A stretch of 64,000 bases of DNA, taken from the sequence record MK327933.1; one strand, given 5' to 3'. Shown here one piece after another: positions 1-64,000 of the stretch. The notes beneath the pieces are model-generated. The model saw nothing but the letters and a program-made list of their open reading frames with translations. It did not search any database and had not been told where the DNA came from. Origin of the DNA: Escherichia phage vB_EcoM_G2285. The position numbers were made by a program, and so were the translations under genes. Numbering within the stretch: position 1 is the stretch's first letter; the number at the start of each line of letters is the position of its first letter.

Positions 1-127
1 CTTTAACAACAGGTCCAGAACCGCGGTAAATATCGTTTTGATTAGACTCATCACACTTATGAACACCTACATAAATTTTACCATTAACGACATTAGTAAT
101 TTGGTAAACAGTATAAACAGTTTTCAT
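1..127 (-). CDS. GIY-YIG homing endonuclease, N-terminal part (gene runs off the window start)
   Basis: ATG at 125-127 with GGAGG 6 nt upstream; own translation MKTVYTVYQITNVVNGKIYVGVHKCDESNQNDIYRGSGPVVK shows the GIY-x10-YVG plus RGS pattern of GIY-YIG nucleases; frame stays open to position 1. Confidence 0.6.
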   Translation of the reverse strand, partial: MKTVYTVYQITNVVNGKIYVGVHKCDESNQNDIYRGSGPVVK

Positions 128-149
128 AATATCCTCCATTAGTTGATAA

Positions 150-183
150 GACTATAATACCACATCCTTGTGGTATTGTAAAC
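150..183 (-). promoter_or_regulatory. Early-type sigma70-like promoter with palindromic spacer, upstream of the GIY-YIG ORF
   Basis: Minus strand reads GTTTAC - 18 nt containing perfect hairpin ATACCACA-AGGA-TGTGGTAT (157-176) - TATTAT; the -35 overlaps the stop of the gene 43 fragment. Confidence 0.45.
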
Positions 184-1703
184 TATTTTGAAGCCAAAAT
201 CTCTTTAATTATTTCAGCATTTCGCTGTGCAGCCAACATGTAGCGCTTATGTTCTTTACGCTGCAAGAATACCTTAGTGATTTCTGTTGGAATCACACCA
301 TCACGGTCTTTATAATACATCATGCCGTTAGGAGAGCAACTGTACACATCTGAAGGACGTTCGGCGATTGCGTTAATATACTCATGCAGTGGAGCTACTT
401 TAAACGTTCCTGCTATTGTTTCCGGGCTAATATTCACTTGGCGAATAATACTTGGATACAGAGATGTAAGGTCGAAACTCATTACATATTTGTATCGATT
501 TGGAATAGGTTCCTTAACAAAAGCGCCAGGATAAGGTTGAACCGGGTGAGAACGACCTTGTGGAATCACCTTGTTCTGCTCTTTAAGGCTATTAAAAATA
601 ATAGCATCCCATGTTTTAATTGGGCTAAACACAGATTGAATCTGTATCTTAGCATAATAACCCATGTCCAAGCTCAAGTTGATGAACTGACGCTTAGCAT
701 CAATTTGCAATACACGATACACGTCGATAATGTTATAAGAAATATATCGTTGGTGATTGCTTTCACGAAGCTTAGAAATAGGGCCGTCATATTTCAGTTT
801 ACCAACGTTCAATTCAAATTCTGAAATGTAATCCAGAGAATATGACGGTTGATTGGTAAAAGAGAATTTTTTGTAAAGGTCAATGTAATCAAGAACAGAG
901 ATACCGAACAATGTAATGATTTCACGAGAACCATACATGTTTTCGATAACTTTAACACGAGTTTTACGATGTGGTGACAACCGTTTTGCTGTGGATTCGC
1001 CAAAAATATTCTTGATTCGGTTATACACATATGGAATATCAAATGACTCAACGTTCCATCCAGTCAAAATGACAGGAGTTTTCTGTTGCCAGAAGTTGAG
1101 ATATTCCATCAACAATTCTTTTTCGTTATCGAACGGCATATAAATGATTTTATCGATAATTTCAGATGGAACTTCATCACCGCCTTGTTCTTGAAGCTTA
1201 GCAGCGATTTCAATAGACCATTCTTCTACATTACCATACGGAGAATTCAATAGATCAAATACATAGAACCTGTCGTCAATTGAGTCATAATGGGTGATAG
1301 CATCAATCGGATGTTTTGCTTGTGACGGCTCAGGGAACCCATCCGGAGATGTTACTTCGATGTCGAAGTTAGCCACACGAATTTTTGTATGGTCGTATTT
1401 GATTTCATAGTTATAAGTGTCAGACAAATACGCCAATTTGAAATCGTCCATGCCAAGTGCTTCAAGTCCGATATCTTCCATGCGTTTAATCCATTGGGAG
1501 GCATCACGCATATTAGCGAACAGCTTACGAGTACACGGCTTACCGTAGATATCGAAATATTTCGTAGCCTGACTTTCTGGACAATGAGCAAACAGTGATG
1601 GTTTATATTCTACTTCACGAGTACGTTCACGGCCATTAGAATCGATGTAACGTTCAAAAATTGAATCACCAATCTGTTCAACCGTTAAGTAAAATTCTTT
1701 CAT
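183..1703 (-). CDS. 43: DNA polymerase gp43, N-terminal 506 aa fragment (exonuclease domain through motif A); terminates prematurely
   Basis: ORF begins MKEFYLTVEQIGDSIFERYIDSNGRERTREV, contains exo motifs (FDIEV, ESFDIPYVY, NIIDVYRV) and polymerase motif A (SFDLTSLYPSII); intact T4/RB69 gp43 is about 900 aa, here a stop follows ...AEIIKEILASK. Confidence 0.9.
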   Translation of the reverse strand: MKEFYLTVEQIGDSIFERYIDSNGRERTREVEYKPSLFAHCPESQATKYFDIYGKPCTRKLFANMRDASQWIKRMEDIGLEALGMDDFKLAYLSDTYNYEIKYDHTKIRVANFDIEVTSPDGFPEPSQAKHPIDAITHYDSIDDRFYVFDLLNSPYGNVEEWSIEIAAKLQEQGGDEVPSEIIDKIIYMPFDNEKELLMEYLNFWQQKTPVILTGWNVESFDIPYVYNRIKNIFGESTAKRLSPHRKTRVKVIENMYGSREIITLFGISVLDYIDLYKKFSFTNQPSYSLDYISEFELNVGKLKYDGPISKLRESNHQRYISYNIIDVYRVLQIDAKRQFINLSLDMGYYAKIQIQSVFSPIKTWDAIIFNSLKEQNKVIPQGRSHPVQPYPGAFVKEPIPNRYKYVMSFDLTSLYPSIIRQVNISPETIAGTFKVAPLHEYINAIAERPSDVYSCSPNGMMYYKDRDGVIPTEITKVFLQRKEHKRYMLAAQRNAEIIKEILASK

Positions 1704-1744
1704 TTAATTTCCTTTAGACGAGTTATTGTCTTTTGTTTGTTGAT

Positions 1745-1785
1745 GAACTTATTATACTCCAAATGGGACCGAAGTCCCATTGCTT
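1745..1785 (-). promoter_or_regulatory. Promoter region of gene 43 with UUCG-tetraloop hairpin
   Basis: Minus strand -10 TATAAT (plus 1751-1756); hairpin TGGGAC-TTCG-GTCCCA (1764-1779) directly after the regA stop. Confidence 0.4.
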
Positions 1786-2153
1786 TAATTACCAATTGTA
1801 TATTTTGCTTTCAAAGTCCAGTCATCTTTCTGTTTAAAAGAGATAACACGGAAGTTATTAGTCAGGCCAAACAGATCTTCACGAGCAGAGTCTTCAATAA
1901 CAATCAAGCCCCAGTCTTCAAGCAACTGAGCAATCGAATCACGTCGCTGATAGTCTTCACCATCAATATCAACCTGACGTCCGTCCATACGCAACATTTC
2001 TTTAAAGTGGACGATGTAGTATTTACCTTGCTTTTGGAGGATATGACAGGACTGATAAAGAACTTTATCCTTGTTATTAGCGATGCCCATACGGGTCAAA
2101 GTCTCTTTGACTTTCAGAAAATCTTCAGGGTTCTTCAATTTAATTTCAATCAT
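1785..2153 (-). CDS. regA: Translational repressor RegA
   Basis: ORF 1785-2162; from the internal start MIEIKLKNPEDFLKVKETLTRMGIANNKDK it is 122 aa, the RegA length; position between 43 and 62. Confidence 0.85.
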   Translation of the reverse strand: MIEIKLKNPEDFLKVKETLTRMGIANNKDKVLYQSCHILQKQGKYYIVHFKEMLRMDGRQVDIDGEDYQRRDSIAQLLEDWGLIVIEDSAREDLFGLTNNFRVISFKQKDDWTLKAKYTIGN

Positions 2154-2155
2154 TT

Positions 2156-2719
2156 TTACCATTCCAATGCTAATTTTTTAAATTGTTTTTGTTCTTTCAC
2201 ATTTTTTGTAACTTCTTTGAGAAACTCATCAGTGACCATGGCCTTCAGTTCTTTAAGGACTATTGGCAACTTGTTATTTTTTTCAAGGAGCCGCTTATAC
2301 TCGGTAGCATCATTCATGTTGATTGTGTAATGTTTCATCAACAGTTTGATAACTAGTAACTCTGAAGTGTCTTCGACTAGTTTAGCCCATTTAGAGAATC
2401 GACGACCACGCGGAATTGCTGCCATCATATAGTTGAAGTGCGCTTCATCACTTAATTCAGAACCGACTAAGTTCATCATGTAAACAGCTGGCATACATTC
2501 TGGGAACTGGGATAATGAGTTCTCAACCATAAATTTTGAGTAGTCGACCTGAGCAATTGACATAGATTTCTTTTCATTAATAGCATTAATGATTTTAAAG
2601 AATTCATTCTCAGGTTTTTCTTTAAACATATCAGCACATTTTTGAATCGCATCAGCATCATTAGACTTCCATGCAATTTGGTGCTCGTTAAGTTGGACGT
2701 CATCATCAAATAAGTTCAT
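2156..2719 (-). CDS. 62: Clamp loader small subunit gp62
   Basis: 187 aa ORF immediately downstream of gene 44, abutting stop/start; size and synteny match gp62. Confidence 0.8.
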
Positions 2720-2720
2720 A

Positions 2721-3683
2721 TTATTTCCAAGTCAGTTCGCAGGTCAGTTGAAGAAGCATATACATAACATGTAATTCAATATTACTTGCTAATCCATGAA
2801 ACTTATTATTTTCGCCTGCAATTTCATAAAGCGAAATAATACTTTTACCTGGTGCAACTTTGTCATAACACTCAGAAACTAATTTATCGATGAACCATGA
2901 ATAATCAGCGGCATATTTTGGAGCTAACGCACGAAGCTGTTTGATATCTTTATTTTTCATTGCTTCTATGACATCATCTACCGTGCCACGATCATTGGTT
3001 ACAATCGACAAAATACCTGCATCAAGAACACCTTTAGACGAGTACTGGTCTAATTGACCAATTGTACGTCGAAAGTCCGGGAAGTTCTTTTTAACCAGAG
3101 CTGCAACAACTTTCATATCAGCGATTTCGATATTTTCGTTCTTACAGATTTCAACCATGCGATGAATCATTTTCTTCATCATTGAGATTTTATCTTCTTC
3201 GGTTGGACGTCCGAATTCGATAACTCGACAACGACTACGTAACGGTTCGATAATTCCATCGATGTTGTTGGCAGTAATAATAATAGAACAGTTACTAGAG
3301 AATTCTTCCATGAATGTACGAAGGTGACGTTGTGATTCAGCGAGGCCACTACGGTCAAATTCATCAATAACAATAACTTTAGGCTTGCCTTCCATTGAGA
3401 CTGAACGAGCGAATGCAGTTAATGGGCCACGCACAAAATCAATCTTACAATCAGAACCGTTGACGAACATCATTTCGGCATTGATATCATTACATAATGC
3501 TTTTGCTACGGTTGTTTTACCTGTACCAGGAGAAGGAGAGTGTAAAATAATATGAGGAAGTTTTCCTTTAGATACTAAAGACTTGAATGTTTCATGGTCA
3601 TACGCAGGCAGAATACATTCGTCAATGGAAGAAGGACGATATTTCTGTTCTAGAATGTGTTCTTTGGAATTGATAGTAATCAT
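2721..3683 (-). CDS. 44: Clamp loader ATPase gp44
   Basis: 320 aa; Walker [11 protein letters not shown], Walker [12 protein letters not shown] motif (LRSRC) typical of RFC-like clamp loaders. Confidence 0.9.
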
Positions 3684-3758
3684 GTAATTTTCCTCATTAT
3701 CATTAAACTGGAGGATTTCTCCTCCATAATCGTATCACAATAAACGTAAAGCTTTGAC

Positions 3759-4445
3759 TTAGAAGTCGTGAGTAGAATCGGCTTCCATCGCAATAACATA
3801 ACTTACTTGAGAGCTTTCAAACTTAGCTGCAACTTTATCACCAGCTCCCCACAACATTACTTTATAGTTACCTGGCTGGATTTTCATATTAGCCATATTG
3901 ATTACGAAGTTAAAGTTGTTAGAACCATCATAATCGGTAAGAGTCAAAGAATACTTAGGACGAGTTAGTCCGGAATCTTCAACTTTATTATAGCCATTGA
4001 TAACAATTTTACCATCTTTATTTGTAATAGCAATTGTATCAATCTGAAGACCACGTGAAACTCGAAGCAATTGTTGAAGGTCTTCGGCTTTAATTTCAGT
4101 AATCACAGAAGCCACTGGGAATTGAATTGGCTTATTAGGAAAAACAATGGTGCTCTTGTCAGCGGCAGGCCAATAAACTGTGGAACGTGTATCTGCAATT
4201 TTAATATTACCATCAGTGTGCATTGAAATTTCAGCATCGTCAGACACTAGACTCAAAATGCTTAAGAAGCTATTCAAATCATAAAGTGCTACGTCAAAAT
4301 CAATTTCATCAGAGATATTTGCTTCCGCATAAGTGGTGCCATTAACTGCACGAGTCATAATAAATTTACCTTGACTCAGCAGAATGCCAGAGTTAATAGA
4401 AGCGAAGTTTTTCAGAATATTTACGGTTTCACGGCTAAGTTTCAT
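3759..4445 (-). CDS. 45: Sliding clamp gp45
   Basis: 228 aa, begins MKLSRETVNILKNFASINSGILL; length and position between 44 and rpbA match gp45. Confidence 0.85.
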   Translation of the reverse strand: MKLSRETVNILKNFASINSGILLSQGKFIMTRAVNGTTYAEANISDEIDFDVALYDLNSFLSILSLVSDDAEISMHTDGNIKIADTRSTVYWPAADKSTIVFPNKPIQFPVASVITEIKAEDLQQLLRVSRGLQIDTIAITNKDGKIVINGYNKVEDSGLTRPKYSLTLTDYDGSNNFNFVINMANMKIQPGNYKVMLWGAGDKVAAKFESSQVSYVIAMEADSTHDF

Positions 4446-4804
4446 TTAGGTTTCCTATTAGCATAATAATTTGTCCAAGACCGGATAGCACCTTGGTATG
4501 ATTCATCATTAAAACCATGCTGAATTGCATGTTTTCTAAATGTAATATAACTTGGTTTTCCTAAAGCAATCCACAATTCCTTTAATTTTTGTTCATGAAA
4601 TATCCATGTACCTCTAGCTTTAGATTTTCTGAATTTATCCTTAAATTCTTTGGTTGCATTTCTTTTCGAAGCTGCGATAGAGGCCTTTGCTCTATTTTCA
4701 GGTTTAGACCAATACAATGTTTTAGATATTTTTATTTTATCTTTAACATTAGGAGAATTCATTATATCTTTAAATTTTAAAGCAAAATCTCTATCGCTAA
4801 ACAT
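4442..4804 (-). CDS. Basic 120 aa protein overlapping the 3' end of the upstream GIY-YIG-like ORF; possible DNA-binding module or separate small gene
   Basis: ATG at 4802-4804 lies inside the last 28 nt of ORF 4777-5340 in another frame; lysine/arginine rich; ATGA overlap with gene 45 start. Confidence 0.4.
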   Translation of the reverse strand: MFSDRDFALKFKDIMNSPNVKDKIKISKTLYWSKPENRAKASIAASKRNATKEFKDKFRKSKARGTWIFHEQKLKELWIALGKPSYITFRKHAIQHGFNDESYQGAIRSWTNYYANRKPK

Positions 4805-5340
4805 TTTTTAGAACGAATAGAAACTTTCTCTCTTCGTTCTTTGGTCCAATATGTTTTTTGAAATTCTCTAATTGCGTTTAAATGATTCTCCGACAATTTG
4901 CAATTTTTTCTAACACCGACGTAATCTTCATTTATTTCGTTTTTAGAAAGTTTTACTATTTTGCCTGTTTTTAAATTTTTATACGGTGCGTATCCTTTAG
5001 CTGATATTCTAGACTTCTCGTTAGCATAAGCCTTATTAAAATATTTTTCATTTGAAACGGCTTTAACATTGAGTTGGAATAGTCTTTCTATTCTTCTAGG
5101 GTCTAATGTGGTTTCGCCTAAAATTTTTACAGAATATTCGCCTTGGTCTATTAATCTGTTATATAAAGGAGAATACGAGGAATTAACACTACCGGTATAT
5201 ATTTTACCGGTAGAATCTTCAATAATATCCTTTCCATTAAAATGACACGAAACTTTAGAACCTATATAATAACACGGGTATTCATTTTTAATCTCACGAT
5301 TATAAAAGGTTATAAGATATATTAAATTCATAATTATCAA
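4777..5340 (-). CDS. Seg-like GIY-YIG endonuclease (catalytic domain), inserted between rpbA and 45
   Basis: 187 aa; N-terminus NLIYLITFYNREIKNEYPCYYIGSKVSCHF resembles the GIY...YIG motif; ATGA overlap with the rpbA stop. Confidence 0.5.
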   Translation of the reverse strand: MIIMNLIYLITFYNREIKNEYPCYYIGSKVSCHFNGKDIIEDSTGKIYTGSVNSSYSPLYNRLIDQGEYSVKILGETTLDPRRIERLFQLNVKAVSNEKYFNKAYANEKSRISAKGYAPYKNLKTGKIVKLSKNEINEDYVGVRKNCKLSENHLNAIREFQKTYWTKERREKVSIRSKKCLAIEILL

Positions 5341-5753
5341 GCAGCAACCATTTGCTTTTTAATAGCTTCAGGCAGTGATTCAATATATTCTGGAATTTTA
5401 GAAGCAACAATTTCGCCAGCTGCAATTAGTTGTTCGTCGGCATCAACACAGTAAAAATCTTCAAGGCGTTCAGAACCGTCTTTATCAAGAACGATTTTAG
5501 CACCTGCTTCGATAGAATCTTTATAGTGCTTACGCATCAAATGAATCCACATATCAGACACATCGTTATCAATAAAACCATAAATCATGAAACGAGTTTC
5601 TTGTGGAAGAGATTGAAGCTTTTTAGCACTTGCGTCATCACAATGCAGGACCCATGCTTTACGAACACGATTATGGTTATGTGGGTTAGCGTCAGTACGG
5701 ATAGAAGTAACTTTCAGATCAGCAGCAGTGAAACCTTTAGCAGTAGTAAACAT
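5337..5753 (-). CDS. rpbA: Putative RNA polymerase-binding protein RpbA
   Basis: 138 aa ORF in the position of rpbA in the T4-type 46-45.2-rpbA-45 block; assigned by synteny only. Confidence 0.45.
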   Translation of the reverse strand: MFTTAKGFTAADLKVTSIRTDANPHNHNRVRKAWVLHCDDASAKKLQSLPQETRFMIYGFIDNDVSDMWIHLMRKHYKDSIEAGAKIVLDKDGSERLEDFYCVDADEQLIAAGEIVASKIPEYIESLPEAIKKQMVAA

Positions 5754-5765
5754 ATTATTTCTCTC

Positions 5766-5957
5766 TTATTCGTAGAAGTCGGTAACTGTCCATGCGGAAT
5801 TGCGATTAGACATTATTTTATTATACTCATCTTTAAAAGCAGATTCGAGCATTTGTTCAGTAACAATATGTTCTTCACCTGAAAACGTATTGGTCAAAAC
5901 ATATTTTTTAATTTCAGGGACAACAAGAAGATGTTGACCAGTTGAATACTCCGCCAT
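5766..5957 (-). CDS. Small conserved early protein (45.2-like)
   Basis: 63 aa ORF MAEYSTGQHLLV... preceded by TATAAT; position matches T4 45.2. Confidence 0.5.
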   Translation of the reverse strand: MAEYSTGQHLLVVPEIKKYVLTNTFSGEEHIVTEQMLESAFKDEYNKIMSNRNSAWTVTDFYE

Positions 5958-5981
5958 TATAAATCTCCGAGATTAAAGCAA

Positions 5982-5989
5982 TATAAATA
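5982..5989 (+). promoter_or_regulatory. Late promoter TATAAATA upstream of the HNH endonuclease gene
   Basis: Exact TATAAATA on plus strand 46 nt upstream of the ATG at 6035. Confidence 0.5.
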
Positions 5990-6034
5990 GGTTTATCAAT
6001 TTATCTGTTGCTGTATCAAATAAGGATTTAGTAA

Positions 6035-6751
6035 ATGAATTATAACTCAATATACGAAAAGCTTATCACCAATGCTAAATCAAGAAGTTTAGATGGTTAT
6101 ACAGAACGTCATCACATTATACCACAATGTTTAGGTGGAAGTGATGATGCTTTAAACTTAGTAGACTTAACACCGGAAGAACATTATTTGGCACATCAAC
6201 TGTTGGTAAAAATCCATCCAGATAATGCCTCTTTAATATATGCTGCTCGTATGATGACTATCTCATCTCCTAAAGCAGATAGAAGCAAAAACAAATTATT
6301 TGGATGGCTTCGACGTAAGAATCAAGAAGTTCAAAAGAACAAAGAATTCACTGCTGAAACTCGTAAGAAAATGTCCGAGTCGGCAAAAAATAAACCAAAG
6401 ATTACATGTCCACACTGCGGTTTAACCGGCACTGAAGGAAACATGAGACGTTGGCATTTTGATAACTGTAAACAAGGCCCTACGCCTAAAATAGTAAAAC
6501 TTGATCAAGAAACAAAGGATAAAATAATTAAAACCATGGCCACGAAAATTTGGAAAGAAGATTCTTGCCCGTTTTGTGGCTTAACTACTAAGTTATCGGC
6601 GTTAAAGCCGCATATAAAATTCTGTAAATCAAATCCTAACAGAAAGAAAAAAGAGGACAAGAAAATTAAATGTCCTCATTGCGATAAAATAGGGATCCCT
6701 GCTAATATGCGTCGTTGGCATTTTGATAACTGTAAACATAAGCCTCATTAA
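6035..6751 (+). CDS. HNH homing endonuclease with three C-terminal zinc-ribbon-like repeats
   Basis: 238 aa; HNH core TERHHIIPQCLGGSDDALNLVDLTPEEHYLAHQ; three CPxCG...NMRRWHFDNCK-like units; only plus-strand gene in the early region, between 45.2 and 46. Confidence 0.8.
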   Translation: MNYNSIYEKLITNAKSRSLDGYTERHHIIPQCLGGSDDALNLVDLTPEEHYLAHQLLVKIHPDNASLIYAARMMTISSPKADRSKNKLFGWLRRKNQEVQKNKEFTAETRKKMSESAKNKPKITCPHCGLTGTEGNMRRWHFDNCKQGPTPKIVKLDQETKDKIIKTMATKIWKEDSCPFCGLTTKLSALKPHIKFCKSNPNRKKKEDKKIKCPHCDKIGIPANMRRWHFDNCKHKPH

Positions 6752-8436
6752 GAGGCTTTCATTACAGTAAATCGTCCAACTTTGCTCATTTGCAAATGCT
6801 GTCCATAAGCTTGTGGGTCATGGTCTCTGTGACTAATTATAAACACGTTTGCATCGGTTAGAGAGTTAAGAATTGTTGAAATAGCTTTAATACCTTCAGA
6901 ATCAGTCGCGGAATCCATGACTTCGTCCATAATTAATGTATTGATTCTAACACCAGAGACCTTTTCAGCAATATCTCGCCATGTAAACAACAACGCGATA
7001 TCAATACGTGCTTTTTCACCTTGACTAAATGAAGCATAACTGAACTCTTCACGGCCACGTGATTTTATAGATTCGTTGAATTCTTCGTCAATAGAAAACA
7101 CGTAATCAGCTTCCATGATTTTAAGATAATGGTTAATCTGCTTGTTGAACAGAGGCACATATTTTTTAATGATAGCACCTTTAATACCAGAATCTTTTAA
7201 CATATCTGTAATAATACCACGATGGTATTTTTCAAGAACGATATCTGATTTTGTTTTAATGATTTTATCAAGTTCTTTTTGAAGCAAAGCTATCTCATCG
7301 GCATGGTCGATAAATTCTGCTGAGGCTTGCTCTATTGCAGCTTTAACTTTCTTAGCTTTATCAATAGTGGCAATCATTGCTTGTTTCTTGGTACGAATAT
7401 CAGATGCAAGGTCCTGTTTAGTCTTAACATTAGCTCTATATTCGTCCACTAGGACACTCAGATTATCTCTGTGACATGTAAGTTGCTCGAATGAGTGATT
7501 ACATTCATGAAGCTTATCGGTAATCTTAGAGACAATAGGATCACCCTGGTGCAACTGTGATGCACAAGTAGGACATGTGCCACCGTCATGATACATCTTA
7601 ATAACTTTGTTATATGAGTCGATTTTAGATTTAATCAAGAATGCTTCTTGTCCTATCTTGTTGAATGCCTCAGTAGGGTCTTCGTCAAGAACGATATTAA
7701 GTAGACGCTCGTTAGCTTCTTCAATTTCTGCTTTTAATGAACGAGCTTCTTTGGCTAGGTCGTCATACATATTCTGTAGACGCGCTACATTATCACCAGA
7801 TAATTTCTTTTGACGTTCGATATTCTCGTTATAAATCTTAATTTGTTGGATAACACCATCTTTCTTGGCATCGAGAACTTGTCCCTGGGAATTAAGTTCT
7901 CGAACTTGAGACTTATTGATTTTATCCATTTCAGCGAGTGTGCCGACTTCTAAAAGGTCTTCGACAAGTTTTCTACGAGCAGGGGTGCTAAGAGCCATGA
8001 AAGGGGTATACCCTGCCGTCCCAAGCACAACGATCTGTTTAAAAGACGCGTATGACATTCCGATGCTACGTTCAAATTCTTCTTGGAAGTCACGACTGCT
8101 GGCAGATTCATCAAGACGAACACCGTCAACGGAGATTTCGAAAATATTGGGCTTTTGGCCACGTCTAATGAAGTATTTTTTATCATCGAATTCCATCCAA
8201 AGCTCAACTAAGAGCTCTTTCTTGTTCGTGCTATTAATGATTTGTCCTTTCTTAACATCACGAAATGGTTTACCGAAAAGTCCGAAAGTAATGGCTTCTA
8301 ACATCGTAGATTTACCACCGCCATTTTTACCTGTGATTAAGGTCTTTTGGACTTTATCTAATTGGATATCGATAAAATTTTGCCCAACAGACATTATATT
8401 TTTATAACGAACACGATTTAATTTAAATGTTTTCAT
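6748..8436 (-). CDS. 46: Recombination/repair ATPase gp46 (SbcC/Rad50-like)
   Basis: 562 aa; Walker A GKNGGGKST near N-terminus, long coiled coil, CPTC zinc hook, C-terminal ABC signature and Walker B (LIMDEV). Confidence 0.9.
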   Translation of the reverse strand: MKTFKLNRVRYKNIMSVGQNFIDIQLDKVQKTLITGKNGGGKSTMLEAITFGLFGKPFRDVKKGQIINSTNKKELLVELWMEFDDKKYFIRRGQKPNIFEISVDGVRLDESASSRDFQEEFERSIGMSYASFKQIVVLGTAGYTPFMALSTPARRKLVEDLLEVGTLAEMDKINKSQVRELNSQGQVLDAKKDGVIQQIKIYNENIERQKKLSGDNVARLQNMYDDLAKEARSLKAEIEEANERLLNIVLDEDPTEAFNKIGQEAFLIKSKIDSYNKVIKMYHDGGTCPTCASQLHQGDPIVSKITDKLHECNHSFEQLTCHRDNLSVLVDEYRANVKTKQDLASDIRTKKQAMIATIDKAKKVKAAIEQASAEFIDHADEIALLQKELDKIIKTKSDIVLEKYHRGIITDMLKDSGIKGAIIKKYVPLFNKQINHYLKIMEADYVFSIDEEFNESIKSRGREEFSYASFSQGEKARIDIALLFTWRDIAEKVSGVRINTLIMDEVMDSATDSEGIKAISTILNSLTDANVFIISHRDHDPQAYGQHLQMSKVGRFTVMKAS

Positions 8437-8681
8437 ATGTATTCTCTTCGAATGAAGTCCTCTACATATTTTAACATGTCATCTCTATCAGCAAAATATT
8501 CATCTAGTTCTGCATACATAACAACACCTGGTGCGTACTCACAGGTAACATACATTGTTCCAAAGAAACGAGGAGTTGATTCCTCGTAATTCTCGGTCCA
8601 TTCAACAATACCAATATAACCGTCACCAATACTAAATTCATGACGATGGATTTCATAATCAGTCTTCGTCATTATACGCAT
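8433..8681 (-). CDS. Hypothetical small protein
   Basis: 82 aa ORF tiled between 46 and 47, ATGA overlap with gene 46. Confidence 0.5.
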   Translation of the reverse strand: MRIMTKTDYEIHRHEFSIGDGYIGIVEWTENYEESTPRFFGTMYVTCEYAPGVVMYAELDEYFADRDDMLKYVEDFIRREYI

Positions 8682-8916
8682 CCTCGATACACGCTTCAGC
8701 CATTTTAAGAATAGAACCAGGAGTATCGTTGTCCATTATATTAAAGCTAAATTCAATAGCCCAGTCGGTGCAGACATGAACTGCTTTAACTTCATTGCCT
8801 TCAACGCGTAATGGCTCAATCCAATACTTAATAGTGTTCTCGAATCCATCATCATCTTTAACGTCCATTTCAACTTCAAGCCTGAGTCCAGCATTGTTAA
8901 ATTCATCTAAAGTCAT
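8659..8916 (-). CDS. Hypothetical small acidic protein
   Basis: 85 aa ORF tiled between 46 and 47. Confidence 0.5.
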   Translation of the reverse strand: MTLDEFNNAGLRLEVEMDVKDDDGFENTIKYWIEPLRVEGNEVKAVHVCTDWAIEFSFNIMDNDTPGSILKMAEACIEDAYNDED

Positions 8917-9932
8917 TGTGTTGCCTCAATATAAAGTTCGTTGGAATATTTGACCAGCGCTTCTCTGTCTTCGTCTGAGATATCTGGAATCGCGTCAATA
9001 TATTCTTTAATGATATCTTGAAGTGATTTAATCTCGATTTCCTGGTCGTCATCAGATTCAACACTGTTATCAACTTTAGAAACCATACGAAGAGAGTGAA
9101 CTACTTTTTCAAGTTCAGATTCAAACTTAGTCAACTCTGAATCAATTTCTGATACTATAACACGTACGGCTAGATTAGTATAATCAGAATAATTGATTTT
9201 GCCTTTAAACGGATAAGTGATTCGTCGATGCCATGTTGTTTCGTTAGGAATAAATTCCATACGTTCAACATCAGTGTCAAATACCCAGAATCCGCGCGGG
9301 TCGTTCTCATCACCTGCAGTAAGGGTCCACGGTGTCCCAATATATTTGACGTTAGCAGCTTCAGAGATTGTGTGGAAGTGGCCGGACCAGACTTGTTTAT
9401 AGGTCTTTAAGAAATCAGGTTCAAGCCCATGAGACTTCATTCCTTTATAGAAATAAAAGCCATTCAGTTCCCAGTGCCCAACACAATACGCTGCGGAAGA
9501 AGTCTTGATGTGCTCTAAGATTTCACCTGTATTTTCTTCACACATCCATGGAACGATATCAATCAGACATCCGTCAAAATCTACAGTAGTTGGATGTTCA
9601 TAAATAGTAAAGTTTTCAAATTGAGTTAACAATTCAGAAACAGTGTTAGGTGTTATTGTATTCTTAAACGCCATGTCATGGTTTCCTATCGTGACATGAA
9701 CGTGAATGCCTGCTTTAGAAATCATACCAACGATTTCACGATTGAATTCCATTGTACGATGTGTTATTGCTTTACGGACGTCAAACCAATCGCCGTACTG
9801 AATCCAAGTTTTAATCCCGTGTTTCTTAGAGTATTCAATTGCTTGACGAATACCATCACGTTGAATATCTTGAACCCATGGGTCGTCTTGTTTGACTCCG
9901 ATATGGAAGTCGCCTAAGTGCAAAATTTTCAT
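8913..9932 (-). CDS. 47: Recombination nuclease gp47 (SbcD/Mre11-like)
   Basis: 339 aa; calcineurin-like phosphoesterase motifs (HLGDFH, GDWFD, GNHD, GHWE, GHFH). Confidence 0.9.
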   Translation of the reverse strand: MKILHLGDFHIGVKQDDPWVQDIQRDGIRQAIEYSKKHGIKTWIQYGDWFDVRKAITHRTMEFNREIVGMISKAGIHVHVTIGNHDMAFKNTITPNTVSELLTQFENFTIYEHPTTVDFDGCLIDIVPWMCEENTGEILEHIKTSSAAYCVGHWELNGFYFYKGMKSHGLEPDFLKTYKQVWSGHFHTISEAANVKYIGTPWTLTAGDENDPRGFWVFDTDVERMEFIPNETTWHRRITYPFKGKINYSDYTNLAVRVIVSEIDSELTKFESELEKVVHSLRMVSKVDNSVESDDDQEIEIKSLQDIIKEYIDAIPDISDEDREALVKYSNELYIEATQ

Positions 9933-9978
9933 ATTATTTCCTCATTAGTTAATTCATTCTATCATCCGTTTATAAAGC

Positions 9979-10002
9979 AAAAAAGGAACTCCGAAGAGTT
10001 CC
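9979..10002 (-). terminator. Rho-independent terminator
   Basis: Hairpin GGAACTCTTCGGAGTTCC followed by a T-run on the minus strand (plus-strand A-run at 9979-9984). Confidence 0.5.
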
Positions 10003-10175
10003 TATCCACATAGTACACCGTACAGAGGCTCATTTGAACTTTTAAATCGAATGGGCTTGTATGTAATAGTTCCTTCGGCTTTAGCTTTATCATAAGACTC
10101 TTTAAAACGTCTCATTCTTTCTGCTTTGCCTTTACGGATTTTATCGAAATTTTCAGAAGTCGGGATGTTCGTCAT
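10002..10175 (-). CDS. Hypothetical small basic protein (57 aa, below the ORF-track cutoff)
   Basis: Own translation MTNIPTSENFDKIRKGKAERMRRFKESYDKAKAEGTITYKPIRFKSSNEPLYGVLCG; GAGAGG upstream; followed by terminator. Confidence 0.35.
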   Translation of the reverse strand: MTNIPTSENFDKIRKGKAERMRRFKESYDKAKAEGTITYKPIRFKSSNEPLYGVLCG

Positions 10176-10214
10176 GCATAAGCACCTCTCAGAAAATACC
10201 TAAATCGATTTCTC

Positions 10215-10436
10215 TCATCGTTTCCACCATTTCTTAACTTGAAATGAATCGACCCACACGAGTTGTTTTGGGTCTGCCTTTACAATAGGCGGACAAATTT
10301 CTGTAATAGAACCGTCGTGATATTCCTTTTCAGAAATTTTAACACAAAGAGGACCTCCCAATTTAAGGGTGAACCCGGCGTTCAGCTTCAGACGTTTAAA
10401 CTTTGTTTGAACTAGCGCCATTAATGATGTCCTCAA
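10215..10436 (-). CDS. Hypothetical protein
   Basis: 73 aa ORF in the 47-55 interval. Confidence 0.4.
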   Translation of the reverse strand: MRTSLMALVQTKFKRLKLNAGFTLKLGGPLCVKISEKEYHDGSITEICPPIVKADPKQLVWVDSFQVKKWWKR

Positions 10437-10719
10437 TAGCCTGACGAGTAGTAACCCACTGGATTTTAATTAACTTGTCATTGTATGGTTGTCGTAGAAT
10501 ATCCCGAGATTTCTTAATAGCATATTCGTAAGCTTCGAAGTTGTTTTGAATTGCTGCTTCTTGAGCATGAGCATAAAGACGGTTTAGTTCAAAACGATTC
10601 TTTTTAAGAATCTTTTCGGATTTTTTACGTGCTTCAGCTTCATTTTTCTTTTGGATTTCTTGTAGCATTTTAGCTACTGCATCTTCTGCTTCTTTATTTT
10701 CAATAATCTCGGTAGTCAT
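10396..10719 (-). CDS. Hypothetical protein, lysine/glutamate-rich, coiled-coil-like
   Basis: 107 aa ORF in the 47-55 interval. Confidence 0.5.
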   Translation of the reverse strand: MTTEIIENKEAEDAVAKMLQEIQKKNEAEARKKSEKILKKNRFELNRLYAHAQEAAIQNNFEAYEYAIKKSRDILRQPYNDKLIKIQWVTTRQAIEDIINGASSNKV

Positions 10720-10720
10720 A

Positions 10721-10930
10721 TTATCTCATTAAATTAAAATAAAAACGTCCATCCTCTTCAATACAGAACTCATACTCAACCGGAGTCCCATTTATCGAAA
10801 ATGACACGTCATGTGGGTTCAAAGGGTCGATGTCAAAATTAATTTTAAATTCACGACCCAACAGTTTTACCAAATAAGGGATTGCTTCGTCAAAAGGTTC
10901 TTCTAAGTAGTTAGAGATGTCAATTGTCAT
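10721..10930 (-). CDS. Hypothetical small protein
   Basis: ORF 10721-11014 overlaps gene 55 by 95 nt; internal Met ([11 protein letters not shown]...) at 10930 gives a 69 aa product with a short overlap. Confidence 0.4.
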
Positions 10931-11495
10931 CCTCATATAAAAAATCCAAACTAGGCGAATCGCTAACAACTTCCTTCTTTTCAGCCCCAGGAGCTTTATA
11001 AGCGGATTCTTCATAATGCGTCATTTTATCGTAGATGTCTTGAATAAACGTTTCATCTACCAACGCTACCATATCATCGTCATGACTGTCGTAGACATTA
11101 TGAACGAAGTAACTATATTTCTTTGCAACTTCCTTACGTTCTTTTTTGATACGTTGGACAAAAGCATTAAAACAAGCTCGAGTTATGTATGCATGTGGGT
11201 TATTGTACTTAGTTTCGTCGAAATTATGAAGTCCCTTAATAGAGGCTTCAATCCCATCTGCAATCATCTCCTGCTTCCAAGACTGGGTATATCCTGAAAA
11301 GTTGAAACGTTTGGACAGGCCTTCGGCGATAAGCATAATTGCTAAACCGATGGTATCATTCTGACGAATAATTTTGTTTGGGTCTTTATTATTTAAGAGC
11401 TCCTTTTTCCACTCGATTATGGCGGCGAGAAGCTCTTTATTATTCACATAGTTATTTTTAGGTTTTTGTTCAGTCATAAGTACCTCTTGGCTCAA
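10920..11495 (-). CDS. 55: Late-transcription sigma factor gp55
   Basis: 191 aa (185 aa from the second Met); sequence ...[39 protein letters not shown]...; position after 47 as in T4-type genomes. Confidence 0.85.
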
Positions 11496-11508
11496 TTCAT
11501 AGGTCTAT

Positions 11509-11543
11509 TATATCATAATATTTAGAGACCTATCTTAAAGCAC
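11509..11543 (-). promoter_or_regulatory. Early-type promoter with flanking inverted repeat, upstream of gene 55
   Basis: Minus strand TATAAT (plus 11518-11523) flanked by inverted repeat ATAGGTCT / AGACCTAT. Confidence 0.4.
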
Positions 11544-11632
11544 GAGATACTATCAAAGATACGTGACTTTCATAAAGTTGTCGACTTAAAATTCGCCCGG
11601 CTTTTCTTCAGTTATACTGATTCGAGTTAATT

Positions 11633-11860
11633 TCATTCTAGTTCCTTTGCTGCTTCAAGAGCAGCATCCAACGAATCAAATTGGTCAACGAAATCAATAT
11701 TCAACGCATCGTCAACCGTAGCATATAACCACCATTGTTTGAATTCGTATTCTAGAATAAATCCAGGACCTTCAATCTGAGGAAGACCTAGACTATTTGT
11801 ACCAACTTCGTAACCAGCTAGACGCAGGTCATTAATCAAAGTTTCTGTTAATACGCTCAT
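11633..11860 (-). CDS. Hypothetical small acidic protein
   Basis: 75 aa ORF, ATGA overlap with upstream gene. Confidence 0.5.
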   Translation of the reverse strand: MSVLTETLINDLRLAGYEVGTNSLGLPQIEGPGFILEYEFKQWWLYATVDDALNIDFVDQFDSLDAALEAAKELE

Positions 11861-12189
11861 TTTACCGCCTTAACAATTTTAAGGTCAACGAATTTTTTCT
11901 TACGTTGATTTTTCATACGACGGATAGTCTTTTCAGAGATTTCATGTTTCTGATAAGCTTTAGATTCAACACCAAATGCAGCAACGTCAAATTCAGAAAG
12001 AATATATTGTACTAGAATTTCACGAATAGAATTACGTCCAATTTTCTGGTCGTGTTTTTGCATGATTTCATAAAGACGGAATTCCCACGCATCAAGAACT
12101 TGAGGAGTAACAATATTGCCAGATTCCAGAAGAGCAACAACTTTATCGAAAGCGAAAGAATTAACTACGTTTTTGATTTTAGTAGACAT
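11857..12189 (-). CDS. Hypothetical protein
   Basis: ORF 11857-12228; start placed at the internal Met (MSTKIKNVV...) at 12189 because the -10 element lies at 12227-12232; SD GAGGA upstream. Confidence 0.5.
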   Translation of the reverse strand: MSTKIKNVVNSFAFDKVVALLESGNIVTPQVLDAWEFRLYEIMQKHDQKIGRNSIREILVQYILSEFDVAAFGVESKAYQKHEISEKTIRRMKNQRKKKFVDLKIVKAVK

Positions 12190-12214
12190 ATTATTTTCCT
12201 CGGTTATTTTATTA

Positions 12215-12258
12215 TCCAATGAGAGCATTATACTCTGCTCTCAAGAGTTTGTAAATCG
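12215..12258 (-). promoter_or_regulatory. Early-type promoter cassette with -10 inside a 7-bp inverted repeat (copy 1 of a duplicated ~50 bp element)
   Basis: Minus strand ATTTAC-18 nt-TATAAT; GAGAGCA (12221-12227) and TGCTCTC (12235-12241) flank the -10; same element at 39901-39936. Confidence 0.5.
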
Positions 12259-12471
12259 TTATCCGAACTTTTTAGCGCCTTTCCAGCCTTCGTACATAAC
12301 TGCACAAGTCAGTAGTACAGCGTGCTGGCATTCTTTGTATTTGTAAATCCAGAACCAGCGTAAGAAGTCTTCATCCTCAACGCCGTTGAGTTTCATATTG
12401 GCAAAGAATTCGGCACGTTCTTCACGAAGCTTTTGCGATAACATAGATTCAGGATTCATTTTGTGTTCCAC
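12259..12471 (-). CDS. Hypothetical small protein
   Basis: 70 aa ORF. Confidence 0.45.
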   Translation of the reverse strand: MEHKMNPESMLSQKLREERAEFFANMKLNGVEDEDFLRWFWIYKYKECQHAVLLTCAVMYEGWKGAKKFG

Positions 12472-12590
12472 ACCCCATTTTCATCGATGAACTTAATCCA
12501 GTCATTTACAGACCATTTAGTTGTATCGCCCTTTGGATTAACATTTAAAGTATATAATCCCTGCTTAAAAAGCATTCGTTTGATATTCAT
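12456..12590 (-). CDS. Hypothetical small protein (start uncertain)
   Basis: ORF 12456-12683 overlaps the next ORF by 86 nt; internal Met at 12590 gives a 44 aa product. Confidence 0.25.
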   Translation of the reverse strand: MNIKRMLFKQGLYTLNVNPKGDTTKWSVNDWIKFIDENGVWNTK

Positions 12591-12597
12591 AATTTCC

Positions 12598-12891
12598 TCA
12601 ACTGTAACGATAACATTCGTTAGCTTTACGTTTGGCTTCAGTATGAGAAGTATTATAATCATACTCTTCTTTACTGTAAACATCTTTTTTCAACTTACGA
12701 ACTTCTTTGCGGAGTTGTCGATTCATTTCATTCTTGACTTCAGAATCAACGCCTTTCATACGTTTCCATTTATCTGAGCGGAAAATGTTTTCAACCATGT
12801 CTTTGTGGCTAACACCGTCAGGAGCTTTACGTTTACCAAAATAGTCATAATCACGAACTTTCAAATCTTTACGACGATACGTTTTACCCAT
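12598..12891 (-). CDS. Hypothetical basic protein
   Basis: ORF 12598-12918; start probably the second Met (MGKTYRRKDLKVRDYDYFGKRK...) at 12891. Confidence 0.45.
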   Translation of the reverse strand: MGKTYRRKDLKVRDYDYFGKRKAPDGVSHKDMVENIFRSDKWKRMKGVDSEVKNEMNRQLRKEVRKLKKDVYSKEEYDYNTSHTEAKRKANECYRYS

Positions 12892-12898
12892 AGCTACC

Positions 12899-13147
12899 TC
12901 AGAGGTTGATTGATACAACGCGTTTGATAAAATTCACTTCACTTACTGAAAGGTCTTTAAGACCGATTGATTCTAAACGCTGAATAAAAGTCAACATTGG
13001 GATATAGTCCCAATGTGTTTTAGACGTTTGATAAGTACGGACGCCATTAGCAATTTCAACGTTCAAATCGGAAATGGTAATGAATATCGGACGTTCGTTA
13101 TTTACATTAAGAGATAGAACAACTTTCTTCGAATTCAGACTAATCAT
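12899..13147 (-). CDS. Hypothetical protein
   Basis: ORF 12899-13309; start placed at internal Met (MISLNSKKVV...) at 13147 with SD GAGGA; upstream part overlaps promoter and hairpin. Confidence 0.4.
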   Translation of the reverse strand: MISLNSKKVVLSLNVNNERPIFITISDLNVEIANGVRTYQTSKTHWDYIPMLTFIQRLESIGLKDLSVSEVNFIKRVVSINL

Positions 13148-13279
13148 TTTGTTTTCCTCTGTAGTAGATGATGCTAATCTTAACATATCTATCGAGGATG
13201 TAAACTGTTTTATGAAAATATTTTTGATTTGAGAGGGGCACAAGGAGATAGTGAAGTGAAGATTCCAATGGATTATATT

Positions 13280-13315
13280 AGAAATGAGATAAAGAAGACC
13301 AGGCGGCACCTGGTC
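13280..13315 (-). terminator. Hairpin with downstream U-rich tract after nrdH
   Basis: GACCAGGTGCCGCCTGGTC hairpin (13297-13315) followed on the minus strand by a T-rich run. Confidence 0.35.
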
Positions 13316-13622
13316 AATCTTCTATGATATCAGAGTCATATCCTAATGAAATCAAGGACTTTTTAAACTCTGCAATATTCTTTTGTTTCTTATCATTTAA
13401 AAATATGACAGGATAACGAATATTAAGTGAAGTGAATCCAGCACGTTTAGCAAGAGATACGATTAAAGGACGGTCATATTCAATCTTACCATTATTAGTG
13501 AGGACTTTATAAAATGTATAAGGAGCATTGAGCTCCTTTAAAAGTTTTGTAACAGTATAACATCCTGGACAACGTCCAACTTCTTCAGGGATGCCATAGA
13601 TTTCAATCTTGTTGTGTTCCAC
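13314..13622 (-). CDS. nrdH: Glutaredoxin-like protein NrdH
   Basis: 102 aa; redox CxxC motif (RCPGCYTV); immediately upstream of nrdG and nrdD. Confidence 0.75.
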   Translation of the reverse strand: MEHNKIEIYGIPEEVGRCPGCYTVTKLLKELNAPYTFYKVLTNNGKIEYDRPLIVSLAKRAGFTSLNIRYPVIFLNDKKQKNIAEFKKSLISLGYDSDIIED

Positions 13623-13624
13623 AA

Positions 13625-13837
13625 TTATTCCTTGCCAAGAACAGAATTCAGTTTATTAGTAATTTTGTCCAAACGTTCATTGAATTCGCTGGAGGATAAA
13701 CCCTTTTCCGGAGAAATTAAACTAATCACGAAAAATACAACAGTAAAAGGAATAAGAAAAATAGCTCCAACTGCCATAAACAAAAAGAACGTTACAGTTG
13801 TAAGAAAATCAGCTAAACCTTTACGAAATTTATACAT
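13625..13837 (-). CDS. Small membrane protein
   Basis: 70 aa; hydrophobic segment VTFFLFMAVGAIFLIPFTVVFFVISLI. Confidence 0.5.
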   Translation of the reverse strand: MYKFRKGLADFLTTVTFFLFMAVGAIFLIPFTVVFFVISLISPEKGLSSSEFNERLDKITNKLNSVLGKE

Positions 13838-13947
13838 ATTTACCCTTAATTAACTAAGCATTGATAAGCACTAAACTATATTGCGAATAAAATTCTGGAC
13901 CAAAACGAAAAATCATATCATTTATAGTATCCATAATGTAATTCAAT

Positions 13948-14418
13948 TTAATCATGTTTCCACACCCCATTGGTATTTAACCAAAGTCGCTGATTATCTG
14001 ATCCTCGCCACAGCTTTTTAGTCGGAAGATTTTTCTCATACTTCCCATCAATAATAACATCAACATATTTAAGCATTTCTAGCTGTTTAATATCTTCAAA
14101 CTTATATCCTGTCCACAACCAAATGCTTTTATTGGGATAAAGATTTTTTACTGTTTGAACAATGCAATGAATAACATCTCGGTTATCAGGATAGAGAGGG
14201 TCACCTCCGGTTATAGTCAATCCTTCTATATAATCATTATTCAAACATTCAATTAATTGTTCTAGTGTTTCACCAGTGAATGGAATACCATTTCTAGCAT
14301 TCCATGTTGATTTATTATAACACCCTTCACATTTATGCAAACAACCTGTAACGAAAAGAACGACCCTGCAACCAGGGCCATTCACAAAATCGCAAGGATA
14401 AAATCTATCATAATTCAT
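13948..14418 (-). CDS. nrdG: Anaerobic ribonucleotide reductase activating protein NrdG (radical SAM)
   Basis: 156 aa; cysteine cluster CDFVNGPGCRVVLFVTGCLHKCEGCYN; ATGA overlap with nrdD. Confidence 0.85.
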   Translation of the reverse strand: MNYDRFYPCDFVNGPGCRVVLFVTGCLHKCEGCYNKSTWNARNGIPFTGETLEQLIECLNNDYIEGLTITGGDPLYPDNRDVIHCIVQTVKNLYPNKSIWLWTGYKFEDIKQLEMLKYVDVIIDGKYEKNLPTKKLWRGSDNQRLWLNTNGVWKHD

Positions 14419-15746
14419 TGGTGTTTAACCCTATGCATTATTTCTTTATTTTTACCGAGATTAAATCCGCGTTCGTTCGGATTTCCCAAATAACCGCATG
14501 TTCTTCTTATGGTGTTCATCTTTTTAGGATCAGTTTCTCCGCAAACTGAACAAACAAATCCGTTTTCAGTAGGAGTCATTTCATGGGTACTTCCGCATGT
14601 AAAACATTTATCTACTGGCATATTAACACCAAAATAATCTAAATGTTGTGCAGCATAATCCCATACGGCCTCAAGACCTTTTAAGTTATTTTTCATATCA
14701 GGAAGTTCAACATAAGAAATGTGGCCACCTGTCGCAATGAAATGATATGGTGCTTCACGAGAAATCTTTTCAAACGGAGTAATATTTTCTTCTACTGAAA
14801 CATGGAAACTATTAGTGTACCAGCCTTTATCAGTGACATCCTTTACACTTCCATATTTTTCTGTATCAAGTTTACAGAAGCGATAACAAAGGTTTTCAGC
14901 AGGAGTCGAATATAAACTAAAAGCAAACCCAGTTCTTTCAGTCCACTGTTTAAGATGAGCATTCATTTTAGTTAAAATTTCCTGTCCAATATCACGACCG
15001 ACAAGAATATTCAATTCATGAATACCAATGTATCCTAGGGACACTGAACTTCTACCGTTTTTAAATAACTCAATTATGTCGTCATCAGGTTTAAGACGAA
15101 CCCCGAATGCACCTTCTTGGTAAAGAATAGGAGCAACAGTCGCTTTAACTCCTTTTAAGGAACTAATTCTACACATCAAAGCTTCAAAACACAAATCCAT
15201 TCGTTCATTGAATAATTCAACAAATTTCTGTTCATTGAACTGTGTTCCAATATAAGAATCTAACGCGATGCGAGGAAGATTCAATGTTACAACACCAAGA
15301 TTATTACGTCCATCAAGAATTTCATTACCAGTCGAATCTTTCCATACGCTCAAGAAACTACGGCAGCCCATTGGAGAAACTGGAACTGAAGAACCGGTAA
15401 TAGCTTTATTATTCTTAACCGAAATAATGTCAGGATACATTCTTTTGCTTGCACATTCTAACGCAAGTTGTTTAATATCATAGTTCGGATCATCTTTATA
15501 AAGATTAACACCTTCTTCAACAAACATAACAAGCTTAGGGAAAATAGGAGTTATCCCATCACGACCAAGACCTTTAATCCGATTTTTCAGAATTGCTTTC
15601 TGAATCATTCGTTCAGTCCAGTCAGTTCCAGTACCAAATGTAATTGTTACAAAAGGCGTTTGTCCATTTGAACTGAAAAGTGTATTTACTTCATCATTAT
15701 ATTCAGCATGAGTCGCAAATTCATGCTCGTTTATATGAAACAACAA
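14415..15746 (-). CDS. nrdD: Anaerobic ribonucleotide reductase NrdD, C-terminal part (exon 2; 5' boundary is ORF-based, not the true splice site)
   Basis: 443 aa ORF ending with the glycyl radical motif RRTCGYLG and a C-terminal Cys4 cluster (CFTCGS...CSVCGE). Confidence 0.8.
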   Translation of the reverse strand: MLFHINEHEFATHAEYNDEVNTLFSSNGQTPFVTITFGTGTDWTERMIQKAILKNRIKGLGRDGITPIFPKLVMFVEEGVNLYKDDPNYDIKQLALECASKRMYPDIISVKNNKAITGSSVPVSPMGCRSFLSVWKDSTGNEILDGRNNLGVVTLNLPRIALDSYIGTQFNEQKFVELFNERMDLCFEALMCRISSLKGVKATVAPILYQEGAFGVRLKPDDDIIELFKNGRSSVSLGYIGIHELNILVGRDIGQEILTKMNAHLKQWTERTGFAFSLYSTPAENLCYRFCKLDTEKYGSVKDVTDKGWYTNSFHVSVEENITPFEKISREAPYHFIATGGHISYVELPDMKNNLKGLEAVWDYAAQHLDYFGVNMPVDKCFTCGSTHEMTPTENGFVCSVCGETDPKKMNTIRRTCGYLGNPNERGFNLGKNKEIMHRVKHQ

Positions 15747-16491
15747 AATTTGGATAGTCCATAGATATGCAACGTTCTTTTATAGTGCTAGGATGAAAAT
15801 TTAGCGCTTTAGCTGCTTCTATATAAGACGTATACTTAATACCGTCAACAACCACATATTCAGGAACTTTATGAATAGTAGTCTTAATACTCAAAACAAG
15901 AGGATGAGTTTCGACTTCACTTTCAGTGCAATTTAAATATTCCGCTGCTTTTTTAAAACTTCTAAAAGTTTTATTTTTAAGCTTTATCGATACTTGTTTT
16001 TTACTTTTTCGACTATTGATATTATTTTGCACATGTTCCTTAGATCTTCCGTTTTTAGCATAATATTCAGCTACAGAAGATTTTATATTGTTTTTATGAG
16101 ATTCGGATAACACTTTACCCTTATGAGCATCTCTTAATTTTTGAATATGTTCTTCAGTATCCGGATGCTTATAAAACTTTTTACCGCCTATGGATTTATT
16201 TAAACATTTTTTGCTATAAAAATATTTACGTATGACCTCTTCTTCATGTTTTAATGCATCTTTATAACTATCAAATGTTTTTAAAATTATCCATTTAGTA
16301 GGTGTATCAGTTTTTAAGCGTTCATTTATATACTTAGATGACGTTGTGTAAGTTTTCCAGTTTGTGGGCTTGTTTTTAATTGTTCTAAATTTTTTATAAC
16401 CGATATAAATGTCGCCATTAGAAAACTTAACTAAGTATGTAAATGCGTCTTTATCTTTTATTTTAGTACAACGTCTTTTTATCCATTTCAT
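15721..16491 (-). CDS. Intron-encoded GIY-YIG homing endonuclease (I-TevII-like)
   Basis: 256 aa ORF inside the interruption of nrdD; N-terminal YLVKFSNGDIYIGYKK resembles the GIY-YIG motif; basic C-terminal region. Confidence 0.7.
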   Translation of the reverse strand: MKWIKRRCTKIKDKDAFTYLVKFSNGDIYIGYKKFRTIKNKPTNWKTYTTSSKYINERLKTDTPTKWIILKTFDSYKDALKHEEEVIRKYFYSKKCLNKSIGGKKFYKHPDTEEHIQKLRDAHKGKVLSESHKNNIKSSVAEYYAKNGRSKEHVQNNINSRKSKKQVSIKLKNKTFRSFKKAAEYLNCTESEVETHPLVLSIKTTIHKVPEYVVVDGIKYTSYIEAAKALNFHPSTIKERCISMDYPNFVVSYKRA

Positions 16492-16735
16492 TGTTTCACC
16501 TCGTATTCATAAGATAATCTTATTTATACAAGATGACTGCTGCATGTCGCCATGCAGATTAGACTATATCTTCATCTTTCGATGCCGGCCGTTTCGAATA
16601 GCATTAGCTTCTATTCTACACCGCTACATTCATCACGGTTAGTCGTTAGGCATTTAGTTCAAAAGAACATTTAGCACGGGATTGTCTACTAGAGAGGTTC
16701 CCCGTTTAGACCGGTTTTACATGAGCCTGAATTAA
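15740..16735 (-). mobile_element. Probable group I intron interrupting nrdD (boundaries approximate)
   Basis: About 1 kb separates the two nrdD reading-frame segments and contains the endonuclease ORF plus about 240 nt of structured non-coding sequence (16492-16731); arrangement as in the T4 nrdD intron. Confidence 0.55.
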
Positions 16736-17277
16736 ATTAACTCATACGCCTGGAATGCATCGTATACGTCTTTTTCTGTTTTAGATTGAGCATAATTCAA
16801 CGCATCAGCGATTTGCCATTTTTCTGCATCTTCAATATGTTTAGCATATGTGCGTTTAACATAAGGAGAAAGTACTTTATCTACATTCGCAAATGTAGTT
16901 CCGCCATACTGGTGTGAAGCAACTTGCGCGGTAATTTGTGCCATAATTGCAGTAGCAACACCGATTGATTTAGGAGTTTCAATCTGTGCATTACCTAGCT
17001 TAAATCCGTTTTCAAGCATTCCTTTTAAATCTACTAAACAACAATTAGTAAATGGAAGAGCAGGGGAATAATCAATATCGTGCACGTGAATAATTCCGCT
17101 TTCATGCGCTTTCATAATAAAAGACGGGACTATATTTTTGGCAATGTGTTTAGACACAATACCAGCCATAAGGTCCCGTTGAGTTGGAAAAACACGAGAA
17201 TCTTTATTAGCATTCTCGTTTAAAAGGTCTTTATTAGTTTTATGAATCAATCCTTCAATTTCTTTTTCAATTGTCAT
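16732..17277 (-). CDS. nrdD: Anaerobic ribonucleotide reductase NrdD, N-terminal part (exon 1; 3' boundary is ORF-based)
   Basis: 181 aa ORF MTIEKEIEGLIHKTNKDLL... running into a stop inside the putative intron. Confidence 0.7.
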   Translation of the reverse strand: MTIEKEIEGLIHKTNKDLLNENANKDSRVFPTQRDLMAGIVSKHIAKNIVPSFIMKAHESGIIHVHDIDYSPALPFTNCCLVDLKGMLENGFKLGNAQIETPKSIGVATAIMAQITAQVASHQYGGTTFANVDKVLSPYVKRTYAKHIEDAEKWQIADALNYAQSKTEKDVYDAFQAYELI

Positions 17278-17747
17278 TTTAAACTCTTTCTAAGCTGCTT
17301 CTTAAATGAAGCTATTAACTGTGTTTTGGTGTCAGATTCATTATATTCAAATCCTCTTTGAAGCATCTCAGCCATCATTTCCTCTTTTCCTAAACGAGAA
17401 AATTCCTTTGATTTATCTCCAACAAAATTAGGATGGATATTATTATCAGAATAATCTTGTTTCAAATAAGCAAGAAGAGATTCAAGCCATTCGAGGTAGT
17501 CGACATCACGACCTTTAAGACCAGAACGGTTGAACTTATGCTTCATTTGACCTTCTGCTGCGTTGCACAGATTACAGAGTAATCCACGAACTCTACCGGC
17601 TTTTGGCCCGTTTAATTCATGGTCGTGGTCAAGATGGTTACCTTGAACATCAGGGTCTAATTCACGGTGGCAAATAGGACACTTACCGTTCTGTGCATCA
17701 TAAAATTTTTGTTTTTCTTCTTTATATTTTGCGCCTGATAATAACAT
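17274..17747 (-). CDS. 49: Endonuclease VII (Holliday junction resolvase) gp49
   Basis: 157 aa; zinc/His-Cys box CPICHRELDPDVQGNHLDHDHELNGPKAGRVRGLLCNLCN. Confidence 0.9.
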   Translation of the reverse strand: MLLSGAKYKEEKQKFYDAQNGKCPICHRELDPDVQGNHLDHDHELNGPKAGRVRGLLCNLCNAAEGQMKHKFNRSGLKGRDVDYLEWLESLLAYLKQDYSDNNIHPNFVGDKSKEFSRLGKEEMMAEMLQRGFEYNESDTKTQLIASFKKQLRKSLK

Positions 17748-17777
17748 GATAAACCCTTACCTTAAATAGATAAGGGT

Positions 17778-17785
17778 ATTTATAA
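17778..17785 (-). promoter_or_regulatory. Late promoter TATAAATA upstream of gene 49
   Basis: Plus-strand TATTTATA (reverse complement TATAAATA) about 30 nt upstream of the gene 49 start. Confidence 0.5.
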
Positions 17786-17786
17786 T

Positions 17787-17966
17787 TTAGTAAACGTTAT
17801 AAAAGTCTCGATGAAAACGTTTATATTGGCGAATCATTTTCTTAGTAGGACGTGTTACTGAAATAATTGAAGTAGCCATAGTCGGATTGTTTGGAGCACC
17901 AGTCATAACAAATTTCCAGGTCTTCTCCCCGTTTTTTCTTTCAGTATAAATCGTTTCTGTTCTCAT
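17787..17966 (-). CDS. Hypothetical small protein (59 aa, below ORF-track cutoff)
   Basis: Own translation MRTETIYTERKNGEKTWKFVMTGAPNNPTMATSIISVTRPTKKMIRQYKRFHRDFYNVY. Confidence 0.35.
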   Translation of the reverse strand: MRTETIYTERKNGEKTWKFVMTGAPNNPTMATSIISVTRPTKKMIRQYKRFHRDFYNVY

Positions 17967-17975
17967 AATAAGCCT

Positions 17976-18407
17976 TTAACTTAAACATCTTTCTAAATAT
18001 TCGATGTATTCCGCTGCAGCTTGCATCAGATTACCTTCATAACCGTCATTATTTTCTTGACCAGCTAATTTAGCTAAAGCATAAGAAATACGTTCACCTT
18101 CGAATTCGCCAAGTCCACCATCACAAACTACTTGGTCAATTTCTTCGAGTTCATCTATTGAATGGGATTCCCAGAAGCACCAAAGAGAAGTATCACGGTC
18201 ATAGATGCAAAGTTTCTCACCTGTGTTCAACATCACTTCGATAATGCCATGGTCGCCATACCCATCTTCGGTAGTAGTACCAATTACCTTGATGATTGTA
18301 TCTTTCTTTAATTCAGGAAACTTATCTTGGAGTTCTTCATCTTCTTTAACAATCTTGAACCATTTACCGCGAGTTTCAGAAATATTCATAACCATACTCC
18401 ATATCAA
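17976..18407 (-). CDS. Hypothetical acidic protein
   Basis: 143 aa ORF between gene 49 and nrdC. Confidence 0.5.
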   Translation of the reverse strand: MIWSMVMNISETRGKWFKIVKEDEELQDKFPELKKDTIIKVIGTTTEDGYGDHGIIEVMLNTGEKLCIYDRDTSLWCFWESHSIDELEEIDQVVCDGGLGEFEGERISYALAKLAGQENNDGYEGNLMQAAAEYIEYLERCLS

Positions 18408-18508
18408 TTAATTCATTTATTGAAGGTTCATCATAACATGGTTCTTCGTCGTTGTAAACTGTTTCGACGTCTGGCTCAACAGTCTCCCATCGAGCCGAAT
18501 ACCATGGT

Positions 18509-18844
18509 TTAACCGCGGAACTTATTGAGCTCTTCATAATCAATCCAGGATTCTAGTCTGGATGGCAAAGCAGATTCAATGTTCCACAGAAGATCTTCGA
18601 TGGCTTGTAGGCGATTATATTCTTCAACAGTAATAGTAACCATTGTTTCAGGCTTTTTAACCATCATGTCATTCATCAGAATGTACAGGTCTTCACAAAC
18701 AGCCAGGTCGTCCCATGTCCATATTTCAGCATCTCGAACCAATGAAGTCGGAATCGAATTTAAAACTTCAAGCTTAGTAGGAGCGTCAGGGCCGAGAAGA
18801 GTTGCTACAAATTTATATGCTTTGGCGAAATCAATATCGTTCAT
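18509..18844 (-). CDS. Hypothetical protein
   Basis: 111 aa ORF; ATGA overlap with nrdC stop. Confidence 0.5.
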   Translation of the reverse strand: MNDIDFAKAYKFVATLLGPDAPTKLEVLNSIPTSLVRDAEIWTWDDLAVCEDLYILMNDMMVKKPETMVTITVEEYNRLQAIEDLLWNIESALPSRLESWIDYEELNKFRG

Positions 18845-19104
18845 TTAAAATATTCTCGCAGTTGGTCAAATCCGCCAATGTGACTTCCGTCAGGAGCAAA
18901 CACTTGAGGCATAGTCAATCCGACTTGCGATTCACGTCCAAGCTTAACAAGAAGCTCAGTAATTTTCTCATCATCGAACACACCTTTTTCCGGCATAACA
19001 TTAATGAATTCGAATGGTTGTTTCTTAACAGTCAGCAATCGTTTCGCATTATCACAATAAATGCATTTATGAATAGTAGAGTCATACCCATACACTTTAA
19101 ACAT
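18841..19104 (-). CDS. nrdC: Thioredoxin/glutaredoxin NrdC
   Basis: ORF 18841-19119; from MFKVYGYDSTIHKCIYCDNAKRLL it is 87 aa with the CxxC active site; C-terminus ...GGFDQLREYFK. Confidence 0.85.
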   Translation of the reverse strand: MFKVYGYDSTIHKCIYCDNAKRLLTVKKQPFEFINVMPEKGVFDDEKITELLVKLGRESQVGLTMPQVFAPDGSHIGGFDQLREYFK

Positions 19105-19510
19105 TATTTTTCCTTTCATCGATTAAATATGCAATGCCAAATACAATACATGTAATAAAACCTGTGATACAGATAGAAACCAACAACACTGTACCAAAGA
19201 ACCAAATCAAGTTATCTTTAGTAGTTTGTTTGATATCCATCTCACGAATTTCTATAGCTATCGTATCACCTTTATTCAGAAGCGTATAAAACGATGGCGA
19301 TACACGCCTGTCAAAAACTCGTCCTTGTTCATCTTTATAGACTGCAATAAATTCTAATTTAGAATATTTTCCTGTAGATTGACCTGAGATTAATTCCACT
19401 ACCTCCACAGGAATTACTTTAGTTTCCATGTAAGTATTCTGGCTGCTCCAAATGAATGGAATAATGGCAAAAACTAAAGCTGTGATAAAACAACGAAGGC
19501 TATATCTCAT
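19097..19510 (-). CDS. Membrane protein
   Basis: 137 aa with N- and C-terminal hydrophobic helices. Confidence 0.5.
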   Translation of the reverse strand: MRYSLRCFITALVFAIIPFIWSSQNTYMETKVIPVEVVELISGQSTGKYSKLEFIAVYKDEQGRVFDRRVSPSFYTLLNKGDTIAIEIREMDIKQTTKDNLIWFFGTVLLVSICITGFITCIVFGIAYLIDERKNNV

Positions 19511-19815
19511 TATAATGTTCTCTCAAATTTGTGGAAGCATTTACGGCATTTCAATTTCAGGTTATCAGTGGTCCAGTTAACCAGTTGGACTTGGATAGTT
19601 CCACATTCCGGACATGGATGTTTTGCTGCCGATTTGGCAGCATTTTCACGTCGTTCAACCATTTTCATGATTTCGTTCCATGCCGGAGGAACGAACTCTT
19701 CTTCACCGTGGATTTTATCTTGCTGAACAAATTCAATCTTTGAACTATCGTCAATAAACTTAACCAAGCGGTGATTAGTGCTCATATCAATATCCTCTAA
19801 AAGACGTAGTTTCAT
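19510..19815 (-). CDS. Small zinc-ribbon protein
   Basis: 101 aa with CPECG...CRKC motif. Confidence 0.5.
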   Translation of the reverse strand: MKLRLLEDIDMSTNHRLVKFIDDSSKIEFVQQDKIHGEEEFVPPAWNEIMKMVERRENAAKSAAKHPCPECGTIQVQLVNWTTDNLKLKCRKCFHKFERTL

Positions 19816-20765
19816 TATAAAACCTCAATGGCATTTCGTAAACCATCCGCTTTCGCATTCAGAGCTTTTAACGATTTAGTTTGTTCTGCAATCTGGGCTT
19901 CGACTTCTTTCAGACGAGATTTGAGATATTCGCGTTCTTCTCTTAAGTTATCAACTTTTTCTGCTTTAGGTTCTTTAATAGGCTTAGGTTTATACGTATT
20001 AGGGTTCTTCAGTTTAATTTGAATGCGTGAACTGTATAACATTGAACCATTATCTTCGGTTTCATCATACATTTCTACTACATCCATAGTCTGTAACATC
20101 GTACAAAGTTTATAAGACAGCGAACGAACGGTTTTGTTGTGCTTATTAATTTCTTCGGCTTTCATGATACCGAGATTACGTGAGTAATAATAAGGAACCT
20201 GGATATCAATTGACAATGATGCGTTACCATTACCGGTTGGTTTGAATACTGCAGTAACCCAATCTTTAACATGAACTTTATTTGTACGACCGTCGCCGCC
20301 TGTGAATAATTTACGTGAATGTTTAAAAAGCATGTTCACTTGGTTATTGAATTCACAAGCAAATTTATCAGCAAATTTAGTTTCAGGAATGGTAGATAAC
20401 CAATCAGCCAAATGGGTCTTTTTAACATCGTTAATAATAGTAAATTCAACTAAATCAGTTTTAGATGTCACAGATTTAATAAAGCTCGGCTTCATAAAGT
20501 TTTTAATGTTATCGCGAGCTACAGTAGAAGATAATAAACGAGAACGTTTGAACCATTGAAGCAGCGTCCCTAATGAATGAGAATACGCATTCTGTGTATC
20601 TTTACAGATATGATTTTCTTGACCTGTGTATGTACAAAAATCGCGAAGAATACCACTTACTACATCTCGGTGTGGAATATCAAATCCTAGTGCACCAGCA
20701 GCGCGCTGAGCATGAACGTTAGCGATAAGACCGGCAAAGTATTCAATGTAATGTGAACGTGTCAT
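19815..20765 (-). CDS. Hypothetical protein with C-terminal coiled coil
   Basis: 316 aa ORF; C-terminal 60 aa heptad-like (EEREYLKSRLKEVEAQIAEQTKSLKALNAKADGLRNAIEVL). Confidence 0.55.
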   Translation of the reverse strand: MTRSHYIEYFAGLIANVHAQRAAGALGFDIPHRDVVSGILRDFCTYTGQENHICKDTQNAYSHSLGTLLQWFKRSRLLSSTVARDNIKNFMKPSFIKSVTSKTDLVEFTIINDVKKTHLADWLSTIPETKFADKFACEFNNQVNMLFKHSRKLFTGGDGRTNKVHVKDWVTAVFKPTGNGNASLSIDIQVPYYYSRNLGIMKAEEINKHNKTVRSLSYKLCTMLQTMDVVEMYDETEDNGSMLYSSRIQIKLKNPNTYKPKPIKEPKAEKVDNLREEREYLKSRLKEVEAQIAEQTKSLKALNAKADGLRNAIEVL

Positions 20766-20793
20766 AATATTTTCCTCTCGTTAAGATAGGTTC

Positions 20794-20822
20794 ATTATAC
20801 TCCAACCATCCTTGGTTGTACA
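20794..20822 (-). promoter_or_regulatory. Early-type promoter with palindromic spacer
   Basis: Minus strand TGTACA - spacer with hairpin CAACCA-AGGA-TGGTTG - TATAAT. Confidence 0.4.
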
Positions 20823-21818
20823 TCATTCCTTAAGAAGTTTTACTACCTGAATAAGATTAGCTCGTTCTGTTTTATTTTTACCATTTAAGCCTGCTAATCG
20901 TGAGATTTCATCGTCAGTCTGTTGAATAGTTACATTAAGTTCGTTAATCAAAGCTTCAAAGTATTTGATTTGCTCAGCATGTTTTGATTCAAATTTCTGA
21001 ACCGGAATAACGTCTTGGTTTAGTTCATCAATAAGGTCTTTAAGAGCATCTTCTTGGTTGATATCATATTCAACTTCTTTTATTTCTTCAACGAGCTCGT
21101 CTTTATATCTAACGTCTTTTAGTCCTGGTGCTGGTCCTGAAATCTCTTCTTTAAGAGTACAAACATATCCAATACGGTATCCAATGCCGTCTCGCTTGAT
21201 ATCAACTTCGTCGATAAATCCACAATGTTTAAGACCAGAGCCGATTAGGTTAAAATATCCTTGACGTCGTCCTTCAAACGTTACACGAACTACTAAGACA
21301 GTTTTGCCACCAACCTTTTGAAGCTCACATTTATAAAAGTCCGTTGAACCTGAATAACGTGGGTGAGTTTTAAAGTTCATCTGACGATCTAGGCCCATTT
21401 GTAAACGTGCTGTTACGGCCAGAAAACGTGTTTGGTTCTCGTTAAGATGAGCAACAATCCGTTTCAAAGGCATTTTACACTGTTCACGACCGAACAAATC
21501 AGTACGTCCTAGATTACGCAGGATATTGTTAGAGTTAATCATCGACAGAACGTTAAGTTTATTCAGCGCGCTGAAGATTCCATCAGCCATTGATTTTCCA
21601 TAACCTTTACACGCTTTAATAAGTGCTCGCGGCAGATTAGTATAGATTTCAGACGGCATATGAAAATCAAATTTACTAGTCAGTAATTGATGAACTTGGA
21701 TAGCAATTTGCTCATAATTAAGTGCTCTGCGATCGTTATGGTCTTTAAACCACACTTTAATCTGTGAAGCACATAAACCGTTAATTTCATGTTTTACCGC
21801 ATCAGATGTAATGCTCAT
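20823..21818 (-). CDS. Hypothetical protein with C-terminal coiled coil
   Basis: 331 aa ORF. Confidence 0.55.
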   Translation of the reverse strand: MSITSDAVKHEINGLCASQIKVWFKDHNDRRALNYEQIAIQVHQLLTSKFDFHMPSEIYTNLPRALIKACKGYGKSMADGIFSALNKLNVLSMINSNNILRNLGRTDLFGREQCKMPLKRIVAHLNENQTRFLAVTARLQMGLDRQMNFKTHPRYSGSTDFYKCELQKVGGKTVLVVRVTFEGRRQGYFNLIGSGLKHCGFIDEVDIKRDGIGYRIGYVCTLKEEISGPAPGLKDVRYKDELVEEIKEVEYDINQEDALKDLIDELNQDVIPVQKFESKHAEQIKYFEALINELNVTIQQTDDEISRLAGLNGKNKTERANLIQVVKLLKE

Positions 21819-21880
21819 AACTATTTCCTCAGATTGAATTGGAACTCAAAACCATTATAACCCGTCCTTGGGTAAAGCGT

Positions 21881-22408
21881 TTATGCGTGAACCGTCTTTA
21901 AACGTTCTTCAAATTTCCGAAGAGTACTAATACGTTCTGCTTTCTGTTTTGTATAGTTTGCAATACGTTCTGAAGTGAGAGCGTATCGTTCGTTTACTGT
22001 TTCTTTCATGAAGTCAGGGATTTCACGAGAAGCTTTAATTTCATCAAACTTATCGAGTACTGCCTGGTCTTCAGCGATTAAATTTTCGTACATCTCGATA
22101 TCTTTCTTGATAAACTCGATATCTTCCTGGGTTACTTTGGATAAACGAGATGCTTTATCCTTTTTGTACTGCTCGTTAGTTTCACGAGACCAGAATAATG
22201 TACGTTTTTTGTTAGTGTTTTTGTAGACTTCCACAATTCCAACCGAATCGATGATAACAATCCAATTCCAGCGAGATTTGAAAATCTGACCTCCGTCCAC
22301 GGTAATCTCGTTACCATAAGCAATGTCATTAAAGAACTTACTTTGTGCTTCAGATTTAAATTTACCGTCGTTATAATTTACCAGGTTGAAAATATCTTTA
22401 GCGTTCAT
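21881..22408 (-). CDS. Hypothetical protein
   Basis: 175 aa ORF. Confidence 0.55.
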   Translation of the reverse strand: MNAKDIFNLVNYNDGKFKSEAQSKFFNDIAYGNEITVDGGQIFKSRWNWIVIIDSVGIVEVYKNTNKKRTLFWSRETNEQYKKDKASRLSKVTQEDIEFIKKDIEMYENLIAEDQAVLDKFDEIKASREIPDFMKETVNERYALTSERIANYTKQKAERISTLRKFEERLKTVHA

Positions 22409-22427
22409 GTTTTACCTCCAGTAGTTG

Positions 22428-22464
22428 ATAGGTCTATAATAACATAACCATAGACCTTGTAAAC
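22428..22464 (-). promoter_or_regulatory. Early-type promoter with inverted repeat
   Basis: Minus strand GTTTAC (plus 22459-22464) then ATAGGTCT...ATAGACCT palindrome around the -10. Confidence 0.4.
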
Positions 22465-22466
22465 AA

Positions 22467-22754
22467 CTAAAAGAAACTTTTTTCGGTATTTTTTCCACTG
22501 AACCAAACAGACTTCGGGATTTTTTGTAATTTTTCAGATTTAAGTTTCTCTTCCTGTTCTTTCTTATATACACCCTTGTCGTACTGGAGCATCTCTATGG
22601 CATTCTTTTGCAAACGATCTAAGGTAATTAAGGCTTTAGTTTTTCCTTTCAAGGAAGAGTCCTGGCGAACCTCCTCGCTATATTGCATCGTAGAACTAAC
22701 CATACGATGAGCATAGAGTTCGACTGCGGCTTTAATTTTTTGCATAAAATCCAT
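22467..22754 (-). CDS. Hypothetical protein
   Basis: 95 aa ORF. Confidence 0.45.
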   Translation of the reverse strand: MDFMQKIKAAVELYAHRMVSSTMQYSEEVRQDSSLKGKTKALITLDRLQKNAIEMLQYDKGVYKKEQEEKLKSEKLQKIPKSVWFSGKNTEKSFF

Positions 22755-22892
22755 AACATATCCTCTTTGATTTGTACATCATTATTTTTAAATATTTCTA
22801 TGCCCTCAGTAGGTTCCTGGTGTCCTTATTTGAGGTAAGCCATATGATTATTCATCTTTATGGCTTTTGTTACCTCAGAACTTCCTATAAGC

Positions 22893-23894
22893 TTATTTCA
22901 GTAAAGTTACTTCAGAGATTTCCTCCCAACCATCTTTGTCAGTTGAAATAAAATCTGCTACATAAAGAGCCGTACGTAATGATACATTGCGAAGACGAGA
23001 TACGTTAGCCTTCATCCAGGACAATGCTTTGTACGTTTCTGCATCAGTCAGACCACGTTTCTGCATCATGTCAGTAGATAATATTACATCTTCAACTCGA
23101 ACCATAATCTCTTCATTAGAGTGTACTCCAAGGTCGAGATACACTGAACGAGATACTAAAGCTTGAAGGTGAGGAGCAAGTTTCGAACCACGTTCTAACT
23201 CTTTATCGATATCAACGTTTGTAATGAAAACGATAGTACCTTCAAACTCAAATTCTTTATCGATACCCTTATCATCAAGATAAGATGATGCAGTGCTCCA
23301 GCAAACTTTGCGTTTATCACCGGTATCTAATGCTGCTTTAAGAAGGTTCAAGATGTCCATATCTGAGAATACGTCAACGTCGTCGATTAAGAGAACGCTG
23401 TCTGCATCACGGTTGAGCCAAAGTTGTTCGTAAAGGCCAATACCAGAGATTTTACCATTAATGCTTTTGTATTTGATGAAACCATTATCATTAGCATTAT
23501 TAAGTGCTTTATCCAGAGAATACGTCTTACCAATACCGGCTGCACCTGAAATAATGAGTGAACGAATTTTGCCATCGATAATGCCATTCGTCATCATGTT
23601 CATTACTTTAAAGCGTTTGTTGATACGAGTTTTCATATCTTCAGTGCTTTCAACAACTGCAACTGGTGATGTCTCAACTCCTTCCATTACGATGTCTGAT
23701 TTGAAGACCCATACTCCACGTTCAGAACCATCAATCATAACGAAAATTTTACCATCACCTAAGTGGGAACATTCAGGATTAAGCTTTGCCGGGAACCAGG
23801 TCTTTGTGGCAACATAAGAACCAGAGATTTCGTTATTACGATAGATACCTTTTTTGATTTGAACATTGAACATTTTATTCTCCAATTTACTCAT
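22893..23894 (-). CDS. P-loop ATPase (AAA-like) with N-terminal extension
   Basis: 333 aa; Walker A ISGAAGIGKTY, Walker B VLLIDDVD. Confidence 0.65.
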   Translation of the reverse strand: MSKLENKMFNVQIKKGIYRNNEISGSYVATKTWFPAKLNPECSHLGDGKIFVMIDGSERGVWVFKSDIVMEGVETSPVAVVESTEDMKTRINKRFKVMNMMTNGIIDGKIRSLIISGAAGIGKTYSLDKALNNANDNGFIKYKSINGKISGIGLYEQLWLNRDADSVLLIDDVDVFSDMDILNLLKAALDTGDKRKVCWSTASSYLDDKGIDKEFEFEGTIVFITNVDIDKELERGSKLAPHLQALVSRSVYLDLGVHSNEEIMVRVEDVILSTDMMQKRGLTDAETYKALSWMKANVSRLRNVSLRTALYVADFISTDKDGWEEISEVTLLK

Positions 23895-23992
23895 TTCGTT
23901 TCGATAGGTCTATAGTATCATATCCTAAAAGCATGTACACTACTTTTTTAAAAATATTTTAACCCCCTAAAGGGACCCGAAGGTCCCCACAT

Positions 23993-24259
23993 TTACTTAT
24001 CGCACTTAGCAACATAATTAGGCATATCACAGAATACGGAGCGAGTAACTACTCGGCCCTTTGACCATGCTTCAGTTGCTTGTCCGGCCGTGCTATTAAT
24101 ATAGCTTGATCTAATGTTCTCAATACCCTGAGAATGTGATGCATTTACCGAACCGTTAGAAGGCCCAGAAGACTGGTTACCACCAGCTCCTGCGCCCGTG
24201 GTAGCACCAACAGAGAATGCCATCATTACTGCGAATAAACCAATTACTAATTTTTTCAT
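23993..24259 (-). CDS. Small secreted glycine/serine-rich protein
   Basis: 88 aa; signal-peptide-like N-terminus MKKLVIGLFAVMMAFSVGA. Confidence 0.5.
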   Translation of the reverse strand: MKKLVIGLFAVMMAFSVGATTGAGAGGNQSSGPSNGSVNASHSQGIENIRSSYINSTAGQATEAWSKGRVVTRSVFCDMPNYVAKCDK

Positions 24260-24286
24260 ATTTACCTCAAGTTAATGGTTATTTAT

Positions 24287-25276
24287 CTATTTATAGTAAG
24301 AATTATGATTTTCGAGATAGACTTGCTCAAGGAAGTCGTCCCAGAAACTCATATCTACTTTTTGTTGCATACCGTTCTTAGCGGCTTGTTCTGACGCATG
24401 TTCAACTTGGTCAACGATATCTTCTAGGAATTCTTGTACAGTTTTAAATGTATGTTTACCAAGCTTAACATCGAGAATAAATGGAGCATCCTGAAGTGGG
24501 TAAACCAGGTCGCCGGTTTTGTAAATTTCCAATAGTTGAAGTCCACCACGACATGCATGACTCAATGCTTTCCAGTCAATACCTTCGTTGGCTTCGGCCT
24601 TACGAGCACGTTCACCATAGTTCTCTTCCAGTTTAACCAGGATGGCATTGAACTCTTTATTGGTTAACGTGTCTTGGAATTTACGGTCTAACAGATTATA
24701 GAATGTTTGCTTACCTGTTTTCTCGTTTTCGGTTTCAACCCACGAAGCAAATTCACCTACAGGCAGAACATTCTTCATATGTGATAAACGAATTACTGCA
24801 CCATTATCAAAGTATTGTCCCCATTCATTAGAACGTTTAAGGGCTTGACGAAGAACAGCCAGTCGAGAACCCTTGACACCGTATTTAGAAGCTTGCTTAC
24901 GGACATACCCTAAATAAGATTTCATGTTAGTGGTATAGAAACGAGACCTGTTATCTTGAATATACTTCCATACATCAGGCAAATCAGATTTAACTACTAG
25001 ACTTGGTGGAGTGTGAAGCATATCTAATGCGACGGTTTCACCATCCGCAGCTAGTTTAAAGAAATATTTGAGACTATACAACTCATGGTCTACGTCGTCT
25101 TTTGTGTTCTTAGAAGATGTGTTATTCGTGTTCTTGCTCATGTGTTCTTTAACGTTACCGGTCAAGATATCACGAGCATGAGGGACATAAATTTCTTTAA
25201 AATCGACATCAGATTCAGGAGTAGACGTTCCATAAAGGTGGCTACCAAAGTAGCTTTTCATAATTGTTTTCATCAT
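24287..25276 (-). CDS. Pol-beta-superfamily nucleotidyltransferase-fold protein
   Basis: 329 aa; N-terminal GSHLYGTSTPESDVDF matches the GS-x(9-13)-DxD nucleotidyltransferase signature; further acidic residues DDVDHE about 40 aa downstream. Confidence 0.5.
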   Translation of the reverse strand: MMKTIMKSYFGSHLYGTSTPESDVDFKEIYVPHARDILTGNVKEHMSKNTNNTSSKNTKDDVDHELYSLKYFFKLAADGETVALDMLHTPPSLVVKSDLPDVWKYIQDNRSRFYTTNMKSYLGYVRKQASKYGVKGSRLAVLRQALKRSNEWGQYFDNGAVIRLSHMKNVLPVGEFASWVETENEKTGKQTFYNLLDRKFQDTLTNKEFNAILVKLEENYGERARKAEANEGIDWKALSHACRGGLQLLEIYKTGDLVYPLQDAPFILDVKLGKHTFKTVQEFLEDIVDQVEHASEQAAKNGMQQKVDMSFWDDFLEQVYLENHNSYYK

Positions 25277-25746
25277 TTAGCCTTATATTCAAGAGTAAGA
25301 CAGACTTTTTCTTTACGAGCTTTAAGGTATTCACCTATTAATGATTTCTTACGTTCAATAGGCTCAAGTCCATTTTTAATTCGTTCTTGGTTTTGCGCAA
25401 TGAGCTCAATTTCTTTATAATATTTTCTGTCGTTATATTTGTCTAACAACCAAGACGGACCAATTACTAACCCGGTAGCAATAAAAGCCATGACTGCTAC
25501 AATTAAAATGCCTACACCAATTGAGGCTGGAACTAATGTCCATAGACTGCTAAAAACAAAGAATTTAGTTAAAATTTCCTGGCCAACGATTGTGACTGCT
25601 GCTAAAATCGCAAATCCAATAATTGAAACAGCCAATACCGGGATTAACGTTTTCCAAAAATAAGCACACAACGTTTTCGGACGATTCCATGTACTATTGA
25701 ACGCGGCATAAATTTTAAAGTGCCAAGAGTTTTCATTGATAATCAT
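25273..25746 (-). CDS. Membrane protein (about 3 TM helices) translationally coupled to the nucleotidyltransferase-fold gene
   Basis: 157 aa; hydrophobic stretches LIPVLAVSIIGFAILAAVTIV and VGILIVAVMAFIATGLVI; ATGA overlap with 24287-25276. Confidence 0.5.
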   Translation of the reverse strand: MIINENSWHFKIYAAFNSTWNRPKTLCAYFWKTLIPVLAVSIIGFAILAAVTIVGQEILTKFFVFSSLWTLVPASIGVGILIVAVMAFIATGLVIGPSWLLDKYNDRKYYKEIELIAQNQERIKNGLEPIERKKSLIGEYLKARKEKVCLTLEYKAK

Positions 25747-25755
25747 AATAATTCC

Positions 25756-26298
25756 TTATTTCAAAGTTGGGATAATAGAATCGAGATAAGCTTTAAGAGC
25801 AACTGCCTCATCTTTGTCTAATGTAATGATATGTTGACGAAGGTCATCAATTTGGCGAATAACTACGACATCACCATCTTCATAAGAAGGATTAACGCCT
25901 AGGACTGTTGTATAGTCAGGGCGGTCCTGATTTGTAATAAAAGCATTACGGCATTTAGCCCATTGAAGTTTGGCCTTTTTGGCTGTTTCAGATTCCATTA
26001 ATTCTTTCACCTTAGTGACGAATGTTTTCCAATTATTAATAGAAAAACATTCATCTTCGGTTTCGATATTAACCCCACTATAAAGTCCGTGATAAAAACG
26101 AACTTGAAGGTCTTCATCAATGTTAATTACAGATGCATGACCGGGTGGATTGAGTTTCAAAATCTTGTCTAGTTCCATAGGAAGAATAGTAGCAGCATCA
26201 TCTTCTTGTGTCAGAACATACACATAACCACGTTTTTCGATACATAAATCACCGAACAACTCGGTTGTTTCAATTACAGTTTTCATATTATTCACCAA
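25756..26298 (-). CDS. Hypothetical protein
   Basis: 180 aa ORF. Confidence 0.55.
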   Translation of the reverse strand: MVNNMKTVIETTELFGDLCIEKRGYVYVLTQEDDAATILPMELDKILKLNPPGHASVINIDEDLQVRFYHGLYSGVNIETEDECFSINNWKTFVTKVKELMESETAKKAKLQWAKCRNAFITNQDRPDYTTVLGVNPSYEDGDVVVIRQIDDLRQHIITLDKDEAVALKAYLDSIIPTLK

Positions 26299-26467
26299 TT
26301 AAAGTTTCAACAAAATTCACCAAAGCATTCTGGCACGCATCAACCTGATTTTCATAAAAGTCTCCGGTATCATTTACCGCATGGTAAGCTACATCATTCA
26401 AATCTGAATCGGCTTCACGTAAGTCACGGATAAGGTCCATCAATTTTTCAGCTTGTTCACGGGTCAT
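26288..26467 (-). CDS. Hypothetical small acidic protein (59 aa, below ORF-track cutoff)
   Basis: Own translation MTREQAEKLMDLIRDLREADSDLNDVAYHAVNDTGDFYENQVDACQNALVNFVETLIGE. Confidence 0.35.
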   Translation of the reverse strand: MTREQAEKLMDLIRDLREADSDLNDVAYHAVNDTGDFYENQVDACQNALVNFVETLIGE

Positions 26468-26586
26468 TTTACCATACTCGCTTCAATAAGATTCATTACA
26501 CCATTTACCATGTTATAGGTAAACATCGGATAATTGTATTGTACTACAACATAAGCGATAAGCAAAAGTTTCATTTTGTTCTCCAT

Positions 26587-26623
26587 TTGTTTTGGTAGGA
26601 CTACTATAACATAATCCTACCAA
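26587..26623 (-). promoter_or_regulatory. Promoter/stem-loop cassette (PeSL-like), copy of the ATAGGACTACTATAACATAGTCCTAT family
   Basis: Minus strand GTTTAC (plus 26618-26623) followed by palindrome GGTAGGACTACTATAACATAATCCTACC. Confidence 0.5.
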
Positions 26624-26631
26624 GTTGTAAA

Positions 26632-26865
26632 CTACCGATTGTGTTTTAAATGTTGATAAAGTTCTTCAACTTGTTTAGGGTCCAAAACAATTAAGTCATT
26701 TTCTTGACGAAGATAAATCCATCCCTTATCCCCAGGGCCATTTTTACAAAACATCACCACCATATCATCATCTTCAGCGCTTTCAGGTAAAAGTTCAAGT
26801 ACACCGTCTTCAGATTTTCCAGTATAATCGTAAAGCATAATATCCTCACATAATCTCGTTAACAT
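26632..26865 (-). CDS. Hypothetical small protein
   Basis: 77 aa ORF. Confidence 0.45.
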   Translation of the reverse strand: MLTRLCEDIMLYDYTGKSEDGVLELLPESAEDDDMVVMFCKNGPGDKGWIYLRQENDLIVLDPKQVEELYQHLKHNR

Positions 26866-27025
26866 ACATTTGCAATTCGGTGTGGGCTTCGGCCATCTTT
26901 TTCATAGCTCTGTTAATGTCGATGTCTCCATCTTCGCAACCATGAGCATTTTCCCAATCAGATACCGCATTAGCGTACTCTTCAATCAAAAACATCAACT
27001 TAGAAATTTTTTCTTTACGTGACAT
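26846..27025 (-). CDS. Hypothetical small protein
   Basis: ORF 26846-27064; start placed at internal Met (MSRKEKISKLMF...) at 27025 with SD GAGGAG, because the promoter -10 lies at 27053-27061. Confidence 0.4.
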   Translation of the reverse strand: MSRKEKISKLMFLIEEYANAVSDWENAHGCEDGDIDINRAMKKMAEAHTELQMYVNEIM

Positions 27026-27030
27026 AACGT

Positions 27031-27081
27031 TCTCCTCTAGTAAGTAAGGTTTACTATAACACAACCTGAGGAGAAGTAAAC
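27031..27081 (-). promoter_or_regulatory. Early-type promoter with inverted repeat that can sequester the downstream Shine-Dalgarno
   Basis: Minus strand GTTTAC (plus 27076-27081), -10 TGTTATAGT; arms TTCTCCTC (27031-27038) and GAGGAGAA (27068-27075). Confidence 0.45.
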
Positions 27082-27091
27082 TGCTAAATGC

Positions 27092-27119
27092 AAAAAAGCC
27101 CCAACCGTAAGGAAGGGGC
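27092..27119 (-). terminator. Rho-independent terminator after rI
   Basis: Hairpin GCCCCTTCCTTACGGTTGGGGC followed by TTTTTT on the minus strand. Confidence 0.55.
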
Positions 27120-27126
27120 TAGTAAA

Positions 27127-27429
27127 TTAGATAGATGTAGGCTCTAATTTTATTTTCATGAACTCGGCAAATTGTCTGGCAGTTTTTATGCCTTGTTCAT
27201 GACATTCAAATGCATCATCACAGGGGCTATTTTTGTAATGCTTTGCCATATACTTATAGAATTTTTCAGAATTCTCGACATTTTGAATTTCAAACAAAGT
27301 ATATACGTTTTTAATCCCTGATTCCATAAAGTTATCAAAATATGGGTCGATATATGCAGTACCAACGATAGGAGTTGTTGCTGCAAAAAACCCCAGCATC
27401 GCCATGACAGCTATCGCTCTTAAGGCCAT
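27127..27429 (-). CDS. rI: Lysis inhibition regulator RI (periplasmic, signal-anchor)
   Basis: 100 aa; MALRAIAVMAMLGFFAATTP signal-anchor then ...DPYFDNFMESGIKNVYTLFE...; immediately upstream of tk as in T4-type genomes. Confidence 0.7.
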   Translation of the reverse strand: MALRAIAVMAMLGFFAATTPIVGTAYIDPYFDNFMESGIKNVYTLFEIQNVENSEKFYKYMAKHYKNSPCDDAFECHEQGIKTARQFAEFMKIKLEPTSI

Positions 27430-27441
27430 ATAGGCCTCCTG

Positions 27442-27675
27442 TTAATTTTGGCCAGTATTTATTTTTCGCCTTTGGACGGCCTTAACATCTGTGAGGTATT
27501 TTTCCAGCTTGCGCTTGCGTGTATAATCAGCTTTAGAACCAGTTTGACGGATATCCTCGTTTAAATGAGAAATAGAATGTCCTAATTCTCTTCGGATTTC
27601 ATCTAATTGGGTTACAGTAAGATTACGAAGTTGTCTTTCGTTTAATTGCTGCATATATACCTCTTGGTTAGACAT
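27442..27675 (-). CDS. Hypothetical small basic protein
   Basis: 77 aa ORF between tk and rI. Confidence 0.45.
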
Positions 27676-27681
27676 TAGTAT

Positions 27682-28263
27682 TTATAACAACCCTGTCAAA
27701 TCATTCCAATGCTTCCGGCATAATGACACATATCTATCAGTATCACCAATTTCAATTTGACTGCCATCTGTAATTGGAAGTCCGTCTTCCGTGACTCTAG
27801 CTACCATTGTGGCCTTTTTACCGCAATGACAGACACCTTTAAGTTCAACAAGCTTATCGGCAATAGCCATTAATGCTTGAGAACCTTCAAATAGATTACC
27901 TTTAAAATCTGTTCGTAGTCCATATGCCATTACCGGCACATTGTATACGTCAACAATACGACTAAGTTGATACACCTTTTCAGTAGTTAAGAACTGAGCT
28001 TCGTCAACAAATACGCAGTGAATATCCTTTTGTGCTGCAGCCCATTTATAAAATTCAAAGATATCCATGTCTTTTGTAATTATATTGGCGTCCTGACGAA
28101 TACCAATACGAGAGACTATTTCACCTTTTGAATCGCGAGTATCAATAGCCGGTTTAAGAACTAATACACCCATGCCACGTTCTTTATAGTTATGTGCGGC
28201 AGTAAGTAATGAAGCAGACTTACCAGCGTTCATAGCGGCATAGGTAAAAATTAAACTAGCCAT
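27682..28263 (-). CDS. tk: Thymidine kinase
   Basis: 193 aa; P-loop AAMNAGKSASLL, C-terminal zinc-binding CHCGKKA...CRKHW. Confidence 0.9.
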   Translation of the reverse strand: MASLIFTYAAMNAGKSASLLTAAHNYKERGMGVLVLKPAIDTRDSKGEIVSRIGIRQDANIITKDMDIFEFYKWAAAQKDIHCVFVDEAQFLTTEKVYQLSRIVDVYNVPVMAYGLRTDFKGNLFEGSQALMAIADKLVELKGVCHCGKKATMVARVTEDGLPITDGSQIEIGDTDRYVSLCRKHWNDLTGLL

Positions 28264-28272
28264 AAGAGTCCC

Positions 28273-28455
28273 TTATAGTGAATTCACGTAGTCAATGAGT
28301 TCTTGTTCTTTCCTGTCAAATGATTCCAACAATGCTTGATATTCTTCGACCGTCAAAGGAGCATATTCATCATACGCATTGGTGGCTGCTTGTTCATCTA
28401 ATAGGTCATGGATAAGTTCGAACAGTTTAGCTTTCTCTTCTTTAGTTAATTTCAT
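28273..28455 (-). CDS. Hypothetical small acidic protein
   Basis: 60 aa ORF. Confidence 0.45.
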   Translation of the reverse strand: MKLTKEEKAKLFELIHDLLDEQAATNAYDEYAPLTVEEYQALLESFDRKEQELIDYVNSL

Positions 28456-28946
28456 TTAGGTTCCCAATCAACAATCACAATTTCTAGTTTAGTGGAATAC
28501 GTATCTAAAATCTCTTCGATGACATCCCAGTTTCCACCACCAATACCTGCACCAATTCTTGGCATATAAATTACAGGCTTTGTTATCTTATTCTTTCCGA
28601 ATTCATTTAATTCTATTATACAATTCATTAAAGCATAGTACTCAAAATTAGGTCCCGGCTCAAACTGCGTATAAAGATTAAAGCAATAAGCTTTATGGGT
28701 CTTAAAATATTTTTCATAAACCGAATAAGTCCCGAGTTTAGACTCGTCTCCGAATTCGGTTTGAAGTTTATCGGCTTCTAAAATTTTTGGATAAGCCTTT
28801 GCTAATTGACCTGCCACACCGGCGCCCATTGTATGAAAACAATTACACCCATGAGCTATATTATTACCTTTAGAAAACAGGGCGACAATATCGCCCTTGA
28901 TATAGTTTTTAATCACTTGCTGCAAGTCCTCTAGTATAAGAGTCAA
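28452..28946 (-). CDS. Putative macrodomain-like (ADP-ribose binding/processing) protein
   Basis: 164 aa; NNIAHGCNCFHTMGAGVAGQLAKAYP and PRIGAGIGGGNWDV resemble the two glycine-rich macrodomain motifs; recalled pattern only. Confidence 0.4.
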   Translation of the reverse strand: MTLILEDLQQVIKNYIKGDIVALFSKGNNIAHGCNCFHTMGAGVAGQLAKAYPKILEADKLQTEFGDESKLGTYSVYEKYFKTHKAYCFNLYTQFEPGPNFEYYALMNCIIELNEFGKNKITKPVIYMPRIGAGIGGGNWDVIEEILDTYSTKLEIVIVDWEPK

Positions 28947-29256
28947 CTAGACGGTCCACCATAGAATTGCATGCTGCCTTATCTTTAGGTTCCGCCACCG
29001 AGCATTCTAATATTTGCCATTTTTTATAGTATCTTTTAATTAAGGTAGACGCCTTGAACCTACTAGACGCCCCATCTTTTTCTCCGTCTTTATACGCATA
29101 TAACAATTTTTGTGAAAAATCTACTTTACACTCTTGACTTTTACCGCAATAATCAGACGCTGTTCTGTTTGTATACTCCGTTACATCGGTATATGTAGTA
29201 TTAGCAAGAGCATTAAATGAAACCAAGCCAACTATTAAAGCCAACATTTTGGTCAT
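28909..29256 (-). CDS. Secreted/periplasmic small protein
   Basis: 115 aa; N-terminal signal peptide MTKMLALIVGLVSFNALA; four cysteines. Confidence 0.5.
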   Translation of the reverse strand: MTKMLALIVGLVSFNALANTTYTDVTEYTNRTASDYCGKSQECKVDFSQKLLYAYKDGEKDGASSRFKASTLIKRYYKKWQILECSVAEPKDKAACNSMVDRLVDSYTRGLAASD

Positions 29257-29795
29257 TCTTTTATTTCCAGTAGTTTATTTGATTTAAGGTAATTAGCCTT
29301 TTCTAGGACTTCAGAAGCATATTTACTTCCAGCACTTGTCTTCCATCCCGCATTATATGAGGATATAGCTTTTCTTATATCCCCGTTATGTATATTTAAC
29401 CAATAAGAAAATTCGATATAAGCCCATCTGGCTGAATTAGACCGCTTAGATAGCATTTTCTTAATTTGGGCATCAGTCATATTATAACCAAGCTGGTTAA
29501 TTCTTGCCCTCATTGTTGGTAGATAATTTTGGAACATTCCATACGCATGGTGACCTTTCTTATCTTTAAGATTAATACCGGCAGATGATTCCTGCCATAG
29601 TATTGCGGCCATTATGTATCCAAGTCCTTTCTTATGCATATTTTCATGCGTTTTAAATTTTCCATCCTTAGAAAACTGTTCCCCAAACTGATAAGCATAA
29701 TTCAAGTTATCGAGTTGGACATTACTAAAAGTATGCTCGGAGCTATGTGCTGATAACGAAAGAGCAAATAGACCAGCGAGTAGTGCTTTTCTCAT
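29253..29795 (-). CDS. Secreted lytic transglycosylase-like protein (SLT domain)
   Basis: 180 aa; signal peptide MRKALLAGLFALSLSAHS; catalytic-type motif LWQESSAG and AYGMFQ. Confidence 0.6.
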   Translation of the reverse strand: MRKALLAGLFALSLSAHSSEHTFSNVQLDNLNYAYQFGEQFSKDGKFKTHENMHKKGLGYIMAAILWQESSAGINLKDKKGHHAYGMFQNYLPTMRARINQLGYNMTDAQIKKMLSKRSNSARWAYIEFSYWLNIHNGDIRKAISSYNAGWKTSAGSKYASEVLEKANYLKSNKLLEIKE

Positions 29796-29803
29796 GTTTA
29801 CCT

Positions 29804-30262
29804 CTAGATTTTAATCACTGCTTTAGAAGCTTTTCCTGGTAGTCGTTTACTGTTAATAATAGCCATTCTACATTGAAGAGTCTTCATTTTGAATGCTGGA
29901 TTTTCGCGACAAACTGTAAGTCCTAACCAAAGATTTCCATCAGTTATTTCTAAACGGCCCGGGCGATATTCGACACCTTCGACAAAATCTTCATCAACAT
30001 CTGGACGTGCCGGCATTGATAAAAATTCTGCAACTTCTTTAACATGATTTTTTACTTTATGAAATAATTCAAAAACGTAATTCTCATCTATTTCTCTCTG
30101 GATGGCACGATCTAAGAGATGTTGAGAATACTTGATATGAAAGCCTGGTAGTCCAAGAGACTTTGCAGCATCTTTTATACCGGCATTTATTTTGCGGAAC
30201 TCCGTTTCAAAGATTCGACGGAGTTTATTACGGCGGATAAAAACGTCTGAATTGATAGTCAT
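29804..30262 (-). CDS. regB: Putative site-specific endoribonuclease RegB
   Basis: 152 aa ORF (RegB is about 153 aa) located between tk and denV; assigned by size and synteny, not by a motif. Confidence 0.45.
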   Translation of the reverse strand: MTINSDVFIRRNKLRRIFETEFRKINAGIKDAAKSLGLPGFHIKYSQHLLDRAIQREIDENYVFELFHKVKNHVKEVAEFLSMPARPDVDEDFVEGVEYRPGRLEITDGNLWLGLTVCRENPAFKMKTLQCRMAIINSKRLPGKASKAVIKI

Positions 30263-30270
30263 TTTGATTT

Positions 30271-30319
30271 CTCCTCTAGTTGACAGGTCTATAGTAACAC
30301 AACTAGAGGAGAAGTAAAC
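30271..30319 (-). promoter_or_regulatory. Early-type promoter with 11-bp inverted repeat able to sequester the regB Shine-Dalgarno
   Basis: Minus strand GTTTAC (plus 30314-30319); arms CTCCTCTAGTT (30271-30281) and AACTAGAGGAG (30301-30311); left arm contains the SD of the ATG at 30262. Confidence 0.5.
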
Positions 30320-30323
30320 TACT

Positions 30324-30581
30324 TTATTGATAAAATGGAGTTAAAGCCCAAGATTCTTTAGATACCATATTGGCGAAATGCCTCATCTCTTCGATTTGGC
30401 GACGACGCTGGTCAGCATAGTCTTCTTCGCCTTCTTCCTTACAATCTTCAAGGTCTTCTTCAAGATACTTTAAGTATTCACTACAAATTTTGTTGACCTT
30501 TTCTTGAAAGTCCAATAACCCAGTAATAGTAGAAGCCATTAGTATTTTTCCTCGGGTCGAAATACCGCACGACATGCCCAC
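30324..30581 (-). CDS. Hypothetical small acidic protein
   Basis: 85 aa ORF (71 aa from second Met MASTITGLLDF). Confidence 0.45.
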   Translation of the reverse strand: MGMSCGISTRGKILMASTITGLLDFQEKVNKICSEYLKYLEEDLEDCKEEGEEDYADQRRRQIEEMRHFANMVSKESWALTPFYQ

Positions 30582-30805
30582 ATGCTGGCTTCTTTTAGAT
30601 GTTGCTTAGCATACTTAAGAGCCTGCACTGCATCCATATCTTCTTTGGTTTGTTGCTCTGTTTCATTTTCTTTCAAGATATATGCTTCTTCAATCAGAGC
30701 ATCAAACAACAATCCAAGACGGACTTCAGCATCTTTAATAGCGTTCACTTTACCGATTTTATCATCGGTATGCGGCTTGTAGCCTTTGATGTCTTCAATC
30801 GACAT
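30539..30805 (-). CDS. Hypothetical small protein
   Basis: ORF 30539-30973 overlaps the upstream ORF by about 180 nt; internal Met (MSIEDIKGYKPHTDDK...) at 30805 gives 88 aa. Confidence 0.4.
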   Translation of the reverse strand: MSIEDIKGYKPHTDDKIGKVNAIKDAEVRLGLLFDALIEEAYILKENETEQQTKEDMDAVQALKYAKQHLKEASMWACRAVFRPEEKY

Positions 30806-31019
30806 AAGGAATTTCCTCATCTGTGGCAAGGTCATATTCGACCAATTGGATAGGCTCATTAATACCATATCCACGTACAGTGATATCAGTTGTCGGATAG
30901 TTTCCAGTAATATCACCCGTTCTAAATGCTTCAATGAATGATTGCTCGCCTGAGCAACTAAACCAGGCGGCAAAACATTTTAAAACATCTTCAGACCCTT
31001 CTATAATCAATTTAGCCAT
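30795..31019 (-). CDS. Hypothetical small acidic protein
   Basis: 74 aa ORF. Confidence 0.45.
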   Translation of the reverse strand: MAKLIIEGSEDVLKCFAAWFSCSGEQSFIEAFRTGDITGNYPTTDITVRGYGINEPIQLVEYDLATDEEIPYVD

Positions 31020-31381
31020 TATAGACTTTCAGTAAAGGTACGAGCGATAACGTCGCGCTGCTGTTCCGGAGTCAGAGAGTTAAAGCGAACTGCATAACCA
31101 GATACACGGATGGTCAGCTGCGGATATTTTTCCGGATGCTTAACTGCATCTTCCAGAGTTTCACGACGCAGAACGTTAACGTTCAGATGTTGACCACCTT
31201 CAATTTTAACTTTAGGTTGATGTTCAATTTCAATTTCACGGGCATTCAAACCGTAGAAAATTTCCGGGTCTACAATAGCGTCTTCTTTAAAAGTCTTAGA
31301 GACAATAATCCGGGCTTGAGTACCGTCTTCAAAATAAATAGTGCCTTTATGTGCACCTTCAAGAATTTGATATGCTTTCAT
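31019..31381 (-). CDS. Autonomous glycyl radical cofactor (GrcA/YfiD-like)
   Basis: 120 aa; C-terminal [60 protein letters not shown] contains the RVSGY glycyl radical motif and closely matches my recollection of E. coli GrcA. Confidence 0.75.
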
Positions 31382-31387
31382 ATAACC

Positions 31388-31696
31388 TCAATTAGAAAAT
31401 AAATTTATCCAAGTTTTTTCTTTAATCAAAAATGGGTCGGAATTAAACGCCATTAAACTTTGAGTGATTAATCCCTTAAATGGCCCATCAATAAATTCCA
31501 TTTTGAAATGCGGAATACTAGTCATCAACCGTGCATTAGGAGCAGTACAAAGAACCTGCTGCCCTGCGAACGGACCTTTAGTCAAACGATATCGTTTAGG
31601 TTTAAAATGGTAAATCTCATAATTTTCTACAAGAGCCCTTTTATTGCATACTGGGCTGTTATAACAATACTCAAAAACTTCAATAGTGGTCATCAT
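31388..31696 (-). CDS. Hypothetical protein with KOW-like GPFxG motifs
   Basis: ORF 31388-31744, start probably MMTTIEV at 31696; two GPF(A/K)G motifs (TKGPFAGQQV, DGPFKGLI). Confidence 0.4.
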   Translation of the reverse strand: MMTTIEVFEYCYNSPVCNKRALVENYEIYHFKPKRYRLTKGPFAGQQVLCTAPNARLMTSIPHFKMEFIDGPFKGLITQSLMAFNSDPFLIKEKTWINLFSN

Positions 31697-32280
31697 TGCA
31701 TTCCAATCACAAAAAATTGAGGACGAGCAATACCGCCGATGCAATATTTGCTTTTGCAGCAGTGCTGTACTGATTTAATATGGACATTGTAAATCTTATC
31801 CATATCAGGAGCTTTAATAGGCTCGTCAATTATATACAGAATACGAGAAAGCGTTAATCCACGGAATTTAGAACCTTCATTGCCAATAAAACTACGAACA
31901 GAATCAGTAAATAAACGGAATCGAATATCATCGCTAGAATAACGAGAAAATTCTTTTTTAATGTTGCCAACAGAAATTTTAGCATAAGCTGAAGTATTAG
32001 AAAGAACAATAACTGTTCCACCATCATACAGCCAATTAACAGCAAAATTAGTTACTGCGGTCGATTTACCTGATTGTCTGCCACCGTCTAAACGAAGTGT
32101 ACAGTACTGCTTGAGTACGTCTTCAAATGGTGGGACATAACCGTTCTTACAAATTTCTTCTACTCTAGCATCAGAATGGTGTGTAAAAGCATTCATCAGG
32201 GATAGATAAGGTCCAGTTAAAAATGTTCTCATTTTGTTCTCTCTAAATTTGGGCCATTCCGTGGCGCATGAATTGTCCAT
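31693..32280 (-). CDS. P-loop NTPase-like protein
   Basis: 195 aa; Walker A-like GGRQSGKST. Confidence 0.5.
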   Translation of the reverse strand: MDNSCATEWPKFRENKMRTFLTGPYLSLMNAFTHHSDARVEEICKNGYVPPFEDVLKQYCTLRLDGGRQSGKSTAVTNFAVNWLYDGGTVIVLSNTSAYAKISVGNIKKEFSRYSSDDIRFRLFTDSVRSFIGNEGSKFRGLTLSRILYIIDEPIKAPDMDKIYNVHIKSVQHCCKSKYCIGGIARPQFFVIGMQ

Positions 32281-32409
32281 TTCTGTATTTACCCATTACC
32301 GCACTTGGGCTCGACCTTATTACAGGTTGGCGGGAATCCCTCACAGAATCATGAGGTCCAGCTTGTTCCCATGTTATTTGAATGTAAATAGGCCTAAGTA
32401 TAGGCCTTA

Positions 32410-32988
32410 TTAATTACCACGGGCTGCATTAGCAACGGCGTAAGCGTACTGAACATTAGCGTCCTTAAACGTACCTTTAGAGGTATCTATTTCTGCCTTA
32501 AAGCCGCCTTTAGCCATAACATCTGCAAATTCTTTACGGAAAGCCATTGCATCAAGACCTTTCCATGTTGATTTATGCTTGGCAAATTCAAGACCGGCGT
32601 AGTTGACAGCCTTAGCTAATTTATTATCAATAACCCATTTACCTGCTTTAGGCACAAACTTCGGGCCTTTTTGTTTAGAGAACAGTTTTAAATTCCAGCG
32701 ACGAAGGTCACTGTCGGCTTTAACAAAAGCTGCATCTAAGTTACTAGCAACAACATCTTCAATATGAGCAAATTTAAGTCCGTCAACTTCAATATTTAGA
32801 TCGTTACGCCAGCGAAGTCCTTCCCAAGCGAAGGCTTTAAAATCAGAAGCCTTTGTAGCTAAGTACCGTTCAATAGGAGCAGTTTTAGGGTCAAAGCCGT
32901 TTCCGCCACGATAAGTCCACTCGTCCTTATTAATGCCTTGAGCTTTTCCTGCAAAGGCCTCGGCGATAAATTCTTTATATGTTTTCAT
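32410..32988 (-). CDS. ipIII: Internal protein III (capsid-packaged, injected)
   Basis: 192 aa; N-terminal capsid-targeting sequence MKTYKEFIAEA; basic, alanine/lysine-rich. Confidence 0.75.
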   Translation of the reverse strand: MKTYKEFIAEAFAGKAQGINKDEWTYRGGNGFDPKTAPIERYLATKASDFKAFAWEGLRWRNDLNIEVDGLKFAHIEDVVASNLDAAFVKADSDLRRWNLKLFSKQKGPKFVPKAGKWVIDNKLAKAVNYAGLEFAKHKSTWKGLDAMAFRKEFADVMAKGGFKAEIDTSKGTFKDANVQYAYAVANAARGN

Positions 32989-33052
32989 TTTTTGTTTCCT
33001 TGTTTGTTTTGATAGAGTAATTATACCATATTAATACTTAAGCGTAAACAAT

Positions 33053-33313
33053 TTAAGCTTTACCGCCAGAAATAATTCCGAAGTTGTTAAAATCGTATCC
33101 AATATCGTCAACATCTACTTTAGGACTTGCTACAACATAAGCAATTTCACTACGTTTTGCATAGGTGTTGATTTCTTTACCATCGCCACCTAAGAAAGAA
33201 TACCCATTACGCTTTAATGAGCCAAAGTCTTCCGCATCACCAATGAAAGCTTTAACTTTAAATTTGGGGTCTTTGACATCTGCTTCAATGATAAATTCTT
33301 GATACATTTTCAT
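33053..33313 (-). CDS. ipII: Internal protein II-like
   Basis: 86 aa; N-terminal MKMYQEFIIEA capsid-targeting sequence. Confidence 0.65.
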   Translation of the reverse strand: MKMYQEFIIEADVKDPKFKVKAFIGDAEDFGSLKRNGYSFLGGDGKEINTYAKRSEIAYVVASPKVDVDDIGYDFNNFGIISGGKA

Positions 33314-33321
33314 TTTTTTCC

Positions 33322-33735
33322 TTAGTAAATTGATTTACCATAGTATTTGTACCAAGTCGGACGTTGAGCAATTTTTTCATCTAAGCGTGCTTGACTTATC
33401 GCAATGGACGCTTCGGACGGGACGTAATTATTACGAAATTCTACAGGAATGTCGGAAATATCCTGGACAGTCGTGTCCTTGATTTTGAAACCACGTTTCA
33501 AGCATTCAGCGATTAGCTCGATTTGACGTAAACGTAAAAATTCGAGTTTGTCGTAAAAGAATGTTACGTGACCTGTGCCTAAGATAAATGTTGGAGGGAT
33601 TTTAAAATCCTTTACACGTTTACCGTTTTGAACATGTTTACGGACTGAACCAAATACGCGTGGTAATTCACGATACTCAGCCATAAGATGTTGGTCGGTC
33701 AGTTCAGAAACAAGTGTTAAATTGATACGGGTCAT
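33322..33735 (-). CDS. denV: Endonuclease V (pyrimidine dimer DNA glycosylase) DenV
   Basis: ORF 33322-33747; from [29 protein letters not shown] it is 138 aa (DenV length); GGAGG 6 nt upstream. Confidence 0.9.
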
Positions 33736-33738
33736 AAT

Positions 33739-33792
33739 TTCCTCCAAGTAGTTGATGAATGTATAGTATCAAAGTCCTTGGAGGAAGTAAAC
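33739..33792 (-). promoter_or_regulatory. Early-type promoter with 10-bp inverted repeat overlapping the denV Shine-Dalgarno
   Basis: Minus strand GTTTAC (plus 33787-33792); arms TTCCTCCAAG (33739-33748) and CTTGGAGGAA (33777-33786). Confidence 0.45.
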
Positions 33793-33793
33793 A

Positions 33794-34075
33794 CTATTTT
33801 TCTGAAGCGCCTGAAATATATTTTTCAAGACGTTGTTTCATTAGCGAGCCGTTCTTAGCGATTTCTTCCGGTTTATCGCACATACGCAACAAGGCTTCAA
33901 GCTTAGCGATATTGCTGGTACGTTCAAATTTGCGAGTATCTATCTTACTAGCAAGTTCAGAAATACGTGCTAATAGACTTTCGGCTTCAACCAAAGCTGC
34001 ACCTAGCTTAGTTGCAAATGTGTCAGTAGCTTCGTTAAGAATAGATTCTGATAAAAATTCACTATATGTTTTCAT
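33794..34075 (-). CDS. Internal-protein-like small protein with capsid-targeting N-terminus
   Basis: ORF 33794-34090; from internal Met [16 protein letters not shown] it is 93 aa; same MKTYxEF leader as ipII/ipIII. Confidence 0.55.
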
Positions 34076-34560
34076 ATATACGCTTTCCAAGTTCCTGTTT
34101 TAAATGTTGAGATTACGCGTTTCGCGCGATTAGGTGTCTGACGATACCATTTAGATTGGGCTAGATTTACTGCCGCTTCATCCCAACGTTTCTGTTGAAG
34201 AATACGAAGAGAATTAGTAAAACCGGCGACGCCTGCTACACCCATTTGGAAGACCATATTGACCAATGCACATCGACGAACTGCATCTAAAGAATCGTAT
34301 ACCGGTTTAAGTTTAGCATTACCCAAGATTCCGCGAACGGCTTTATCAACGTCTTCATTAAATAGCTTTTCAGCCTCATCAAGGGTAATTGTACCGTTGC
34401 ATTTACGTCCGATCATTCTGTCAAGTTCAGCTTTAGCTACGGCTAAAGACGGGTTCTTTGTTACTAAATGGCCTATGCCAATCGTCCAAAAGCCTTCAGT
34501 GTCTTTGTATAAAGTCGGTCTAAGACCTTCGTCATTACGAAGCATTTCAAATATATTCAT
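34072..34560 (-). CDS. e: Lysozyme e (endolysin, T4 lysozyme family)
   Basis: ORF 34072-34572; from [32 protein letters not shown] with catalytic Glu/Asp/Thr context; C-terminus ...[15 protein letters not shown]. Confidence 0.9.
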
Positions 34561-34594
34561 AATACCTCCCACGTTTATAGGAGGTATTTATTAC

Positions 34595-35053
34595 TTATAG
34601 GAGGGTAGTGAGCACCTTATATAATGATTTGCCCATTACATATTCCCATTGAGAAGGTTTAATTAAAGCGAATGCATCAAATTCAGGAATCTGTCGTCCG
34701 TCTGGGAATGTATGATAGGAATTACAAACACTGTTTCTGAATTGCTCGTGCTCTACAGGGATGGTATATAAGAACAGATGAATATTCTTATTGTCTGAGT
34801 AATGATGTTCACCTAGGTCTTTCAGGAAGGCAGGGTCATACTGTGTAAACCCAGTTTCTTCTTCGCATTCACGAATAGCGGCTTCAATAGGAGATTCGCC
34901 AGGTTCGACACGGCCTTTAGGAATATCCCACCGATGAGCTAATGCACCTTTAGGACGAGAACCAGTTACACGGCCCATGAATAATTCTTTATCTTCGGTA
35001 AGGAAAATAATACCGGCTGATAGTTCTTTCACTTTATTTTTCTTACTCATCAT
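34595..35053 (-). CDS. nudE: Nudix hydrolase NudE
   Basis: 152 aa; Nudix box GRVEPGESPIEAAIRECEEETGF. Confidence 0.85.
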   Translation of the reverse strand: MMSKKNKVKELSAGIIFLTEDKELFMGRVTGSRPKGALAHRWDIPKGRVEPGESPIEAAIRECEEETGFTQYDPAFLKDLGEHHYSDNKNIHLFLYTIPVEHEQFRNSVCNSYHTFPDGRQIPEFDAFALIKPSQWEYVMGKSLYKVLTTLL

Positions 35054-35294
35054 CTCGGTTCCATGATTTGGCCATTAATTCGGACATAAATTCTTCAATG
35101 CGCGTTTCTTTAGATGGACTTTCACTATCAGATATTTGGACCATATAATCAGAAATAGGTCGGAACATATCCAAGTCGCTTTCTAAATCTTCTTTGATTT
35201 TCTCTTCTGACGTTCCTGTATCATAGGAATACAGATAAGAATCACATGATTCTGATTTAATGTAAATTGCTATACTCATCTCAAATTCCTGCAT
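35043..35294 (-). CDS. Hypothetical small acidic protein
   Basis: 83 aa ORF. Confidence 0.45.
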   Translation of the reverse strand: MQEFEMSIAIYIKSESCDSYLYSYDTGTSEEKIKEDLESDLDMFRPISDYMVQISDSESPSKETRIEEFMSELMAKSWNRDDE

Positions 35295-35512
35295 TCGGTA
35301 ATAAAACGTTCAACTTCATTATTTTTGGCCTTTATCTTGTCTTTACGTTCCTGTAAACTACTTTTAACAAGATTAATAATGATGCCTACAGTACCTCCAC
35401 CAATTATACCGCCAATTATACTTACGATAGTAGATGCTAATAAGATAGCAATAATATCTAGTACGGCAAAGGCACTTACTTTAGTACTAAAAAAACCATA
35501 CCGATGGTACAA
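35276..35512 (-). CDS. Small membrane protein with C-terminal ERFITECR motif
   Basis: 78 aa; TM segment ILLASTIVSIIGGIIGGGTVGIIINL; C-terminus ...NNEVERFITECRNLR. Confidence 0.5.
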   Translation of the reverse strand: MYHRYGFFSTKVSAFAVLDIIAILLASTIVSIIGGIIGGGTVGIIINLVKSSLQERKDKIKAKNNEVERFITECRNLR

Positions 35513-35675
35513 ATATAATCCATCCTGTTATCCATTGGCACTTATTGAAAAACTTTTCAAGCTCAGCTTGAGTTGTTCGTATTACTTCATCGATAGGTTG
35601 ATATCCATTAATGTATCTGTTCACGATAATACCTGCTGGCTGGTCGATTTTAAATTCTTGGCAAATATGTTTCAC
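35487..35675 (-). CDS. Hypothetical small protein
   Basis: 62 aa ORF overlapping the previous one by 26 nt. Confidence 0.3.
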   Translation of the reverse strand: MKHICQEFKIDQPAGIIVNRYINGYQPIDEVIRTTQAELEKFFNKCQWITGWIIFVPSVWFF

Positions 35676-35746
35676 TAAGTATGATGGACATCCTGTCCAA
35701 TCTACTGAATAGTATGAAATACCTTCGTTGCCATCAACTATTCATA

Positions 35747-36052
35747 TTATTTTCCTCGACATTCTTTAATGAAATTTTCTAGATTGGTAGATTCAATAGC
35801 TTTTTTACGAGCTTCTGCGTGTTCTTCTTCGGTCAATTTACGTTTATAATTGACCCAGACATTATGGTCGAAACTAGTCGTGGCATATAATAACAAAGCT
35901 CCGACGAATAATAAAAACGGTGATAAGAATACAAAACCAGGAACACCATCCATATCGTAAGCCTTTTGTAATACTGCAACAGAAAGGGCTGCGTAAAAAA
36001 GTGATGCAAATATTGTTAAAAGACCAATTCGGTTGGTTTCGCCTAATTTCAT
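35747..36052 (-). CDS. Small membrane protein with C-terminal ENFIKECR motif
   Basis: 101 aa; two hydrophobic helices; C-terminus ...STNLENFIKECRGK. Confidence 0.55.
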   Translation of the reverse strand: MKLGETNRIGLLTIFASLFYAALSVAVLQKAYDMDGVPGFVFLSPFLLFVGALLLYATTSFDHNVWVNYKRKLTEEEHAEARKKAIESTNLENFIKECRGK

Positions 36053-36071
36053 AATATTCTCCTCATGTTTA

Positions 36072-36110
36072 ATAGGACTACTATAACATAGTCCTATAAT
36101 TGTGTAAACA
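36072..36110 (-). promoter_or_regulatory. Promoter/stem-loop cassette (PeSL-like)
   Basis: Palindrome ATAGGACTACTATAACATAGTCCTAT (36072-36097) plus minus-strand GTTTAC (36105-36110). Confidence 0.5.
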
Positions 36111-36121
36111 GTTTTGTGAAG

Positions 36122-37078
36122 TTATTTGAAAGGTTTTACCATATGGAAATTTTGTTTGAAACGTTTGACGTAATCATCATGTCCTAAACTTTGGTACATA
36201 CTTACTACTTTGCGGTAGTTTTCCCAGGCATACTCACGAAACCAGCCAGAGGTGATGCTTGTACAGACTTTTTCTAATGCCATCATGAAACTGGCTTCAG
36301 GGTTAATTTTAAAGTCATTAGGAATTTGAGAACGTTCTAATGCTAGTACACATGATTCTTCGTATACACCGGCCAATTTGACCATTTCCGGTAATGATTC
36401 GAACTTCTCGCGTGAGGTCATGACTTCAGAACCGTCTTTCATATAAAATGTATACGCTGGACGGTCTGTTAGTGCAATGGCTTCGTGAATAGTATCATGG
36501 TCATATGTATAGATGTCATCTTTAAAGAACGCACTTTTAGAAGTGTCAAGAACCGGGTGAGCATAGTTCAAGGTTTCTTTCTGGCGTTTCAGCATAATTT
36601 CAGTAAGTTCATCGTTCAGTGTAACACCTTTACCACGAAGATACTGAATATGGTTCATAGTCTTTAAAAAGAATGGATTATTTTTCTTGAAACGATGAGA
36701 CATCTTAATTGCAAGGCACATCTCAGGAGTTGCCCAGTAAAACCCGTTCAAACGGTCTTTAGTCAAATTTTTCTTGGCGTATTTTAAAAGGTCATAAGAA
36801 GACGTGAAATCTTCAGGAGTGAGTTCACCGACTAATTCACGGACATTAGTAATTGCCGGAACAATATATGCTTCAAAATGAGTTTCGCGTCCGTTATGGA
36901 AGCATTTGAAAACTTGGACATCAGGGTTATCTTGGTGAACATATACACCCATCATTTGATTTTTGAATGCATTCCAAGAACATTGGTCCGCAATAAAGTC
37001 CCAATCGCTATTTTTGATAGCGCTAGAATCAATAAGACCGTGATAGTGAAGTGCACGAGAACCAATAACTAACATCAT
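36122..37078 (-). CDS. Hypothetical 318 aa protein with a weak nucleotidyltransferase-like N-terminal motif
   Basis: N-terminus VIGSRALHYHGLIDSSAIKNSDWDF loosely resembles GS...DxD; function unknown. Confidence 0.45.
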   Translation of the reverse strand: MMLVIGSRALHYHGLIDSSAIKNSDWDFIADQCSWNAFKNQMMGVYVHQDNPDVQVFKCFHNGRETHFEAYIVPAITNVRELVGELTPEDFTSSYDLLKYAKKNLTKDRLNGFYWATPEMCLAIKMSHRFKKNNPFFLKTMNHIQYLRGKGVTLNDELTEIMLKRQKETLNYAHPVLDTSKSAFFKDDIYTYDHDTIHEAIALTDRPAYTFYMKDGSEVMTSREKFESLPEMVKLAGVYEESCVLALERSQIPNDFKINPEASFMMALEKVCTSITSGWFREYAWENYRKVVSMYQSLGHDDYVKRFKQNFHMVKPFK

Positions 37079-37106
37079 AATATTTTCCTCGGATTAATTC
37101 ATTAAC

Positions 37107-37358
37107 TTAAATTTCACGACATGCGATATTATATTCATCCCAGAGGTCATCATATGAAGCCTCTACCAAAGGAACGATTGTACCGTTTATGTCTTCATTA
37201 TAAGGGCAAATTGTACAGTGCGCATCTTCGAATCGGATGCCTTTGTGTTCAGATTTTTTATAACGCATATCGAATATCTTTGCAAACTTTTCACGAGTAA
37301 TGGTTTTACTAACCAATTTGGTTCCGATACTTTCGTAATAAATCATTGTGGACTCCAT
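37107..37358 (-). CDS. Hypothetical small protein
   Basis: 83 aa ORF with CxxC pair (CTICPYN). Confidence 0.45.
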   Translation of the reverse strand: MESTMIYYESIGTKLVSKTITREKFAKIFDMRYKKSEHKGIRFEDAHCTICPYNEDINGTIVPLVEASYDDLWDEYNIACREI

Positions 37359-37366
37359 TTAATTTG

Positions 37367-37404
37367 ATAGGACTACTATAACATAGCCCTATCTTGTTGT
37401 AAAC
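37367..37404 (-). promoter_or_regulatory. Promoter/stem-loop cassette (PeSL-like)
   Basis: Palindrome ATAGGACTACTATAACATAGCCCTAT (37367-37392) plus minus-strand GTTTAC (37399-37404). Confidence 0.5.
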
Positions 37405-37408
37405 TGTT

Positions 37409-37606
37409 TTAGCAAGAATAACTAGATGATACCCAGCCTTGAACAGTGATACTATTGTGGGATAATGAGATCGCGTCCTGGAGATTCAGACCTGCGTTAT
37501 CTTCAATCCATAATGTAACTTCTTCGCGTTCTTCTGTTGCAATTTGGAACAGGTTTTCCAGAGCAGCTACTGCCGTACGTACAGCACAATCTAATTCACG
37601 AGACAT
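37409..37606 (-). CDS. Small protein ending in GWVSSSYSC
   Basis: 65 aa ORF; shares the C-terminal WVSSS-x-x-C tail with the adjacent ORF. Confidence 0.45.
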   Translation of the reverse strand: MSRELDCAVRTAVAALENLFQIATEEREEVTLWIEDNAGLNLQDAISLSHNSITVQGWVSSSYSC

Positions 37607-37615
37607 ATTGTTTCC

Positions 37616-37921
37616 TTAGCACAACGCAGAAGACGAAACCCAAGCACCTTCAGTAATAACGTAACCATTACCTTCACGCTTAACATCGCCACCATTATTT
37701 TCAATTTCATCTTTCATCCACTGGTATACGATTTCACCCTTAGGATAATAAGTACGACCGCTACCATAATCACCTACAGAAAATGATACGGCATATTGGT
37801 CTGCGATCTTTGTTGCTTCTTCTTCGATACGTTCAGCTTGATTCAGAAGTTTATAAATTGCATCTGAAGCGGATTTGGCATCATTAAACTCTGGTACTTT
37901 AATTTCAATAATCTTACTCAT
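37616..37921 (-). CDS. Small protein ending in AWVSSSALC
   Basis: 101 aa ORF; shares the C-terminal WVSSS-x-x-C tail with the adjacent ORF. Confidence 0.5.
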   Translation of the reverse strand: MSKIIEIKVPEFNDAKSASDAIYKLLNQAERIEEEATKIADQYAVSFSVGDYGSGRTYYPKGEIVYQWMKDEIENNGGDVKREGNGYVITEGAWVSSSALC

Positions 37922-38277
37922 TTTCTACATTCCTTAATAAAGTTTTCGATTGTTTCATTTTCACGTCTAGCTAAGAGTTCATTATAACTAATCATTTGAG
38001 AAGCGTAAACCTTTTTATTTTTCTTGTTATGGTTTATAAAATCGTAGTAAAAATAGACTACAGTACAAAATGATGCGATGGATGCAAAGGCTTGGGTATA
38101 CCGTAAGTCCTGCCATTGGTCTGTGAATCCACCAGTGTTCCCTATAAATCCTAACACAACGCCATCAATAAGAAATCCAACTAATCCAAAGGCAAATCCC
38201 ATGCCAATACTCATAATAAAAATTAGAATGTTCTCACCAAGAGAAGGCCATATGGTTAAGAGTTGAGGCTTTTGCAT
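37918..38277 (-). CDS. Small membrane protein with C-terminal ENFIKECR motif
   Basis: 119 aa; hydrophobic N-terminal half; C-terminus ...RENETIENFIKECRK. Confidence 0.55.
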   Translation of the reverse strand: MQKPQLLTIWPSLGENILIFIMSIGMGFAFGLVGFLIDGVVLGFIGNTGGFTDQWQDLRYTQAFASIASFCTVVYFYYDFINHNKKNKKVYASQMISYNELLARRENETIENFIKECRK

Positions 38278-38651
38278 CTTATTTCCTTAACGAATTCCAT
38301 AGCTTCTTCATATTCATACTTTTTAACAGCCTCGTCATATTGAGCTCTTGCTTTTGCACATTGAATTTTCCATTCGCGTACTCGAGCTCTATAATGACGT
38401 CCTTGGTACCAATATCCCACCCAGTTAATAGGCATTAATAAAAATGGCACAATAAACGACCCGGCTATAATAAGTAAAAACACTGCATCAGACGATATAA
38501 CTTCACTAGAATCTAAAACAGCTCCTATAATCATAAAGATTAAAAATGCTAAAGCTAAAATAGGGCCAAATAGTACTTCATTTGGGATTAATTTACGCTT
38601 GTATTCATACGCCCAGGGCTTAATTGGCATGTACAGGGTTGGCTTTGACAT
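38256..38651 (-). CDS. Small membrane protein with degenerate C-terminal EFVKEIRC motif
   Basis: ORF 38256-38681, start probably MSKPTLY at 38651; two TM helices; C-terminus ...EEAMEFVKEIRCKSLNS. Confidence 0.5.
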   Translation of the reverse strand: MSKPTLYMPIKPWAYEYKRKLIPNEVLFGPILALAFLIFMIIGAVLDSSEVISSDAVFLLIIAGSFIVPFLLMPINWVGYWYQGRHYRARVREWKIQCAKARAQYDEAVKKYEYEEAMEFVKEIRCKSLNS

Positions 38652-39243
38652 ATTCTCTACATTCCATAATAAATTGCTCAAGGATTAAATTGTTAGTGAA
38701 ATTAGGACTAACAACCATGGTTTCATAAAGCGCATCAATAGCACTTAAAGCATCAACTCTTTTAAGCAAAGGCTTGCCTTCATACATAGTTTCAGAATCG
38801 ATGATTAACGTAAAGTAATATTTTTTATTATCGACTAGAACTTCTGTATCGATATAAAACATATTAGACCTCAGAAGCTTATCTCTAAAACCATAATAAT
38901 CTTCAGAGCGTTCGCTGATATATTCCCATTCAGTGTTTAAACAACAAACAGACCATGTAGGAGCAACGAAATCAGTGAATCTAATATCATGGTCTGCAAC
39001 TAGTTTAGCAATAGCTCCGATATCATGAATCATAATACCTGGGGCTAATAAAGATTTTCTGCTATGGCCGGCCGTTTTCTCGGTGGTCTCATAAGAAGAC
39101 GACCAGTACCATTTACGTCCAGTTGCAACATATCGTAATGAATCAACTAAAGACGTAGGTGGATTTACCTTATCTCGGAACTCTTCGAACATTGAGTCAA
39201 TATCATTATTTTGGTTTCGCATGTTAACTCCTTTATTATCCAA
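38620..39243 (-). CDS. Hypothetical protein with C-terminal EQFIMECRE motif
   Basis: 207 aa ORF; C-terminal ...LILEQFIMECREYVKANPVHAN. Confidence 0.5.
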   Translation of the reverse strand: MDNKGVNMRNQNNDIDSMFEEFRDKVNPPTSLVDSLRYVATGRKWYWSSSYETTEKTAGHSRKSLLAPGIMIHDIGAIAKLVADHDIRFTDFVAPTWSVCCLNTEWEYISERSEDYYGFRDKLLRSNMFYIDTEVLVDNKKYYFTLIIDSETMYEGKPLLKRVDALSAIDALYETMVVSPNFTNNLILEQFIMECREYVKANPVHAN

Positions 39244-39271
39244 AAGGAGGACCGGAGTCCTCCGTATTATT

Positions 39272-39865
39272 TTATTTCAAAGAGTTAATATATTCTTGTA
39301 CATCAGCAGAAGTGGTTTCGACACCAGCTGGAGTGCCATTGAACGTTTCAACACGAGTCAGAGTGTCTTCGATATCAACCTTAGTCAGTGCAGCGATTTC
39401 AATTACATCATCGGCCGTAGAGATACCAAGGGCATTGGCTGCTCGAGTTTCACGAATGTATTCGAGTTTGATTGCTAGATTCTGACGAGCATCATCAAGT
39501 TCAACCACCTTACGAGCAATTTCAATTCGCATAGCGGCATACCCGTCAGCTTTTGTATTAAGTTGTTCGGCAGTTCGACGATACAGAAGACCAAGCTTAG
39601 CATGCATGGTAACATCTTGTCCTTCAGCCAAGAGCTTACGAATTTCACGTTCCTTAGAAGCGGCTTGCTTGTTCTTTTCATTAACAAGTTCGCGAATACG
39701 TTTTTCTTCATTAATAGATTTAACAGAAGCCGTTTTTAGTTCTTTGATTTGGGTAATCAACTTATCTGCAGCTGCGTTATACTGTTCTTCGACAGTCAGA
39801 TTTTTAGCCATAGCAGTACCCAGTTTAGTGCGGATGAATTCGACAAGTTTCTTCAGTGTGTTCAT
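39272..39865 (-). CDS. Coiled-coil protein, possibly PspA/IM30-like
   Basis: ORF 39272-39880, likely start MNTLKKL at 39865; about 200 aa of predicted continuous alpha-helical coiled coil; resemblance to PspA is by composition and length only. Confidence 0.4.
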
Positions 39866-39900
39866 ATTATTACCTTTCAATTGGTGGTTTATTATCCAAC

Positions 39901-39936
39901 GAGAGCATTATACTCTGCTCTCAAGAGATTGTAAAT
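39901..39936 (-). promoter_or_regulatory. Early-type promoter cassette, copy 2 of the duplicated ~50 bp element
   Basis: TTATTATCCAACGAGAGCATTATACTCTGCTCTCAAGAGATTGTAAAT; differs at two positions from the copy at 12.2 kb. Confidence 0.5.
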
Positions 39937-40163
39937 TATTTTTTAATCAAATTGACATAAAACTCGGCGTCTTCCGGGTGCATGCCTTCGCAGTATTCTT
40001 CAACCATGAACTTCTTAACAGCTTCATAAGGACCGCTCAGATTAAGCTCAGTTGTCCAGAACTTGGAATCTTGGACCGAATCGATACGAACTTCAGGGTG
40101 ACGGTTGCGAATAACTTCTTCTGTGTATTCATAATCAACGACATCAATACTAACTTTAGCCAT
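39936..40163 (-). CDS. Hypothetical small acidic protein
   Basis: 75 aa ORF. Confidence 0.5.
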   Translation of the reverse strand: MAKVSIDVVDYEYTEEVIRNRHPEVRIDSVQDSKFWTTELNLSGPYEAVKKFMVEEYCEGMHPEDAEFYVNLIKK

Positions 40164-40193
40164 TTTATTTTCCTCTCATTTGATTTGATAAGT

Positions 40194-40224
40194 CTATAGT
40201 ATCACCATCCTTGGTGCTTGTACA
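40194..40224 (-). promoter_or_regulatory. Early-type promoter with palindromic spacer
   Basis: Minus strand TGTACA - spacer with hairpin CACCA-AGGA-TGGTG - TACTATAG. Confidence 0.4.
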
Positions 40225-40247
40225 TCGTTATTTTTAATTTTTCCAAC

Positions 40248-40535
40248 TTAACAACTTGTAGTGTCCTTCATACGTGGTTTATCCCAAGAAATACTAATAT
40301 ATGATTCACTGTCAATAGAAGTCGCCGGGTTTTTCTCTACCGTAAGACCTTCACTTTCCAGCCATTCAATAGTATTTGCGCATAAATCGGAAGAACACCT
40401 CATCGGGAACCGGCAAGATTTTTCACCTTTAGCTGCAGTGTTATACATCTTTTCTAAAATACGCTTTTGAACGTTTTTAAAAATAGTTTCAGCAGATTCT
40501 TCAGATTTTTTATTCAGTTCAGTGTAAAGACCCAT
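40248..40535 (-). CDS. Hypothetical cysteine-containing small protein
   Basis: 95 aa ORF. Confidence 0.5.
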   Translation of the reverse strand: MGLYTELNKKSEESAETIFKNVQKRILEKMYNTAAKGEKSCRFPMRCSSDLCANTIEWLESEGLTVEKNPATSIDSESYISISWDKPRMKDTTSC

Positions 40536-40625
40536 AATATTCTCCTCATGTTTTGATAGGTCTATAGTAACACATCTAGGGAAGAAGTAAACATCTTTAT
40601 GAAATATTTTTATGCCCTAGATACC

Positions 40626-40651
40626 AAAAAACCCCAACCATAAGGAAGGGG
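40626..40651 (-). terminator. Rho-independent terminator downstream of the tRNA cluster
   Basis: Hairpin CCCCTTCCTTATGGTTGGGG followed by TTTTTT on the minus strand; near-identical to the terminator at 27092-27119. Confidence 0.55.
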
Positions 40652-40704
40652 CTAAGCCTTGCGGCAACCTTGTCGGGGTTCCACCTGCTAAGGCAAGTGT
40701 TTGT

Positions 40705-40796
40705 ACGAAACGCCGGGATTTGAACCCGGTTATTAAGTAGTTGACGCTACTCAATATTTTTAAAAGGCCATATCTCGACCGTATCCGAACGTTCCG
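40705..40796 (-). ncRNA. tRNA-like structured RNA (canonical T-arm and acceptor-type pairing; body not canonical)
   Basis: T-arm CCGGG-TTCAAAT-CCCGG; putative acceptor pairing CGGAACG / CGTTTCG; no standard D or anticodon arm found by eye; could be a small stable RNA or a type II tRNA. Confidence 0.3.
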
Positions 40797-41052
40797 TCAA
40801 AAACGCTACTCGGCTTACGGCAAAGATATTTCCTCGAATCGATAATTCTGTGCGCCGTTTCTGCTGTGATGTAAGGGGATATTAACGAATCATAAAGATT
40901 TATTAAGACCAGTCCTTACTCAGGGAACATCAGTCCGACGACTTACCGGTAGCGACCCGGCTTCTTATTTTGGCATATCATCAATTTGATCCTATAAAAT
41001 ATAGGAGTATTTATTATTTGGATAGAGCACTTAATTTACTTCGTTTAAATTA

Positions 41053-41124
41053 CTGGCGCACTTGGACTCGAACCAAGATAAAGGAGTTAACAGCTCCCCG
41101 TAATAACCTTTATACGATGCACCA
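41053..41124 (-). tRNA. tRNA-Asn (anticodon GUU), CCA not encoded
   Basis: Hand-folded cloverleaf: acceptor TGGTGCA/TGCGCCA (one G-U), D-loop AAAGGTTA, anticodon stem GGGAG/CTCCT with loop CTGTTAA, T-arm CTTGG-TTCGAGT-CCAAG. Confidence 0.6.
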
Positions 41125-41130
41125 TTTGTT

Positions 41131-41205
41131 TGGTGACCCTGGCTGGTTTCGATCCAGCTACCTATCAGTTATGAGCTGACAGCTCTCCCATTGAGCTACA
41201 GGGCC
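41131..41205 (-). tRNA. tRNA with CAU anticodon (Met, or Ile if C34 is modified), CCA encoded
   Basis: Hand-folded cloverleaf: acceptor GGCCCTG/CAGGGTC, D-stem GCTC/GAGC, anticodon stem GTCAG/CTGAT with loop CTCATAA, T-arm GCTGG-ATCGAAA-CCAGC, 3' ACCA. Confidence 0.6.
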
Positions 41206-41326
41206 TAAATAACTTTCTATTATGAAAGGCACTTTAGAGCACCTTTGGTAATAGAGGGTACTTATTAATAATAACACATAATTCTTAAAGCAAATTAATC
41301 ATTTTTACTGTCAGTAAAACAATTTC

Positions 41327-41611
41327 TCACCATATTGTGTATGTGTTCTGAATGCAATCAAGTCCTAAAGGATTCTTGAAGATGTCGTATTCAACTGGGC
41401 CTGATTCAGTTTCAATAAAGAAATCAAAATTAACCGTGTTGAATTTACGGTCTTCCCAAATCAATTTAACTTGTGAAGATGAACGGTCGACATAAACCTT
41501 TTCAACTTCAAAATTAGTCAGAATACCGTAGTCATCGACTAGTGCTTTAGCTGCACGTTGATCGCTTTCATATCCATTCTCAATGGACGATACTTTAGCA
41601 TAAAGAATCAT
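41327..41611 (-). CDS. Hypothetical protein
   Basis: 94 aa ORF. Confidence 0.5.
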   Translation of the reverse strand: MILYAKVSSIENGYESDQRAAKALVDDYGILTNFEVEKVYVDRSSSQVKLIWEDRKFNTVNFDFFIETESGPVEYDIFKNPLGLDCIQNTYTIW

Positions 41612-41985
41612 GAATGTTCCACCATTTCAAAGGTATGAGCATCAACAATATGATACCAGTCAAAATTTTCTTCTGCGTTTTTATAAATTTCGCGAAGAGC
41701 CTCAACAGTTTTTCCTGTAGCAACAAGGTCGTCAATACCACCAAGAGGATAACAGTCACCAGCAAACAGAAGGAAATTAATAGTTTCTGTAGGTTCTGGA
41801 TGCAGAACACCGTTATCGTCTACCACTTCAAAGAAAGTGTAAGAAGGAGTACAAGTTTTAATCCAAGCCCATGCTTGAGCTACTGAATCAAATGGTCTGC
41901 GTATCAAACGACAATCAGGGTCTTTAGAAGGATTTGCTTCAAAATCAGCATATACGTGGTATTTCATTTTACTCACCTTTTGCAA
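41608..41985 (-). CDS. Hypothetical protein
   Basis: 125 aa ORF (start may be the internal MKYHVYADFE). Confidence 0.5.
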   Translation of the reverse strand: MQKVSKMKYHVYADFEANPSKDPDCRLIRRPFDSVAQAWAWIKTCTPSYTFFEVVDDNGVLHPEPTETINFLLFAGDCYPLGGIDDLVATGKTVEALREIYKNAEENFDWYHIVDAHTFEMVEHS

Positions 41986-42175
41986 TTTTATCCATAACGA
42001 TAGCGATTAAGCTGATTAGAAATGCTACTACCAATGAGATAGAGTTTTCAGTTGTTGTCAGTAGTCCACAAATGAATCCTACAAACATCGAAAAACTAAA
42101 AGCCATTGAAGCAATTACTACAGCAACATTACGAATCAGTTCAGCGCGTTTCATTTTATTTCTCCATTTACTCAT
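41969..42175 (-). CDS. Small membrane protein
   Basis: 68 aa; two hydrophobic helices. Confidence 0.5.
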   Translation of the reverse strand: MSKWRNKMKRAELIRNVAVVIASMAFSFSMFVGFICGLLTTTENSISLVVAFLISLIAIVMDKIAKGE

Positions 42176-42183
42176 TTGTTTTG

Positions 42184-42221
42184 ATAGGACTACTATAACA
42201 TAGTCCTATAGGCTTGTATAC
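42184..42221 (-). promoter_or_regulatory. Promoter/stem-loop cassette (PeSL-like)
   Basis: Palindrome ATAGGACTACTATAACATAGTCCTAT (42184-42209) and -35-like GTATAC (42216-42221). Confidence 0.5.
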
Positions 42222-42223
42222 CT

Positions 42224-42487
42224 TTATTTCAAATATATTGCGTATTTTTTATAGCCACCAGGCTCGTGTCGAAGACCTTTATCATTCGCAAAACGTTGAA
42301 TGTTATTGAACTGATTTTCATCAAGTTCGGATGTGTCAAATATGAAAAAGTTTCGTTTGTTACCAAGCGTGATATGCGGAGTTAAGTCAATGTTATACAA
42401 ATTAAGAATATCAGCAATAACCTGTTTGGCCGCTTTGTTAATTTTCACACCAGACGATTCTGAGATGAATTCGTTGAAAGTTTTCAT
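42224..42487 (-). CDS. Internal-protein-like small protein with capsid-targeting N-terminus
   Basis: ORF 42224-42499; from MKTFNEFISESSG it is 87 aa; located in the ipI-equivalent locus next to 57B. Confidence 0.55.
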   Translation of the reverse strand: MKTFNEFISESSGVKINKAAKQVIADILNLYNIDLTPHITLGNKRNFFIFDTSELDENQFNNIQRFANDKGLRHEPGGYKKYAIYLK

Positions 42488-42511
42488 TTTAGGTTCCATT
42501 TGGTTGTTTTG

Positions 42512-42549
42512 ATAGGACTACTATAACATAGTCCTATCATGTTGTAAAC
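42512..42549 (-). promoter_or_regulatory. Promoter/stem-loop cassette (PeSL-like)
   Basis: Palindrome ATAGGACTACTATAACATAGTCCTAT (42512-42537) plus minus-strand GTTTAC (42544-42549). Confidence 0.5.
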
Positions 42550-42857
42550 TATTTTATTCCGCGTGATGCAATTGTGTTCTGTCGTTTAACACCAGTTTGT
42601 TTAAAGTCATGATTGTCGATTTGATCGGTACGAGCAACTCCGAATGATGATTTGATTTTAGCTTTAGATCCTTTAGTTATAGAAATAAACATCTCGGAAG
42701 CCCCTTTCTTAAAGTCCGAAGCGATTACTTCAACACCGTTCTTAGCAAGTGACTTCAGAATTGCATCCGCAAACTCATCGTCAAGACCTACCTGAGTATA
42801 AATAATAAATGTCTTTGGTGCAGCAGCTTCATTGATAAATTCTTTAAATGTTTTCAT
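42549..42857 (-). CDS. Internal-protein-like small protein with capsid-targeting N-terminus
   Basis: 102 aa; N-terminal MKTFKEFINEAAA; basic. Confidence 0.55.
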   Translation of the reverse strand: MKTFKEFINEAAAPKTFIIYTQVGLDDEFADAILKSLAKNGVEVIASDFKKGASEMFISITKGSKAKIKSSFGVARTDQIDNHDFKQTGVKRQNTIASRGIK

Positions 42858-42886
42858 TTTATTTCCTTTAATTTTGTTTTGTTTTG

Positions 42887-42924
42887 ATAGGACTACTATA
42901 ACATAGCCCTATAACATTGTAAAC
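42887..42924 (-). promoter_or_regulatory. Promoter/stem-loop cassette (PeSL-like)
   Basis: Palindrome ATAGGACTACTATAACATAGCCCTAT (42887-42912) plus minus-strand GTTTAC (42919-42924). Confidence 0.5.
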
Positions 42925-42937
42925 TGTTTTGTGAAAA

Positions 42938-43623
<686 letters not shown>

Positions 43624-43627
43624 TTTA

Positions 43628-44362
43628 TTACCTTAAGATTGTTTCAATTTTAGAATAAAGCTCTTCTAAAGAGCCGTCGTTTGTAATAACTAAATCGCCT
43701 TCTTCAATAGGCAACCCAGCTTCTGTAATATGTTTATCAGTGGATTCCGTACCAGAGCGAACCACATGAATAACTGTAGCACCCATCGCTCTAGCGGTTT
43801 CCATTTCATGGACTTGGCGTGTATCTGTTACAACATAGTAATCGAAATCACTTCCAATATAATCCATATAGTTTAATGCAAAAAGCTTAACCCAATACAT
43901 ACGGTCAAATAAATTAACGACAACATCCGTACCGAGGGCTTGCATAAGACGGCGGATTGACCATGTGTCGTTGATATTATTTATAACTTCACGCAGGGCT
44001 TCATATGGTTTAATATCTAGATACGAATATCCACCTTCTAACGATGATAATACTTTAACATTATTAATCGGTAAATATTGACTTTGCAAATAAATTAGCG
44101 CTTCTTCCAATAATTCAATAACATCCAACTTATTGAGATTTAATGGTGTTTCACGGTCGTATCCAATGCCTTCAAAGTATTCGTATTTCAACTCTGTGAA
44201 TACATCAGGATTTTCAGCATGCCTACGTCCCCAGGCTATTGCTAGAGCGTCTTTAATTGGATATGCTAATTGGTATTTTACGGATTTAAAGTTTGAATTG
44301 ATGTAATCAGCAGTAGTGTCTTTACCACTACGTTTGATGCCACTTAAAAAGATTAGCTCCAT
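43628..44362 (-). CDS. 1: Deoxynucleoside monophosphate kinase gp1
   Basis: 244 aa; P-loop FLSGIKRSGKDTTAD; ...VRRLMQALGTD...DRMYWVKLFA... Confidence 0.9.
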   Translation of the reverse strand: MELIFLSGIKRSGKDTTADYINSNFKSVKYQLAYPIKDALAIAWGRRHAENPDVFTELKYEYFEGIGYDRETPLNLNKLDVIELLEEALIYLQSQYLPINNVKVLSSLEGGYSYLDIKPYEALREVINNINDTWSIRRLMQALGTDVVVNLFDRMYWVKLFALNYMDYIGSDFDYYVVTDTRQVHEMETARAMGATVIHVVRSGTESTDKHITEAGLPIEEGDLVITNDGSLEELYSKIETILR

Positions 44363-44415
44363 AGGTTTTCCTCGTATAATTTATGAGTGATTATAACATA
44401 CGGAGCTAGAAGCGA

Positions 44416-45006
44416 TTAACGCAAGGAAGGGTGTCTAGAAATGGATTTAGATTCGACCGCTTGACGTGGTTGTTGAGATACAATGACTTCACCATCCTTT
44501 TCTATCGTCATGTACGCATAGTGAATAGTTGCTACGCACGTAACGGCAGGGTCAGAATCTTCAGTGTAACTAAATTCAATTTCACTCAAATCAGAAATCC
44601 ATGGTTTATAGAAATTCGCCGTCAAAACTACTTCAGTCTTATTGTTGTTTAAAATGTGCAAAGTAACAAACTCAGGACCATCGGAGTGGGCCGTATTATG
44701 TCCGGTTATATAGTTATTAGTGCTGAGCATCCATTTATACATGTTCATCCAGGACGTCATGTCTTCATCAACTATAAATCGTACAACAAAAGGGTCATAT
44801 TCAAATGTGGTGCCTGCACGCATTGCACGTCCTAACCCCATTGTGCCTGTCACAGTTTCAACAACAGGAATTCTCACACCTGGCAATGGAGCCGTTTGGG
44901 CATTGAGCACAAAACCTGAAGTTCGTGTACTATCCGGGATATCCACAACAAAGTTTGTTATATTTGTTTGGTTAAAAATCTGTCTCGCTGGACGAGTCAT
45001 AAGCAC
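44416..45006 (-). CDS. 3: Tail completion / sheath stabilizer gp3
   Basis: 196 aa ORF (true start may be an internal Met); position between genes 1 and 2. Confidence 0.7.
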   Translation of the reverse strand: MLMTRPARQIFNQTNITNFVVDIPDSTRTSGFVLNAQTAPLPGVRIPVVETVTGTMGLGRAMRAGTTFEYDPFVVRFIVDEDMTSWMNMYKWMLSTNNYITGHNTAHSDGPEFVTLHILNNNKTEVVLTANFYKPWISDLSEIEFSYTEDSDPAVTCVATIHYAYMTIEKDGEVIVSQQPRQAVESKSISRHPSLR

Positions 45007-45102
45007 CTCAAAAACGCTTTAATAAAAATGCAGTATAATGGTTTTAGGTCTCTTCCATTAATCCGGTTCAACAGAATATCAGAAGAACGGAAGAGAATAG
45101 AA

Positions 45103-45924
45103 TTAAGATTTCCAAACAGTATTCGCAGAGAAACGTTTTCCTTTTGACATAAACTGCTGAGTAGGTAACATGATTATGTTAGCCCAGTCTTTAGGAGCTA
45201 TTTCTGTTATTGTTCCTCTAATGTGGCCTGGCAGGTATGCTTTAATCATTTTGTCAGCACCTTGAAATCCTTTCACCTTGCTCCAGTCTATCTTCAACTT
45301 TGTGTTATTAGTAATAGTAGTTGTGCTAGCATATTGCTTCAGCAATTCTTCAAGAAACTGTTGACGTGCTTTAGGTGGGATATAGTGCAAGTTTAACCCA
45401 TACATCAAATTATGTTTACCTAATCCTAAATAAATAATCAAAGGATATCGGTCCCAGTATGGCAGAGTATCTTTATGTTTAGCATCATACACGTAAGTAT
45501 AAATTTTGCCTGGCGTAGGCTTGACTACTTTATGACCTTTTACACTTTTCTTAATTGTTTCAATAAACCACTTAGATGATTTGTTGTTTACTGCTGCGCC
45601 TTCATTTCTAATCTTTTCTCGTATTGAACTGCGAAACGAGTTTATCATCAGAAGTTGACGTTCTTGCTTATTGAGTTTATTTTTAGGTTTAGATTCAAGC
45701 GTTTCAATTTTCTGTGCAGTCTTAATAGATGATGCATATCTAGACATTGCAGATGTAAACGACGAGTATTTTATTCCTTTTGATTCTGCAAATGCTTTTG
45801 CAGTGATTCCTTTCTCTTTAGCTTTCTTGTATTCTAATCCTATCTCAATCCATTTTCTTTCATTCATAGACTGAGCAATCTTAGGGGCTTGTACGCCTTC
45901 AGATATAATTTGGAATATGCTCAT
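45103..45924 (-). CDS. 2: DNA end-protector protein gp2
   Basis: 273 aa ORF; size and position match gp2. Confidence 0.75.
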
Positions 45925-45926
45925 AA

Positions 45927-46376
45927 TTACCCCTTGTATCCGAGTTTCCTAAGTCCATCTTCGGTTAGAACTCGAAATTTTATATTTCTCTTTTCAGCAA
46001 CAGCTGAGGCAGCTTTCCATTTGTCACAGTTCACAGACCACGTGTAGATTTCATTCATATAACGTTTCTTAGCCGCAGTTGTAAGATTCACCGGTTTAAT
46101 AGGTGGCTGAGTTTCTTTCTTTGGTTTTATTTCTACAAAGAACTCTTGACCTGATGCATCTTTCATCCATATGTCCATATAGTATCGACGTTTCTTACCT
46201 TCAGCATTACAAAAATATGGAATTACTGCTGTTTCACTACCCCATGCAATAATTTCTGGATTTTTATCCAACCATTCGAAAAAGAATTTTTCCCAGTTTG
46301 AACGATACGTTATTTTGGTATGGTCTCCACGGTATTTTTTTAAATTTTTTGGGACCCATTTACCAGAGTAGGCCAT
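45927..46376 (-). CDS. 4: Head completion protein gp4
   Basis: ORF 45927-46520; from [19 protein letters not shown] it is 150 aa; GGAG upstream and a minus-strand TATAAATA at 46403-46410. Confidence 0.8.
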
Positions 46377-46387
46377 GTTGTCCTCCT

Positions 46388-46395
46388 TATAAATA
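46388..46395 (+). promoter_or_regulatory. Late promoter TATAAATA for gene 53 and downstream baseplate genes
   Basis: Exact TATAAATA on plus strand 43 nt upstream of the gene 53 ATG. Confidence 0.55.
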
Positions 46396-46402
46396 GTATT
46401 AT

Positions 46403-46410
46403 TATTTATA
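46403..46410 (-). promoter_or_regulatory. Late promoter TATAAATA for gene 4 (divergent from the gene 53 promoter)
   Basis: Plus-strand TATTTATA about 27 nt upstream of the gene 4 ATG at 46376. Confidence 0.5.
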
Positions 46411-46437
46411 CCAATTTCATATTGGAAGGAGACTATC

Positions 46438-47013
46438 TTGTTATTTACATTCTTCGACCCAATAGGATATAGTGCTAAAACAGTTAATAAGAACGCACCT
46501 ACTATTCCTATGACAGACATATTTCGTAACTATAAAGAATACTTTAAGCGTGTTGCTGCCAATTATAGATTACGTTCTTATTATATTAAAGGCTCTCCGC
46601 GTCCTGAAGAACTAGCGAATATCATTTATGGCAACCCTCAATTATACTGGGTCCTTTTGATGTGTAATGACAACTATGATCCGTATTATGGTTGGATTAC
46701 ATCTCAGGAAGCAGCGTATCAAGCTTCTATTCAGAAATATGCTAATGCTGGCGGAGACCAAGTTCTTTATCATATTAATGAAAATCGTGAGAAATTTTAC
46801 AATTTAGTTTCATATCCGGACGAGCCTTTAGTGTGGTACGATAAAGGTGATGAAGCTCGTAAGTATCCGCAATATAAAGGACCTTTAGCTGCAGTAGATA
46901 CTTATGAAGCGGCAGTATTAGATAATGAAAAACTTCGTAAAATAAAAATTGTTGCAAAAGAAGATATAAACTCGTTTATCACAGATTTGATTCGTGAGAT
47001 GGAGATTGCATAA
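46438..47013 (+). CDS. 53: Baseplate wedge protein gp53
   Basis: 191 aa; MLFTFFDPIGYSAKTVNKNAPTIPMTDIFRNYKEYFKR... Confidence 0.9.
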   Translation: MLFTFFDPIGYSAKTVNKNAPTIPMTDIFRNYKEYFKRVAANYRLRSYYIKGSPRPEELANIIYGNPQLYWVLLMCNDNYDPYYGWITSQEAAYQASIQKYANAGGDQVLYHINENREKFYNLVSYPDEPLVWYDKGDEARKYPQYKGPLAAVDTYEAAVLDNEKLRKIKIVAKEDINSFITDLIREMEIA

Positions 47014-48746
47014 TGGAAATGATTAGCAGTAGCCTTAATTGGTTCGTTGGTGTTGTCGAGGACAGAATGGACCCATTAAAACAAGGGCGAGTTCGAGTTC
47101 GAGTCGTTGGTCTTCATCCGGCACAGAGAGCACAAGGTGATGTACAAGGTATTCCTACAGAAAAACTTCCATGGATGACTGTTATTCAACCTATTACGTC
47201 TGCGTCAATGTCAGGTATTGGTGGTTCTGTTACAGGTCCTGTTGAAGGAACTCGAGTATATGGTCATTTCTTAGACAAATGGAAAACAAACGGGATTGTA
47301 CTTGGTACATACGGTGGAATCGTACGTGAAAAGCCTAATAGACTTGAAGGTTTTTCAGACCCGACGGGCCAGTATCCACGACGTTTAGGTAATGATACGA
47401 ACGTATTAAACCAAGGTGGTGAAGCTGGTTATTATTCAAACTCTAACGTAATTCAAGATAACAACTTGGATTATGGTATAAACCCAGATGATACAGATTT
47501 AGCAAATATTCCAGAAGATGATGACCCTAATTTTACAATAACAGAAATGTTACGTCGTGACGAAGGTCTTCGTGATAAAGTGTATTGGGACCATCTCGGG
47601 TATCCTACAGTAGGTATTGGACACCTTATCGTAATGGAAAAGACCCGAGATATGTCTCGAATTAATAAATTGTTATCTGATCAAGTAGGGCGTGAAGTAA
47701 CAGGAAATCCCGGGACTATTACATTAGAAGAAGCAACAGCGTTATTTGAGAAAGACCTTGCTAAGATACAGAAAGACATTCGTTCTAATTCTAAAGTAGG
47801 TCCTGTTTATGCTAAAATGAACAGATCTCGTCAAATGGCATTAGAAAACATGTGCTTCCAAATGGGTGTTGGTGGTGTAGCAAAATTCAATACTATGCTT
47901 AAAGCAATGGCCGAAGGCGATTGGAAAACTGCATACAAATCTGGACGTGATTCATTATGGTTCCAACAGACTAAAGGACGCGCTTCACGTGTAACAACAA
48001 TTATTTTAACCGGTAACATGGAATCATACGGTGTTCCTGTTAAAACACCACCTTCACCAGGAGTTGGTGCTGATTTAGTTACTAGAAATACCGATCCAGA
48101 AGACCCGGCTGGTCCTCCTGTTCCATTAGATTCACGCATCCTTTTTAAAGAACCGGAATCAAGTTATCGTGGTGAGTACCCATATGTTCATGCTATGGAA
48201 ACAGAAAGTGGTCATATCCAAGAATTTGACGATACTCCAGGTAATGAACGTTATCGCTTAGTTCATCCAACAGGGTCATATGAGGAAGTTTCTCCGTCTG
48301 GGCGTCGTACTCGTAAAACTGTAGAAGACCTTTTTGACATCACTAATGGCGATGGGAACTTTTTGATTTCTGGCGATAAGCTTGTTAACGTTGGTGCTAA
48401 TGAAATATACTATAACATGGCAGACCGCCTCCATCAAATAGACGGCAATGACACAATCTTTATTCGTGGTAACCAAACTAAAACTGTTGAAGGCGATGGA
48501 ACTCTTTACGTTAAGGGTAATATCAAAATAGTTGTTGATGGAAATGCAGATATTCTTGTTAAAGGCGATGCTAAAACTCAGGTCGAAGGGAATCATGATT
48601 ACACCGTCAACGGAAACGTTAAATGGACTGTTAACGGTAATGTTGATATGACTGTTGCCGGGGATTGGGCAGAAACAATGTCTACAATGAGCTCAGTAGC
48701 TTCAGGACAATACACTGTTGACGGATCTCGTATTGATATTGGGTAA
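47013..48746 (+). CDS. 5: Baseplate hub and tail lysozyme gp5 (cell-puncturing device)
   Basis: 577 aa; N-terminal OB domain, central T4-lysozyme-like domain (MLRRDEGLRDKVYWDHLGYPTVGIGHL), C-terminal beta-helix repeats (VKGNIKIVVDGNADILVKGDAKT...). Confidence 0.95.
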   Translation: MEMISSSLNWFVGVVEDRMDPLKQGRVRVRVVGLHPAQRAQGDVQGIPTEKLPWMTVIQPITSASMSGIGGSVTGPVEGTRVYGHFLDKWKTNGIVLGTYGGIVREKPNRLEGFSDPTGQYPRRLGNDTNVLNQGGEAGYYSNSNVIQDNNLDYGINPDDTDLANIPEDDDPNFTITEMLRRDEGLRDKVYWDHLGYPTVGIGHLIVMEKTRDMSRINKLLSDQVGREVTGNPGTITLEEATALFEKDLAKIQKDIRSNSKVGPVYAKMNRSRQMALENMCFQMGVGGVAKFNTMLKAMAEGDWKTAYKSGRDSLWFQQTKGRASRVTTIILTGNMESYGVPVKTPPSPGVGADLVTRNTDPEDPAGPPVPLDSRILFKEPESSYRGEYPYVHAMETESGHIQEFDDTPGNERYRLVHPTGSYEEVSPSGRRTRKTVEDLFDITNGDGNFLISGDKLVNVGANEIYYNMADRLHQIDGNDTIFIRGNQTKTVEGDGTLYVKGNIKIVVDGNADILVKGDAKTQVEGNHDYTVNGNVKWTVNGNVDMTVAGDWAETMSTMSSVASGQYTVDGSRIDIG

Positions 48747-48749
48747 TAT

Positions 48750-49265
48750 ATGGCACAAATACTTCCTTTAAATACCGACTTAGGAGAAGACATGGAAGGG
48801 GCGTCTATTGAGGTCCTTTTTACTCCACAGTTAGAAACAACCGAAACTTTAGTGTCAATAAATATAACAGATTATGAACCGACACAAGGCATTACGGTAG
48901 ATGGTAATCGTTTATATGGAACATATGAAAGTGTGTTTAGCTTTTCTTCGGACGCATTGAAATACCGATTAAATGATGATTTTGAAACCGCATCTTCATG
49001 GGATGATTTACCAAAAGATGAGTCCACACAGTTATATTTGTGGAGAGCTCCTCAGAATCTTCGTAAAGTGTTTAGTTATACGGTTGAAATGATTTATAAC
49101 CACCAAGAAGAAAGTTCATCAGGCGGTTCTAGAAGTGACTCTGGTACAGAACCTCCACCGGCTCCAGTACAAAAAACTCTTACTAAGGTTTATACAAAAA
49201 CTATAGTAGGAAATTGGAGCAAATGGGCTCATCAATTACGAAACTATGTTTATGTGAGGCCGTGA
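48750..49265 (+). CDS. 5.1: Conserved baseplate-region protein gp5.1
   Basis: 171 aa ORF between 5 and 5.4. Confidence 0.6.
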
Positions 49266-49267
49266 AA

Positions 49268-49561
49268 ATGTCTGGCTTAAGTTACGACAAGTGCGTTACA
49301 GCAGGTCATGAAGCATGGCCTCCTACTGTAATAAATGCTTCCCAATCTAAAGTGTTCACCGGCGGTATTCCTGTTCTTGTGGCAGGAGACCAAATAACAC
49401 CTCATACAGAAATTAAAAAACCATACGAGACTCATGGAGGTGTTACTGAACCTCGTACATCTAAAGTATACGTCACCGGTAAAAAGGCCGTTCAAATGGC
49501 TGACCCAATTTCATGCGGGGATACTGTTTCTCAGGCCTCGTCAAAAGTCTTTATAAAATAG
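49268..49561 (+). CDS. 5.4: PAAR-repeat spike tip protein gp5.4
   Basis: ORF 49214-49561; from [33 protein letters not shown] it is 97 aa. Confidence 0.8.
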
Positions 49562-49569
49562 GAATTAAA

Positions 49570-51543
49570 ATGGCAAACACTCCTGTAAATTATCAATTAA
49601 CCAGAACAGCGAATGCTATTCCCGAGATTTTTATCGGGGGCACATTTGCCGAAATCAAACAAAACATTATCGAATGGCTTAATGGGCAGAATGAATTTCT
49701 TGATTATGATTTTGAAGGTTCACGCTTAAACGTATTGTGTGACCTTTTAGCATATAACACTCTTTACATCCAACAGTTCAGTAATAGTGCAGTGTATGAA
49801 AGTTTTATGCGCACTGCAAACTTGCGTAGCTCTGTTGTACAAGCGGCTCAAGATAACGGATATCTGCCTTCATCTAAATCAGCAGCACAAACAGAAATTA
49901 TGCTCACATGTACGGATGCATTAAATAGAAACTATATCACCATTCCACGTGGCACTCGTTTCTTAGCATACGCTAAAGATACTTCTGTTAACCCGTATAA
50001 CTTTGTTTCTACTGAAGATGTCATTGTAGTTAAAGACAAAAATAACCAATATTTTCCACGTCTTCGATTAGCTCAAGGACGTATTGTTCGTACTGAATTA
50101 ACATTTGATAGATTAAAACCTATCATTATTCGTGATAAGAATATTGACCGTAATTTGGTTAAGTTGTATGTTGACGGAGCAGAATGGATTAACTGGACTC
50201 GTAAGTCGATGGTTCACGCTGGTTCTACGTCAACAATCTATTATATGCGTGAAACAGTTGACGGGAACACCGAATTTTATTTTGGTGAAGGCGAAATCTC
50301 TATTAACACGTCAGAAGGTGCGTTAACGTCTAACTATATTGGTGGCCTTAAACCTGTTCAGGGTTCTAAAATCGTAATTGAGTATATTTCTACTAACGGC
50401 GCAGATGCTAACGGTGCTGTAGGATTTTCTTATGCTGATACATTAGCTAATATCACGGTAATCGATATTAACGAGAACCCTAGCAATAACCCAGACTTTG
50501 TCGGGGCCGACGGTGGTGGTGACCCTGAAGATATTGAACGTATTCGAGAATTAGGCACAATTAAACGCGAAACTCAACAACGTTGTGTAACCGCTTCCGA
50601 CTATGACACATTCGTCTCTGAACGGTTTGGTTCTATTATTCAAGCGGTTCAAACATTCACAGATTCATCTAAACCCGGGTACGCATATATTGCTGCTAAG
50701 CCTAAATCTGGATTGTATTTGACTTCTGTTCAACGTGATGATATCAAAAACTATTTGAATGATTATAACTTAGGGACTATTACACCTGTTGTTATTTCGC
50801 CTGATTATTTGTTTATCAAAATGAATATCAAAGTTACATACGCGTTGAATAAACTCCAAGAATCAGAACAATATCTTGAAGGGCAGATTATTAATAAAAT
50901 CGACCGTTATTATATTGAAGATGTAGAAATTTTTAACTCATCGTTTGCAAAATCTAAAATGCTAACTTATGTCGATGATGCAGATATTTCTATTATTGGT
51001 TCTTCAGCTACTATTCAAATGGTTCGCGAAGTACAAAACTTCTATAAAACGCCTGAGGCCGGTATTAAATACAATAATCAGATTAAAGATAGATCGATGG
51101 AATCTAATATATTCTCGTTTGATTCGCACAGACCTAATCCAGAAAATGCAAACGAAACTATTAAATATGGTGTTCGCATAGTATCTTCTGACCGTAATGA
51201 CCGTGGCATAGGTCAAGTTATTATTGGTCCATTTGCAGATGGCGATGTTGTTGAAAACGAAAATATACAACCTTATACAGGTAATGATTTTAATAAACTT
51301 ACTGTTACTGACGGACGAAACAAATACTATTCAATTGGTGAAGTGAATTATCCTGCCGATTCGATTTATTGGAACATTGCTAAAATTGACCTCACTTCAG
51401 ACCGTTTTGAAGTTCAAACAATTGAACTTTATTCCGACCCTGCAGATGATATTATTTTTACAAAGGATGGTTCTTTAATCGTATTCGAAAATGACTTACG
51501 TCCTCAGTACTTAACTATAGATTTGGAGCCTATTTCACAATGA
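49570..51543 (+). CDS. 6: Baseplate wedge protein gp6
   Basis: ORF 49513-51543; start placed at MANTPVNYQLTRTANAIPEIF (49570) with GGAAT upstream. Confidence 0.9.
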   Translation: MANTPVNYQLTRTANAIPEIFIGGTFAEIKQNIIEWLNGQNEFLDYDFEGSRLNVLCDLLAYNTLYIQQFSNSAVYESFMRTANLRSSVVQAAQDNGYLPSSKSAAQTEIMLTCTDALNRNYITIPRGTRFLAYAKDTSVNPYNFVSTEDVIVVKDKNNQYFPRLRLAQGRIVRTELTFDRLKPIIIRDKNIDRNLVKLYVDGAEWINWTRKSMVHAGSTSTIYYMRETVDGNTEFYFGEGEISINTSEGALTSNYIGGLKPVQGSKIVIEYISTNGADANGAVGFSYADTLANITVIDINENPSNNPDFVGADGGGDPEDIERIRELGTIKRETQQRCVTASDYDTFVSERFGSIIQAVQTFTDSSKPGYAYIAAKPKSGLYLTSVQRDDIKNYLNDYNLGTITPVVISPDYLFIKMNIKVTYALNKLQESEQYLEGQIINKIDRYYIEDVEIFNSSFAKSKMLTYVDDADISIIGSSATIQMVREVQNFYKTPEAGIKYNNQIKDRSMESNIFSFDSHRPNPENANETIKYGVRIVSSDRNDRGIGQVIIGPFADGDVVENENIQPYTGNDFNKLTVTDGRNKYYSIGEVNYPADSIYWNIAKIDLTSDRFEVQTIELYSDPADDIIFTKDGSLIVFENDLRPQYLTIDLEPISQ

Positions 51544-54500
51544 CAGTAAAAGCGCCAGCAGTCACAAGTCTCAGAATATCCAAGTTGTCCGCTAACCAAG
51601 TTCAAATACGCTGGGATGACGTTGGTGCTAATTTCTACTATTTCGTAGAAATCGCTGAGACTAAAACGGCCGACGGGGAAATAATTCCCCCTGCCGGCTA
51701 CAGATGGGTAAATTTAGGATATACTCCTAATAGCAACTGGTTCGAAAGTAGCTTAGACCCATTAACTTCTTATATTATTCGTGTATCAACTGCAGCCGAA
51801 GGCTTCGAGAGATCTGATTGGGTATATACCGAAATATTTGAATCATTTCAGACTAACGCGTATACATTTCAACATATGATTGAAATGCAATTGGCTAACA
51901 CTTTTATTAGAGAAAAATTTACAAATAACAACATGGCTTATGTCGATTTTAATAACGACACTATAATGGCAGCTCTAATGAATGAATCGTTCCAATTTAG
52001 CCCAGCTTATGCGGATATTTCATCTATTAAAAATTTCATTATTGGCGAAAATGAGTATCATGAAATTCAAGGTTCGATTCAACAGGTGTGTCATGATATA
52101 AACCGTGTTTATTTGATGGAATCCGAAGGAATTCTTTATTTGTTTGAACGATATCAGCCTGTGGTTAAAGTCTCTAATGATAAGGGACAAACCTGGAAAT
52201 CGGTTAAATTGTTTAATGACCGTGTAGGGTACCCTGTATCAAGAACAGTGTATTACCAGACAGGTTATACCACGTATGTTCTTGGGTATGATAAATTATT
52301 TTACGGCCGTAAATCAACTGACGTTCGTTGGTCTGCTGATGATGTGAGATTTAGTTCTCAAGATATAACATTTGCTAAAATTGGTGACCAGTTAAATTTA
52401 GGATTTGATGTAGAAATATTTGGTAACTACGCATCATTACCTGCTAACGTATCACGTATTGCAGAAGCTATCGTTTGCAACGACGATTATGTATACGTTG
52501 CTGCTCGAGATAAAGTTCGTTTTATTAAAACTAGTAATGCCCCTATTGATTCAGACCCGTTATCTCCGACATATTCCGAACGTTTGTTTGAACAAGAAAC
52601 ATTTAACATCACAGGTAACCCTAAGGCAGTTTGCTATAAAATGGATTCTGTTGGCGGTAAAATATTTGCACTGATTATCGGTGAAGTTGTTAATCTTAAT
52701 GACGACCCGAGGACCACTCCTATTGTTGATTCTGCTGATAAGGGCGTTTACGTTCTAGACCATGATGCTGGCACATTTAAACGTGTGTTTGGTAATACTG
52801 AAGAAGAACGCCGTCGTATTGAACCTGGGTACACCAGTATGTCTACTGATGGTGTTGAGTTATCTATTTCATCTAGTAATTTTAAATTTCTAGAATCGGA
52901 TATTGTTGATGACCCAAAAACACAAATCAAGTACGGTTTAATCGGTGCTGTTAAATATGAGTATCCTCGCGAATGGTTGGCTGATAAACATTATCATATG
53001 ATGGCATTTATTTCAACTGAAGACTCTCAATGGGAATCGTTCACTCCTCAACCGATGGAATACTATGCTGAGCCATTCTTTAGTTATTCTAGAAAGTCCG
53101 GTACTCGATGTTGGATTAATAACTCAGACAAGGCTGTTGTAATTTATTCTGATTTACTTTACACTAAGGTTATTGAGAATCATCCACTTAGTTCTTCAGA
53201 CCGTGAAGTTCATGAATATTGGAAGGACGGTGACTGTACAATAGTGATGCCTAACGTAGATTTCACCGGATTTAAAAAATATGCATCCGGCATGATTTTC
53301 TATAAATCATCAGGTGAGATTATTTCTTATTATGATTTTAGTTATCGTGTTAGAGATAATGTTTCTATAATTTGGAAGCCTACTAATATATTCTTAACAG
53401 CATCGTTACAAAACCAAGAAAAAGATACCACATGGACTCCTGTAGAAGAGAACGGTATTGCAGACCCAGATTTACGACCATTGCTCACTACAATGATGCC
53501 GGAGTCTTATCTTTTAGATAATACAAACTTCGAAGCATTCTGCGAGGCTTATATTCAGTATCTTTCTGATGGTTATGGGACCCATTATAACAACCTTTTA
53601 AATCTTATTAAAAATCAATATCCGCGCGAAGAACATGCGTGGGAATATTTATGGTCTGAGATTTATAAACGAAACATTTACTTAAACGCCGAAAAACGCG
53701 ATTTAGTGTCTCGTTTCTTTGAATCAAGAAGTTATGACTTCTATTCAACTAAAGGAACTGAAGCGTCATATAAATTCTTGTTTAAAGTGCTTTATAACGA
53801 AGATGTTGAAATTGAAATTGAATCTAGTTCCGGGACCGAATATGATATCATCATTGAATCTGATTCGTTGACAGAAGATTTGGTCGGGCAAACCATATAC
53901 ACCGCTACAGGACGTTGTAATGTGACGTATATCGAGAGAAGTTACTCTAAAGGTAAATTACAATGGACTGTAACAATTCACAACCTCTTAGGTCGTTTAA
54001 TCCAAGGACAGGAAGTTAAAGCTGAAAGACTTCCTGGTTTTGAAGGTGAAATTGTTCGTGGTATTAAAGGTAAAGAGCTTTCTCAGAACAACATCGATTA
54101 CATAAATCGTGGTAGAGCATACTACGTAATGAAGATTAAATCTAAACTTCCATCATCTCGTTGGAAATCAGACGTATTACGTTTTGTTCATCCGGTTGGA
54201 TTTGGATTTATCGCAATTACCCTTCTCACAATGTTTATTAACACCGGATTAACACTTAAACATGTTGAAACCATTATTAATAAATACAAAAACTATAAGT
54301 GGGATTCTGGATTACCGACTAAATATGCAGACCGAGTGGCTAAATTAGACCCACAAGGAAATGTTGAGTTTGACCCTATTACAGGTAAAGCGATATATGA
54401 AATAGGCCCTATGGCTGGTCAAGATTATCCATTACCTGAAGATTATAACGCTGAAAACAATAACTCCATATTTCAAGGTCAACTTCCATCGGAACGACGT

Positions 54501-54638
54501 AAACTGATGAGCCCATTATTTGATGCGTCCGGAACAACATTCTCTAGATTTAGAGATTTGGTTGAACAACGGTTAATCGATAATGTAGGAAATCCAAGAG
54601 ACCCCGTGAATCCACCACAGGTTAAATTAGATGAATGA
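51540..54638 (+). CDS. 7: Baseplate wedge protein gp7
   Basis: 1032 aa ORF (matches gp7 length), ATGA overlap with gene 6. Confidence 0.9.
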   Translation: MTVKAPAVTSLRISKLSANQVQIRWDDVGANFYYFVEIAETKTADGEIIPPAGYRWVNLGYTPNSNWFESSLDPLTSYIIRVSTAAEGFERSDWVYTEIFESFQTNAYTFQHMIEMQLANTFIREKFTNNNMAYVDFNNDTIMAALMNESFQFSPAYADISSIKNFIIGENEYHEIQGSIQQVCHDINRVYLMESEGILYLFERYQPVVKVSNDKGQTWKSVKLFNDRVGYPVSRTVYYQTGYTTYVLGYDKLFYGRKSTDVRWSADDVRFSSQDITFAKIGDQLNLGFDVEIFGNYASLPANVSRIAEAIVCNDDYVYVAARDKVRFIKTSNAPIDSDPLSPTYSERLFEQETFNITGNPKAVCYKMDSVGGKIFALIIGEVVNLNDDPRTTPIVDSADKGVYVLDHDAGTFKRVFGNTEEERRRIEPGYTSMSTDGVELSISSSNFKFLESDIVDDPKTQIKYGLIGAVKYEYPREWLADKHYHMMAFISTEDSQWESFTPQPMEYYAEPFFSYSRKSGTRCWINNSDKAVVIYSDLLYTKVIENHPLSSSDREVHEYWKDGDCTIVMPNVDFTGFKKYASGMIFYKSSGEIISYYDFSYRVRDNVSIIWKPTNIFLTASLQNQEKDTTWTPVEENGIADPDLRPLLTTMMPESYLLDNTNFEAFCEAYIQYLSDGYGTHYNNLLNLIKNQYPREEHAWEYLWSEIYKRNIYLNAEKRDLVSRFFESRSYDFYSTKGTEASYKFLFKVLYNEDVEIEIESSSGTEYDIIIESDSLTEDLVGQTIYTATGRCNVTYIERSYSKGKLQWTVTIHNLLGRLIQGQEVKAERLPGFEGEIVRGIKGKELSQNNIDYINRGRAYYVMKIKSKLPSSRWKSDVLRFVHPVGFGFIAITLLTMFINTGLTLKHVETIINKYKNYKWDSGLPTKYADRVAKLDPQGNVEFDPITGKAIYEIGPMAGQDYPLPEDYNAENNNSIFQGQLPSERRKLMSPLFDASGTTFSRFRDLVEQRLIDNVGNPRDPVNPPQVKLDE

Positions 54639-55635
54639 TTCAAGTGTTATCTATCGTGCAATAGTTACATCAAAATTTAGAACAGAGAAAATGCTGAATT
54701 TTTATAATTCAGTTGGGGATGGAGATGATAAGAACTCCATTTATATTACGTTTGGACGTTCAGAGCCTTGGGCGTCAAATGAAAATGAGGTGGGCTTCGC
54801 CCCACCTTATCCTACAGATTCTGTTCTTGGTGTTACTGATATGTGGACCCACATGATGGGTACCGTTAAAGTTTTACCTTCAATGTTAGATTCTGTTATT
54901 CCTAGACGTGATTGGGGAGATGTGCGATATCCAGACCCTTACACGTTTAGAATTAACGATATAGTCGCATGTAATACTGCTCCGTACAACGCGACAGAAG
55001 TTGGAGCCGGTTGGTTAATTTACCGTTGTTTAGACGTCCCTGACGTAGGGCTCTGTTCAATAGAATCTTTAGATAATAAAGATGAATGTCTTAAATTAGG
55101 TGGTAAATGGACTCCGTCTGTTCGTTCTATGTCTCCTCCTGAAGGCAGAGGCGATGCTAATGGGGTTATCGAAACCGGTGATGGATATATTTGGGAATAC
55201 CTTTATGAGATTCCTGCCGATGTGTCAATTAACCGTTGCACTAACGAATATCTTGTAGTTCCATGGCCGGAAGAAATTAAAGAAGACCCTACGCGTTGGG
55301 GATACGAAAATAACTTAACTTGGCAACAAGACGACTATGGCTTGATTTACCGTGTTAAAGCCAATACGATGCGGTTTAAAGCATATTTTGATTCGGTTTA
55401 TTTCCCTGAGGCAGCTTTGCCTGGTAACAAGGGTTTTAGACAGATATCAATTATCGCAAACCCGTTAGAAGCTAAGAAAAATCCAAATGACCCTAATGTT
55501 AAAGCAGAAAAGGATTATTACGACCCTAGAGACCTGCAGCGTCATTCCGGTGAAATGATTTATATGGAAAACCGACCACCTGTTATTATGGCAATGGACC
55601 AAACAGAAGAAATTAACATTTTGTTTATGTTTTAA
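54631..55635 (+). CDS. 8: Baseplate wedge protein gp8
   Basis: 334 aa ORF (matches gp8 length). Confidence 0.9.
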   Translation: MNDSSVIYRAIVTSKFRTEKMLNFYNSVGDGDDKNSIYITFGRSEPWASNENEVGFAPPYPTDSVLGVTDMWTHMMGTVKVLPSMLDSVIPRRDWGDVRYPDPYTFRINDIVACNTAPYNATEVGAGWLIYRCLDVPDVGLCSIESLDNKDECLKLGGKWTPSVRSMSPPEGRGDANGVIETGDGYIWEYLYEIPADVSINRCTNEYLVVPWPEEIKEDPTRWGYENNLTWQQDDYGLIYRVKANTMRFKAYFDSVYFPEAALPGNKGFRQISIIANPLEAKKNPNDPNVKAEKDYYDPRDLQRHSGEMIYMENRPPVIMAMDQTEEINILFMF

Positions 55636-55638
55636 TTA

Positions 55639-55662
55639 GGGAGCCTTCGGGCTCCCATTTTT
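55639..55662 (+). terminator. Rho-independent terminator after gene 8
   Basis: Hairpin GGGAGCCTTCGGGCTCCC followed by ATTTTTG. Confidence 0.6.
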
Positions 55663-55667
55663 GTATC

Positions 55668-55675
55668 TATAAATA
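55668..55675 (+). promoter_or_regulatory. Late promoter TATAAATA for gene 9
   Basis: Exact TATAAATA 33 nt upstream of the gene 9 ATG. Confidence 0.55.
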
Positions 55676-55707
55676 GAATATAATATCGGACAACAAAAGG
55701 CAGAATT

Positions 55708-56580
55708 ATGGCATTTTTTAAGCAAACTCCTAAACAATTAATCGATACCGGCGAAATTGGTAATGCCTCAACAGGTGATATCTTATTCGACGGTGGTAAT
55801 AAAATAAATGACGATATCAACGCTATTTACAATGCATTTGGCGATCAACGTAAAATGGCCGTAGCAGATGGAACCGGACCTACAGGTCAAACTATTCATG
55901 CCACAGGTTATTATCAAAAAGGAAAGGCGGTTGATTATCAAACTCCTATTAAACCAGGCACCATGCATGATATTGATGCTTCTGATGGTGGCGTGATTGT
56001 TATTATCGACCGTCCTGAATTAGGTGACTCTGTAGAATTCATAAACTCTAATGGGTCTATTTCTGTTAACAATCCTTTAAGTATCCAAGTAACAGATGGT
56101 TCGATTAAAGGTGTTCTTAATAATCTTGTTATTTCCACCCCTTATACCCATGTTGTTCTTCGTTGTATTGAACTTAATGGGCCAACTTCAGTATGGAATT
56201 ATTCTACTGATAGCATGTTTGGGCAGAAAGAATCTCCTGTCGATGGGACTTGGAGTCTTACAGGAAACACAGTTTCTATTCCTCTGTTTTATCGCACAGA
56301 TTATAACATGGCTAAATTGCTTGTTACATGCCAATCCGCCGACGGTAGAAAAATAAAAACATGCGAAATAAATATTCTAATAGATACAATTAACTCAGAA
56401 GTTCTTTCTACCGAATTTGCAGTAATGCGAGTTGGTAATGTAGATGAAACCGACGAGATTGCTAATATTAGCTTTAGTATTATTAACAACTTTGTTACTA
56501 TGACGATTACATCTGATATTATTGGATTACGTTCAGCAGTTAAAATTATCTCAACTCAGAAAATTGGGGTCGCTCAATAA
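55708..56580 (+). CDS. 9: Baseplate wedge / long tail fiber socket protein gp9
   Basis: 290 aa; ...KQLIDTGEIGNASTGDILFDGGNKIN...VAQ. Confidence 0.9.
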   Translation: MAFFKQTPKQLIDTGEIGNASTGDILFDGGNKINDDINAIYNAFGDQRKMAVADGTGPTGQTIHATGYYQKGKAVDYQTPIKPGTMHDIDASDGGVIVIIDRPELGDSVEFINSNGSISVNNPLSIQVTDGSIKGVLNNLVISTPYTHVVLRCIELNGPTSVWNYSTDSMFGQKESPVDGTWSLTGNTVSIPLFYRTDYNMAKLLVTCQSADGRKIKTCEINILIDTINSEVLSTEFAVMRVGNVDETDEIANISFSIINNFVTMTITSDIIGLRSAVKIISTQKIGVAQ

Positions 56581-58385
56581 TGAAACAAAATATTAAAATT
56601 GGTAACGTCGTTGATGACGGACAAGGCGATTACCTTCGTCGAGGTGGTGAAAAAATAAATGAGAACTTTGACGAAATCTATTATGAATTAGGTGATGGTG
56701 AAGTTCCTTATGCCGCTGGCGCATGGAAGACTTATGATGCGGCTGACGGTCTTAATCTTAAGGCTGCTTGGGGTAAATCTTATGCAATTAATACTACTTC
56801 TGGACGAGTTTCGGTAAATCTTCCTAAAGGGACAATTGCAGACTATAATAAAGTTATTCGTGCTCGTGACGTATTTGCAACTTGGAACATTAACCCTGTT
56901 ACTTTAATTCCGGCAAATGGGGACACGATTAAAGGTTCTTCATCTCCGGTAGAAATTAACGTTCAGTTCTCTGATTTAGAATTAGTTTATTGTGCTCCTG
57001 GACGTTGGGAATACATCAAGAACAAACAAATTGATAAAATAGTTAGCTCTGACATTAGTAATGTTGCTCGTAGAGAATATCTGGTTGAAACCCAAGGTCA
57101 GACCGATTTCATGGATGTTTTTAACGGGACCTCTTATAACGTTAACAACATTCGCGTAAAACATCGTGGCAACGAATTGTATTATGGTGATGTATTCAGT
57201 GATAATAGTGATTTTGGTTCTCCAGGCGCTAATCCTGGTGAACTGGTTGCACTTGATGGATTTAATATTAGATTACGCCAACCATGTAATGTTGGGGACA
57301 CTGTACAAATTGAGACATTCCTAGATGGTGTTTCTCAGTGGCGTAGTTCATATACTCGTCGCCAAGTTCGCATTTTAGATAGTAAATTGACTGCTAAAAA
57401 GTCTATTGACGGAAGTATTTACGTCACTGATTTGAGTACATTCAGGTCTATTCCATTTACAGCATTTGGTATTAATCCTACAGAACCACCTAACCCGAAT
57501 TCATTAGAAGTTCGCTTCAATGGTATTCTCCAAGAATTAGCGGGTACTGTTGGAACTCCTATTTTCCGTTGTGAAGGTGTGGATGCTGATTCTGAAGAGT
57601 CATGCGCTAATCTCGGTGGGACATGGACTCAATCATATACAGATTATGCGATTGAATATACTGATAATATCCCTAGCGCAATTCTGTTTGACCGTCAATT
57701 TGAAGACCAAGACATTATTACCATCACATGGTTTAATAACGATTTAGGAACTCTTCTTGAAATGGAAGAAATTCTTGATGTCGCTGATGAGAAATATGTT
57801 TCTCAAGGGTCTAACATTGAAATTACTGGTGACGTTGCATTAACCGATTTCGATAAAATTGGATGGCCTAATGTAGAACCTGTTCCTAAGTATGAACGTG
57901 AATTCTCGACTATCTCAGCAATATTTGACACAATTTATCCTGTCGGGACTATTTACGAAAATGCGGTTAACCCTAATAATCCGGCCACTTATTTAGGTTT
58001 TGGTTCGTGGAAAATTTGGGGACAAGGCAAAGTATTAGCAGGTTGGAATGACGACGCGTCGGATCCTAATTTTGCATTAAATAATAATGACCTCGACGTC
58101 AATAATAACCCTACTCATACCGCAGGTGGTACCGTTGGTGTAACATCCATCACATTAGAAAATGCTGATTTACCAGCTACACAAACCGATGAAAAGGTTC
58201 TTATTTCTGATGATAATGGTACAGTAATTATAGGCGGTTGCCAATACGACCCGGATGAAGAAGGTCCTATTTACACTAAATATCGTGAAGACTATGCAAA
58301 GACTAACGGATCTCATGTTCCAGCACGTTCTATAACTAATATTCAGCCATCTATAACTGTATACCGTTGGGTAAGGATTGCATAA
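56580..58385 (+). CDS. 10: Baseplate wedge protein gp10
   Basis: 601 aa ORF, ATGA overlap with gene 9. Confidence 0.9.
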
Positions 58386-59044
58386 TGACTGTACTTAATA
58401 CAAAGGCGGGAGTTATTTCCCGCCATGCTGATTTTTTGAATTACAGAAAAAATCCAGCTCAAATTGATGTTTTAAACAACCAAGCTGTAGGTTCCGTGAC
58501 TATTTCTCAGTTAGCTCGCGGTTTTTATGATGCTAACGTAGAATCTGCAATAAATGATGTCCATAATATGGCACGAGCCGATATTGGTACTGTTGTCACA
58601 AACACTTCAGGCATATCGCCTGAAGGTACAGCACAAGTTGATTATTGGACTTTTTCCGGTGATGTTCTCGACGATACTTTGGACACTGGAACGCCAGTCG
58701 TTATTAACGTATTTGGACTTGCTGTTAAAGCAACAATCGGTATGACTGATAACGAATTAACGGCACAAGTTCGTATAGCTTTACAAGAAGCCATTGCTAA
58801 TCAAATCGCTATTTCTTCTTATAAAGACCATCCGTCTGAAGGTAATAAACTTCAGGTGACATATTTAGATAACCAACGTCATGTGTTGCCAACATATGCT
58901 TCGTTTGGTGTAACAATTTCGCAAGAAATTTTGTCTGAAGCAAAATCCGGATACGGAACATGGAATTTATTGGGTGCCCAAACGGTTACTCTTGATAACC
59001 ATGATACTCCTACCGTTTTCTACCACTTTGTGAGAGCCTCATGA
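58385..59044 (+). CDS. 11: Baseplate wedge protein gp11 (short tail fiber attachment)
   Basis: ORF 58367-59044; ATG at 58385 ([14 protein letters not shown]...) gives 219 aa with ATAATGA overlap. Confidence 0.85.
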
Positions 59045-60624
59045 GTAATAACAATACATACCAACACGTTTCAAACGAATCCATTTACGTTGAATTCGAC
59101 CCTACGGGGTCGAATTTTCCAGATACAGTCACTAATGTCCAAGCCGCATTAGCTGCTATTTCTCCTTCAGGTGTTAATGGTGTACCGGAAGCAACAACTA
59201 CTACACCAGGAATTATTCAAATAGCTACTCCACAAGAAGTTATTGATGGATTAGATAATAATAAAGCTGTTACTCCGGCAACACTGAATGCTCGTCTACA
59301 ATATCCTAATGCAACCGAAACTCAATATGGCTTAACTCGATATGCTACTGAAGATGAAGCGGTAACCGGAGCTATTGACGATGCATCAATTACTCCGCTT
59401 AAATTGAATCAAAAAATAGACAATGTATTTCAGACAAAAGTGTCAACAGAAGCAACAAATGGTGTAATTAAAATTTCAACTTCTGCCGCGGCATTAGCTG
59501 GTTCTGACGATACAACGGCAATGACTCCGTTAAAAACGCAACAATTAGCAATTAAACTTATTTCGCAAATTGCTCCAAATAATAGTGACGCCACCGAATC
59601 TATTACAGGTGTTGTTCGTTTGGCTACAGTTGCTCAAGCACAACAAGGCACCCTGCGTGAAGGCTATGCAATTTCACCTTATACCTTTATGAATTCGGTA
59701 GCATCAGAAACTAATAAAGGTGTCGTTAAACTAGGGACACAGACTGAAGTAAATAGTAACAACTCTTCAGTTGTAGTGACCGGCGCAACATTAAATGGAC
59801 GTGGGGCTACAACTTCTTTACGTGGAGTTGTTCGTTTAACTACACAAGCAGGTAGCCAATCAGGCGGTGATGGTTCTTCTGCCCTTGCTTGGAATGCTGA
59901 TGTTATCCACCAACGAGGCGGACAAACTATTAATGGCACGCTTCGCATTAATAATACGTTGACGGTTGGTTCTGGTGGAGCTAATATAACCGGTAATGTC
60001 AATATGACTGGTGGTTATATTCAAGGCAATCGTATTGTGACTCAAAATGAATTAGACCGAATTCTTCCAGTTGGCGCTATTACAATGTGGGCTGCAGATA
60101 GTTTACCGAGTTCTGACTGGCGTTTCTGTCACGGTGGGACTGTTTCTGCTTCAGAATGTCCGGTATATGCTTCCAGAATTGGGACCCGATATGGTGGTAG
60201 TTCTTCTAACCCGGGCTTGCCTGATATGCGTGGATTATTTGTTCGCGGCGCAGGTCGTGGTAACCATTTAACTAACCCTAATGTTAATGGTAATGACCAA
60301 TTCGGTAAGCCTCGTCTGGCGGTAGGTTGTACCGGTGGATATGTCGGTGAAGTGCAAAAACAACAGATGTCATATCATAAGCATGCTGGCGGTTTTGGTG
60401 AACATGACGATTCCGGTGCATTTGGTAATACTCGTCGTTCAAACTTTGTTGGTACTCGTAAAGGACTTGACTGGGATAACCGTTCATATTTTACTAACGA
60501 AGGATATGAAATTGATCCAGCGTCTCAGCGTAACTCTAAATATACCATGAATCGTCCAGAATTAATTGGAAATGAAACTCGTCCATGGAATATTTCTTTA
60601 AACTATATCATTAAGGTAAAATAA
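59041..60624 (+). CDS. 12: Short tail fiber protein gp12
   Basis: 527 aa ORF (matches gp12 length); repetitive N-terminal shaft ([13 protein letters not shown]..., [26 protein letters not shown]). Confidence 0.9.
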
Positions 60625-62072
60625 TGGCTGATATAACTCTGGTAGATTTACCATATGTTGACGGCCCGCCAGACGCGGGTCAGAGTCGTATTGAATGGAT
60701 TAAAAACGATGAAGAAATAACAGGTGCTGACACAAAATATGGTTCTGAAGGTGTAATGAACCGTCCTATTGTTGAAGTTCAACGTAACGTAGAAGCGTTA
60801 GATGTTAATATTAAAACTATAGCATCTTCTTTGAATACGGCCAATGAAGATATCAAAGTTATTCAAGGTATTTTAGATGTTTCTGGGGATGTTGATGCTC
60901 TTGCACAGATAGGCCAGAACACCCAAGATATTGATGTCATTAAAGTCACAGTTCAAACCCATGCTAGTGAATTGAATGATTTGAATGAACATATTGATGC
61001 GAATACTGATGATATTGGTGTTTATAATCAGGAAACAGATTCAGTTTATAGAACGGTTCGTAATGACCTGCTTTGGATTAAAAATGAATTAGGACAATAT
61101 ACTGGTCAAGATATTAATGGGGTTCCTACTCCAGGAAATGATAGCACTGGTATGAAACGCCGTATTATGACTAATAGCTCCGTAATTGTTGACCACGGTG
61201 TTCGATTAACTGATTTAGAAACTAAATTTGCTGATTCTGACGTCGGCTCTTTAACTATTGAAGTCGAACACTTGCGCGAAGAAATGGGGCCTCGTACTTC
61301 TTTCACTACTCCAGTGTTTAGTCGTCTTTCCGGTATTGATTTAACTTTGTCGCGTCAAAATGCTGACTTGGATGGCATTAAACAGTCTATTGGGTATCCT
61401 AATACGACTTCTATTATTACTACAACTAATGCGAATAGTTCAGCAATAAACGACATTAATCTTGAGCTCAATCAATCGGGTGGTATTAAACCTCGTTTGA
61501 CTACAGTAGAAACTGCCATTGGCGCTGATGATTTGCCTACTACAATCCAAGGACGTATTAAACTCAATACTGATGCTATCGGAGCATTGAACACTGTTGT
61601 CGGCTCTGATTCTTCGTCAGGATTGCGTTTTAATGTGTCATGGTTAAATAACGTAGTCGGTGTTGACGCTTCAGGTGGGAAACCGGAACCAGAAGGCTCT
61701 TTGCTTTATCGTACTAGAGCGCTTGAAGGATCTATCGGTGAGATGAGTAATGACATTCAGAACATTCAAACTGATGTTGGGACTAATACCACAGGGGTTA
61801 AGGGTTCTGTAAACACATTAAATACTCTTATAAACGGCACCAACCCAAATGGTTCGACTGTTGAAGAACGTGGTATATTGCCTACAGTTAAAAGTCATGA
61901 TACGACAATTAATGGTTTAACTTCTAGAATTGCTACTCTTGAAACTGATTTGGCCGCTGCAGAAGCTGAAATCCAAACTCTTAAGGACGCTGGATATATT
62001 GAAGATGCTCCTTCAGACGGTAAATTCTATGTTCGCAAAGATGGTGCATGGGTTGAACTTCCTACAGCTTAA
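60624..62072 (+). CDS. wac: Fibritin (whisker antigen control) Wac
   Basis: 482 aa coiled-coil protein; C-terminal foldon-like GYIEDAPSDGKFYVRKDGAWVELPTA. Confidence 0.9.
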   Translation: MADITLVDLPYVDGPPDAGQSRIEWIKNDEEITGADTKYGSEGVMNRPIVEVQRNVEALDVNIKTIASSLNTANEDIKVIQGILDVSGDVDALAQIGQNTQDIDVIKVTVQTHASELNDLNEHIDANTDDIGVYNQETDSVYRTVRNDLLWIKNELGQYTGQDINGVPTPGNDSTGMKRRIMTNSSVIVDHGVRLTDLETKFADSDVGSLTIEVEHLREEMGPRTSFTTPVFSRLSGIDLTLSRQNADLDGIKQSIGYPNTTSIITTTNANSSAINDINLELNQSGGIKPRLTTVETAIGADDLPTTIQGRIKLNTDAIGALNTVVGSDSSSGLRFNVSWLNNVVGVDASGGKPEPEGSLLYRTRALEGSIGEMSNDIQNIQTDVGTNTTGVKGSVNTLNTLINGTNPNGSTVEERGILPTVKSHDTTINGLTSRIATLETDLAAAEAEIQTLKDAGYIEDAPSDGKFYVRKDGAWVELPTA

Positions 62073-62078
62073 TGAAAA

Positions 62079-62092
62079 GGGCCTTCGGGCCC
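62079..62092 (+). other. GC hairpin after wac (no U-tract)
   Basis: GGGCCTTCGGGCCC palindrome immediately after the wac stop. Confidence 0.4.
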
Positions 62093-62104
62093 TAAAGGAT
62101 TTAT

Positions 62105-63031
62105 ATGTCAGGTTATAATGCACAAAACCCTAAAGAATTAAAGGATGTAATATTACGTCGTTTAGGCGCTCCTATTGTAAATGTTGAATTAACTACAGAC
62201 CAAATTTATGATTGTATTTCACGAGCGTTAGAACTTTATGGCGAATACCATTTTGACGGGTTGAATAAAGGTTTCCATGTATTTTTTGTTGATGACGAAG
62301 AAAAATACCGTCACGGCGTATTTGATATGAGTGGTTCTAACGTATTTGCTGTAACAAGAATTATAAGAACAAACGTTGGCTCTATTACTTCAATGGATGG
62401 TAATGCAACGTATCCATGGTTCACTGATTTCCTTTTAGGAATGGCCGGTGTTTCAGGTGGTATGGGTAGTAATTGTGGTAAATTCTATGGCCCGAACGCT
62501 TTTGGCGCTGATCTCGGGTATTATTCTCAATTAGTATCTTATATGGGTATGCTTCAAGATATGATTGCTCCTCTTCCAGATTTTTGGTTTAACTCTGCAA
62601 ACGAGCAATTAAAAGTAATGGGTAACTTTAGACAGAAAGATGTCATTATCGTTGAATCGTACGTTCGCTCTTATATCGAGACCCATAAGATGGTAGGAAA
62701 TACAGTAGGGTACGGTCAGGTTGGTCCTCGTGATTCATGGTCTATTTCTGAACGTTATGATAATCCAGACCATAATTTGGTCGGACGTCGAGTTGGTGAA
62801 GATCCTGCAACTAAACAAGGTGCATATAACAACCGCTGGGTTAAAGATTATGCAACTGCATTAGCTAAAGAGCTTAATGGACAAATTCTTGCTAAACATC
62901 AAGGTATGATGTTACCGGGTGGCGTCACTGTTGATGGTGTTCGATTAATTGAAGAAGCTCGTTTAGAGAAAGAAGCTTTACGAGAAGAGTTATATTTACT
63001 GGACCCTCCTGCAGGTATTTTGGTAGGTTAA
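62105..63031 (+). CDS. 13: Neck protein gp13
   Basis: 308 aa ORF in the gp13 position. Confidence 0.85.
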
Positions 63032-63032
63032 T

Positions 63033-63797
63033 ATGGCAACTTATGATAAAAATCTTTTCGCCAAACTAGAAAATCGTGGTGGGTATTCTCAGACAAATGA
63101 GACTGAGATTTTAAACAAATACGTGAACTTCAACAAATACGAAAATAGTCAAACCCTAGCTGATGTGTTAGTGGCAGAAAGCATACAGATGCGCGGTATT
63201 GAATGTTTTTATGTTCCACGTGAATATGTTGCCGTGGACCTTATCTTTGGTGAGGACCTTAAAAATAAATTTACTAAAGCATGGAAATTTGCTGCATATC
63301 TGAACTCTTTTGAAGGTTATGAAGGAGCGAAATCGTTCTTCAGCAACTTCGGAATGCAAGTTCAAGACGAAGTTACATTATCTATTAACCCGGGTCTTTT
63401 CAAACACCAGGTCAACAATCAGGAGCCCAAGGAAGGTGATTTAATATACTTCCCAATGGACAATAGTTTGTTTGAGATTAACTGGGTTGAACCATATGAC
63501 CCATTCTATCAAGTAGGTAAAAATGCGATTCGTAAAATTACTGCAGGCAAGTTTATTTACTCTGGCGAAGAAATCAATCCGGTGCTTCAGAAAAATGAAG
63601 GTATCAATATACCTGAATTTAGTGACTTGGAACTTAACCCTGTTAGAAATCTTGACGGTATCCATGACATTAATATCGATGAATATTCTGAAGTTGAGCA
63701 AATCAATTCAGAGGCAAGTGAATATGTTGAGCCGTATGTAGTAGTTAACAACCGTGGTAGACAAAATTCACCATTTGACGATGGGTTTATGAATTAA
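63033..63797 (+). CDS. 14: Neck protein gp14
   Basis: 254 aa ORF in the gp14 position. Confidence 0.85.
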
Positions 63798-63846
63798 TAA
63801 ATAGATAAGATAAAGCAAACACCGGTCGAAAGGCCGGTTAGGAGAA

Positions 63847-64000
63847 ATGATGTTTGGTTATTTTTACAACTCGTCGTTCAGGCGATATATCACAATGATG
63901 GGCGATTTGTTTTCAAATATCCAAGTTAACCGTCAATTGTCTACAGGCAATAAATTAATTAGAGTTCCTATTACGTATGCATCTAAAGAGCACTTTATGA
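63847..64000 (+). CDS. 15: Tail sheath stabilizer / tail completion protein gp15, N-terminal part (runs off window end)
   Basis: ATG at 63847 with GGAG upstream; MMFGYFYNSSFRRYITMMGDLFSNIQVNRQLSTGNKLIRVPITYASKEHF. Confidence 0.75.
   Translation, partial: MMFGYFYNSSFRRYITMMGDLFSNIQVNRQLSTGNKLIRVPITYASKEHFM

Follow-up and report, generated by a model that had tools for sequence, protein, structure and literature searches.

A DNA polymerase gene in two pieces is already known from phages of Aeromonas salmonicida: 25, 44RR, 31 and phiAS4 all carry a split gene 43 (Petrov et al. 2006, 2010; summarised in PMC2988022, PMC2993671 and PMC3061061). As these summaries give it, the layout runs from 43A through an IC-UTS and the GIY-YIG endonuclease gene seg43(25) to 43B, the last with a HEG-less group I intron (PMC2988022, PMC2993671, PMC3061061). 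According to the account in PMC2988022, citing Petrov 2010, 43A and 43B of phages 25 and 44RR are separate proteins which co-purify and are polymerase-active. Split fingertips are tolerated both in T4-like gp43 and in Pfu polymerase (PMC3061061), and PeSL-like sequences have been described between 43A and 43B of 44RR and 25 (PMC2839356). RB69 is listed as a phage without endonuclease genes (PMC2993671).

The DNA analysed here is a 64,000-nucleotide stretch from Escherichia phage vB_EcoM_G2285 (MK327933.1), hereafter the window, and its first 1,703 nucleotides hold a gene 43 of the RB69 type. In RB69 itself, gene 43 has the textbook single-cistron form with an uninterrupted fingertip, and its product, gp43, serves as the principal model for the structure and kinetics of replicative polymerases of family B. 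We favor, with a probability of roughly 0.8, the reading that the gene in the window encodes a bicistronic, split-fingertip polymerase (43A / endonuclease / 43B), brought about in an RB69-type phage by a mobile cassette. An arrangement already described for Aeromonas phages is here extended to the genus Mosigvirus.

The polymerase reading frame and its breakpoint

The first cistron (Table 1) begins with ATG, ends with a TAG at 185-183 and encodes 506 amino acids. The initial annotation took it for the N-terminal half of the polymerase, and the reading frame, tblastn and phmmer all bear this out. In tblastn it was 98.6% identical to RB69 gp43 over residues 1-503, the same residues over which phmmer matched it to the RB69 polymerase chains in the PDB (1CLQ, 1IG9 and others, 903 aa); Pfam DNA_pol_B_exo1 and DNA_pol_B were both found. 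Over residues 1-501 the identity is 98.8%, with 6 substitutions, and the frame then runs into a foreign ILASK and the stop. The cistron encodes the N-terminal and 3'-5' exonuclease domains, the beginning of the palm including motif A (DLTSLYPS, D at 411), and the first finger helix. Alignment to intact RB69 gp43 maps the break after E501, at the fingertip start of the fingers domain, where it separates the first finger helix from the second and lies past motif A but short of motif B. From the break (501 of 903), intact gp43 runs on for another 402 residues, in agreement with the earlier estimate of about 400; motif B (K560 in RB69) and motif C (YGDTDS, 619-624; D621/D623) belong to this part, which 43A lacks. 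The expectation that a split would set motif A apart from motifs B and C was correct. Indeed, every element described in that annotation is present, if in some cases a few bases from where it had been placed.

Table 1. Features at the start of the window, in window coordinates
Feature	Coordinates	Strand	Basis or description
Putative Seg-like GIY-YIG homing endonuclease gene, 5' end (42 codons)	1..127	-	Translation, PHROG, tblastn; runs off window
Shine-Dalgarno GGAGG	133..137	-	5 nt upstream of endonuclease ATG
Predicted sigma-70/T4-early-type promoter	154..183	-	10/12 consensus matches, TG present
Predicted hairpin in promoter spacer, 9-bp stem, 4-nt loop	156..177	-	AAUACCACA-AGGA-UGUGGUAUU
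Gene 43A, N-terminal cistron of putatively split PolB DNA polymerase	183..1703	-	ORF, RB69 gp43 match, Pfam
Foreign C-terminal tail ILASK of gp43A	186..200	-	Homologous to ILASRG... tail of Aeromonas-phage gp43A
Co-conversion-like tract directly upstream of break	217..294	-	19 substitutions absent from all 5 Mosigvirus references (~20% divergence)

At the nucleotide level, homology to all Mosigvirus records ends after window 201 (...ATTAAAGAG | ATTTTGGC...; nucleotide search). The final ~95 nt before this point are ~20% diverged from all Mosigvirus, compared with 0.8% upstream, and there are 19 private substitutions in 100 nt near the break as against 11 in 1403 nt (Fisher p = 2.4e-16). The protein differs from RB69 at 6 positions, all of them within residues 441-496; the changes in the divergent tract include V471I, N480L, G487R and G496A. 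Identity of the tract to RB69 is 81% and to Dhakavirus FB 85%; for the 400 nt upstream of it, the values are 97% and 81%. From these identities, it looks like a co-conversion tract from a Tevenvirinae-like donor.

Beyond the break, the tail points to the Aeromonas phages. The break codon is identical in phiAS4, phage 25, 44RR, Aes012 and the L008 contig, with ...IKE|ILASK* here against ...IKK|ILASRGxKxxH* there, and the tail nucleotides read ATTTTGGCTTC here and ATTCTGGCTTC in Aeromonas phages. Compared over 12 nt, or 4 aa, ATTTTGGCTTCA agrees with ATTCTGGCTTCT of phage 25, Aes012 and L008 at 10 of 12 positions and with GCATTGCATAAT of RB69 at 5 of 12. Judging from this resemblance, the ILASK tail marks the left edge of a putative imported cassette, with GAANNAATTAARRARATTYTGGCTTC as a signature. 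The insertion is polymorphic in presence and absence: it occurs in 0 of ~175 Mosigvirus records, none of which extends past window 201. The split arrangement appears to have been imported by recombination.

Relatives of the junction were sought widely. Among 50,697 phage records no hit crosses window 201 (megablast and blastn), an exact-protein lookup found no identical gp43A on record, and E. coli RefSeq genomes held no relative of the junction. Neither the exact junction 44-mer nor the back-translated endonuclease motif was present in IMG/VR; a degenerate junction pattern, run against IMG/VR, JGI metagenomes and GTDB genomes, returned Aeromonas-type phages and chance matches only (L009, L010, L018-L020). 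When 43A and the C-terminal half of RB69 gp43 served as protein queries, no 43A of ~500 aa and no 43B of ~390 aa of the Tevenvirinae type (>70% identical) came up; the lists also contained no full-length Tevenvirinae gp43 and are not a census. Elsewhere in the 64,000-nt window, tblastn found neither 43B nor a second polB. Mosigvirus records mis-annotated "hypothetical protein (x2)" were considered as split candidates and rejected; their gp43 is intact, at 903 aa.

The promoter cassette and the endonuclease gene

The promoter abuts the polymerase gene so closely that the G of its -35 element (TTTACA/GTTTAC at 183-177) is the final base of the 43A stop codon. A 17-nt spacer separates this from a TG-extended -10, TATTAT at 159-154. 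The agreement with consensus, the hairpin and the homologues, at 1332 places in 803 T4-like phage records, uphold the GTTTAC / palindromic-spacer / TATTAT element that had been proposed at 150-183. The spacer hairpin is transcribed on read-through RNA from 43A only, and its region does not significantly exceed shuffled sequences in stability (z = -1.3 to -1.7). Within the window the 26-nt promoter core is unique, with 0 occurrences expected by chance. The promoter has a near-identical counterpart in the cassette between motB and cef of Klebsiella T4-like phages, and the endonuclease leader is conserved with the Klebsiella phage cef leader as far as ATGAAAACTG. On these homologies the predicted cassette belongs to a widespread T4-type early-promoter/stem-loop family. 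T4 middle promoters have a spacing requirement between MotA box and -10; by this measure, a middle-promoter reading of TGGCTTCA as a MotA box was dropped, its spacing to a -10 being too short by eye.

A subclass of PeSL in which the stem-loop lies between -35 and -10 has been described (PMC2839356). As in PeSLs, a sigma-70-like promoter is combined here with a stem-loop, in an intergenic position, in a unit repeated among T4-type genomes. The G/C-tract stem (GGGG...CCCC) of the RB49/phi1 PeSLs is absent, the stem here being formed by AAUACCACA and UGUGGUAUU.

Following the in-frame 43A stop, the endonuclease frame has translation signals of its own, an ATG at 127-125 and the GGAGG ribosome-binding site that had been noted before and was confirmed. 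It translates to MKTVYTVYQITNVVNGKIYVGVHKCDESNQNDIYRGSGPVVK. Of the GIY-x10-YVG signature claimed earlier, the endonuclease ORF running off the window stood, and the literal motif did not: the 42-aa fragment reads TVY-x10-YVG, not GIY. PHROG 314 "homing endonuclease" matches the fragment with an E of 5.6e-10, while the Pfam scores fall below the curated cut-offs (E 0.004-0.018; GIY-YIG 15.8 bits, cut-off 22.6; SegE 17.8, cut-off 25). The part that would encode the catalytic Arg/Glu and the DNA-binding domain lies past the window edge. By tblastn, hundreds of annotated Seg-like endonucleases share 55-60% identity with the fragment, among them that of the split phiAS4 gene 43; a search for its N-terminus among 5.8 billion proteins gave no candidate. 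The best tblastn matches were SegD-like genes beside pseT in the Morganella and Providencia phages inspected, and another was in ECO111 5-P, between unrelated genes. Because these best-matching genes are not in gene 43, the similarity of the endonuclease is generic.

The order of stop, hairpin, SD and ATG of the next cistron is common to 44RR, 25, Aes012 and L008. What occupies the slot differs: nothing in 44RR and Aes012, a GIY-YIG gene in 25 and phiAS4, and an HNH gene in L008 and L011. From this comparison, the fingertip slot appears to serve as a landing pad that can be empty or take up a GIY-YIG or an HNH endonuclease. A polymerase split by a freestanding endonuclease, one of the explanations put forward in the initial annotation, is well supported by the break codon, the ILAS tail and the stop-hairpin-SD-ATG layout shared with Aeromonas phages; the 43B that it calls for would lie past window position 1. 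That annotation mentioned neither the known precedent for the arrangement nor the trace of recombination in the flank.

Alternative explanations

It is unlikely, in our view, that the junction is an artefact or a dead end, that is, a chimeric assembly of a Mosigvirus with a second, unsampled T4-like phage, joined where their gene 43 sequences agree, or a truncated pseudogene in a defective genome. About 100 nt before the break, 97-99% Mosigvirus identity gives way to a divergent type, a switch that an assembler could make at a conserved stretch; the junction is without a confirming independent record, and two phages occurring together, if assembled as a chimera, would look the same in the window. 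However, homing with co-conversion is expected to leave short divergent tracts beside an endonuclease gene (PMC2988022). Moreover, a chimeric assembly would leave the biological conclusion standing, because its left part must then have been taken from a real phage whose Tevenvirinae-like gene 43 is split. It is implausible that an essential replicase would be a pseudogene; the frame is intact over 501 codons with only 6 substitutions, the stop falls exactly at the known permissive split site, and no second polB lies in the window.

A self-splicing group I intron that houses the endonuclease ORF, as the T4 td intron houses I-TevI, is still harder to credit. The ILASK and stop would then represent read-through, and the spliced mRNA would yield full gp43. 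In T4-type phages, GIY-YIG endonucleases do reside in group I introns that contain promoters and hairpins (PMC2988022), group I introns do occur in gene 43 of relatives, and most of one placed here would fall past the window edge. However, Rfam RF00028 gave no signal in window 1-600, even at E <= 10, whereas control gene-43 introns scored 69.4, 81.5 and 71.8 bits; nor did the Rfam search of window 1-600 return anything else meaningful. Every gene-43 intron that we found interrupts motif B (NSLYGA|L), and none the fingertip. The 5' splice site of a group I intron is expected to follow a U, but here the break follows a G (GAG|ATT). The ORF begins only ~75 nt past the break, and this interval is filled by a promoter cassette common to ordinary intergenic regions. 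The tail has its homologues in genes that are demonstrably bicistronic.

Inteins occur in PolB genes of archaea and some phages, and Pfam Intein_splicing (PF14890) matches some gp43 C-terminal relatives, but an intein removed from gp43 by protein splicing, which the initial annotation had also allowed for, is practically excluded by the in-frame TAG five codons past the break, by the endonuclease's own promoter, SD and ATG, by a first residue past the break of Ile rather than Cys or Ser, and by the GIY-YIG type of the enzyme.

Proposed origin and comparison with known split genes

Returning to the split polymerase, we propose that the window begins within a mobile cassette that turned the single-cistron gene 43 of a Mosigvirus into a split gene. 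The endonuclease would be transcribed from its own early promoter, and on read-through RNA from 43A the hairpin would form shortly before the SD. The enzyme would cut those gene 43 alleles of co-infecting relatives that have no endonuclease, and repair from endonuclease-bearing genomes would copy the cassette along with nearby markers, leaving a divergent tract. Past the window, after an endonuclease gene of ~250 aa, we expect a 43B cistron with an SD and ATG of its own. It would encode the second finger helix with motif B (K560), motif C (D621/D623) and the thumb, possibly with a HEG-less group I intron at motif B, as in phage 25. An active polymerase would then arise by non-covalent assembly of gp43A with gp43B.

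We speculate further, at slightly less than even odds, that the split state is itself horizontally transmissible. The cassette would move as a unit by endonuclease-driven conversion, making single-cistron polB genes two-subunit across genera, from Aeromonas-type phages into Tevenvirinae coliphages. Such a cassette would comprise the gp43A tail and stop, the hairpin/promoter spacer, the endonuclease slot and presumably the 43B leader. If this is true, it answers a question posed in a 2010 review, namely whether the split is the work of the endonuclease or was already there when the endonuclease arrived, and there exists a natural two-chain version of the RB69 polymerase. The conserved tail and the sharp divergent tract in an otherwise Mosigvirus gene are direct evidence, in the sequence itself, that recombination can bring in the genes-in-pieces state of gene 43; an origin of the split in situ is not what the flank shows. 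A two-chain variant so close to RB69 would also provide a ready-made natural system for the effects of split fingers on assembly, fidelity and nucleotide selection, and an engineered split of Pfu polymerase altered its substrate tolerance (PMC3061061). The known picture of homing endonucleases in T4-like phages is unchanged and is extended to a new genus.

Among known systems, the split gene 43 of Aeromonas phages shares with this locus the fingertip break codon, the ILAS tail, the sequence ATTYTGGCTTC and the stop-hairpin-SD-ATG layout; phage 25 and phiAS4 also have a Seg-like GIY-YIG endonuclease as the next gene, as is predicted here. In contrast to those phages, the host gene here is 98% RB69-type and belongs to a coliphage of the genus Mosigvirus, and the tail is shorter (ILASK versus ILASRGxKxxH). 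The spacer is an early-promoter cassette common to Klebsiella-phage intergenic regions, where theirs consists of G+C-rich hairpins. The endonuclease N-terminus is only ~59% identical to theirs, and the 43B/intron side lies here past the window edge. The PeSL cassettes of RB49/phi1 and their T-even analogues (Arbiol et al. 2010, PMC2839356) likewise place a stem-loop between the -35 and -10 of a sigma-70-like early promoter, and are intergenic, repeated and associated with gene shuffling. Compared with the RB49 PeSLs, the stem here is A+T-richer and without polyG/polyC tracts, resembling the T-even "analogues" of PMC2839356, and the promoter is a predicted one.

Providencia phage PSTCR6 (MW057858; annotated only) is also T4-like, with an Enterobacterales host, and has a 505-aa 43A with the same fingertip end (...LIKKAKHSHN*), then an endonuclease gene between the halves, then 43B. 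However, its tail is unrelated, its endonuclease is an HNH/NUMOD3-like ORF on the opposite strand, its 43B contains a group I intron (71.8 bits), and its 43A is only 66% identical to that of the window. Freestanding endonuclease genes inside essential enzyme genes are further represented by mobE in nrdA of Aeromonas phage Aeh1 and by mobA between T4 genes 39 and 60, where the two polypeptides reassemble into active enzyme (PMC2988022); these differ in host gene and in being HNH-type Mob rather than GIY-YIG Seg. The engineered split Pfu polymerase and the naturally split Methanothermobacter PolB (PMC3061061) are archaeal and involve no mobile element, and the latter is split in the palm. Like the polymerase proposed here, both belong to family B and are cut in or near the fingers or palm, and both are fully active as two chains.

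Gene 43A and the elements after its stop

The window comes from a Mosigvirus (RB69-like) genome: positions 1–2200 are 97.5–98% identical to about 175 Mosigvirus records, and the minus-strand order rpbA, 45, 44, 62, regA, 43 is likewise found in RB69. The initial annotation described a gp43 ORF stopping early past motif A, where intact gp43 continues for about 400 residues, followed by a promoter-like element, a GGAGG site and a GIY-YIG endonuclease ORF. Stop, cassette and endonuclease-like ORF were all seen, so this observation is confirmed, and the truncation and endonuclease feature are real. The 506-aa product of 43A, the N-terminal cistron, aligned without gaps to RB69 gp43 residues 1–501 with only six substitutions, and its residues 1–503 matched solved RB69 polymerase chains (903 aa). 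Homology runs through residue 501 and ends at the break, after window position 201; ILASK and TAG follow. Motif A (D411) is retained, and motif B (K560) and motif C (619–624) lie within the 402 residues lacking. No 43B, the expected C-terminal half, was found within the 64,000-nt window. The RB69 fingers domain spans approximately residues 469–572, so residue 501 would mark the end of the first finger helix and the start of the fingertip. Natural gp43 splits have been placed in the fingertip independently (PMC3061061).

Features of gene 43A and the downstream cassette
Feature	Position	Strand	Description
Gene 43A	183..1703	(-)	506-aa ORF ending ILASK + TAG
GTTTAC	183-178	(-)	Its G is the final base of the 43A stop codon
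Spacer	between GTTTAC and -10	(-)	17 nt, folds as a 9-bp hairpin
TG-TATTAT, -10 hexamer	159-154	(-)	TG-extended
GGAGG	137-133	(-)	After a short leader
Endonuclease ATG	127-125	(-)	Opens ORF; 42 codons inside the window, rest beyond the edge

The endonuclease ORF fragment matched the PHROG 314 homing endonuclease family (E 5.6e-10) and was 55–60% identical to hundreds of annotated Seg-like GIY-YIG endonucleases; Pfam matches were sub-threshold because the first motif pair alone is visible in the window.

Klebsiella T4-like phages have a sequence nearly identical to window 118–183 between motB and cef, the common stretch comprising -35, hairpin, -10, leader, SD and even the first codons (ATGAAAACTG). 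The cef leader of RB69 itself is built to the same design, though its sequence differs. A 75-nt cassette query found 1332 places in 803 T4-like phage records, and the cassette occurs once within the window. It fits the idea of PeSLs, mobile early-promoter/stem-loop cassettes of which one subclass has the stem-loop between -35 and -10 (Arbiol et al., PMC2839356), although its stem is A+T-richer than those of classical PeSLs; PeSL-like sequences between 43A and 43B were noted in 44RR and 25 (PMC2839356). Going by geometry alone, a transcript from the cassette promoter would omit the hairpin and read-through RNA from 43A would include it. A similar non-sequestering hairpin lies upstream of the seg43(25) SD (PMC2988022). 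The folding energy of the whole region was unexceptional (z = -1.3 to -1.7), and any RNA role of the hairpin is therefore conjecture.

Elsewhere in this region, window 978–993 (gene 43 nt 711–726) carries 5 substitutions in 16 nt, seen in 0/5 Mosigvirus references, amid near-identical surroundings; a micro-conversion tract is one possibility. A G+C-rich 8-bp hairpin (AATGGGACCGAAGTCCCATT) sits between regA and gene 43 (window 1762–1781); the terminator scan flag there falls on the opposite strand, and the hairpin may be a regA terminator or belong to the gene 43 leader. Two ORFs (187 and 120 aa) occupy window 4442–5340 (-), between gene 45 and rpbA, an insert that RB69 and mar005P1 lack and that 9 Mosigvirus records (AV111, AV116, JM17, FL18, FL31 and others) share at ~99% identity. 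The 187-aa ORF matches PHROG 7504 'homing endonuclease' (E 3e-17), and the insert looks like a second, predicted freestanding endonuclease, possibly broken into two ORFs.

A divergent tract beside the break

Window bases in none of five Mosigvirus gp43 genes (private bases) number 11 in gene nt 1–1403 versus 19 in nt 1404–1503 (Fisher p = 2.4e-16). The 19 span nt 1410–1487 (window 294–217), and over the final 16 nt up to the break the window does not differ from Mosigvirus. All amino-acid differences from RB69 (6/6) fall within residues 441–496. Identity of the tract to RB69 is 81%, against 85% to Dhakavirus FB, its best blastn lineage (86–87% across 98 aligned nt). In the 400 nt upstream the order is reversed, with 97% for RB69 and 81% for FB. 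Its first half is Dhakavirus-like (for example, VFLQRK), and its second half had no match in the collection. Homing yields co-conversion of flanking markers (mechanism reviewed in PMC2988022), and the tract has, at the sequence level, the pattern that such co-conversion would produce. The donor would be an unsampled Tevenvirinae-like phage, already split in gene 43.

All of the ~175 Mosigvirus alignments end at window 201, none crossing it, and the junction is covered by 0 of 50,697 phage records searched. Mosigvirus records with suspicious annotation have an intact gene (903 aa). The insertion is therefore a presence/absence polymorphism in the genus. No relative with the junction was found in phage records, IMG/VR, JGI metagenomes, GTDB genomes, E. 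coli RefSeq or protein collections, nor was the combination that the window shows in an RB69-type gene found elsewhere in the collections searched.

A chimeric assembly or a pseudogene is an improbable explanation. Were the assembly chimeric, a real Tevenvirinae-like phage with this split would still have to exist; against a pseudogene, which is implausible, stand the undamaged reading frame and a stop placed exactly at a permissive site. Less probable still is a group I intron carrying the endonuclease ORF, as the initial annotation had allowed: Rfam was empty in window 1–600, yet gene-43 introns were detected in 3/3 controls, all at motif B and none at the fingertip; the base preceding the break is G; and the 75 nt from break to ATG are an ordinary intergenic cassette. 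We keep a slight chance for the intron because its far side would fall outside the window. An intein is ruled out, since an in-frame stop closes 43A and the endonuclease has a start of its own.

Relation to split polymerases of other phages

The endonuclease fragment also matches the endonuclease in the 'split DNA polymerase' of Aeromonas phage phiAS4, a region consisting of 43A, a GIY-YIG endonuclease, a 57-aa 43B first exon, a group I intron (69 bits) and the remaining 43B. This is the arrangement known from phage 25, with seg43(25), IC-UTS, and 43A and 43B that co-purify and are active (passages of PMC2988022 citing Petrov, Ratnayaka and Karam 2010), and with intron 25.g43B (PMC2993671). 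In protein alignment, 43A homology ends at the same codon, after ...AAQRNAEIIKE in the window and ...AAIRNQEAIKK in phiAS4. A degenerate junction pattern search found phage 25 and two environmental Aeromonas-type contigs, and 44RR and Aes012 were added to the comparison. In all of these gp43A ends ...IKK-ILASRGxKxxH-stop, versus ...IKE-ILASK-stop in the window. The 12 nt after the break (ATTTTGGCTTCA) match ATTCTGGCTTCT of phage 25, Aes012 and contig L008 at 10/12 positions, versus 5/12 for RB69 (GCATTGCATAAT). Every lineage compared has a stop, a hairpin, and the SD and ATG of a next cistron. In 44RR and Aes012 this cistron is 43B itself; phages 25 and phiAS4 have a GIY-YIG gene there, and contigs L008 and L011 an HNH gene. 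With this common break codon, tail and layout, the window adds another occupant to a known slot, and the left edge of its insertion is, as judged from these alignments, homologous to the Aeromonas-type split. Together with the Seg-like ORF, they strongly support the freestanding-endonuclease alternative of the initial annotation, which is very probably correct.

In phiAS4 (4895–5022 of the extracted region), the annotated 43A is 524 aa, with a tail (NSGFQGRKG...) overlapping the endonuclease gene. Its AAGAAAA(A)TTCTGG has one A more than in phage 25 and L008, and the frame leaves the conserved ILASRG tail; the extra A probably reflects either a sequencing error in the homopolymer or a genuine frameshift.

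Proteins resembling 43A (~500 aa) and 43B (~390 aa) turn up commonly in phages of Acinetobacter, Aeromonas and Providencia and in metagenomes. Providencia phage PSTCR6 (MW057858, L026 5001–9407) has a 505-aa 43A, a 374-aa HNH/NUMOD3-like ORF on the opposite strand, and a 43B split into a 58-aa first exon, a group I intron (71.8 bits) and a second exon; its GenBank record labels 505-aa and 299-aa products both simply 'DNA polymerase'. In ENA contig NODE_737 (ERZ17989507), gene 43 is Tevenvirinae-like, has 85% identity to the window 43A and an unsplit fingertip, and carries a HEG-less group I intron (4909–5121; Rfam 81.5 bits) exactly at motif B (NSLYGAL/GNVWF), where the phage 25 intron also sits. 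Thus, among phages of enteric bacteria every component of the phage-25 system can be found. Several gp43 fragments are ~415 aa (among P0003, P0043–P0048, P0058/P0157), P0003 (76% identity) ending inside motif A (...SFDLTSL), and the Pectobacterium phage POP12 pair (427 and 488 aa) is of similar size; these suggest a third recurrent interruption site in gene 43.

RB69 polymerase is the model enzyme, hence the interest of a probable natural split in its gene, and the flank gives unusually clean evidence of a split state imported by recombination. A split-fingertip gp43 with a homing endonuclease is a known kind; new here are the genus, the endonuclease lineage and the spacer cassette.

Follow-up and report, generated by a model that had tools for sequence, protein, structure and literature searches.

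In Escherichia phage vB_EcoM_G2285 (MK327933.1), two overlapping ORFs in different frames lie between rpbA and gene 45, raising the question of whether they encode two proteins or are the remains of one gene. An earlier note on the 64,000-nucleotide stretch analyzed here (the window) had read the first ORF as a GIY-YIG endonuclease and had offered three explanations for the pair: a two-piece enzyme with coupled products, a homing endonuclease decayed by frameshift, or a programmed frameshift. The ORFs belong to the replication module of a T-even Mosigvirus, which is read here on the minus strand.

A pair of overlapping ORFs at the rpbA-gene 45 junction

The ORFs and their neighbors are as follows.

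2156-2719, minus strand: gene 62, from the gene order of the module
2721-3683, minus strand: gene 44, from the gene order of the module
3759-4445, minus strand: gene 45, the sliding clamp in the annotation of nine near-identical records
4442-4804, minus strand: ORF-B, 120 aa, with its ATG at 4804-4802
4777-5340, minus strand: ORF-A, 187 aa from a TTG (ORF listing and sequence reading)
4777-5331, minus strand: ORF-A from the ATG at 5331, 184 aa, the start used by all database annotations
5337-5753, minus strand: rpbA (Pfam Phage_RpbA, 4.8e-48)
5766-5957, minus strand: 45.2 (Pfam Gp45_2)
6748-8436, minus strand: gene 46, from the gene order of the module

Both flanking genes and the arrangement of the pair agreed with the earlier description. 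The ORF-A TAA is at 4779-4777, the ORF-B ATG lies 25 nt upstream of that TAA, and the ORFs overlap by 28 nt with the ORF-A stop codon counted. The exact proteins, from phage vB_EcoM_G2285, are QBO62488.1 (ORF-A) and QBO62487.1 (ORF-B), and the GIY...YIG-like N terminus claimed for ORF-A was present as IYLITF...YYIGSK.

By megablast, nine phage records, each of them a Mosigvirus, contain the full 1.6-kb region; within the phage collection, Escherichia phage FL31 is closest to the window (99.3% over 4300-5900). About 190 other records matched the flanks only, with rpbA and gene 45 parted by a 42-nt spacer; the insert occurs in nine records, and the empty junction, at an identity of at least 95%, in about 142. 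A segment of ∼850 bp is present or absent between otherwise 98% identical genomes, and, like the Seg genes, it is a freestanding ORF between conserved genes that is variably present in close relatives. This polymorphism and the single ORF of most carriers show that the ORF pair is not a chance arrangement. Intact orthologues with 49 to 63% identity occupy the same junction in Tequatrovirus and in two metagenomic T4-like lineages, and that of SHBML-50-1 (Tequatrovirus) is annotated as a "homing endonuclease." In each orthologous clade the seg stop overlaps the gene 45 ATG; all four clades use the same site.

One gene broken at an A-run

In five of the nine carriers (FL31, AV116, AV109, AV114, and AV118), the locus holds a single 891-nt CDS of 296 aa, the stop of which overlaps the gene 45 start. 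An alignment of the ten loci gave the following features.

4442-5331, minus strand: full extent of the seg-like homing endonuclease pseudogene; 890 nt in the window, against 891 nt (296 aa) in intact alleles
4804-4809, minus strand: A6 tract, the frameshift site; A7 in intact alleles
4804-4809, minus strand: lesion of AV115 in the same run, A11
near 4860, minus strand: lesion of JM17 and FL18, an extra A
near 4733, minus strand: lesion of AV111, one A missing

The final A of the A6 tract doubles as the A of the ORF-B ATG, and insertion of one A gives a 296-aa protein that differs from that of FL31 by S179N alone. From its ATG, ORF-A (4777-5331) comprises native residues 1 to 175 and a 9-aa out-of-frame tail (CLAIEILL and the residue preceding it). 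ORF-B corresponds to about residues 176 to 296, its initiator being Met176 of the intact protein, and is continuous in frame with ORF-A in the intact alleles. Of the three explanations offered, frameshift decay is the one that these data support: A6 stands in place of A7, and a single A restores the 296 aa. An active Seg family member is expected to have an uninterrupted ORF with nuclease and DNA-binding regions. The window copy lacks one owing to the 1-nt deletion at 4804-4809 and is therefore filed as a pseudogene of the family, not as an active member. From these comparisons, we consider it quite probable that ORF-A and ORF-B are the halves of one freestanding T4 Seg-type homing endonuclease gene with a SegG-like GIY-YIG domain, broken by a change from A7 to A6.

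The other four of the nine carriers (JM17, FL18, AV115, and AV111) are also broken, by lesions that differ but that each lie in an A-run. Among the ten genomes, the gene shows four independent alleles with single lesions, all in A-runs, compared with six substitution sites, and no second lesion was seen in the broken alleles in the ten-locus alignment. A-runs of five to six bases are classic T4 spontaneous frameshift hot spots; therefore, ordinary mutation suffices for these frameshifts. A frameshift of this kind is routine, the split being ordinary decay or, possibly, an error in the record. "Decay after fixation" was rejected as the sole cause because the empty site is common in the genus. 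One lesion per broken allele could also result from reversible switching or from breakage in the very recent past.

Phage homing endonuclease genes are described as frameshifting often between closely related isolates, to the point of a hallmark, and a split into adjacent nuclease and DNA-binding ORFs has been documented as well (PMC10448857). In ICP1 gp115 (HNH) and gp116 (AP2) and in the defunct T4 I-TevIII, nuclease and DNA-binding domains likewise became adjacent ORFs through frameshift. Those systems differ from the present one in nuclease class and phage lineage; here, moreover, the intact allele of sister genomes allows the lesion to be traced to one base.

That base could have been lost from the record rather than from the phage, which would then have A7 and an intact 296-aa gene. 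Such a homopolymer miscall fits a single-base lesion in a homopolymer, as well as the finding that the exact ORF-A and ORF-B proteins occur in one named public genome only, vB_EcoM_G2285. The genomes of the source study were sequenced by either Illumina or PacBio RSII, and PacBio RSII consensus errors are mainly homopolymer indels. However, this is the sole indel in the first ∼12.6 kb of a 12.9-kb block shared with FL31 (97.9% identity, up to window position ∼12850), and essential genes are intact; thus, the assembly is not generally error-prone. In addition, the same gene has three other independent poly-A frameshift alleles in four genomes, and both collections from which they come were sequenced on Illumina MiSeq 2x250, so that recurrent real frameshifts are credible. 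We regard a miscall as unlikely.

The poly-A tracts might act as slippery or hypermutable sites that make the broken gene leaky or switchable, with low levels of full-length enzyme made by −1 ribosomal or transcriptional slippage at TCT-AAA-AAA-TG or with on/off toggling by replication slippage. A −1 shift on AAA-AAA (site TCTAAAAAATG) would restore the native ...SKKMFSD... junction exactly; homing endonucleases are needed in trace amounts only; and the recurrence of single A-run lesions, never with a second one, is in keeping with this idea. On the other hand, the other three clades lack the A-run and have plain single ORFs (...VKNRY, ...MKLKY, and ...AKANM at this place), and ordinary mutation at T4 hot spots is sufficient. 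As a site for efficient transcriptional slippage, A6 is short; T-AAA-AAA does not match the canonical X-XXY-YYZ heptamer; and the sequence has no good upstream Shine-Dalgarno-like stimulator. The RNA fold of the downstream 70 nt (−10.2 kcal/mol, z −1.55) was not significant, with 11 of 200 shuffles equal or better. The proposal of a programmed frameshift gene was rejected, as neither the slip site nor the zero-frame stop is conserved, most orthologues are single ORFs, and the downstream structure is unremarkable. Leaky or toggling expression seems very improbable. We are just as skeptical of the broader idea that the A-tracts act as reversible switches or leaky −1 sites, which would make the nuclease mostly silent and quickly reactivatable; in the "off" state, ORF-B would bind DNA at the gene 45 start on its own.

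The nuclease half is SegG-like

ORF-A contains a GIY-YIG catalytic domain (about aa 1 to 105), a three-stranded beta module (about aa 114 to 139), and the first two linker helices. Residues 1 to 137 matched PHROG 7504, "homing endonuclease" (2.6e-16), and residues 1 to 136 matched T4 SegG by tblastn (38% identity over 136 aa; E = 2e-8). A cluster of SegG-length proteins matched the family profile at 8.6e-61. The SegG-type catalytic domain family comprises 756 representatives in a 50%-identity library (E ≤ 0.001). PMC2988022 and PMC2330249 describe T4 SegG as an experimentally proven GIY-YIG homing endonuclease.

The homology to SegG (gene 32.1) covers the N-terminal ∼115 aa, with the motifs MN.VY..F, PYYYIGSK, K.Y..S, E..Q, and YFN..YA. 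In the alignment, Y5, F9, P19, YYIGSK (residues 21 to 26), K43, Y45, S48, E82, Q86, N94, YFN (97 to 99), and YA (102 and 103) are common to the family and SegG. Like segG, the element is a freestanding ORF that immediately precedes an essential replication gene and has the same orientation. The two differ in site (59|32 for SegG and rpbA|45 here), in length (210 and 296 aa), and in the C-terminal targeting region, which here is unrelated to that of SegG and resembles that of an HNH endonuclease. Unlike SegG, the window copy is frameshifted.

Y22, G24, Y45, and N99 were invariant across 34 and then 127 relatives; I23, S25, K26, and E82 were invariant in the 34 and at least 90% conserved in the 127; and the tyrosine of the GIY motif, Y5 (in LIY), was at least 90% conserved. 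Hhalign placed E82 and N99 opposite the catalytic Glu and Asn of I-TevI (E75 and N90). The domain has the GIY-YIG alpha/beta fold, with about 90 to 100 aa and a three-stranded sheet flanked by helices. Whereas T4 I-TevI and I-TevII are intron encoded and have the canonical 10 to 11 residues between the GIY-like and YIG motifs, this element is not intron encoded and has 16 residues there, with an inserted beta hairpin; it is also without a zinc finger. Among the 34 and the 127 relatives, no conserved Arg was found between the YIG motif and E82 as a counterpart of I-TevI R27. The residues conserved in this interval are K26, Y45, and S48/S51, and the same pattern occurs in T4 SegG, which is active.

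Profile searches, by which the earlier note had proposed to confirm the nuclease, gave a divided result: the curated libraries were silent, while the homology to SegG and the PHROG 7504 match supported the assignment. With E values up to 10 allowed, Pfam gave no relevant match for the intact protein or for either ORF, so that neither PF01541 nor PF19835 recognized them, and NCBIfam gave none for the same three proteins. T4 SegG, run as a control, likewise had no match in Pfam or NCBIfam; because a proven enzyme fails too, the absence of a match is not a refutation. Among the 127 relatives scanned, PF19835 (SegE_GIY-YIG) matched nine weakly (best, 3.3e-4) and PF01541 matched none. That the Pfam GIY-YIG models miss the SegG-type family points to a gap in current profile coverage. 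More distant comparisons gave a weak hhalign match of the family to the single I-TevI sequence (E = 0.045), of which a deeper family profile recovered a NUMOD3-like stretch only, and a profile-profile match to the I-TevII homologue of the window at 15721-16491 (E = 3.7e-5). The Foldseek match to I-TevI was not significant, and a family-profile search of PDB sequences returned spurious matches only (a GNAT and a TonB receptor).

The C-terminal half as a putative targeting region

Residues 146 to 296 are predicted to be helical, with helices over 148 to 291 in an AF2 model, and ORF-B consists of helical NUMOD3-like repeats and a C-terminal helical, HTH-like module. NUMOD3 motifs occur in the equivalent region of 87 of the 127 family relatives. 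The C-terminal 96 aa of a Dhakavirus IME540 homing endonuclease, an enzyme of the HNH type, match ORF-B with 34% identity (E = 3e-12). We take the ORF-B region to be the DNA-targeting region; the frameshift therefore cuts between the nuclease and most of the targeting region. The occurrence of an ORF-B-type module on an HNH enzyme is the familiar shuffling of targeting modules between nuclease classes. This HNH gene of IME540 adjoins regB, and in phage VR26 a different "putative DNA endonuclease" is annotated beside gene 45. Reuse of the module in IME540, together with the other endonuclease in VR26, suggests that endonuclease genes land recurrently in the region upstream of gene 45.

The break is located in the linker that joins predicted modules. 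ORF-B begins with a methionine of the intact protein and forms a self-contained helical unit, which another nuclease carries as well; the isolated DNA-binding domain of I-TevI binds its own site alone. ORF-A and ORF-B might, then, be made separately and reassemble, or ORF-B alone might bind DNA at the gene 45 start as a regulator or protector. Yet there is no Shine-Dalgarno sequence within 20 nt of the ORF-B ATG, the split is not conserved (other alleles break at about window positions 4860 and 4733, and most carriers are unsplit), and the clades with 49 to 63% identity have intact orthologues and no two-gene arrangement. A conserved two-piece enzyme, as the earlier note had suggested, was rejected on the varying split positions and the unsplit state of most carriers, and we give separate functions for the halves scarcely any credence. 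The preferred reading remains a single gene broken by frameshift.

Divergence is concentrated at the junction

Comparison with insert-free relatives, proposed in the earlier note, showed that the 42-nt spacer is replaced and that divergence is concentrated at the junction with gene 45.

5332-5366, minus strand: upstream junction, the last 30 nt of rpbA and a 5-nt spacer in place of the 42-nt rpbA-45 spacer
4416-4445, minus strand: insert-linked recoded patch of 30 nt at the 5′ end of gene 45; a candidate for the polymorphism of immunity or target

This patch differs from its counterpart in insert-free pEB20 at 13 of 30 positions, compared with 0 to 4 per 30 nt further into the gene, and the independent Tequatrovirus pair SHBML-50-1 and T4 differ at 11 of 30 there. 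In the last 30 nt of rpbA, mismatches number 3 of 30 (Mosigvirus) and 7 of 30 (Tequatrovirus). The recoded patch, which includes a synonymous TCT-to-AGC serine change, was found at 100% identity in the nine insert-carrying records only, among 395 matches, and ATGAAACTGTCTAAAGATACTA is exactly common to insert-free T4 and pEB20. For SegE, SegF, and SegG, sequence differences near the site give the carrier immunity (PMC2330249). The insert-linked differences lie where a Seg element would be expected to have them, at or near its target, and their role would be protective: we infer that the enzyme recognizes or cleaves the start of gene 45 or a site near it and that carriers owe their immunity to the patch.

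The seg gene has a GC content of 29%, compared with 35 to 39% in its neighbors. No obvious Shine-Dalgarno sequence precedes its ATG, no T4 late promoter consensus was found on the minus strand in or near it, and sigma-70-like sites there were not above chance. Tblastn revealed no paralogue elsewhere in the window, a gathering-threshold Rfam scan of the whole window returned two tRNAs only, and a literature search found no endonuclease named at rpbA/45. Inside the seg ORF, a hairpin at 5189-5213 (minus strand) has a perfect 9-bp stem, CTACCGGTA-AAATATA-TACCGGTAG (−14.9 kcal/mol). It spans the conserved TGKIYTGS codons and occurs in the Mosigvirus clade only, being absent from the three other clades.

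Coupling to gene 45 and a proposed mechanism

The 3′ end of the seg gene is interlocked with the start of gene 45.

4451-4456, minus strand: gene 45 Shine-Dalgarno sequence AGGAAA, within the last seg codons (N-R-K), from sequence reading
4442-4445, minus strand: ATGA, the overlap of the seg stop and the gene 45 start

The TAATAGGAAA...ATGA arrangement is found in all four seg clades. Because the gene 45 Shine-Dalgarno sequence lies inside the last seg codons, clean loss of the element would damage the expression of an essential gene. An embedded-promoter argument made in PMC2988022 is a parallel to such Shine-Dalgarno-based retention.

The insert replaces the entire translation initiation region of gene 45 (window 4446-4470), changing GAAAGGAAATAAAATG to TAATAGGAAACCTAAATG. 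It also replaces the spacer, which in T4 contains a MotA-box-like middle promoter (TTGCTTTA...TATAAA). Both RegA repression and middle transcription of gene 45 may therefore differ in the insert-carrying phages.

What the comparisons show is the origin from one gene, its frameshift, SegG homology with a GIY-YIG fold, presence/absence polymorphism, and junction-centered divergence; cleavage, its position, the loss of activity, and the reason for retention are parts of a proposal. We propose that the intact 296-aa element most likely behaves like SegE, SegF, and SegG. In a mixed infection, the intact enzyme would cleave the rpbA-gene 45 junction of a related phage without the insert, the cut probably falling at the start of gene 45 or close to it. 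Recombination-dependent phage repair would then use the seg+ genome as template, so that the seg gene is copied together with its flanking markers. The replaced spacer and the recoded first ten codons of gene 45 would shield the seg+ genome itself. In the window, the frameshift parts the nuclease domain (ORF-A) from most of the targeting region (ORF-B, which is without its own ribosome-binding site), and owing to this separation the window copy is most likely inactive for homing. The broken copy may persist as a passenger, its 3′ end still supplying the gene 45 ribosome-binding site. Defunct homing endonuclease copies can persist and be mobilized in trans, according to PMC2790892.

For annotation, a single entry, a disrupted SegG-like GIY-YIG homing endonuclease, should replace the two "hypothetical proteins" here and in JM17, FL18, AV115, and AV111. 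At least four T4-like lineages carry the rpbA|45 element, an uncharacterized Seg-type endonuclease with a candidate target in the first ten codons of the sliding-clamp gene. If this is true, the replication module would gain a marker-exclusion locus, and the GIY-YIG enzymes a new specificity.

Other homing endonuclease genes in the window

Two further genes of this kind were observed.

6035-6751, plus strand: HNH homing endonuclease, 238 aa (phrog_655, 1.2e-66), with zinc-ribbon repeats
15721-16491, minus strand: I-TevII homologue, 256 aa, interrupting nrdD (about 14415-17277)

Flanked by 45.2 and gene 46, the HNH gene runs against all of its neighbors, with a T4 late-promoter consensus, TATAAATA, at 5982-5989 (plus strand), 46 nt upstream. 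FL31 has this gene, but neither pEB20 nor any of the other eight Mosigviruses with the insert does. The I-TevII homologue presumably sits inside a group I intron; the gathering-threshold Rfam scan reported no intron model match. FL31 is without the ∼1 kb that holds this gene. The homologue is 56% identical to T4 I-TevII, passes the Pfam SegE_GIY-YIG cutoff, and carries a NUMOD1 motif.

Follow-up and report, generated by a model that had tools for sequence, protein, structure and literature searches.

Introduction

The described systems closest to the gene analyzed here are MobE of phage T4 and I-TevIII of phage RB3. MobE is a proven mobile HNH endonuclease that introduces a nick into the target gene of the recipient phage; its gene, located between nrdA and nrdB, has no promoter of its own and is co-oriented and co-transcribed with nrdA (PMC2790892). 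I-TevIII, encoded in the group I intron of RB3 nrdB, combines an N-terminal H-N-H part with C-terminal DNA-binding fingers (PMC1865063). Its two fingers (CX2CX12-13HX3C) bind zinc, and the enzyme needs them to bind DNA; it dimerizes and cuts to leave a 2-nt 3' overhang (PMC1865063). A third point of reference is segD, a GIY-YIG gene between the late genes 23 and 24 of T4. It is the only T4 endonuclease gene that is antisense to its neighbors, and just two endonuclease-specific promoters belong to the late class (PMC2988022).

Here we describe a gene in a stretch of 64,000 nucleotides, referred to below as the window, from Escherichia phage vB_EcoM_G2285 (MK327933.1), a T4-like phage of the genus Mosigvirus. 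From sequence comparison, we estimate with a probability of about 85% that the open reading frame (ORF) encodes a site-specific HNH homing endonuclease of the T4 Mob type and that the gene is free-standing, on a cassette of ~806 bp at the 45.2/46 junction of Mosigvirus. The ORF resembles the MobE gene in being free-standing, intergenic and placed beside a conserved gene, and the two proteins share the HHIIP...GGSDD..NLV.LT..EH motif and the SxETRxKMS helix. However, MobE has 141 aa and no zinc fingers, whereas the ORF has three C-terminal fingers, is antisense to its neighbors, has a late-promoter motif of its own and occupies another locus. With I-TevIII it shares the overall plan, but it is free-standing with three fingers rather than intron-encoded with two. 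Like segD, the ORF runs antisense to the surrounding genes, but the two are not homologous. The opposite orientation together with a separate late promoter is therefore a minority arrangement and not a new one, given segD and the two late promoters mentioned above (PMC2988022).

This type of gene is already known. Proteins 100% identical to the ORF product, in the public genomes of phages NHEP10 and 348Ecol098PP, are annotated 'homing endonuclease' or 'HNH nuclease'. The orthologue in RB51, RB32ORF054w/RB51ORF057, occupies the same 45.2/46 site in the same orientation and is annotated 'similar to mobB, putative site-specific intron-like DNA endonuclease'. A literature search for an endonuclease at 45.2/46, for ORF054w or for such a gene in Mosigvirus returned nothing describing any member at this locus. 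The initial annotation spotted the feature correctly, and we regard it as an ordinary Mob-type selfish endonuclease with I-TevIII-like fingers, of small importance beyond its correct annotation.

Results and Discussion

Gene Neighborhood

The gene and its surroundings comprise the following features.

5766-5957, minus strand: gene 45.2, left flank (Pfam Gp45_2, E 5.5e-28)
6022-6026, plus strand: Shine-Dalgarno AAGGA, 8 nt 5' of the ATG, as read from the sequence
6035-6751, plus strand: putative homing endonuclease ORF, 238 aa, ATG start, phrog_655 match
6748-8436, minus strand: gene 46, right flank, 562-aa product

The minus-strand order is 44, 45, a split ORF, rpbA (Pfam Phage_RpbA, E 4.8e-48) and 45.2, followed by the plus-strand endonuclease ORF and then by gene 46. 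The placement of the ORF between 45.2 and 46, antisense to both, which had been proposed from a first reading of the DNA, is confirmed by these coordinates. The ORF and gene 46 are convergent, and their stop codons overlap by 4 nt. The initial annotation also called the ORF the only plus-strand gene of the early region, and this holds for ORFs of at least 90 aa. The other plus-strand ORFs of this size before ~46.4 kb, where the late-gene block of the window begins, either have no PHROG match or overlap a minus-strand ORF that has one. The 2-kb region around the ORF shares 98.7% identity with Escherichia phage FL31 and 96-98% with ST0, NHEP10 and others.

An intron-encoded homing endonuclease, as in the case of I-TevIII, was considered and rejected. 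The ORF sits between two complete genes, and an Rfam scan of 5300-7300 (E up to 1) matched no family, group I introns included.

Protein Architecture

The catalytic half and the C-terminal fingers are arranged as follows.

6035-6394, plus strand: MobE/MobB-like catalytic half, aa 1-120, by identity to T4 MobE and MobB
6104-6196, plus strand: H-N-H motif, aa 24-54 (ERHHIIPQCLGGSDDALNLVDLTPEEHYLAHQ = aa 24-55)
6347-6388, plus strand: NUMOD3-like helix SxETRKKMS, aa 105-118, from Pfam matches in the family
6407-6469, plus strand: predicted zinc finger 1, CX2CX12HX3C (C125, C128, H141, C145); strands 122-124 and 131-133 and helix 134-144 in the model
6566-6625, plus strand: predicted zinc finger 2, CX2CX11HX3C (C178, C181, H193, C197); homologous to I-TevIII finger 1
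6671-6733, plus strand: predicted zinc finger 3, CX2CX12HX3C (C213, C216, H229, C233); homologous to I-TevIII finger 2

The ORF belongs to the PHROG family phrog_655, 'homing endonuclease' (E 1.2e-66). T4 MobE is 44% identical to residues 2-116 (E 5e-28), and T4 MobB is 43% identical to residues 2-122 (E 7e-25). With the window protein alone, no HNH cut-off was reached in Pfam (best HNH_5, E 0.069), and a search of the ORF sequence against solved structures gave no significant match. The family is more informative. Homology searches found 2,533 homologues, and an alignment and profile were built from 52 of them. Residues H26, H27, N41, H50 and H54 are invariant across this 52-member alignment, in which Pfam HNH (PF01844) is matched by 29 members and NUMOD3 by 22. 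When the family profile was compared with solved structures, aa 21-50 aligned in a single register with four HNH motifs, those of McrA (E 0.0065), IscB, Cas8-HNH and a group II intron maturase.

A model predicted with AlphaFold from the family alignment (mean pLDDT 91.6) gives strands at 24-27 and 42-45 and a helix at 47-60 around the HNH motif. Foldseek with the whole model returned nothing at E 0.001 or better, and whole-chain structure searches yielded no significant nuclease match. On the alignment and profile evidence, the HNH assignment is firm at the family level. The gene had been read at the outset as an HNH nuclease; the five invariant residues support this reading, with the catalytic positions intact and no loss of them on alignment.

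The C-terminal half had been described as three "zinc-ribbon repeats". The count stands, as three CX2C...HX3C units are present, but the ribbon label does not. In the model, every unit consists of two short strands followed by a helix (134-144, 187-199 and 222-232), on which the His and the final Cys lie, and all Pfam Zn_ribbon matches were below the cut-offs. We therefore rejected a zinc ribbon. Because the ligand spacing is of the I-TevIII type and the model gives strand-strand-helix, the units are predicted to be beta-beta-alpha CCHC zinc fingers of the I-TevIII type. The spacing in finger 2 is one residue shorter than in fingers 1 and 3, and all four ligands of finger 3 are invariant in the 52 relatives. 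Fingers 2-3 (residues 163-234) are 38% identical over 74 aa to the I-TevIII remnant of T4 (E 8e-12), a protein made up of the two fingers of that enzyme. The C-terminal part also matches the endonuclease families phrog_27406 (97 positions, E 6e-11) and phrog_12324 (269 positions, E 1.8e-7). Its best structural neighbors, none of them significant, are C2H2 zinc-finger arrays and the Rad18 UBZ finger. The combination of a MobE-like catalytic half with an I-TevIII-like three-finger domain shows the modular shuffling typical of such enzymes.

Expression Signals

Two candidate signals frame the gene, one on its 5' side and one at its 3' end.

5982-5989, plus strand: T4-type late promoter consensus TATAAATA, exact match, with the A of the ATG 46 nt after its last base
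6729-6768, no strand assigned: hairpin over both convergent stop codons, from folding compared with shuffles

The exact late promoter claimed 46 nt upstream of the gene is confirmed at 5982-5989. The motif occurs 10 times in the window compared with 8.4 expected; since this count is at chance level, its presence alone proves nothing. Its conservation in four genera does support it. An exact TATAAATA lies 34-46 nt 5' of the ATG in IME281, FL08, RB51, Roth77 and ESCO47, in a leader that has otherwise diverged. The orthologues sharing the promoter (Mosigvirus, Dhakavirus, Tequatrovirus and Roth77) have 57-68% protein identity, and phiKp10 and Cronuts retain six of the eight positions of the octamer. 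On this sequence conservation, the motif is probably a real late promoter, and late expression of the endonuclease gene is likely.

Other types of control known from related genes were considered for the leader and rejected. A hairpin that hides the ribosome-binding site, as in I-TevI and Aeh1 mobE, was dismissed, as the 5' leader folds no better than its shuffles (z -0.84, for 5996-6060, and -1.10). An autorepressor operator, as in I-TevI, was also dismissed. Comparison of 5958-6034 with the empty site gave a best local score of 8, which 479 of 500 shuffles matched.

The hairpin at the other end of the gene combines the 3'-terminal 23 nt of the ORF with the 3'-terminal 21 nt of gene 46. It has two tiers, with an inner stem AAGCCTC (6740-6746)/GAGGCTT (6752-6758) and an outer stem ACTGTAA (6729-6735)/TTACAGT (6762-6768). 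Its folding energy is -18.8 kcal/mol on either strand (z -6.6 and -6.5), and none of 200 shuffles was as stable. A hairpin occurs at the same place in OZ035759 (z -5.4), in Roth77 (z -4.3, with compensating base changes), in IME281 (z -3.8) and in FL08 (z -2.5). Folding found none at this junction in RB51, phiKp10 or Cronuts. A scan for consensus terminators made no call, and the hairpin has no clear T-run. It may serve as a two-way terminator or as a stabilizer of transcript ends. The gene is one of few T-even homing endonuclease genes that are antisense to their neighbors, and it brings with it the late promoter motif and this junction hairpin.

Insertion Site

Empty sites were compared in JK45, AV116, AV109, mar007P3, pEB20 and mogra. 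Homology to them breaks after ...GAATACTCC (5952) and restarts at TCATTACAGTAAATCG (6759). These two positions therefore delimit the following feature, which stands in place of a 67-bp spacer.

5953-6758, no strand assigned: inserted cassette, ~806 bp, from comparison with the empty sites

Besides the spacer, the cassette replaces the region around the 45.2 start codon and the three 3'-terminal codons of gene 46. At the N-terminus of 45.2, carriers have M-A-E-Y and empty alleles M-E-Y, a difference of one Ala codon that recurs in RB51 versus T4. At the C-terminus of gene 46, the window has ...FTVMKAS compared with ...FTVMTVS in the empty alleles. The cassette thus supplies a new ribosome-binding site and start codon for 45.2, plus a stop codon for gene 46.

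No fixed differences between nine carriers and six non-carriers were found outside 5953-6758, and the flank polymorphisms are common to both groups. Apparent 'fixed' columns within 5953-6758 are an alignment artifact, caused by the spread of the 67-bp spacer over the insert. We accordingly rejected the idea that the flanks contain a co-conversion tract or protective polymorphisms. The lack of any mark of a protected target within 45.2 or gene 46 counts against a homing endonuclease, as does the fact that the sequence yields no cleavage site or target. The cassette is found on several different flank haplotypes. The 67-bp spacer itself is completely different between T4 and Mosigvirus.

Distribution and Origin

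The 2-kb region is matched by 265 records, 154 of them at least 90% identical, and the cassette is carried by 13 of the 265. The remaining records, about 95%, align in two pieces that skip the ORF and have the clean 67-bp empty site; T4 has the empty site, while the Tequatrovirus RB51 has the filled one. The gene had been taken for an insertion without a counterpart in most close relatives, and these counts bear this out. The comparison of the 45.2-46 region likewise argues against a gene conserved at this site in all of them.

A full-length orthologue is present in 172 phage records. Protein identities to the window ORF for representatives are listed here.

IME281, Dhakavirus: 68%
FL08, Tequatrovirus: 58%
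RB51, Tequatrovirus: 58.6%
Roth77, Klebsiella phage: 57%
phiKp10, Slopekvirus: about 48%
Cronuts, Pseudotevenvirus: 45-48%, by method

Two metagenome contigs also contain orthologues at the same site, with 69% and 65% identity. Overall, orthologues with 45-81% identity were found at this site, in this orientation, in no fewer than five further T4-like genera. Across six lineages, the orthologues keep the site, the orientation, the length (236-244 aa) and the three fingers.

Such constancy could point to a domesticated gene, that is, a late nuclease or DNA-binding regulator that acts in the exclusion of competitors or at the 46/47 recombination nuclease locus and is inherited vertically with occasional loss. 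The promoter is kept along with the layout. In comparisons of distant genera, conservation is higher for the endonuclease than for the gene 46 product (48.5% compared with 43% against Slopekvirus), and gp45.2, at 34-39%, is below the endonuclease (48%). Additionally, homing endonucleases are reported to benefit the phage (PMC13096335). However, a domesticated gene fits poorly with an absence from about 95% of the related records, T4 included. It also does not account for the relationships among the proteins. Between Mosigvirus and Dhakavirus, the endonuclease and the gene 46 product are both 68% identical, whereas between Mosigvirus and Tequatrovirus the values are 58% and 82%, respectively. 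As judged from these pairwise identities, the endonuclease matrix is incongruent with that of the essential gene 46, since Mosigvirus is nearest to Dhakavirus in the former and to Tequatrovirus in the latter. A mosaic allele exists as well. Moreover, cutting the genome of a co-infecting relative would be mechanistically the same act as homing. We consider domestication very unlikely.

The mosaic allele is that of OZ035759, also a Mosigvirus, in which the first 155 aa are 98.7% identical to the window ORF and fingers 2-3 only 47%. Two alleles thus co-circulate in Mosigvirus at this site, alike in the catalytic half and finger 1 and different in the finger 2-3 module. This combination of patchy distribution, fixed site, incongruent tree and modular mosaicism is what characterizes a homing endonuclease gene. 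The difference between the OZ035759 and window alleles might further reflect active re-targeting, by recombinational swap of the I-TevIII-like finger 2-3 module, that tracks the variation of the 45.2/46 spacer. We offer this as a speculative proposal with a rather low chance of being correct. If it were true, the locus would be a natural system in which to watch the specificity of a modular HNH enzyme evolve.

Another alternative to an active homing gene is a decaying or inactive remnant that no longer homes and is kept only since it could not be deleted without harm to the ends of 45.2 and gene 46. Clean loss of the cassette is indeed constrained, because 45.2 takes its ribosome-binding site and start codon from it, and gene 46 its stop codon. 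The Mosigvirus copies of the endonuclease are 99-100% identical to one another, a level at which recent spread is indistinguishable from shared descent. Inactivating changes do occur, as in the ESCO47 orthologue with H27Y in the HH dyad, and I-TevIII of T4 is a precedent for a defunct relative (PMC1865063). On the other hand, the window ORF is full length with all of its invariant catalytic residues and zinc ligands intact, its promoter and ribosome-binding site are intact, and the cassette occurs on several flank haplotypes. A remnant is therefore an unlikely reading of the window gene.

We thus return to a free-standing homing endonuclease gene of the Mob type, for which we propose the following course of events. 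The gene would be transcribed late from its own TATAAATA, against the early/middle transcription of its neighbors, and the hairpin over the convergent stops would probably limit read-through into gene 46. During mixed infection, the zinc fingers would bind the protein to a long site in the cassette-less allele, most likely one that includes or adjoins the 67-bp 45.2/46 spacer. The protein would then nick or cut the empty allele there. Recombinational repair from the cassette-carrying genome would copy the cassette in, together with the initial codons of 45.2 and the three terminal codons of gene 46. The filled sites in many genera and the clean empty sites in near-identical phages would make a convenient pair for a homing assay.

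Direct Repeat

A perfect 26-nt direct repeat, noted at the outset, lies within the finger-coding region.

6449-6474, plus strand: repeat copy 1, CGTTGGCATTTTGATAACTGTAAACA, coding for RWHFDNCK of finger 1 and the CA of the next codon
6713-6738, plus strand: repeat copy 2, CGTTGGCATTTTGATAACTGTAAACA, coding for the same peptide in finger 3

The repeat is exact at both positions. It occurs exactly twice in the 64 kb, even when three mismatches are allowed, and was absent from 100 shuffles. The initial annotation took it as a sign of recent internal duplication and suggested a search for deletion variants between the copies. A recent duplication of a finger that leaves a deletion hotspot would account for the exact identity, which has a chance of about 0.013 for eight codons to coincide under the codon usage of the phage, a figure to be read knowing that the comparison was picked post hoc among many. 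The IME281 allele likewise has an exact stretch of 18 nt at the same place, and a short gene-conversion patch is possible. Against a recent duplication, the repeat units are identical at only 55 of 78 nt overall, and at about 57% outside the 26-mer. The coding sequences of the RWHFDNCK core in fingers 1 and 3 differ by 3-10 nt in five other lineages. Because every orthologue, even at 45% identity, has three fingers, the finger duplication predates the divergence of the genera. The 264-nt in-frame deletion expected between the repeats was found in none of the 265 related records. We regard a recent duplication and deletion hotspot as scarcely credible. The identity of the 26 nt is better seen as a by-product, in which a conserved finger peptide is coded identically by chance or through short local gene conversion; both fit the data. 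The RWHFDNCK-coding stretches could also provide short homology for swaps of finger modules.

Endonuclease insertions between genes 45 and 47

The HNH cassette, the insertion between genes 45.2 and 46 that carries the HNH homing endonuclease gene, is accompanied in the window by a pair of overlapping reading frames:

4442-5340, minus strand: ORFs of 187 and 120 aa, flanked by gene 45 and rpbA

Jointly, these two ORFs correspond to one 296-aa ORF in FL31 and AV116, and an A-run on the minus strand (about 4805-4810) has six A in the window versus seven in those two phages. The split ORF is a second endonuclease-like gene, apparently frameshifted or mis-sequenced, with its N-terminal piece hitting phrog_7504 ("homing endonuclease", E 3e-17). 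JK45, ESCO47 and others have no copy of it, and its presence or absence is independent of that of the HNH cassette. Phage F2 has an additional "MobD-like homing endonuclease" (4590-4966 of the F2 locus) immediately downstream of gene 46, replacing 46.1. Together with the gene 45/rpbA endonuclease-like gene and the HNH cassette, this F2 gene makes the region between genes 45 and 47 a cluster of independent endonuclease insertions.

Variant alleles of the HNH endonuclease were also observed. OZ035759.1, Mosigvirus mar005p1, carries a mosaic allele (1202-1918 of that locus) at the same site as in the window. Over residues 1-155 it shares 98.7% identity with the window protein, falling to just 47% over residues 156-238, which comprise zinc fingers 2 and 3; the divergence spans about 6500 to about 6740 of the window. 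Other records under the species name mar005P1 (LR027383 and others) lack the HNH cassette entirely. The ESCO47 copy (1218-1934 of the ESCO47 locus) carries H27Y, a change in the HH dyad that is otherwise invariant in the H-N-H motif, and this allele is possibly inactivated.

The 45.2/46 spacer of cassette-less phages contains a stem-loop (JK45 locus, 2122-2200; T4 locus, 5248-5302), which is lost where the cassette is present. The Mosigvirus and T4 stem-loops, GATGTGGT...ACCACATC (z -2.0) and AGAGATTAT...ATAATCTCT, respectively, share their position but differ in sequence.

Leader and late promoter motifs

In the leader of the HNH endonuclease gene (window 5982-6023), the segment that separates the promoter from the ribosome-binding site contains a local tandem duplication, TTTATCAA TTTATCTG. 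It is not present in the Dhakavirus, Tequatrovirus and Roth77 orthologues, and because of it the promoter-to-ATG distance is 46 nt in the window, compared with 34-37 nt in the orthologues.

The total number of copies of the late promoter motif TATAAATA in the window is at chance level. Of the 10 exact copies, half precede a same-strand ORF of 90 aa or more, at a distance of 30-46 nt from its start:

5982, 46388 and 55668, plus strand: ORF-associated TATAAATA
16521 and 17777, minus strand: ORF-associated TATAAATA

About half of the sites in the window look like genuine late promoters.

Follow-up and report, generated by a model that had tools for sequence, protein, structure and literature searches.

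Small intergenic cassettes that combine a strong sigma-70-like promoter with a stem-loop were defined in RB49 and phi1 as PeSLs (Arbiol et al. 2010, PMC2839356), and later work added T4/PST and KVP40/nt-1 to the class (Comeau et al. 2014, PMC4122927). According to these reports, the stems occupy five positions, most commonly between the -35 and -10 elements or overlapping the -10 (PMC2839356, PMC4122927), G·T pairs occur in the stems, and the 3' end carries a Shine-Dalgarno sequence and a start codon (PMC2839356). One RB49 stem-loop (PeSL211/210) was tested and gave attenuation about equal to that of a strong terminator, and recombination between PeSLs shuffled ORFs and yielded mini-circles (PMC2839356). 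For RB69, 58 early promoters were predicted (Nolan et al. 2006, PMC1524935, Additional file 3), including Pe:42515 (55.2 site), Pe:42816, Pe:72069 (e.6 site), Pe:136687 and Pe:165022. A term search of the main text of that paper returned no mention of a palindrome, inverted repeat or stem, so the paper does not appear to describe the inverted repeat or the paralogy between sites.

The window, the 64,000-nt stretch of DNA analyzed as a whole, comes from an RB69-like T-even phage of the genus Mosigvirus. Its early-gene half (~200-42,200) is collinear with RB69 and 93-98% identical to it in most blocks, with a few short blocks lower, and identity to RB69 drops to ~84% in the baseplate/tail-fibre half beyond 42.4 kb. 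An earlier note, made from the letters of the window, had described a promoter cassette repeated with two mismatches at 12210-12258 and 39890-39936. A repeat finder returned a 49-nt pair at 12208-12256 and 39888-39936, 27,680 nt apart, 96% identical with 2 mismatches and in the same orientation as a direct repeat; the repeat, its mismatches and, essentially, the second interval stood, and the first interval proved to be shifted by ~2 nt. A degenerate 48-mer had 2 exact matches in the window, at 12209-12256 and 39889-39936 (plus-strand coordinates), and none in 100 dinucleotide-preserving shuffles. Read on the minus strand, copy 1 is ATTTACAAACTCTTGAGAGCAGAGTATAATGCTCTCATTGGATAATAAA and copy 2 is ATTTACAATCTCTTGAGAGCAGAGTATAATGCTCTCGTTGGATAATAAA. 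Compared base by base and anchored on the -35, the two copies are alike from the A before TTTACA to GGATAATAAA, outside which the flanks of both fall to background identity, giving the repeat sharp bounds. Around both copies, the window matches many Mosigvirus genomes at 94-98% identity.

Each copy takes up the gap between a pair of unrelated genes on the minus strand, 55.3/55.2 for copy 1 (12208..12256) and frd.3/e.6 for copy 2 (39888..39936), the gene names being assigned by position and RB69 annotation. Copy 1 is preceded by the gp55.3 homologue (12259..12459, minus strand, DUF5490), whose stop codon lies 2 nt before the cassette, and followed by the gp55.2 homologue (11857..12189, minus strand, 110 aa, DUF7570). 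Copy 2 is preceded by the frd.3 homologue (39936..40163, minus strand, Pfam Phage_FRD3) and followed by the e.6 homologue (39272..39865, minus strand, 197 aa, no Pfam family). Blastp at E<=10 found no match between the two downstream proteins or between the two upstream proteins, and the Pfam families differ, in agreement with the earlier claim that the neighboring genes are unrelated.

Both sites carry TTTACA-17-TATAAT on the minus strand, with 11/12 matches to the sigma-70 consensus and no TG extension; counted with the preceding A (A-TTTACA-17 nt-TATAAT), this is the same element that the note had read as ATTTAC-18 nt-TATAAT. In copy 1 the -35 lies at 12250..12255, the preceding A at 12256 making it a T4-type ATTTAC, and the -10 at 12227..12232. 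In copy 2 the -35 (39930..39935) adjoins the frd.3 stop codon TAA (39938-39936), which overlaps the first base of the cassette, and the promoter scan placed the -10 at 39907..39912. Both sites thus show the T4-type early promoter consensus taken from PMC1524935 and PMC4122927, namely (G/A)TTTAC with a TATAAT-like element ~18 nt later, 5' of an early-region gene. In both copies the -10 is enclosed by an 8-bp inverted repeat, TGAGAGCA/TGCTCTC(A/G) with the 8-nt loop GAGTATAA; this bears out the description of a -10 embedded between GAGAGCA and TGCTCTC. The copy 1 hairpin (12220..12243, minus strand) consists of the 5' arm TGAGAGCA (12243-12236), the loop (12235-12228) and the 3' arm TGCTCTCA (12227-12220); five bases of the -10 are in the loop, and its last T is the first base of the 3' arm. 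The copy 2 hairpin (39900..39923, minus strand) has the same 5' arm and loop with the 3' arm TGCTCTCG, and its closing pair is a U·G wobble. The copy 1 leader UUGGAUAAUAAAAUAACCGAGGAAAAUAAU (12190..12219, minus strand) has its first 12 nt in common with copy 2, and a Shine-Dalgarno sequence and ATG follow 30-34 nt past the -10 at both sites (GAGG...ATG at 12189, AAGG...ATG at 39865). Upstream of the -35, where PeSLs carry an AT-rich tract, site 2 is directly preceded by TTAAAAAATAA, and for site 1 there is just CTAAAAAG, ~10 nt further upstream and within the coding end of 55.3.

These features place the cassette close to both described systems. The RB69 promoters Pe:42515 and Pe:72069 are the positional orthologues of the two window copies, Pe:136687 and Pe:165022 are paralogues at the pseT.1 and ndd sites, and the T4-type GTTTAC/TATAAT architecture is common to all of them; at the 55.2 site, the window allele differs from that of RB69 in having another stem, another -35 and no ORF075c module. 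With both copies pointing toward the downstream gene and their orthologues already predicted as early promoters, the promoter reading of the earlier note held, and from its sequence and that published prediction the cassette is very likely an early sigma-70 promoter driving 55.2 and e.6. Like the PeSLs as published, it is an intergenic sigma-70-type promoter directed toward the downstream ORF and fused to a stem-loop, at its 3' end stand the next gene's Shine-Dalgarno sequence and start codon, its stem overlaps the -10 and contains G·T pairs, and it is repeated before unrelated small genes, beside indels between close relatives. In contrast to them, its stem is GAGAGCA/TGCTCTC instead of the G-run/C-run of RB49 or the AGNA/TCNT frequent in PST/T4, it has no U-run, and an RB69-like Mosigvirus is not among the pairs treated in the cited reports. 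We consider it probable that both repeats are paralogous PeSL (early-promoter/stem-loop) cassettes and work by the mechanism set out below. The class itself is already described, and the cassette is a further example of it and no new class of element.

Folded as RNA, the 58-nt segments around the sites reached -13.8 kcal/mol (z -3.57) at site 1 and -14.8 kcal/mol (z -4.41) at site 2, and 0 of 200 shuffles were as stable. For covariation, 18 distinct family members were gathered with a pattern leaving both arms free, aligned without gaps, and scored over the 8-bp helix. Pairing was retained in 97.9% of cells, compared with 86.0% in shuffles (0/500), and fell to 34-53% in controls in which the partner was slid by 1-3 columns; the covariation score was 0.477 vs 0.246. 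Six of the eight stem pairs had changes on both sides (e.g. A-U/G-C, G-C/C-G/U-A and C-G/A-U/U-A), the independent compensatory events being fewer than the cell counts because the members are kin by descent. The 55.2-site orthologues are an example, with window TGAGAGCA/TGCTCTCA and RB69 CGAGAGAT/TTCTCTCG separated by two compensatory double changes. Departures from Watson-Crick pairing were asymmetric, with 14 sense-strand G·U cells vs 2 C·A cells, the latter corresponding to G·U on the other strand. Within this alignment the compensatory changes show that the hairpin stem is under selection; a palindromic operator co-evolving with a protein would covary too.

Hairpins of this kind are not confined to the two copies. 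A scan for T4-type early promoters found 22 sites, all on the minus strand in the early half of the window, and 11 of the 22 had hairpins with z<-2. Summed over the 22 sites, the folding energy was -185.9 kcal/mol, compared with -80.2 kcal/mol for shuffles in which both hexamers were held fixed and the other positions were permuted, and with -159.0 kcal/mol for the antisense strand, the sense folds being the more stable because of G·U pairs. Unrelated stem families coexist among them: ATAGG(A/G)CTA/TAGTCCTAT, AGGTCTAT/ATAGACCT, spacer hairpins with an AGGA loop, and the GAGAGCA stem. A hairpin at early promoters is a general feature of this phage, and the wobble asymmetry together with the varied stems and registers within one genome argues for a structure of the sense strand, most simply RNA. 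Three tandem promoter-hairpin cassettes with the ATAGG(A/G)CTA/TAGTCCTAT stem were seen on the minus strand at 42924, 42549 and 42221 (42192-42924), each before a small ORF of the internal-protein (ipI) region; they are spaced 328-375 nt apart, the spacing reported for RB49 PeSL mini-circles. A further TTTACA-17-TATAAT (11/12, minus strand, 12652-12681), also accompanied by a hairpin (z about -3), falls within the candidate ORF 12598..12918 and not in a gap; as the candidate ORF 12456..12683 overlaps 12598..12918, this could be an internal promoter, or the ORF calls could be doubtful.

Transcription usually starts ~7 nt after the -10, which puts the predicted starts at ~12220 and ~39900 on the minus strand. 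Host sigma-70 RNA polymerase would begin there right after infection and transcribe 55.2 and e.6. Since the 3' arm ends at +1 for a start at this distance, the hairpin would be absent from the cassette's own transcript, and the inverted repeat would be transcribed whole only in read-through RNA from 55.3 or frd.3. In that RNA it would form an 8-bp hairpin ~20 nt past the upstream stop codon and, by analogy with the RB49 PeSLs, could serve either as an attenuator of read-through or as a protective 3' end that insulates neighboring one-gene early units. A literature search for genome-wide T4 start-site or 3'-end maps that might show a promoter and hairpin of the motB type in vivo gave nothing usable.

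As in intrinsic terminators, a stable hairpin stands just past a stop codon; unlike them, the stem is followed by UUGGAUAAUAAA and not by a U-run, and the terminator consensus scan called neither cassette hairpin, reporting terminator-like sites nearby at 39263-39246 and 13315-13297. A canonical intrinsic terminator was ruled out on these two grounds. The missing U-run weakens the proposed role in read-through RNA and leaves a terminator function as something deduced; the terminator activity of the RB49 PeSL, which has a G/C-rich stem, may not transfer to this hairpin. An action in read-through RNA, as attenuator or protective 3' end, and a DNA-level or other role are in our judgment about evenly balanced. 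A known structured RNA was also ruled out, the Rfam gathering scan of the whole window giving two tRNAs only. Automated tools have annotated the homologous cassette in phage ASO78A as a terminator. Another repeat in the window, 27084-27121/40617-40654 (38 nt, 87%), reads AAAAAGCCCCAACCGTAAGGAAGGGGCTA; on the minus strand it forms a GC-rich hairpin followed by a T-run and so looks like a duplicated intrinsic terminator, and both of its copies adjoin a promoter of the AGGT(C/T)TA family.

The hairpin might instead act in DNA, as a small cruciform or a hairpin in single-stranded DNA, by modulating promoter melting or by offering recombination a preferred entry site, with any RNA effects incidental. 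G·T pairs are tolerated in single-stranded DNA as well, so the strand asymmetry would fit the non-template DNA strand too, and the cassette of phage APCEc01 looks recombinant with a crossover in the loop. However, arms of 8 bp and a loop of 8 nt are short for cruciform extrusion, and in a sigma-70 open complex the upstream arm remains double-stranded; we regard this explanation as unlikely. A palindromic operator, at which a dimeric phage or host protein bound over the -10 would co-regulate 55.2, e.6, ndd and the gene after pseT.1, for instance in the shut-off of early promoters, would also account for the covariation of the half-sites. Early-promoter shut-off has been described as not completely understood (PMC3014915), and the half-sites GAGAGCA/TGCTCTC are common to three of the four RB69 copies and both window copies. 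An operator fits poorly with at least four unrelated stems in one genome (GAGAGCA, ATAGGACTA, AGGTCTAT and the CCA-AGGA-TGG spacer hairpins) at varied positions relative to the -10, with departures from symmetry that are mostly G·T on the sense strand (the 14 vs 2 cells above) and with sense folds that are more stable than antisense folds across the window; no candidate protein was identified, and we hold an operator to be distinctly improbable. To a similarly small degree we can envisage that the hairpin over the -10 is a recognized sense-strand structure, in RNA or DNA, which a phage factor uses to shut off this subset of early promoters or to direct recombination toward a deliberate transfer of promoter+ORF modules. 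If that were true, the homogenization of cassettes within a genome would be the footprint of a dedicated exchange system and not of general homologous recombination.

Under the preferred reading as PeSL cassettes, the same ~48 nt standing before unrelated genes would make a short homology patch for the very active recombination system of the phage, and recombination there would lead to gene conversion between cassettes and to gain or loss of promoter+ORF modules. The distribution of the subfamily across genera bears on this. A 56-nt query had matches in 755 phage records, and the subfamily occupies four places per genome in Mosigvirus, two in Dhakavirus and one in Tequatrovirus. The four RB69 copies precede 55.2, e.6, ndd and the ORF after pseT.1; the Dhakavirus sites are the 55.2 site and one after pseT.2; and T4 and its relatives carry their copy in front of motB or a MotB-like gene. 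The promoter-like T4 motB cassette, GTTTACAAACTCTTGGGACCAGAGTATAATGGTCCCG, is the sole subfamily copy in Tequatrovirus genomes. It has the -35-proximal spacer AAACTCTT and the loop GAGTATAAT identical to those of the window copies and the hairpin in the same register, but lies at another locus and has the stem GGGACCA/TGGTCCC, with compensatory differences. A pattern fixing only TTTACAAACTCT and GAGTATAAT, with the arms free, recovered 21 loci from viral contigs. With the relaxed pattern TACAANCTCT-N9-AGTATAAT, run against viral and metagenome collections, the matches listed were mostly chance hits on unrelated environmental contigs; loci were kept only if their flanks matched RB69 by blastn, which added at least a few more members. 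One locus on a 93-kb contig, with the stem TCGAAG/CTTCAG, was excluded from the family alignment, as its flanks had not been shown to be homologous.

The earlier note had proposed that the regulatory cassette itself was copied or exchanged, and edit distances computed over 46 nt support this. The window 55.2-site cassette is 2 edits from the window e.6 site and 1 from the RB69 e.6 site, compared with 7 from its positional orthologue at the RB69 55.2 site and 10 from the Dhakavirus 55.2 site. Within Dhakavirus, the 55.2 and pseT sites are 2 apart. In one genome the ndd-site cassette is 2 from the motB-site cassette of a related genome and 11 from the ndd site of RB69. The cassettes group by phage lineage and not by locus, and their copies evolve in concert within a lineage. 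The variation in copy number and loci between genera also supports copying or exchange, as does T4: there, only 13 nt separate 55.3 from 55.2, with no promoter between them, and e.6 is preceded by another early promoter (GTTTACAATCTATTAGAAACGTGATATTAT), which has an inverted repeat of its own. The end of the T4 55.3 gene still has TTGGATAATAAAAT, which is the cassette leader. Site 2 of the window shares TTTACAATCT with the T4 e.6 promoter and then switches to 55.2-type sequence; most likely, an older e.6 promoter was for the most part replaced in the Mosigvirus lineage by a tract of the 55.2 type, a direction that rests on few outgroup sequences.

Exchange is also seen at the 55.2 site itself, where the collinearity of the window with RB69 ends at 12249-12253, within the site 1 -35. 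Between 55.3 and the 55.2 cassette, RB69 carries an insert that consists of a second promoter-hairpin (ATGTAC...GATAGGGAAGA/TCTTCCTATC) and ORF075c, and the junction of this module falls in the shared TACAA. The RB69-type junction was covered over >=80% of the query in 134 database records, and only 12 records, PhAPEC2 (100%) among them, matched the window-type junction contiguously at >=99%; the majority of the remaining Mosigvirus matches to the window-type junction came in two pieces ~300 nt apart. Site 1 lies exactly where most Mosigviruses have an extra promoter+ORF module. The 55.2-site cassette is polymorphic among Mosigviruses, as observed in APCEc01 (143053-143753) and LF82-1 (113260-114219). 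APCEc01 has a chimeric stem, with the e.6-like 5' arm TGAGAGCA, the RB69-like 3' arm TTCTCTCG and one C·U mismatch. The LF82-1 cassette at this site combines an e.6-like stem with a -35 that has degraded to CGCACA, and the cassette upstream of it has kept a compensated stem, GGTAGGAAGA/TCTTCCTACC, and lost the -10, making it a 'half PeSL'. The RB69 55.3 CDS as annotated (42725-43006) runs through the ORF075c promoter-hairpin to a C-terminus ...KKVRLIMYNDREDMLLSSYRLKMRKISWPKN; a run of A is 6 long in RB69 and 5 long in the window and in APCEc01, in both of which 55.3 ends ...GAKKFG*, a difference that suggests a frameshift or a sequencing or annotation artefact in the RB69 record.

Repetition and association with indels, which belong to the published definition of PeSLs, were both found here, with 22 sites, 11 of them with strong hairpins, and with 7 of the 19 window/RB69 junctions lying <=30 nt from an early-promoter core, compared with 1.55 expected at random (P~0.0004), an enrichment that is partly trivial, since promoters lie between genes and that is where indels of whole genes have to end. 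At 5 of the 7 promoter-near junctions the alignment blocks overlap, as recombination between two similar cassettes produces. Taken comparatively, the aligned genomes show the cassettes as recombination substrates, with conversion and with gain or loss of modules as the outcome.

It is very improbable that the copies are alike through purifying selection shared by strong promoters, or by chance, with no copying or exchange. The -35, the -10 and part of the spacer are indeed conserved across T-even genera, but the identity takes in an arbitrary stem sequence and the 12-nt leader, the positional orthologue in RB69 differs at 7 positions and a paralogue at 1-2, and T4 is without the cassette at the 55.2 site and has another promoter at e.6; these distances and T4 contradict such an account. 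Similarity limited to generic promoter consensus positions, which the earlier note had named as the finding that would tell against it, is not what the alignment gives, as the identity also covers spacer, stem and leader; with the 0/100 shuffles, this ruled out chance and generic consensus. That the repeat is what erosion has left of a larger segmental duplication, or a transposable-element end, has next to no likelihood and was ruled out: the direct, same-orientation repeat would suit it, but similarity stops abruptly at both ends between unrelated flanking proteins, apart from the hairpin there are no terminal inverted repeats, a target duplication and a nearby transposase are likewise absent, and the same cassette has the same boundaries at other loci in other genera.

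The cassette offers a clean worked example of how small early genes are kept in T-even phages: promoter, hairpin, ribosome site and ORF form one self-contained unit that can be swapped. Relative to the PeSL description in the cited reports, it adds a stem maintained by compensatory substitutions and mostly sense-strand G·U wobbles, one subfamily common to Tequatro-, Dhaka- and Mosigviruses at differing loci and copy numbers, and the concerted evolution of copies within a lineage. For annotation, such repeats are better called promoters than terminators or mobile elements. As 48-nt repeats they are recombination hazards and potential landing pads, and hence useful for phage engineering. Otherwise, the cassette belongs to a class already described, and its phage group has been studied heavily; the orthologous RB69 promoters were predicted twenty years ago, and it opens no new question.

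Other insertions relative to RB69 were noticed in the window. The gene nrdD is split (14415-17277, minus strand) into an N-terminal ORF (16732..17277) and a C-terminal ORF (14415..15746), between which lie a group I intron core (Rfam RF00028, 70.6 bits, 16540-16775), missed by the gathering scan of the whole window and seen only when the 1.25-kb region was searched alone, and an ORF for a 256-aa GIY-YIG/NUMOD1 homing endonuclease (15721..16491). RB69 is without this 1047-bp insert, which presumably resembles the T4 sunY/nrdD intron with I-TevII. An insert of ~800 bp at 5952-6759 holds a plus-strand ORF of 238 aa (6035..6751) with an HNH-like N-terminus (HHIIPQCLGG...HYLAH) and zinc-ribbon-like cysteine motifs, namely two copies of a CPHCG...MRRWHFDNCK unit and a third, related CPFCG...FCK; the two-copy unit accounts for a DNA repeat at 6398-6474/6662-6738, and the ORF is probably a free-standing homing endonuclease, to judge from these motifs. 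An insert of ~900 bp at 4419-5334 lies just upstream of gene 45 (clamp), on the minus strand between gene 45 and the ORF 5337..5753. It contains the minus-strand ORFs 4777..5340 and 4442..4804, neither with a Pfam match, and the former has a GIY-YIG-like N-terminus (YYIGSK).
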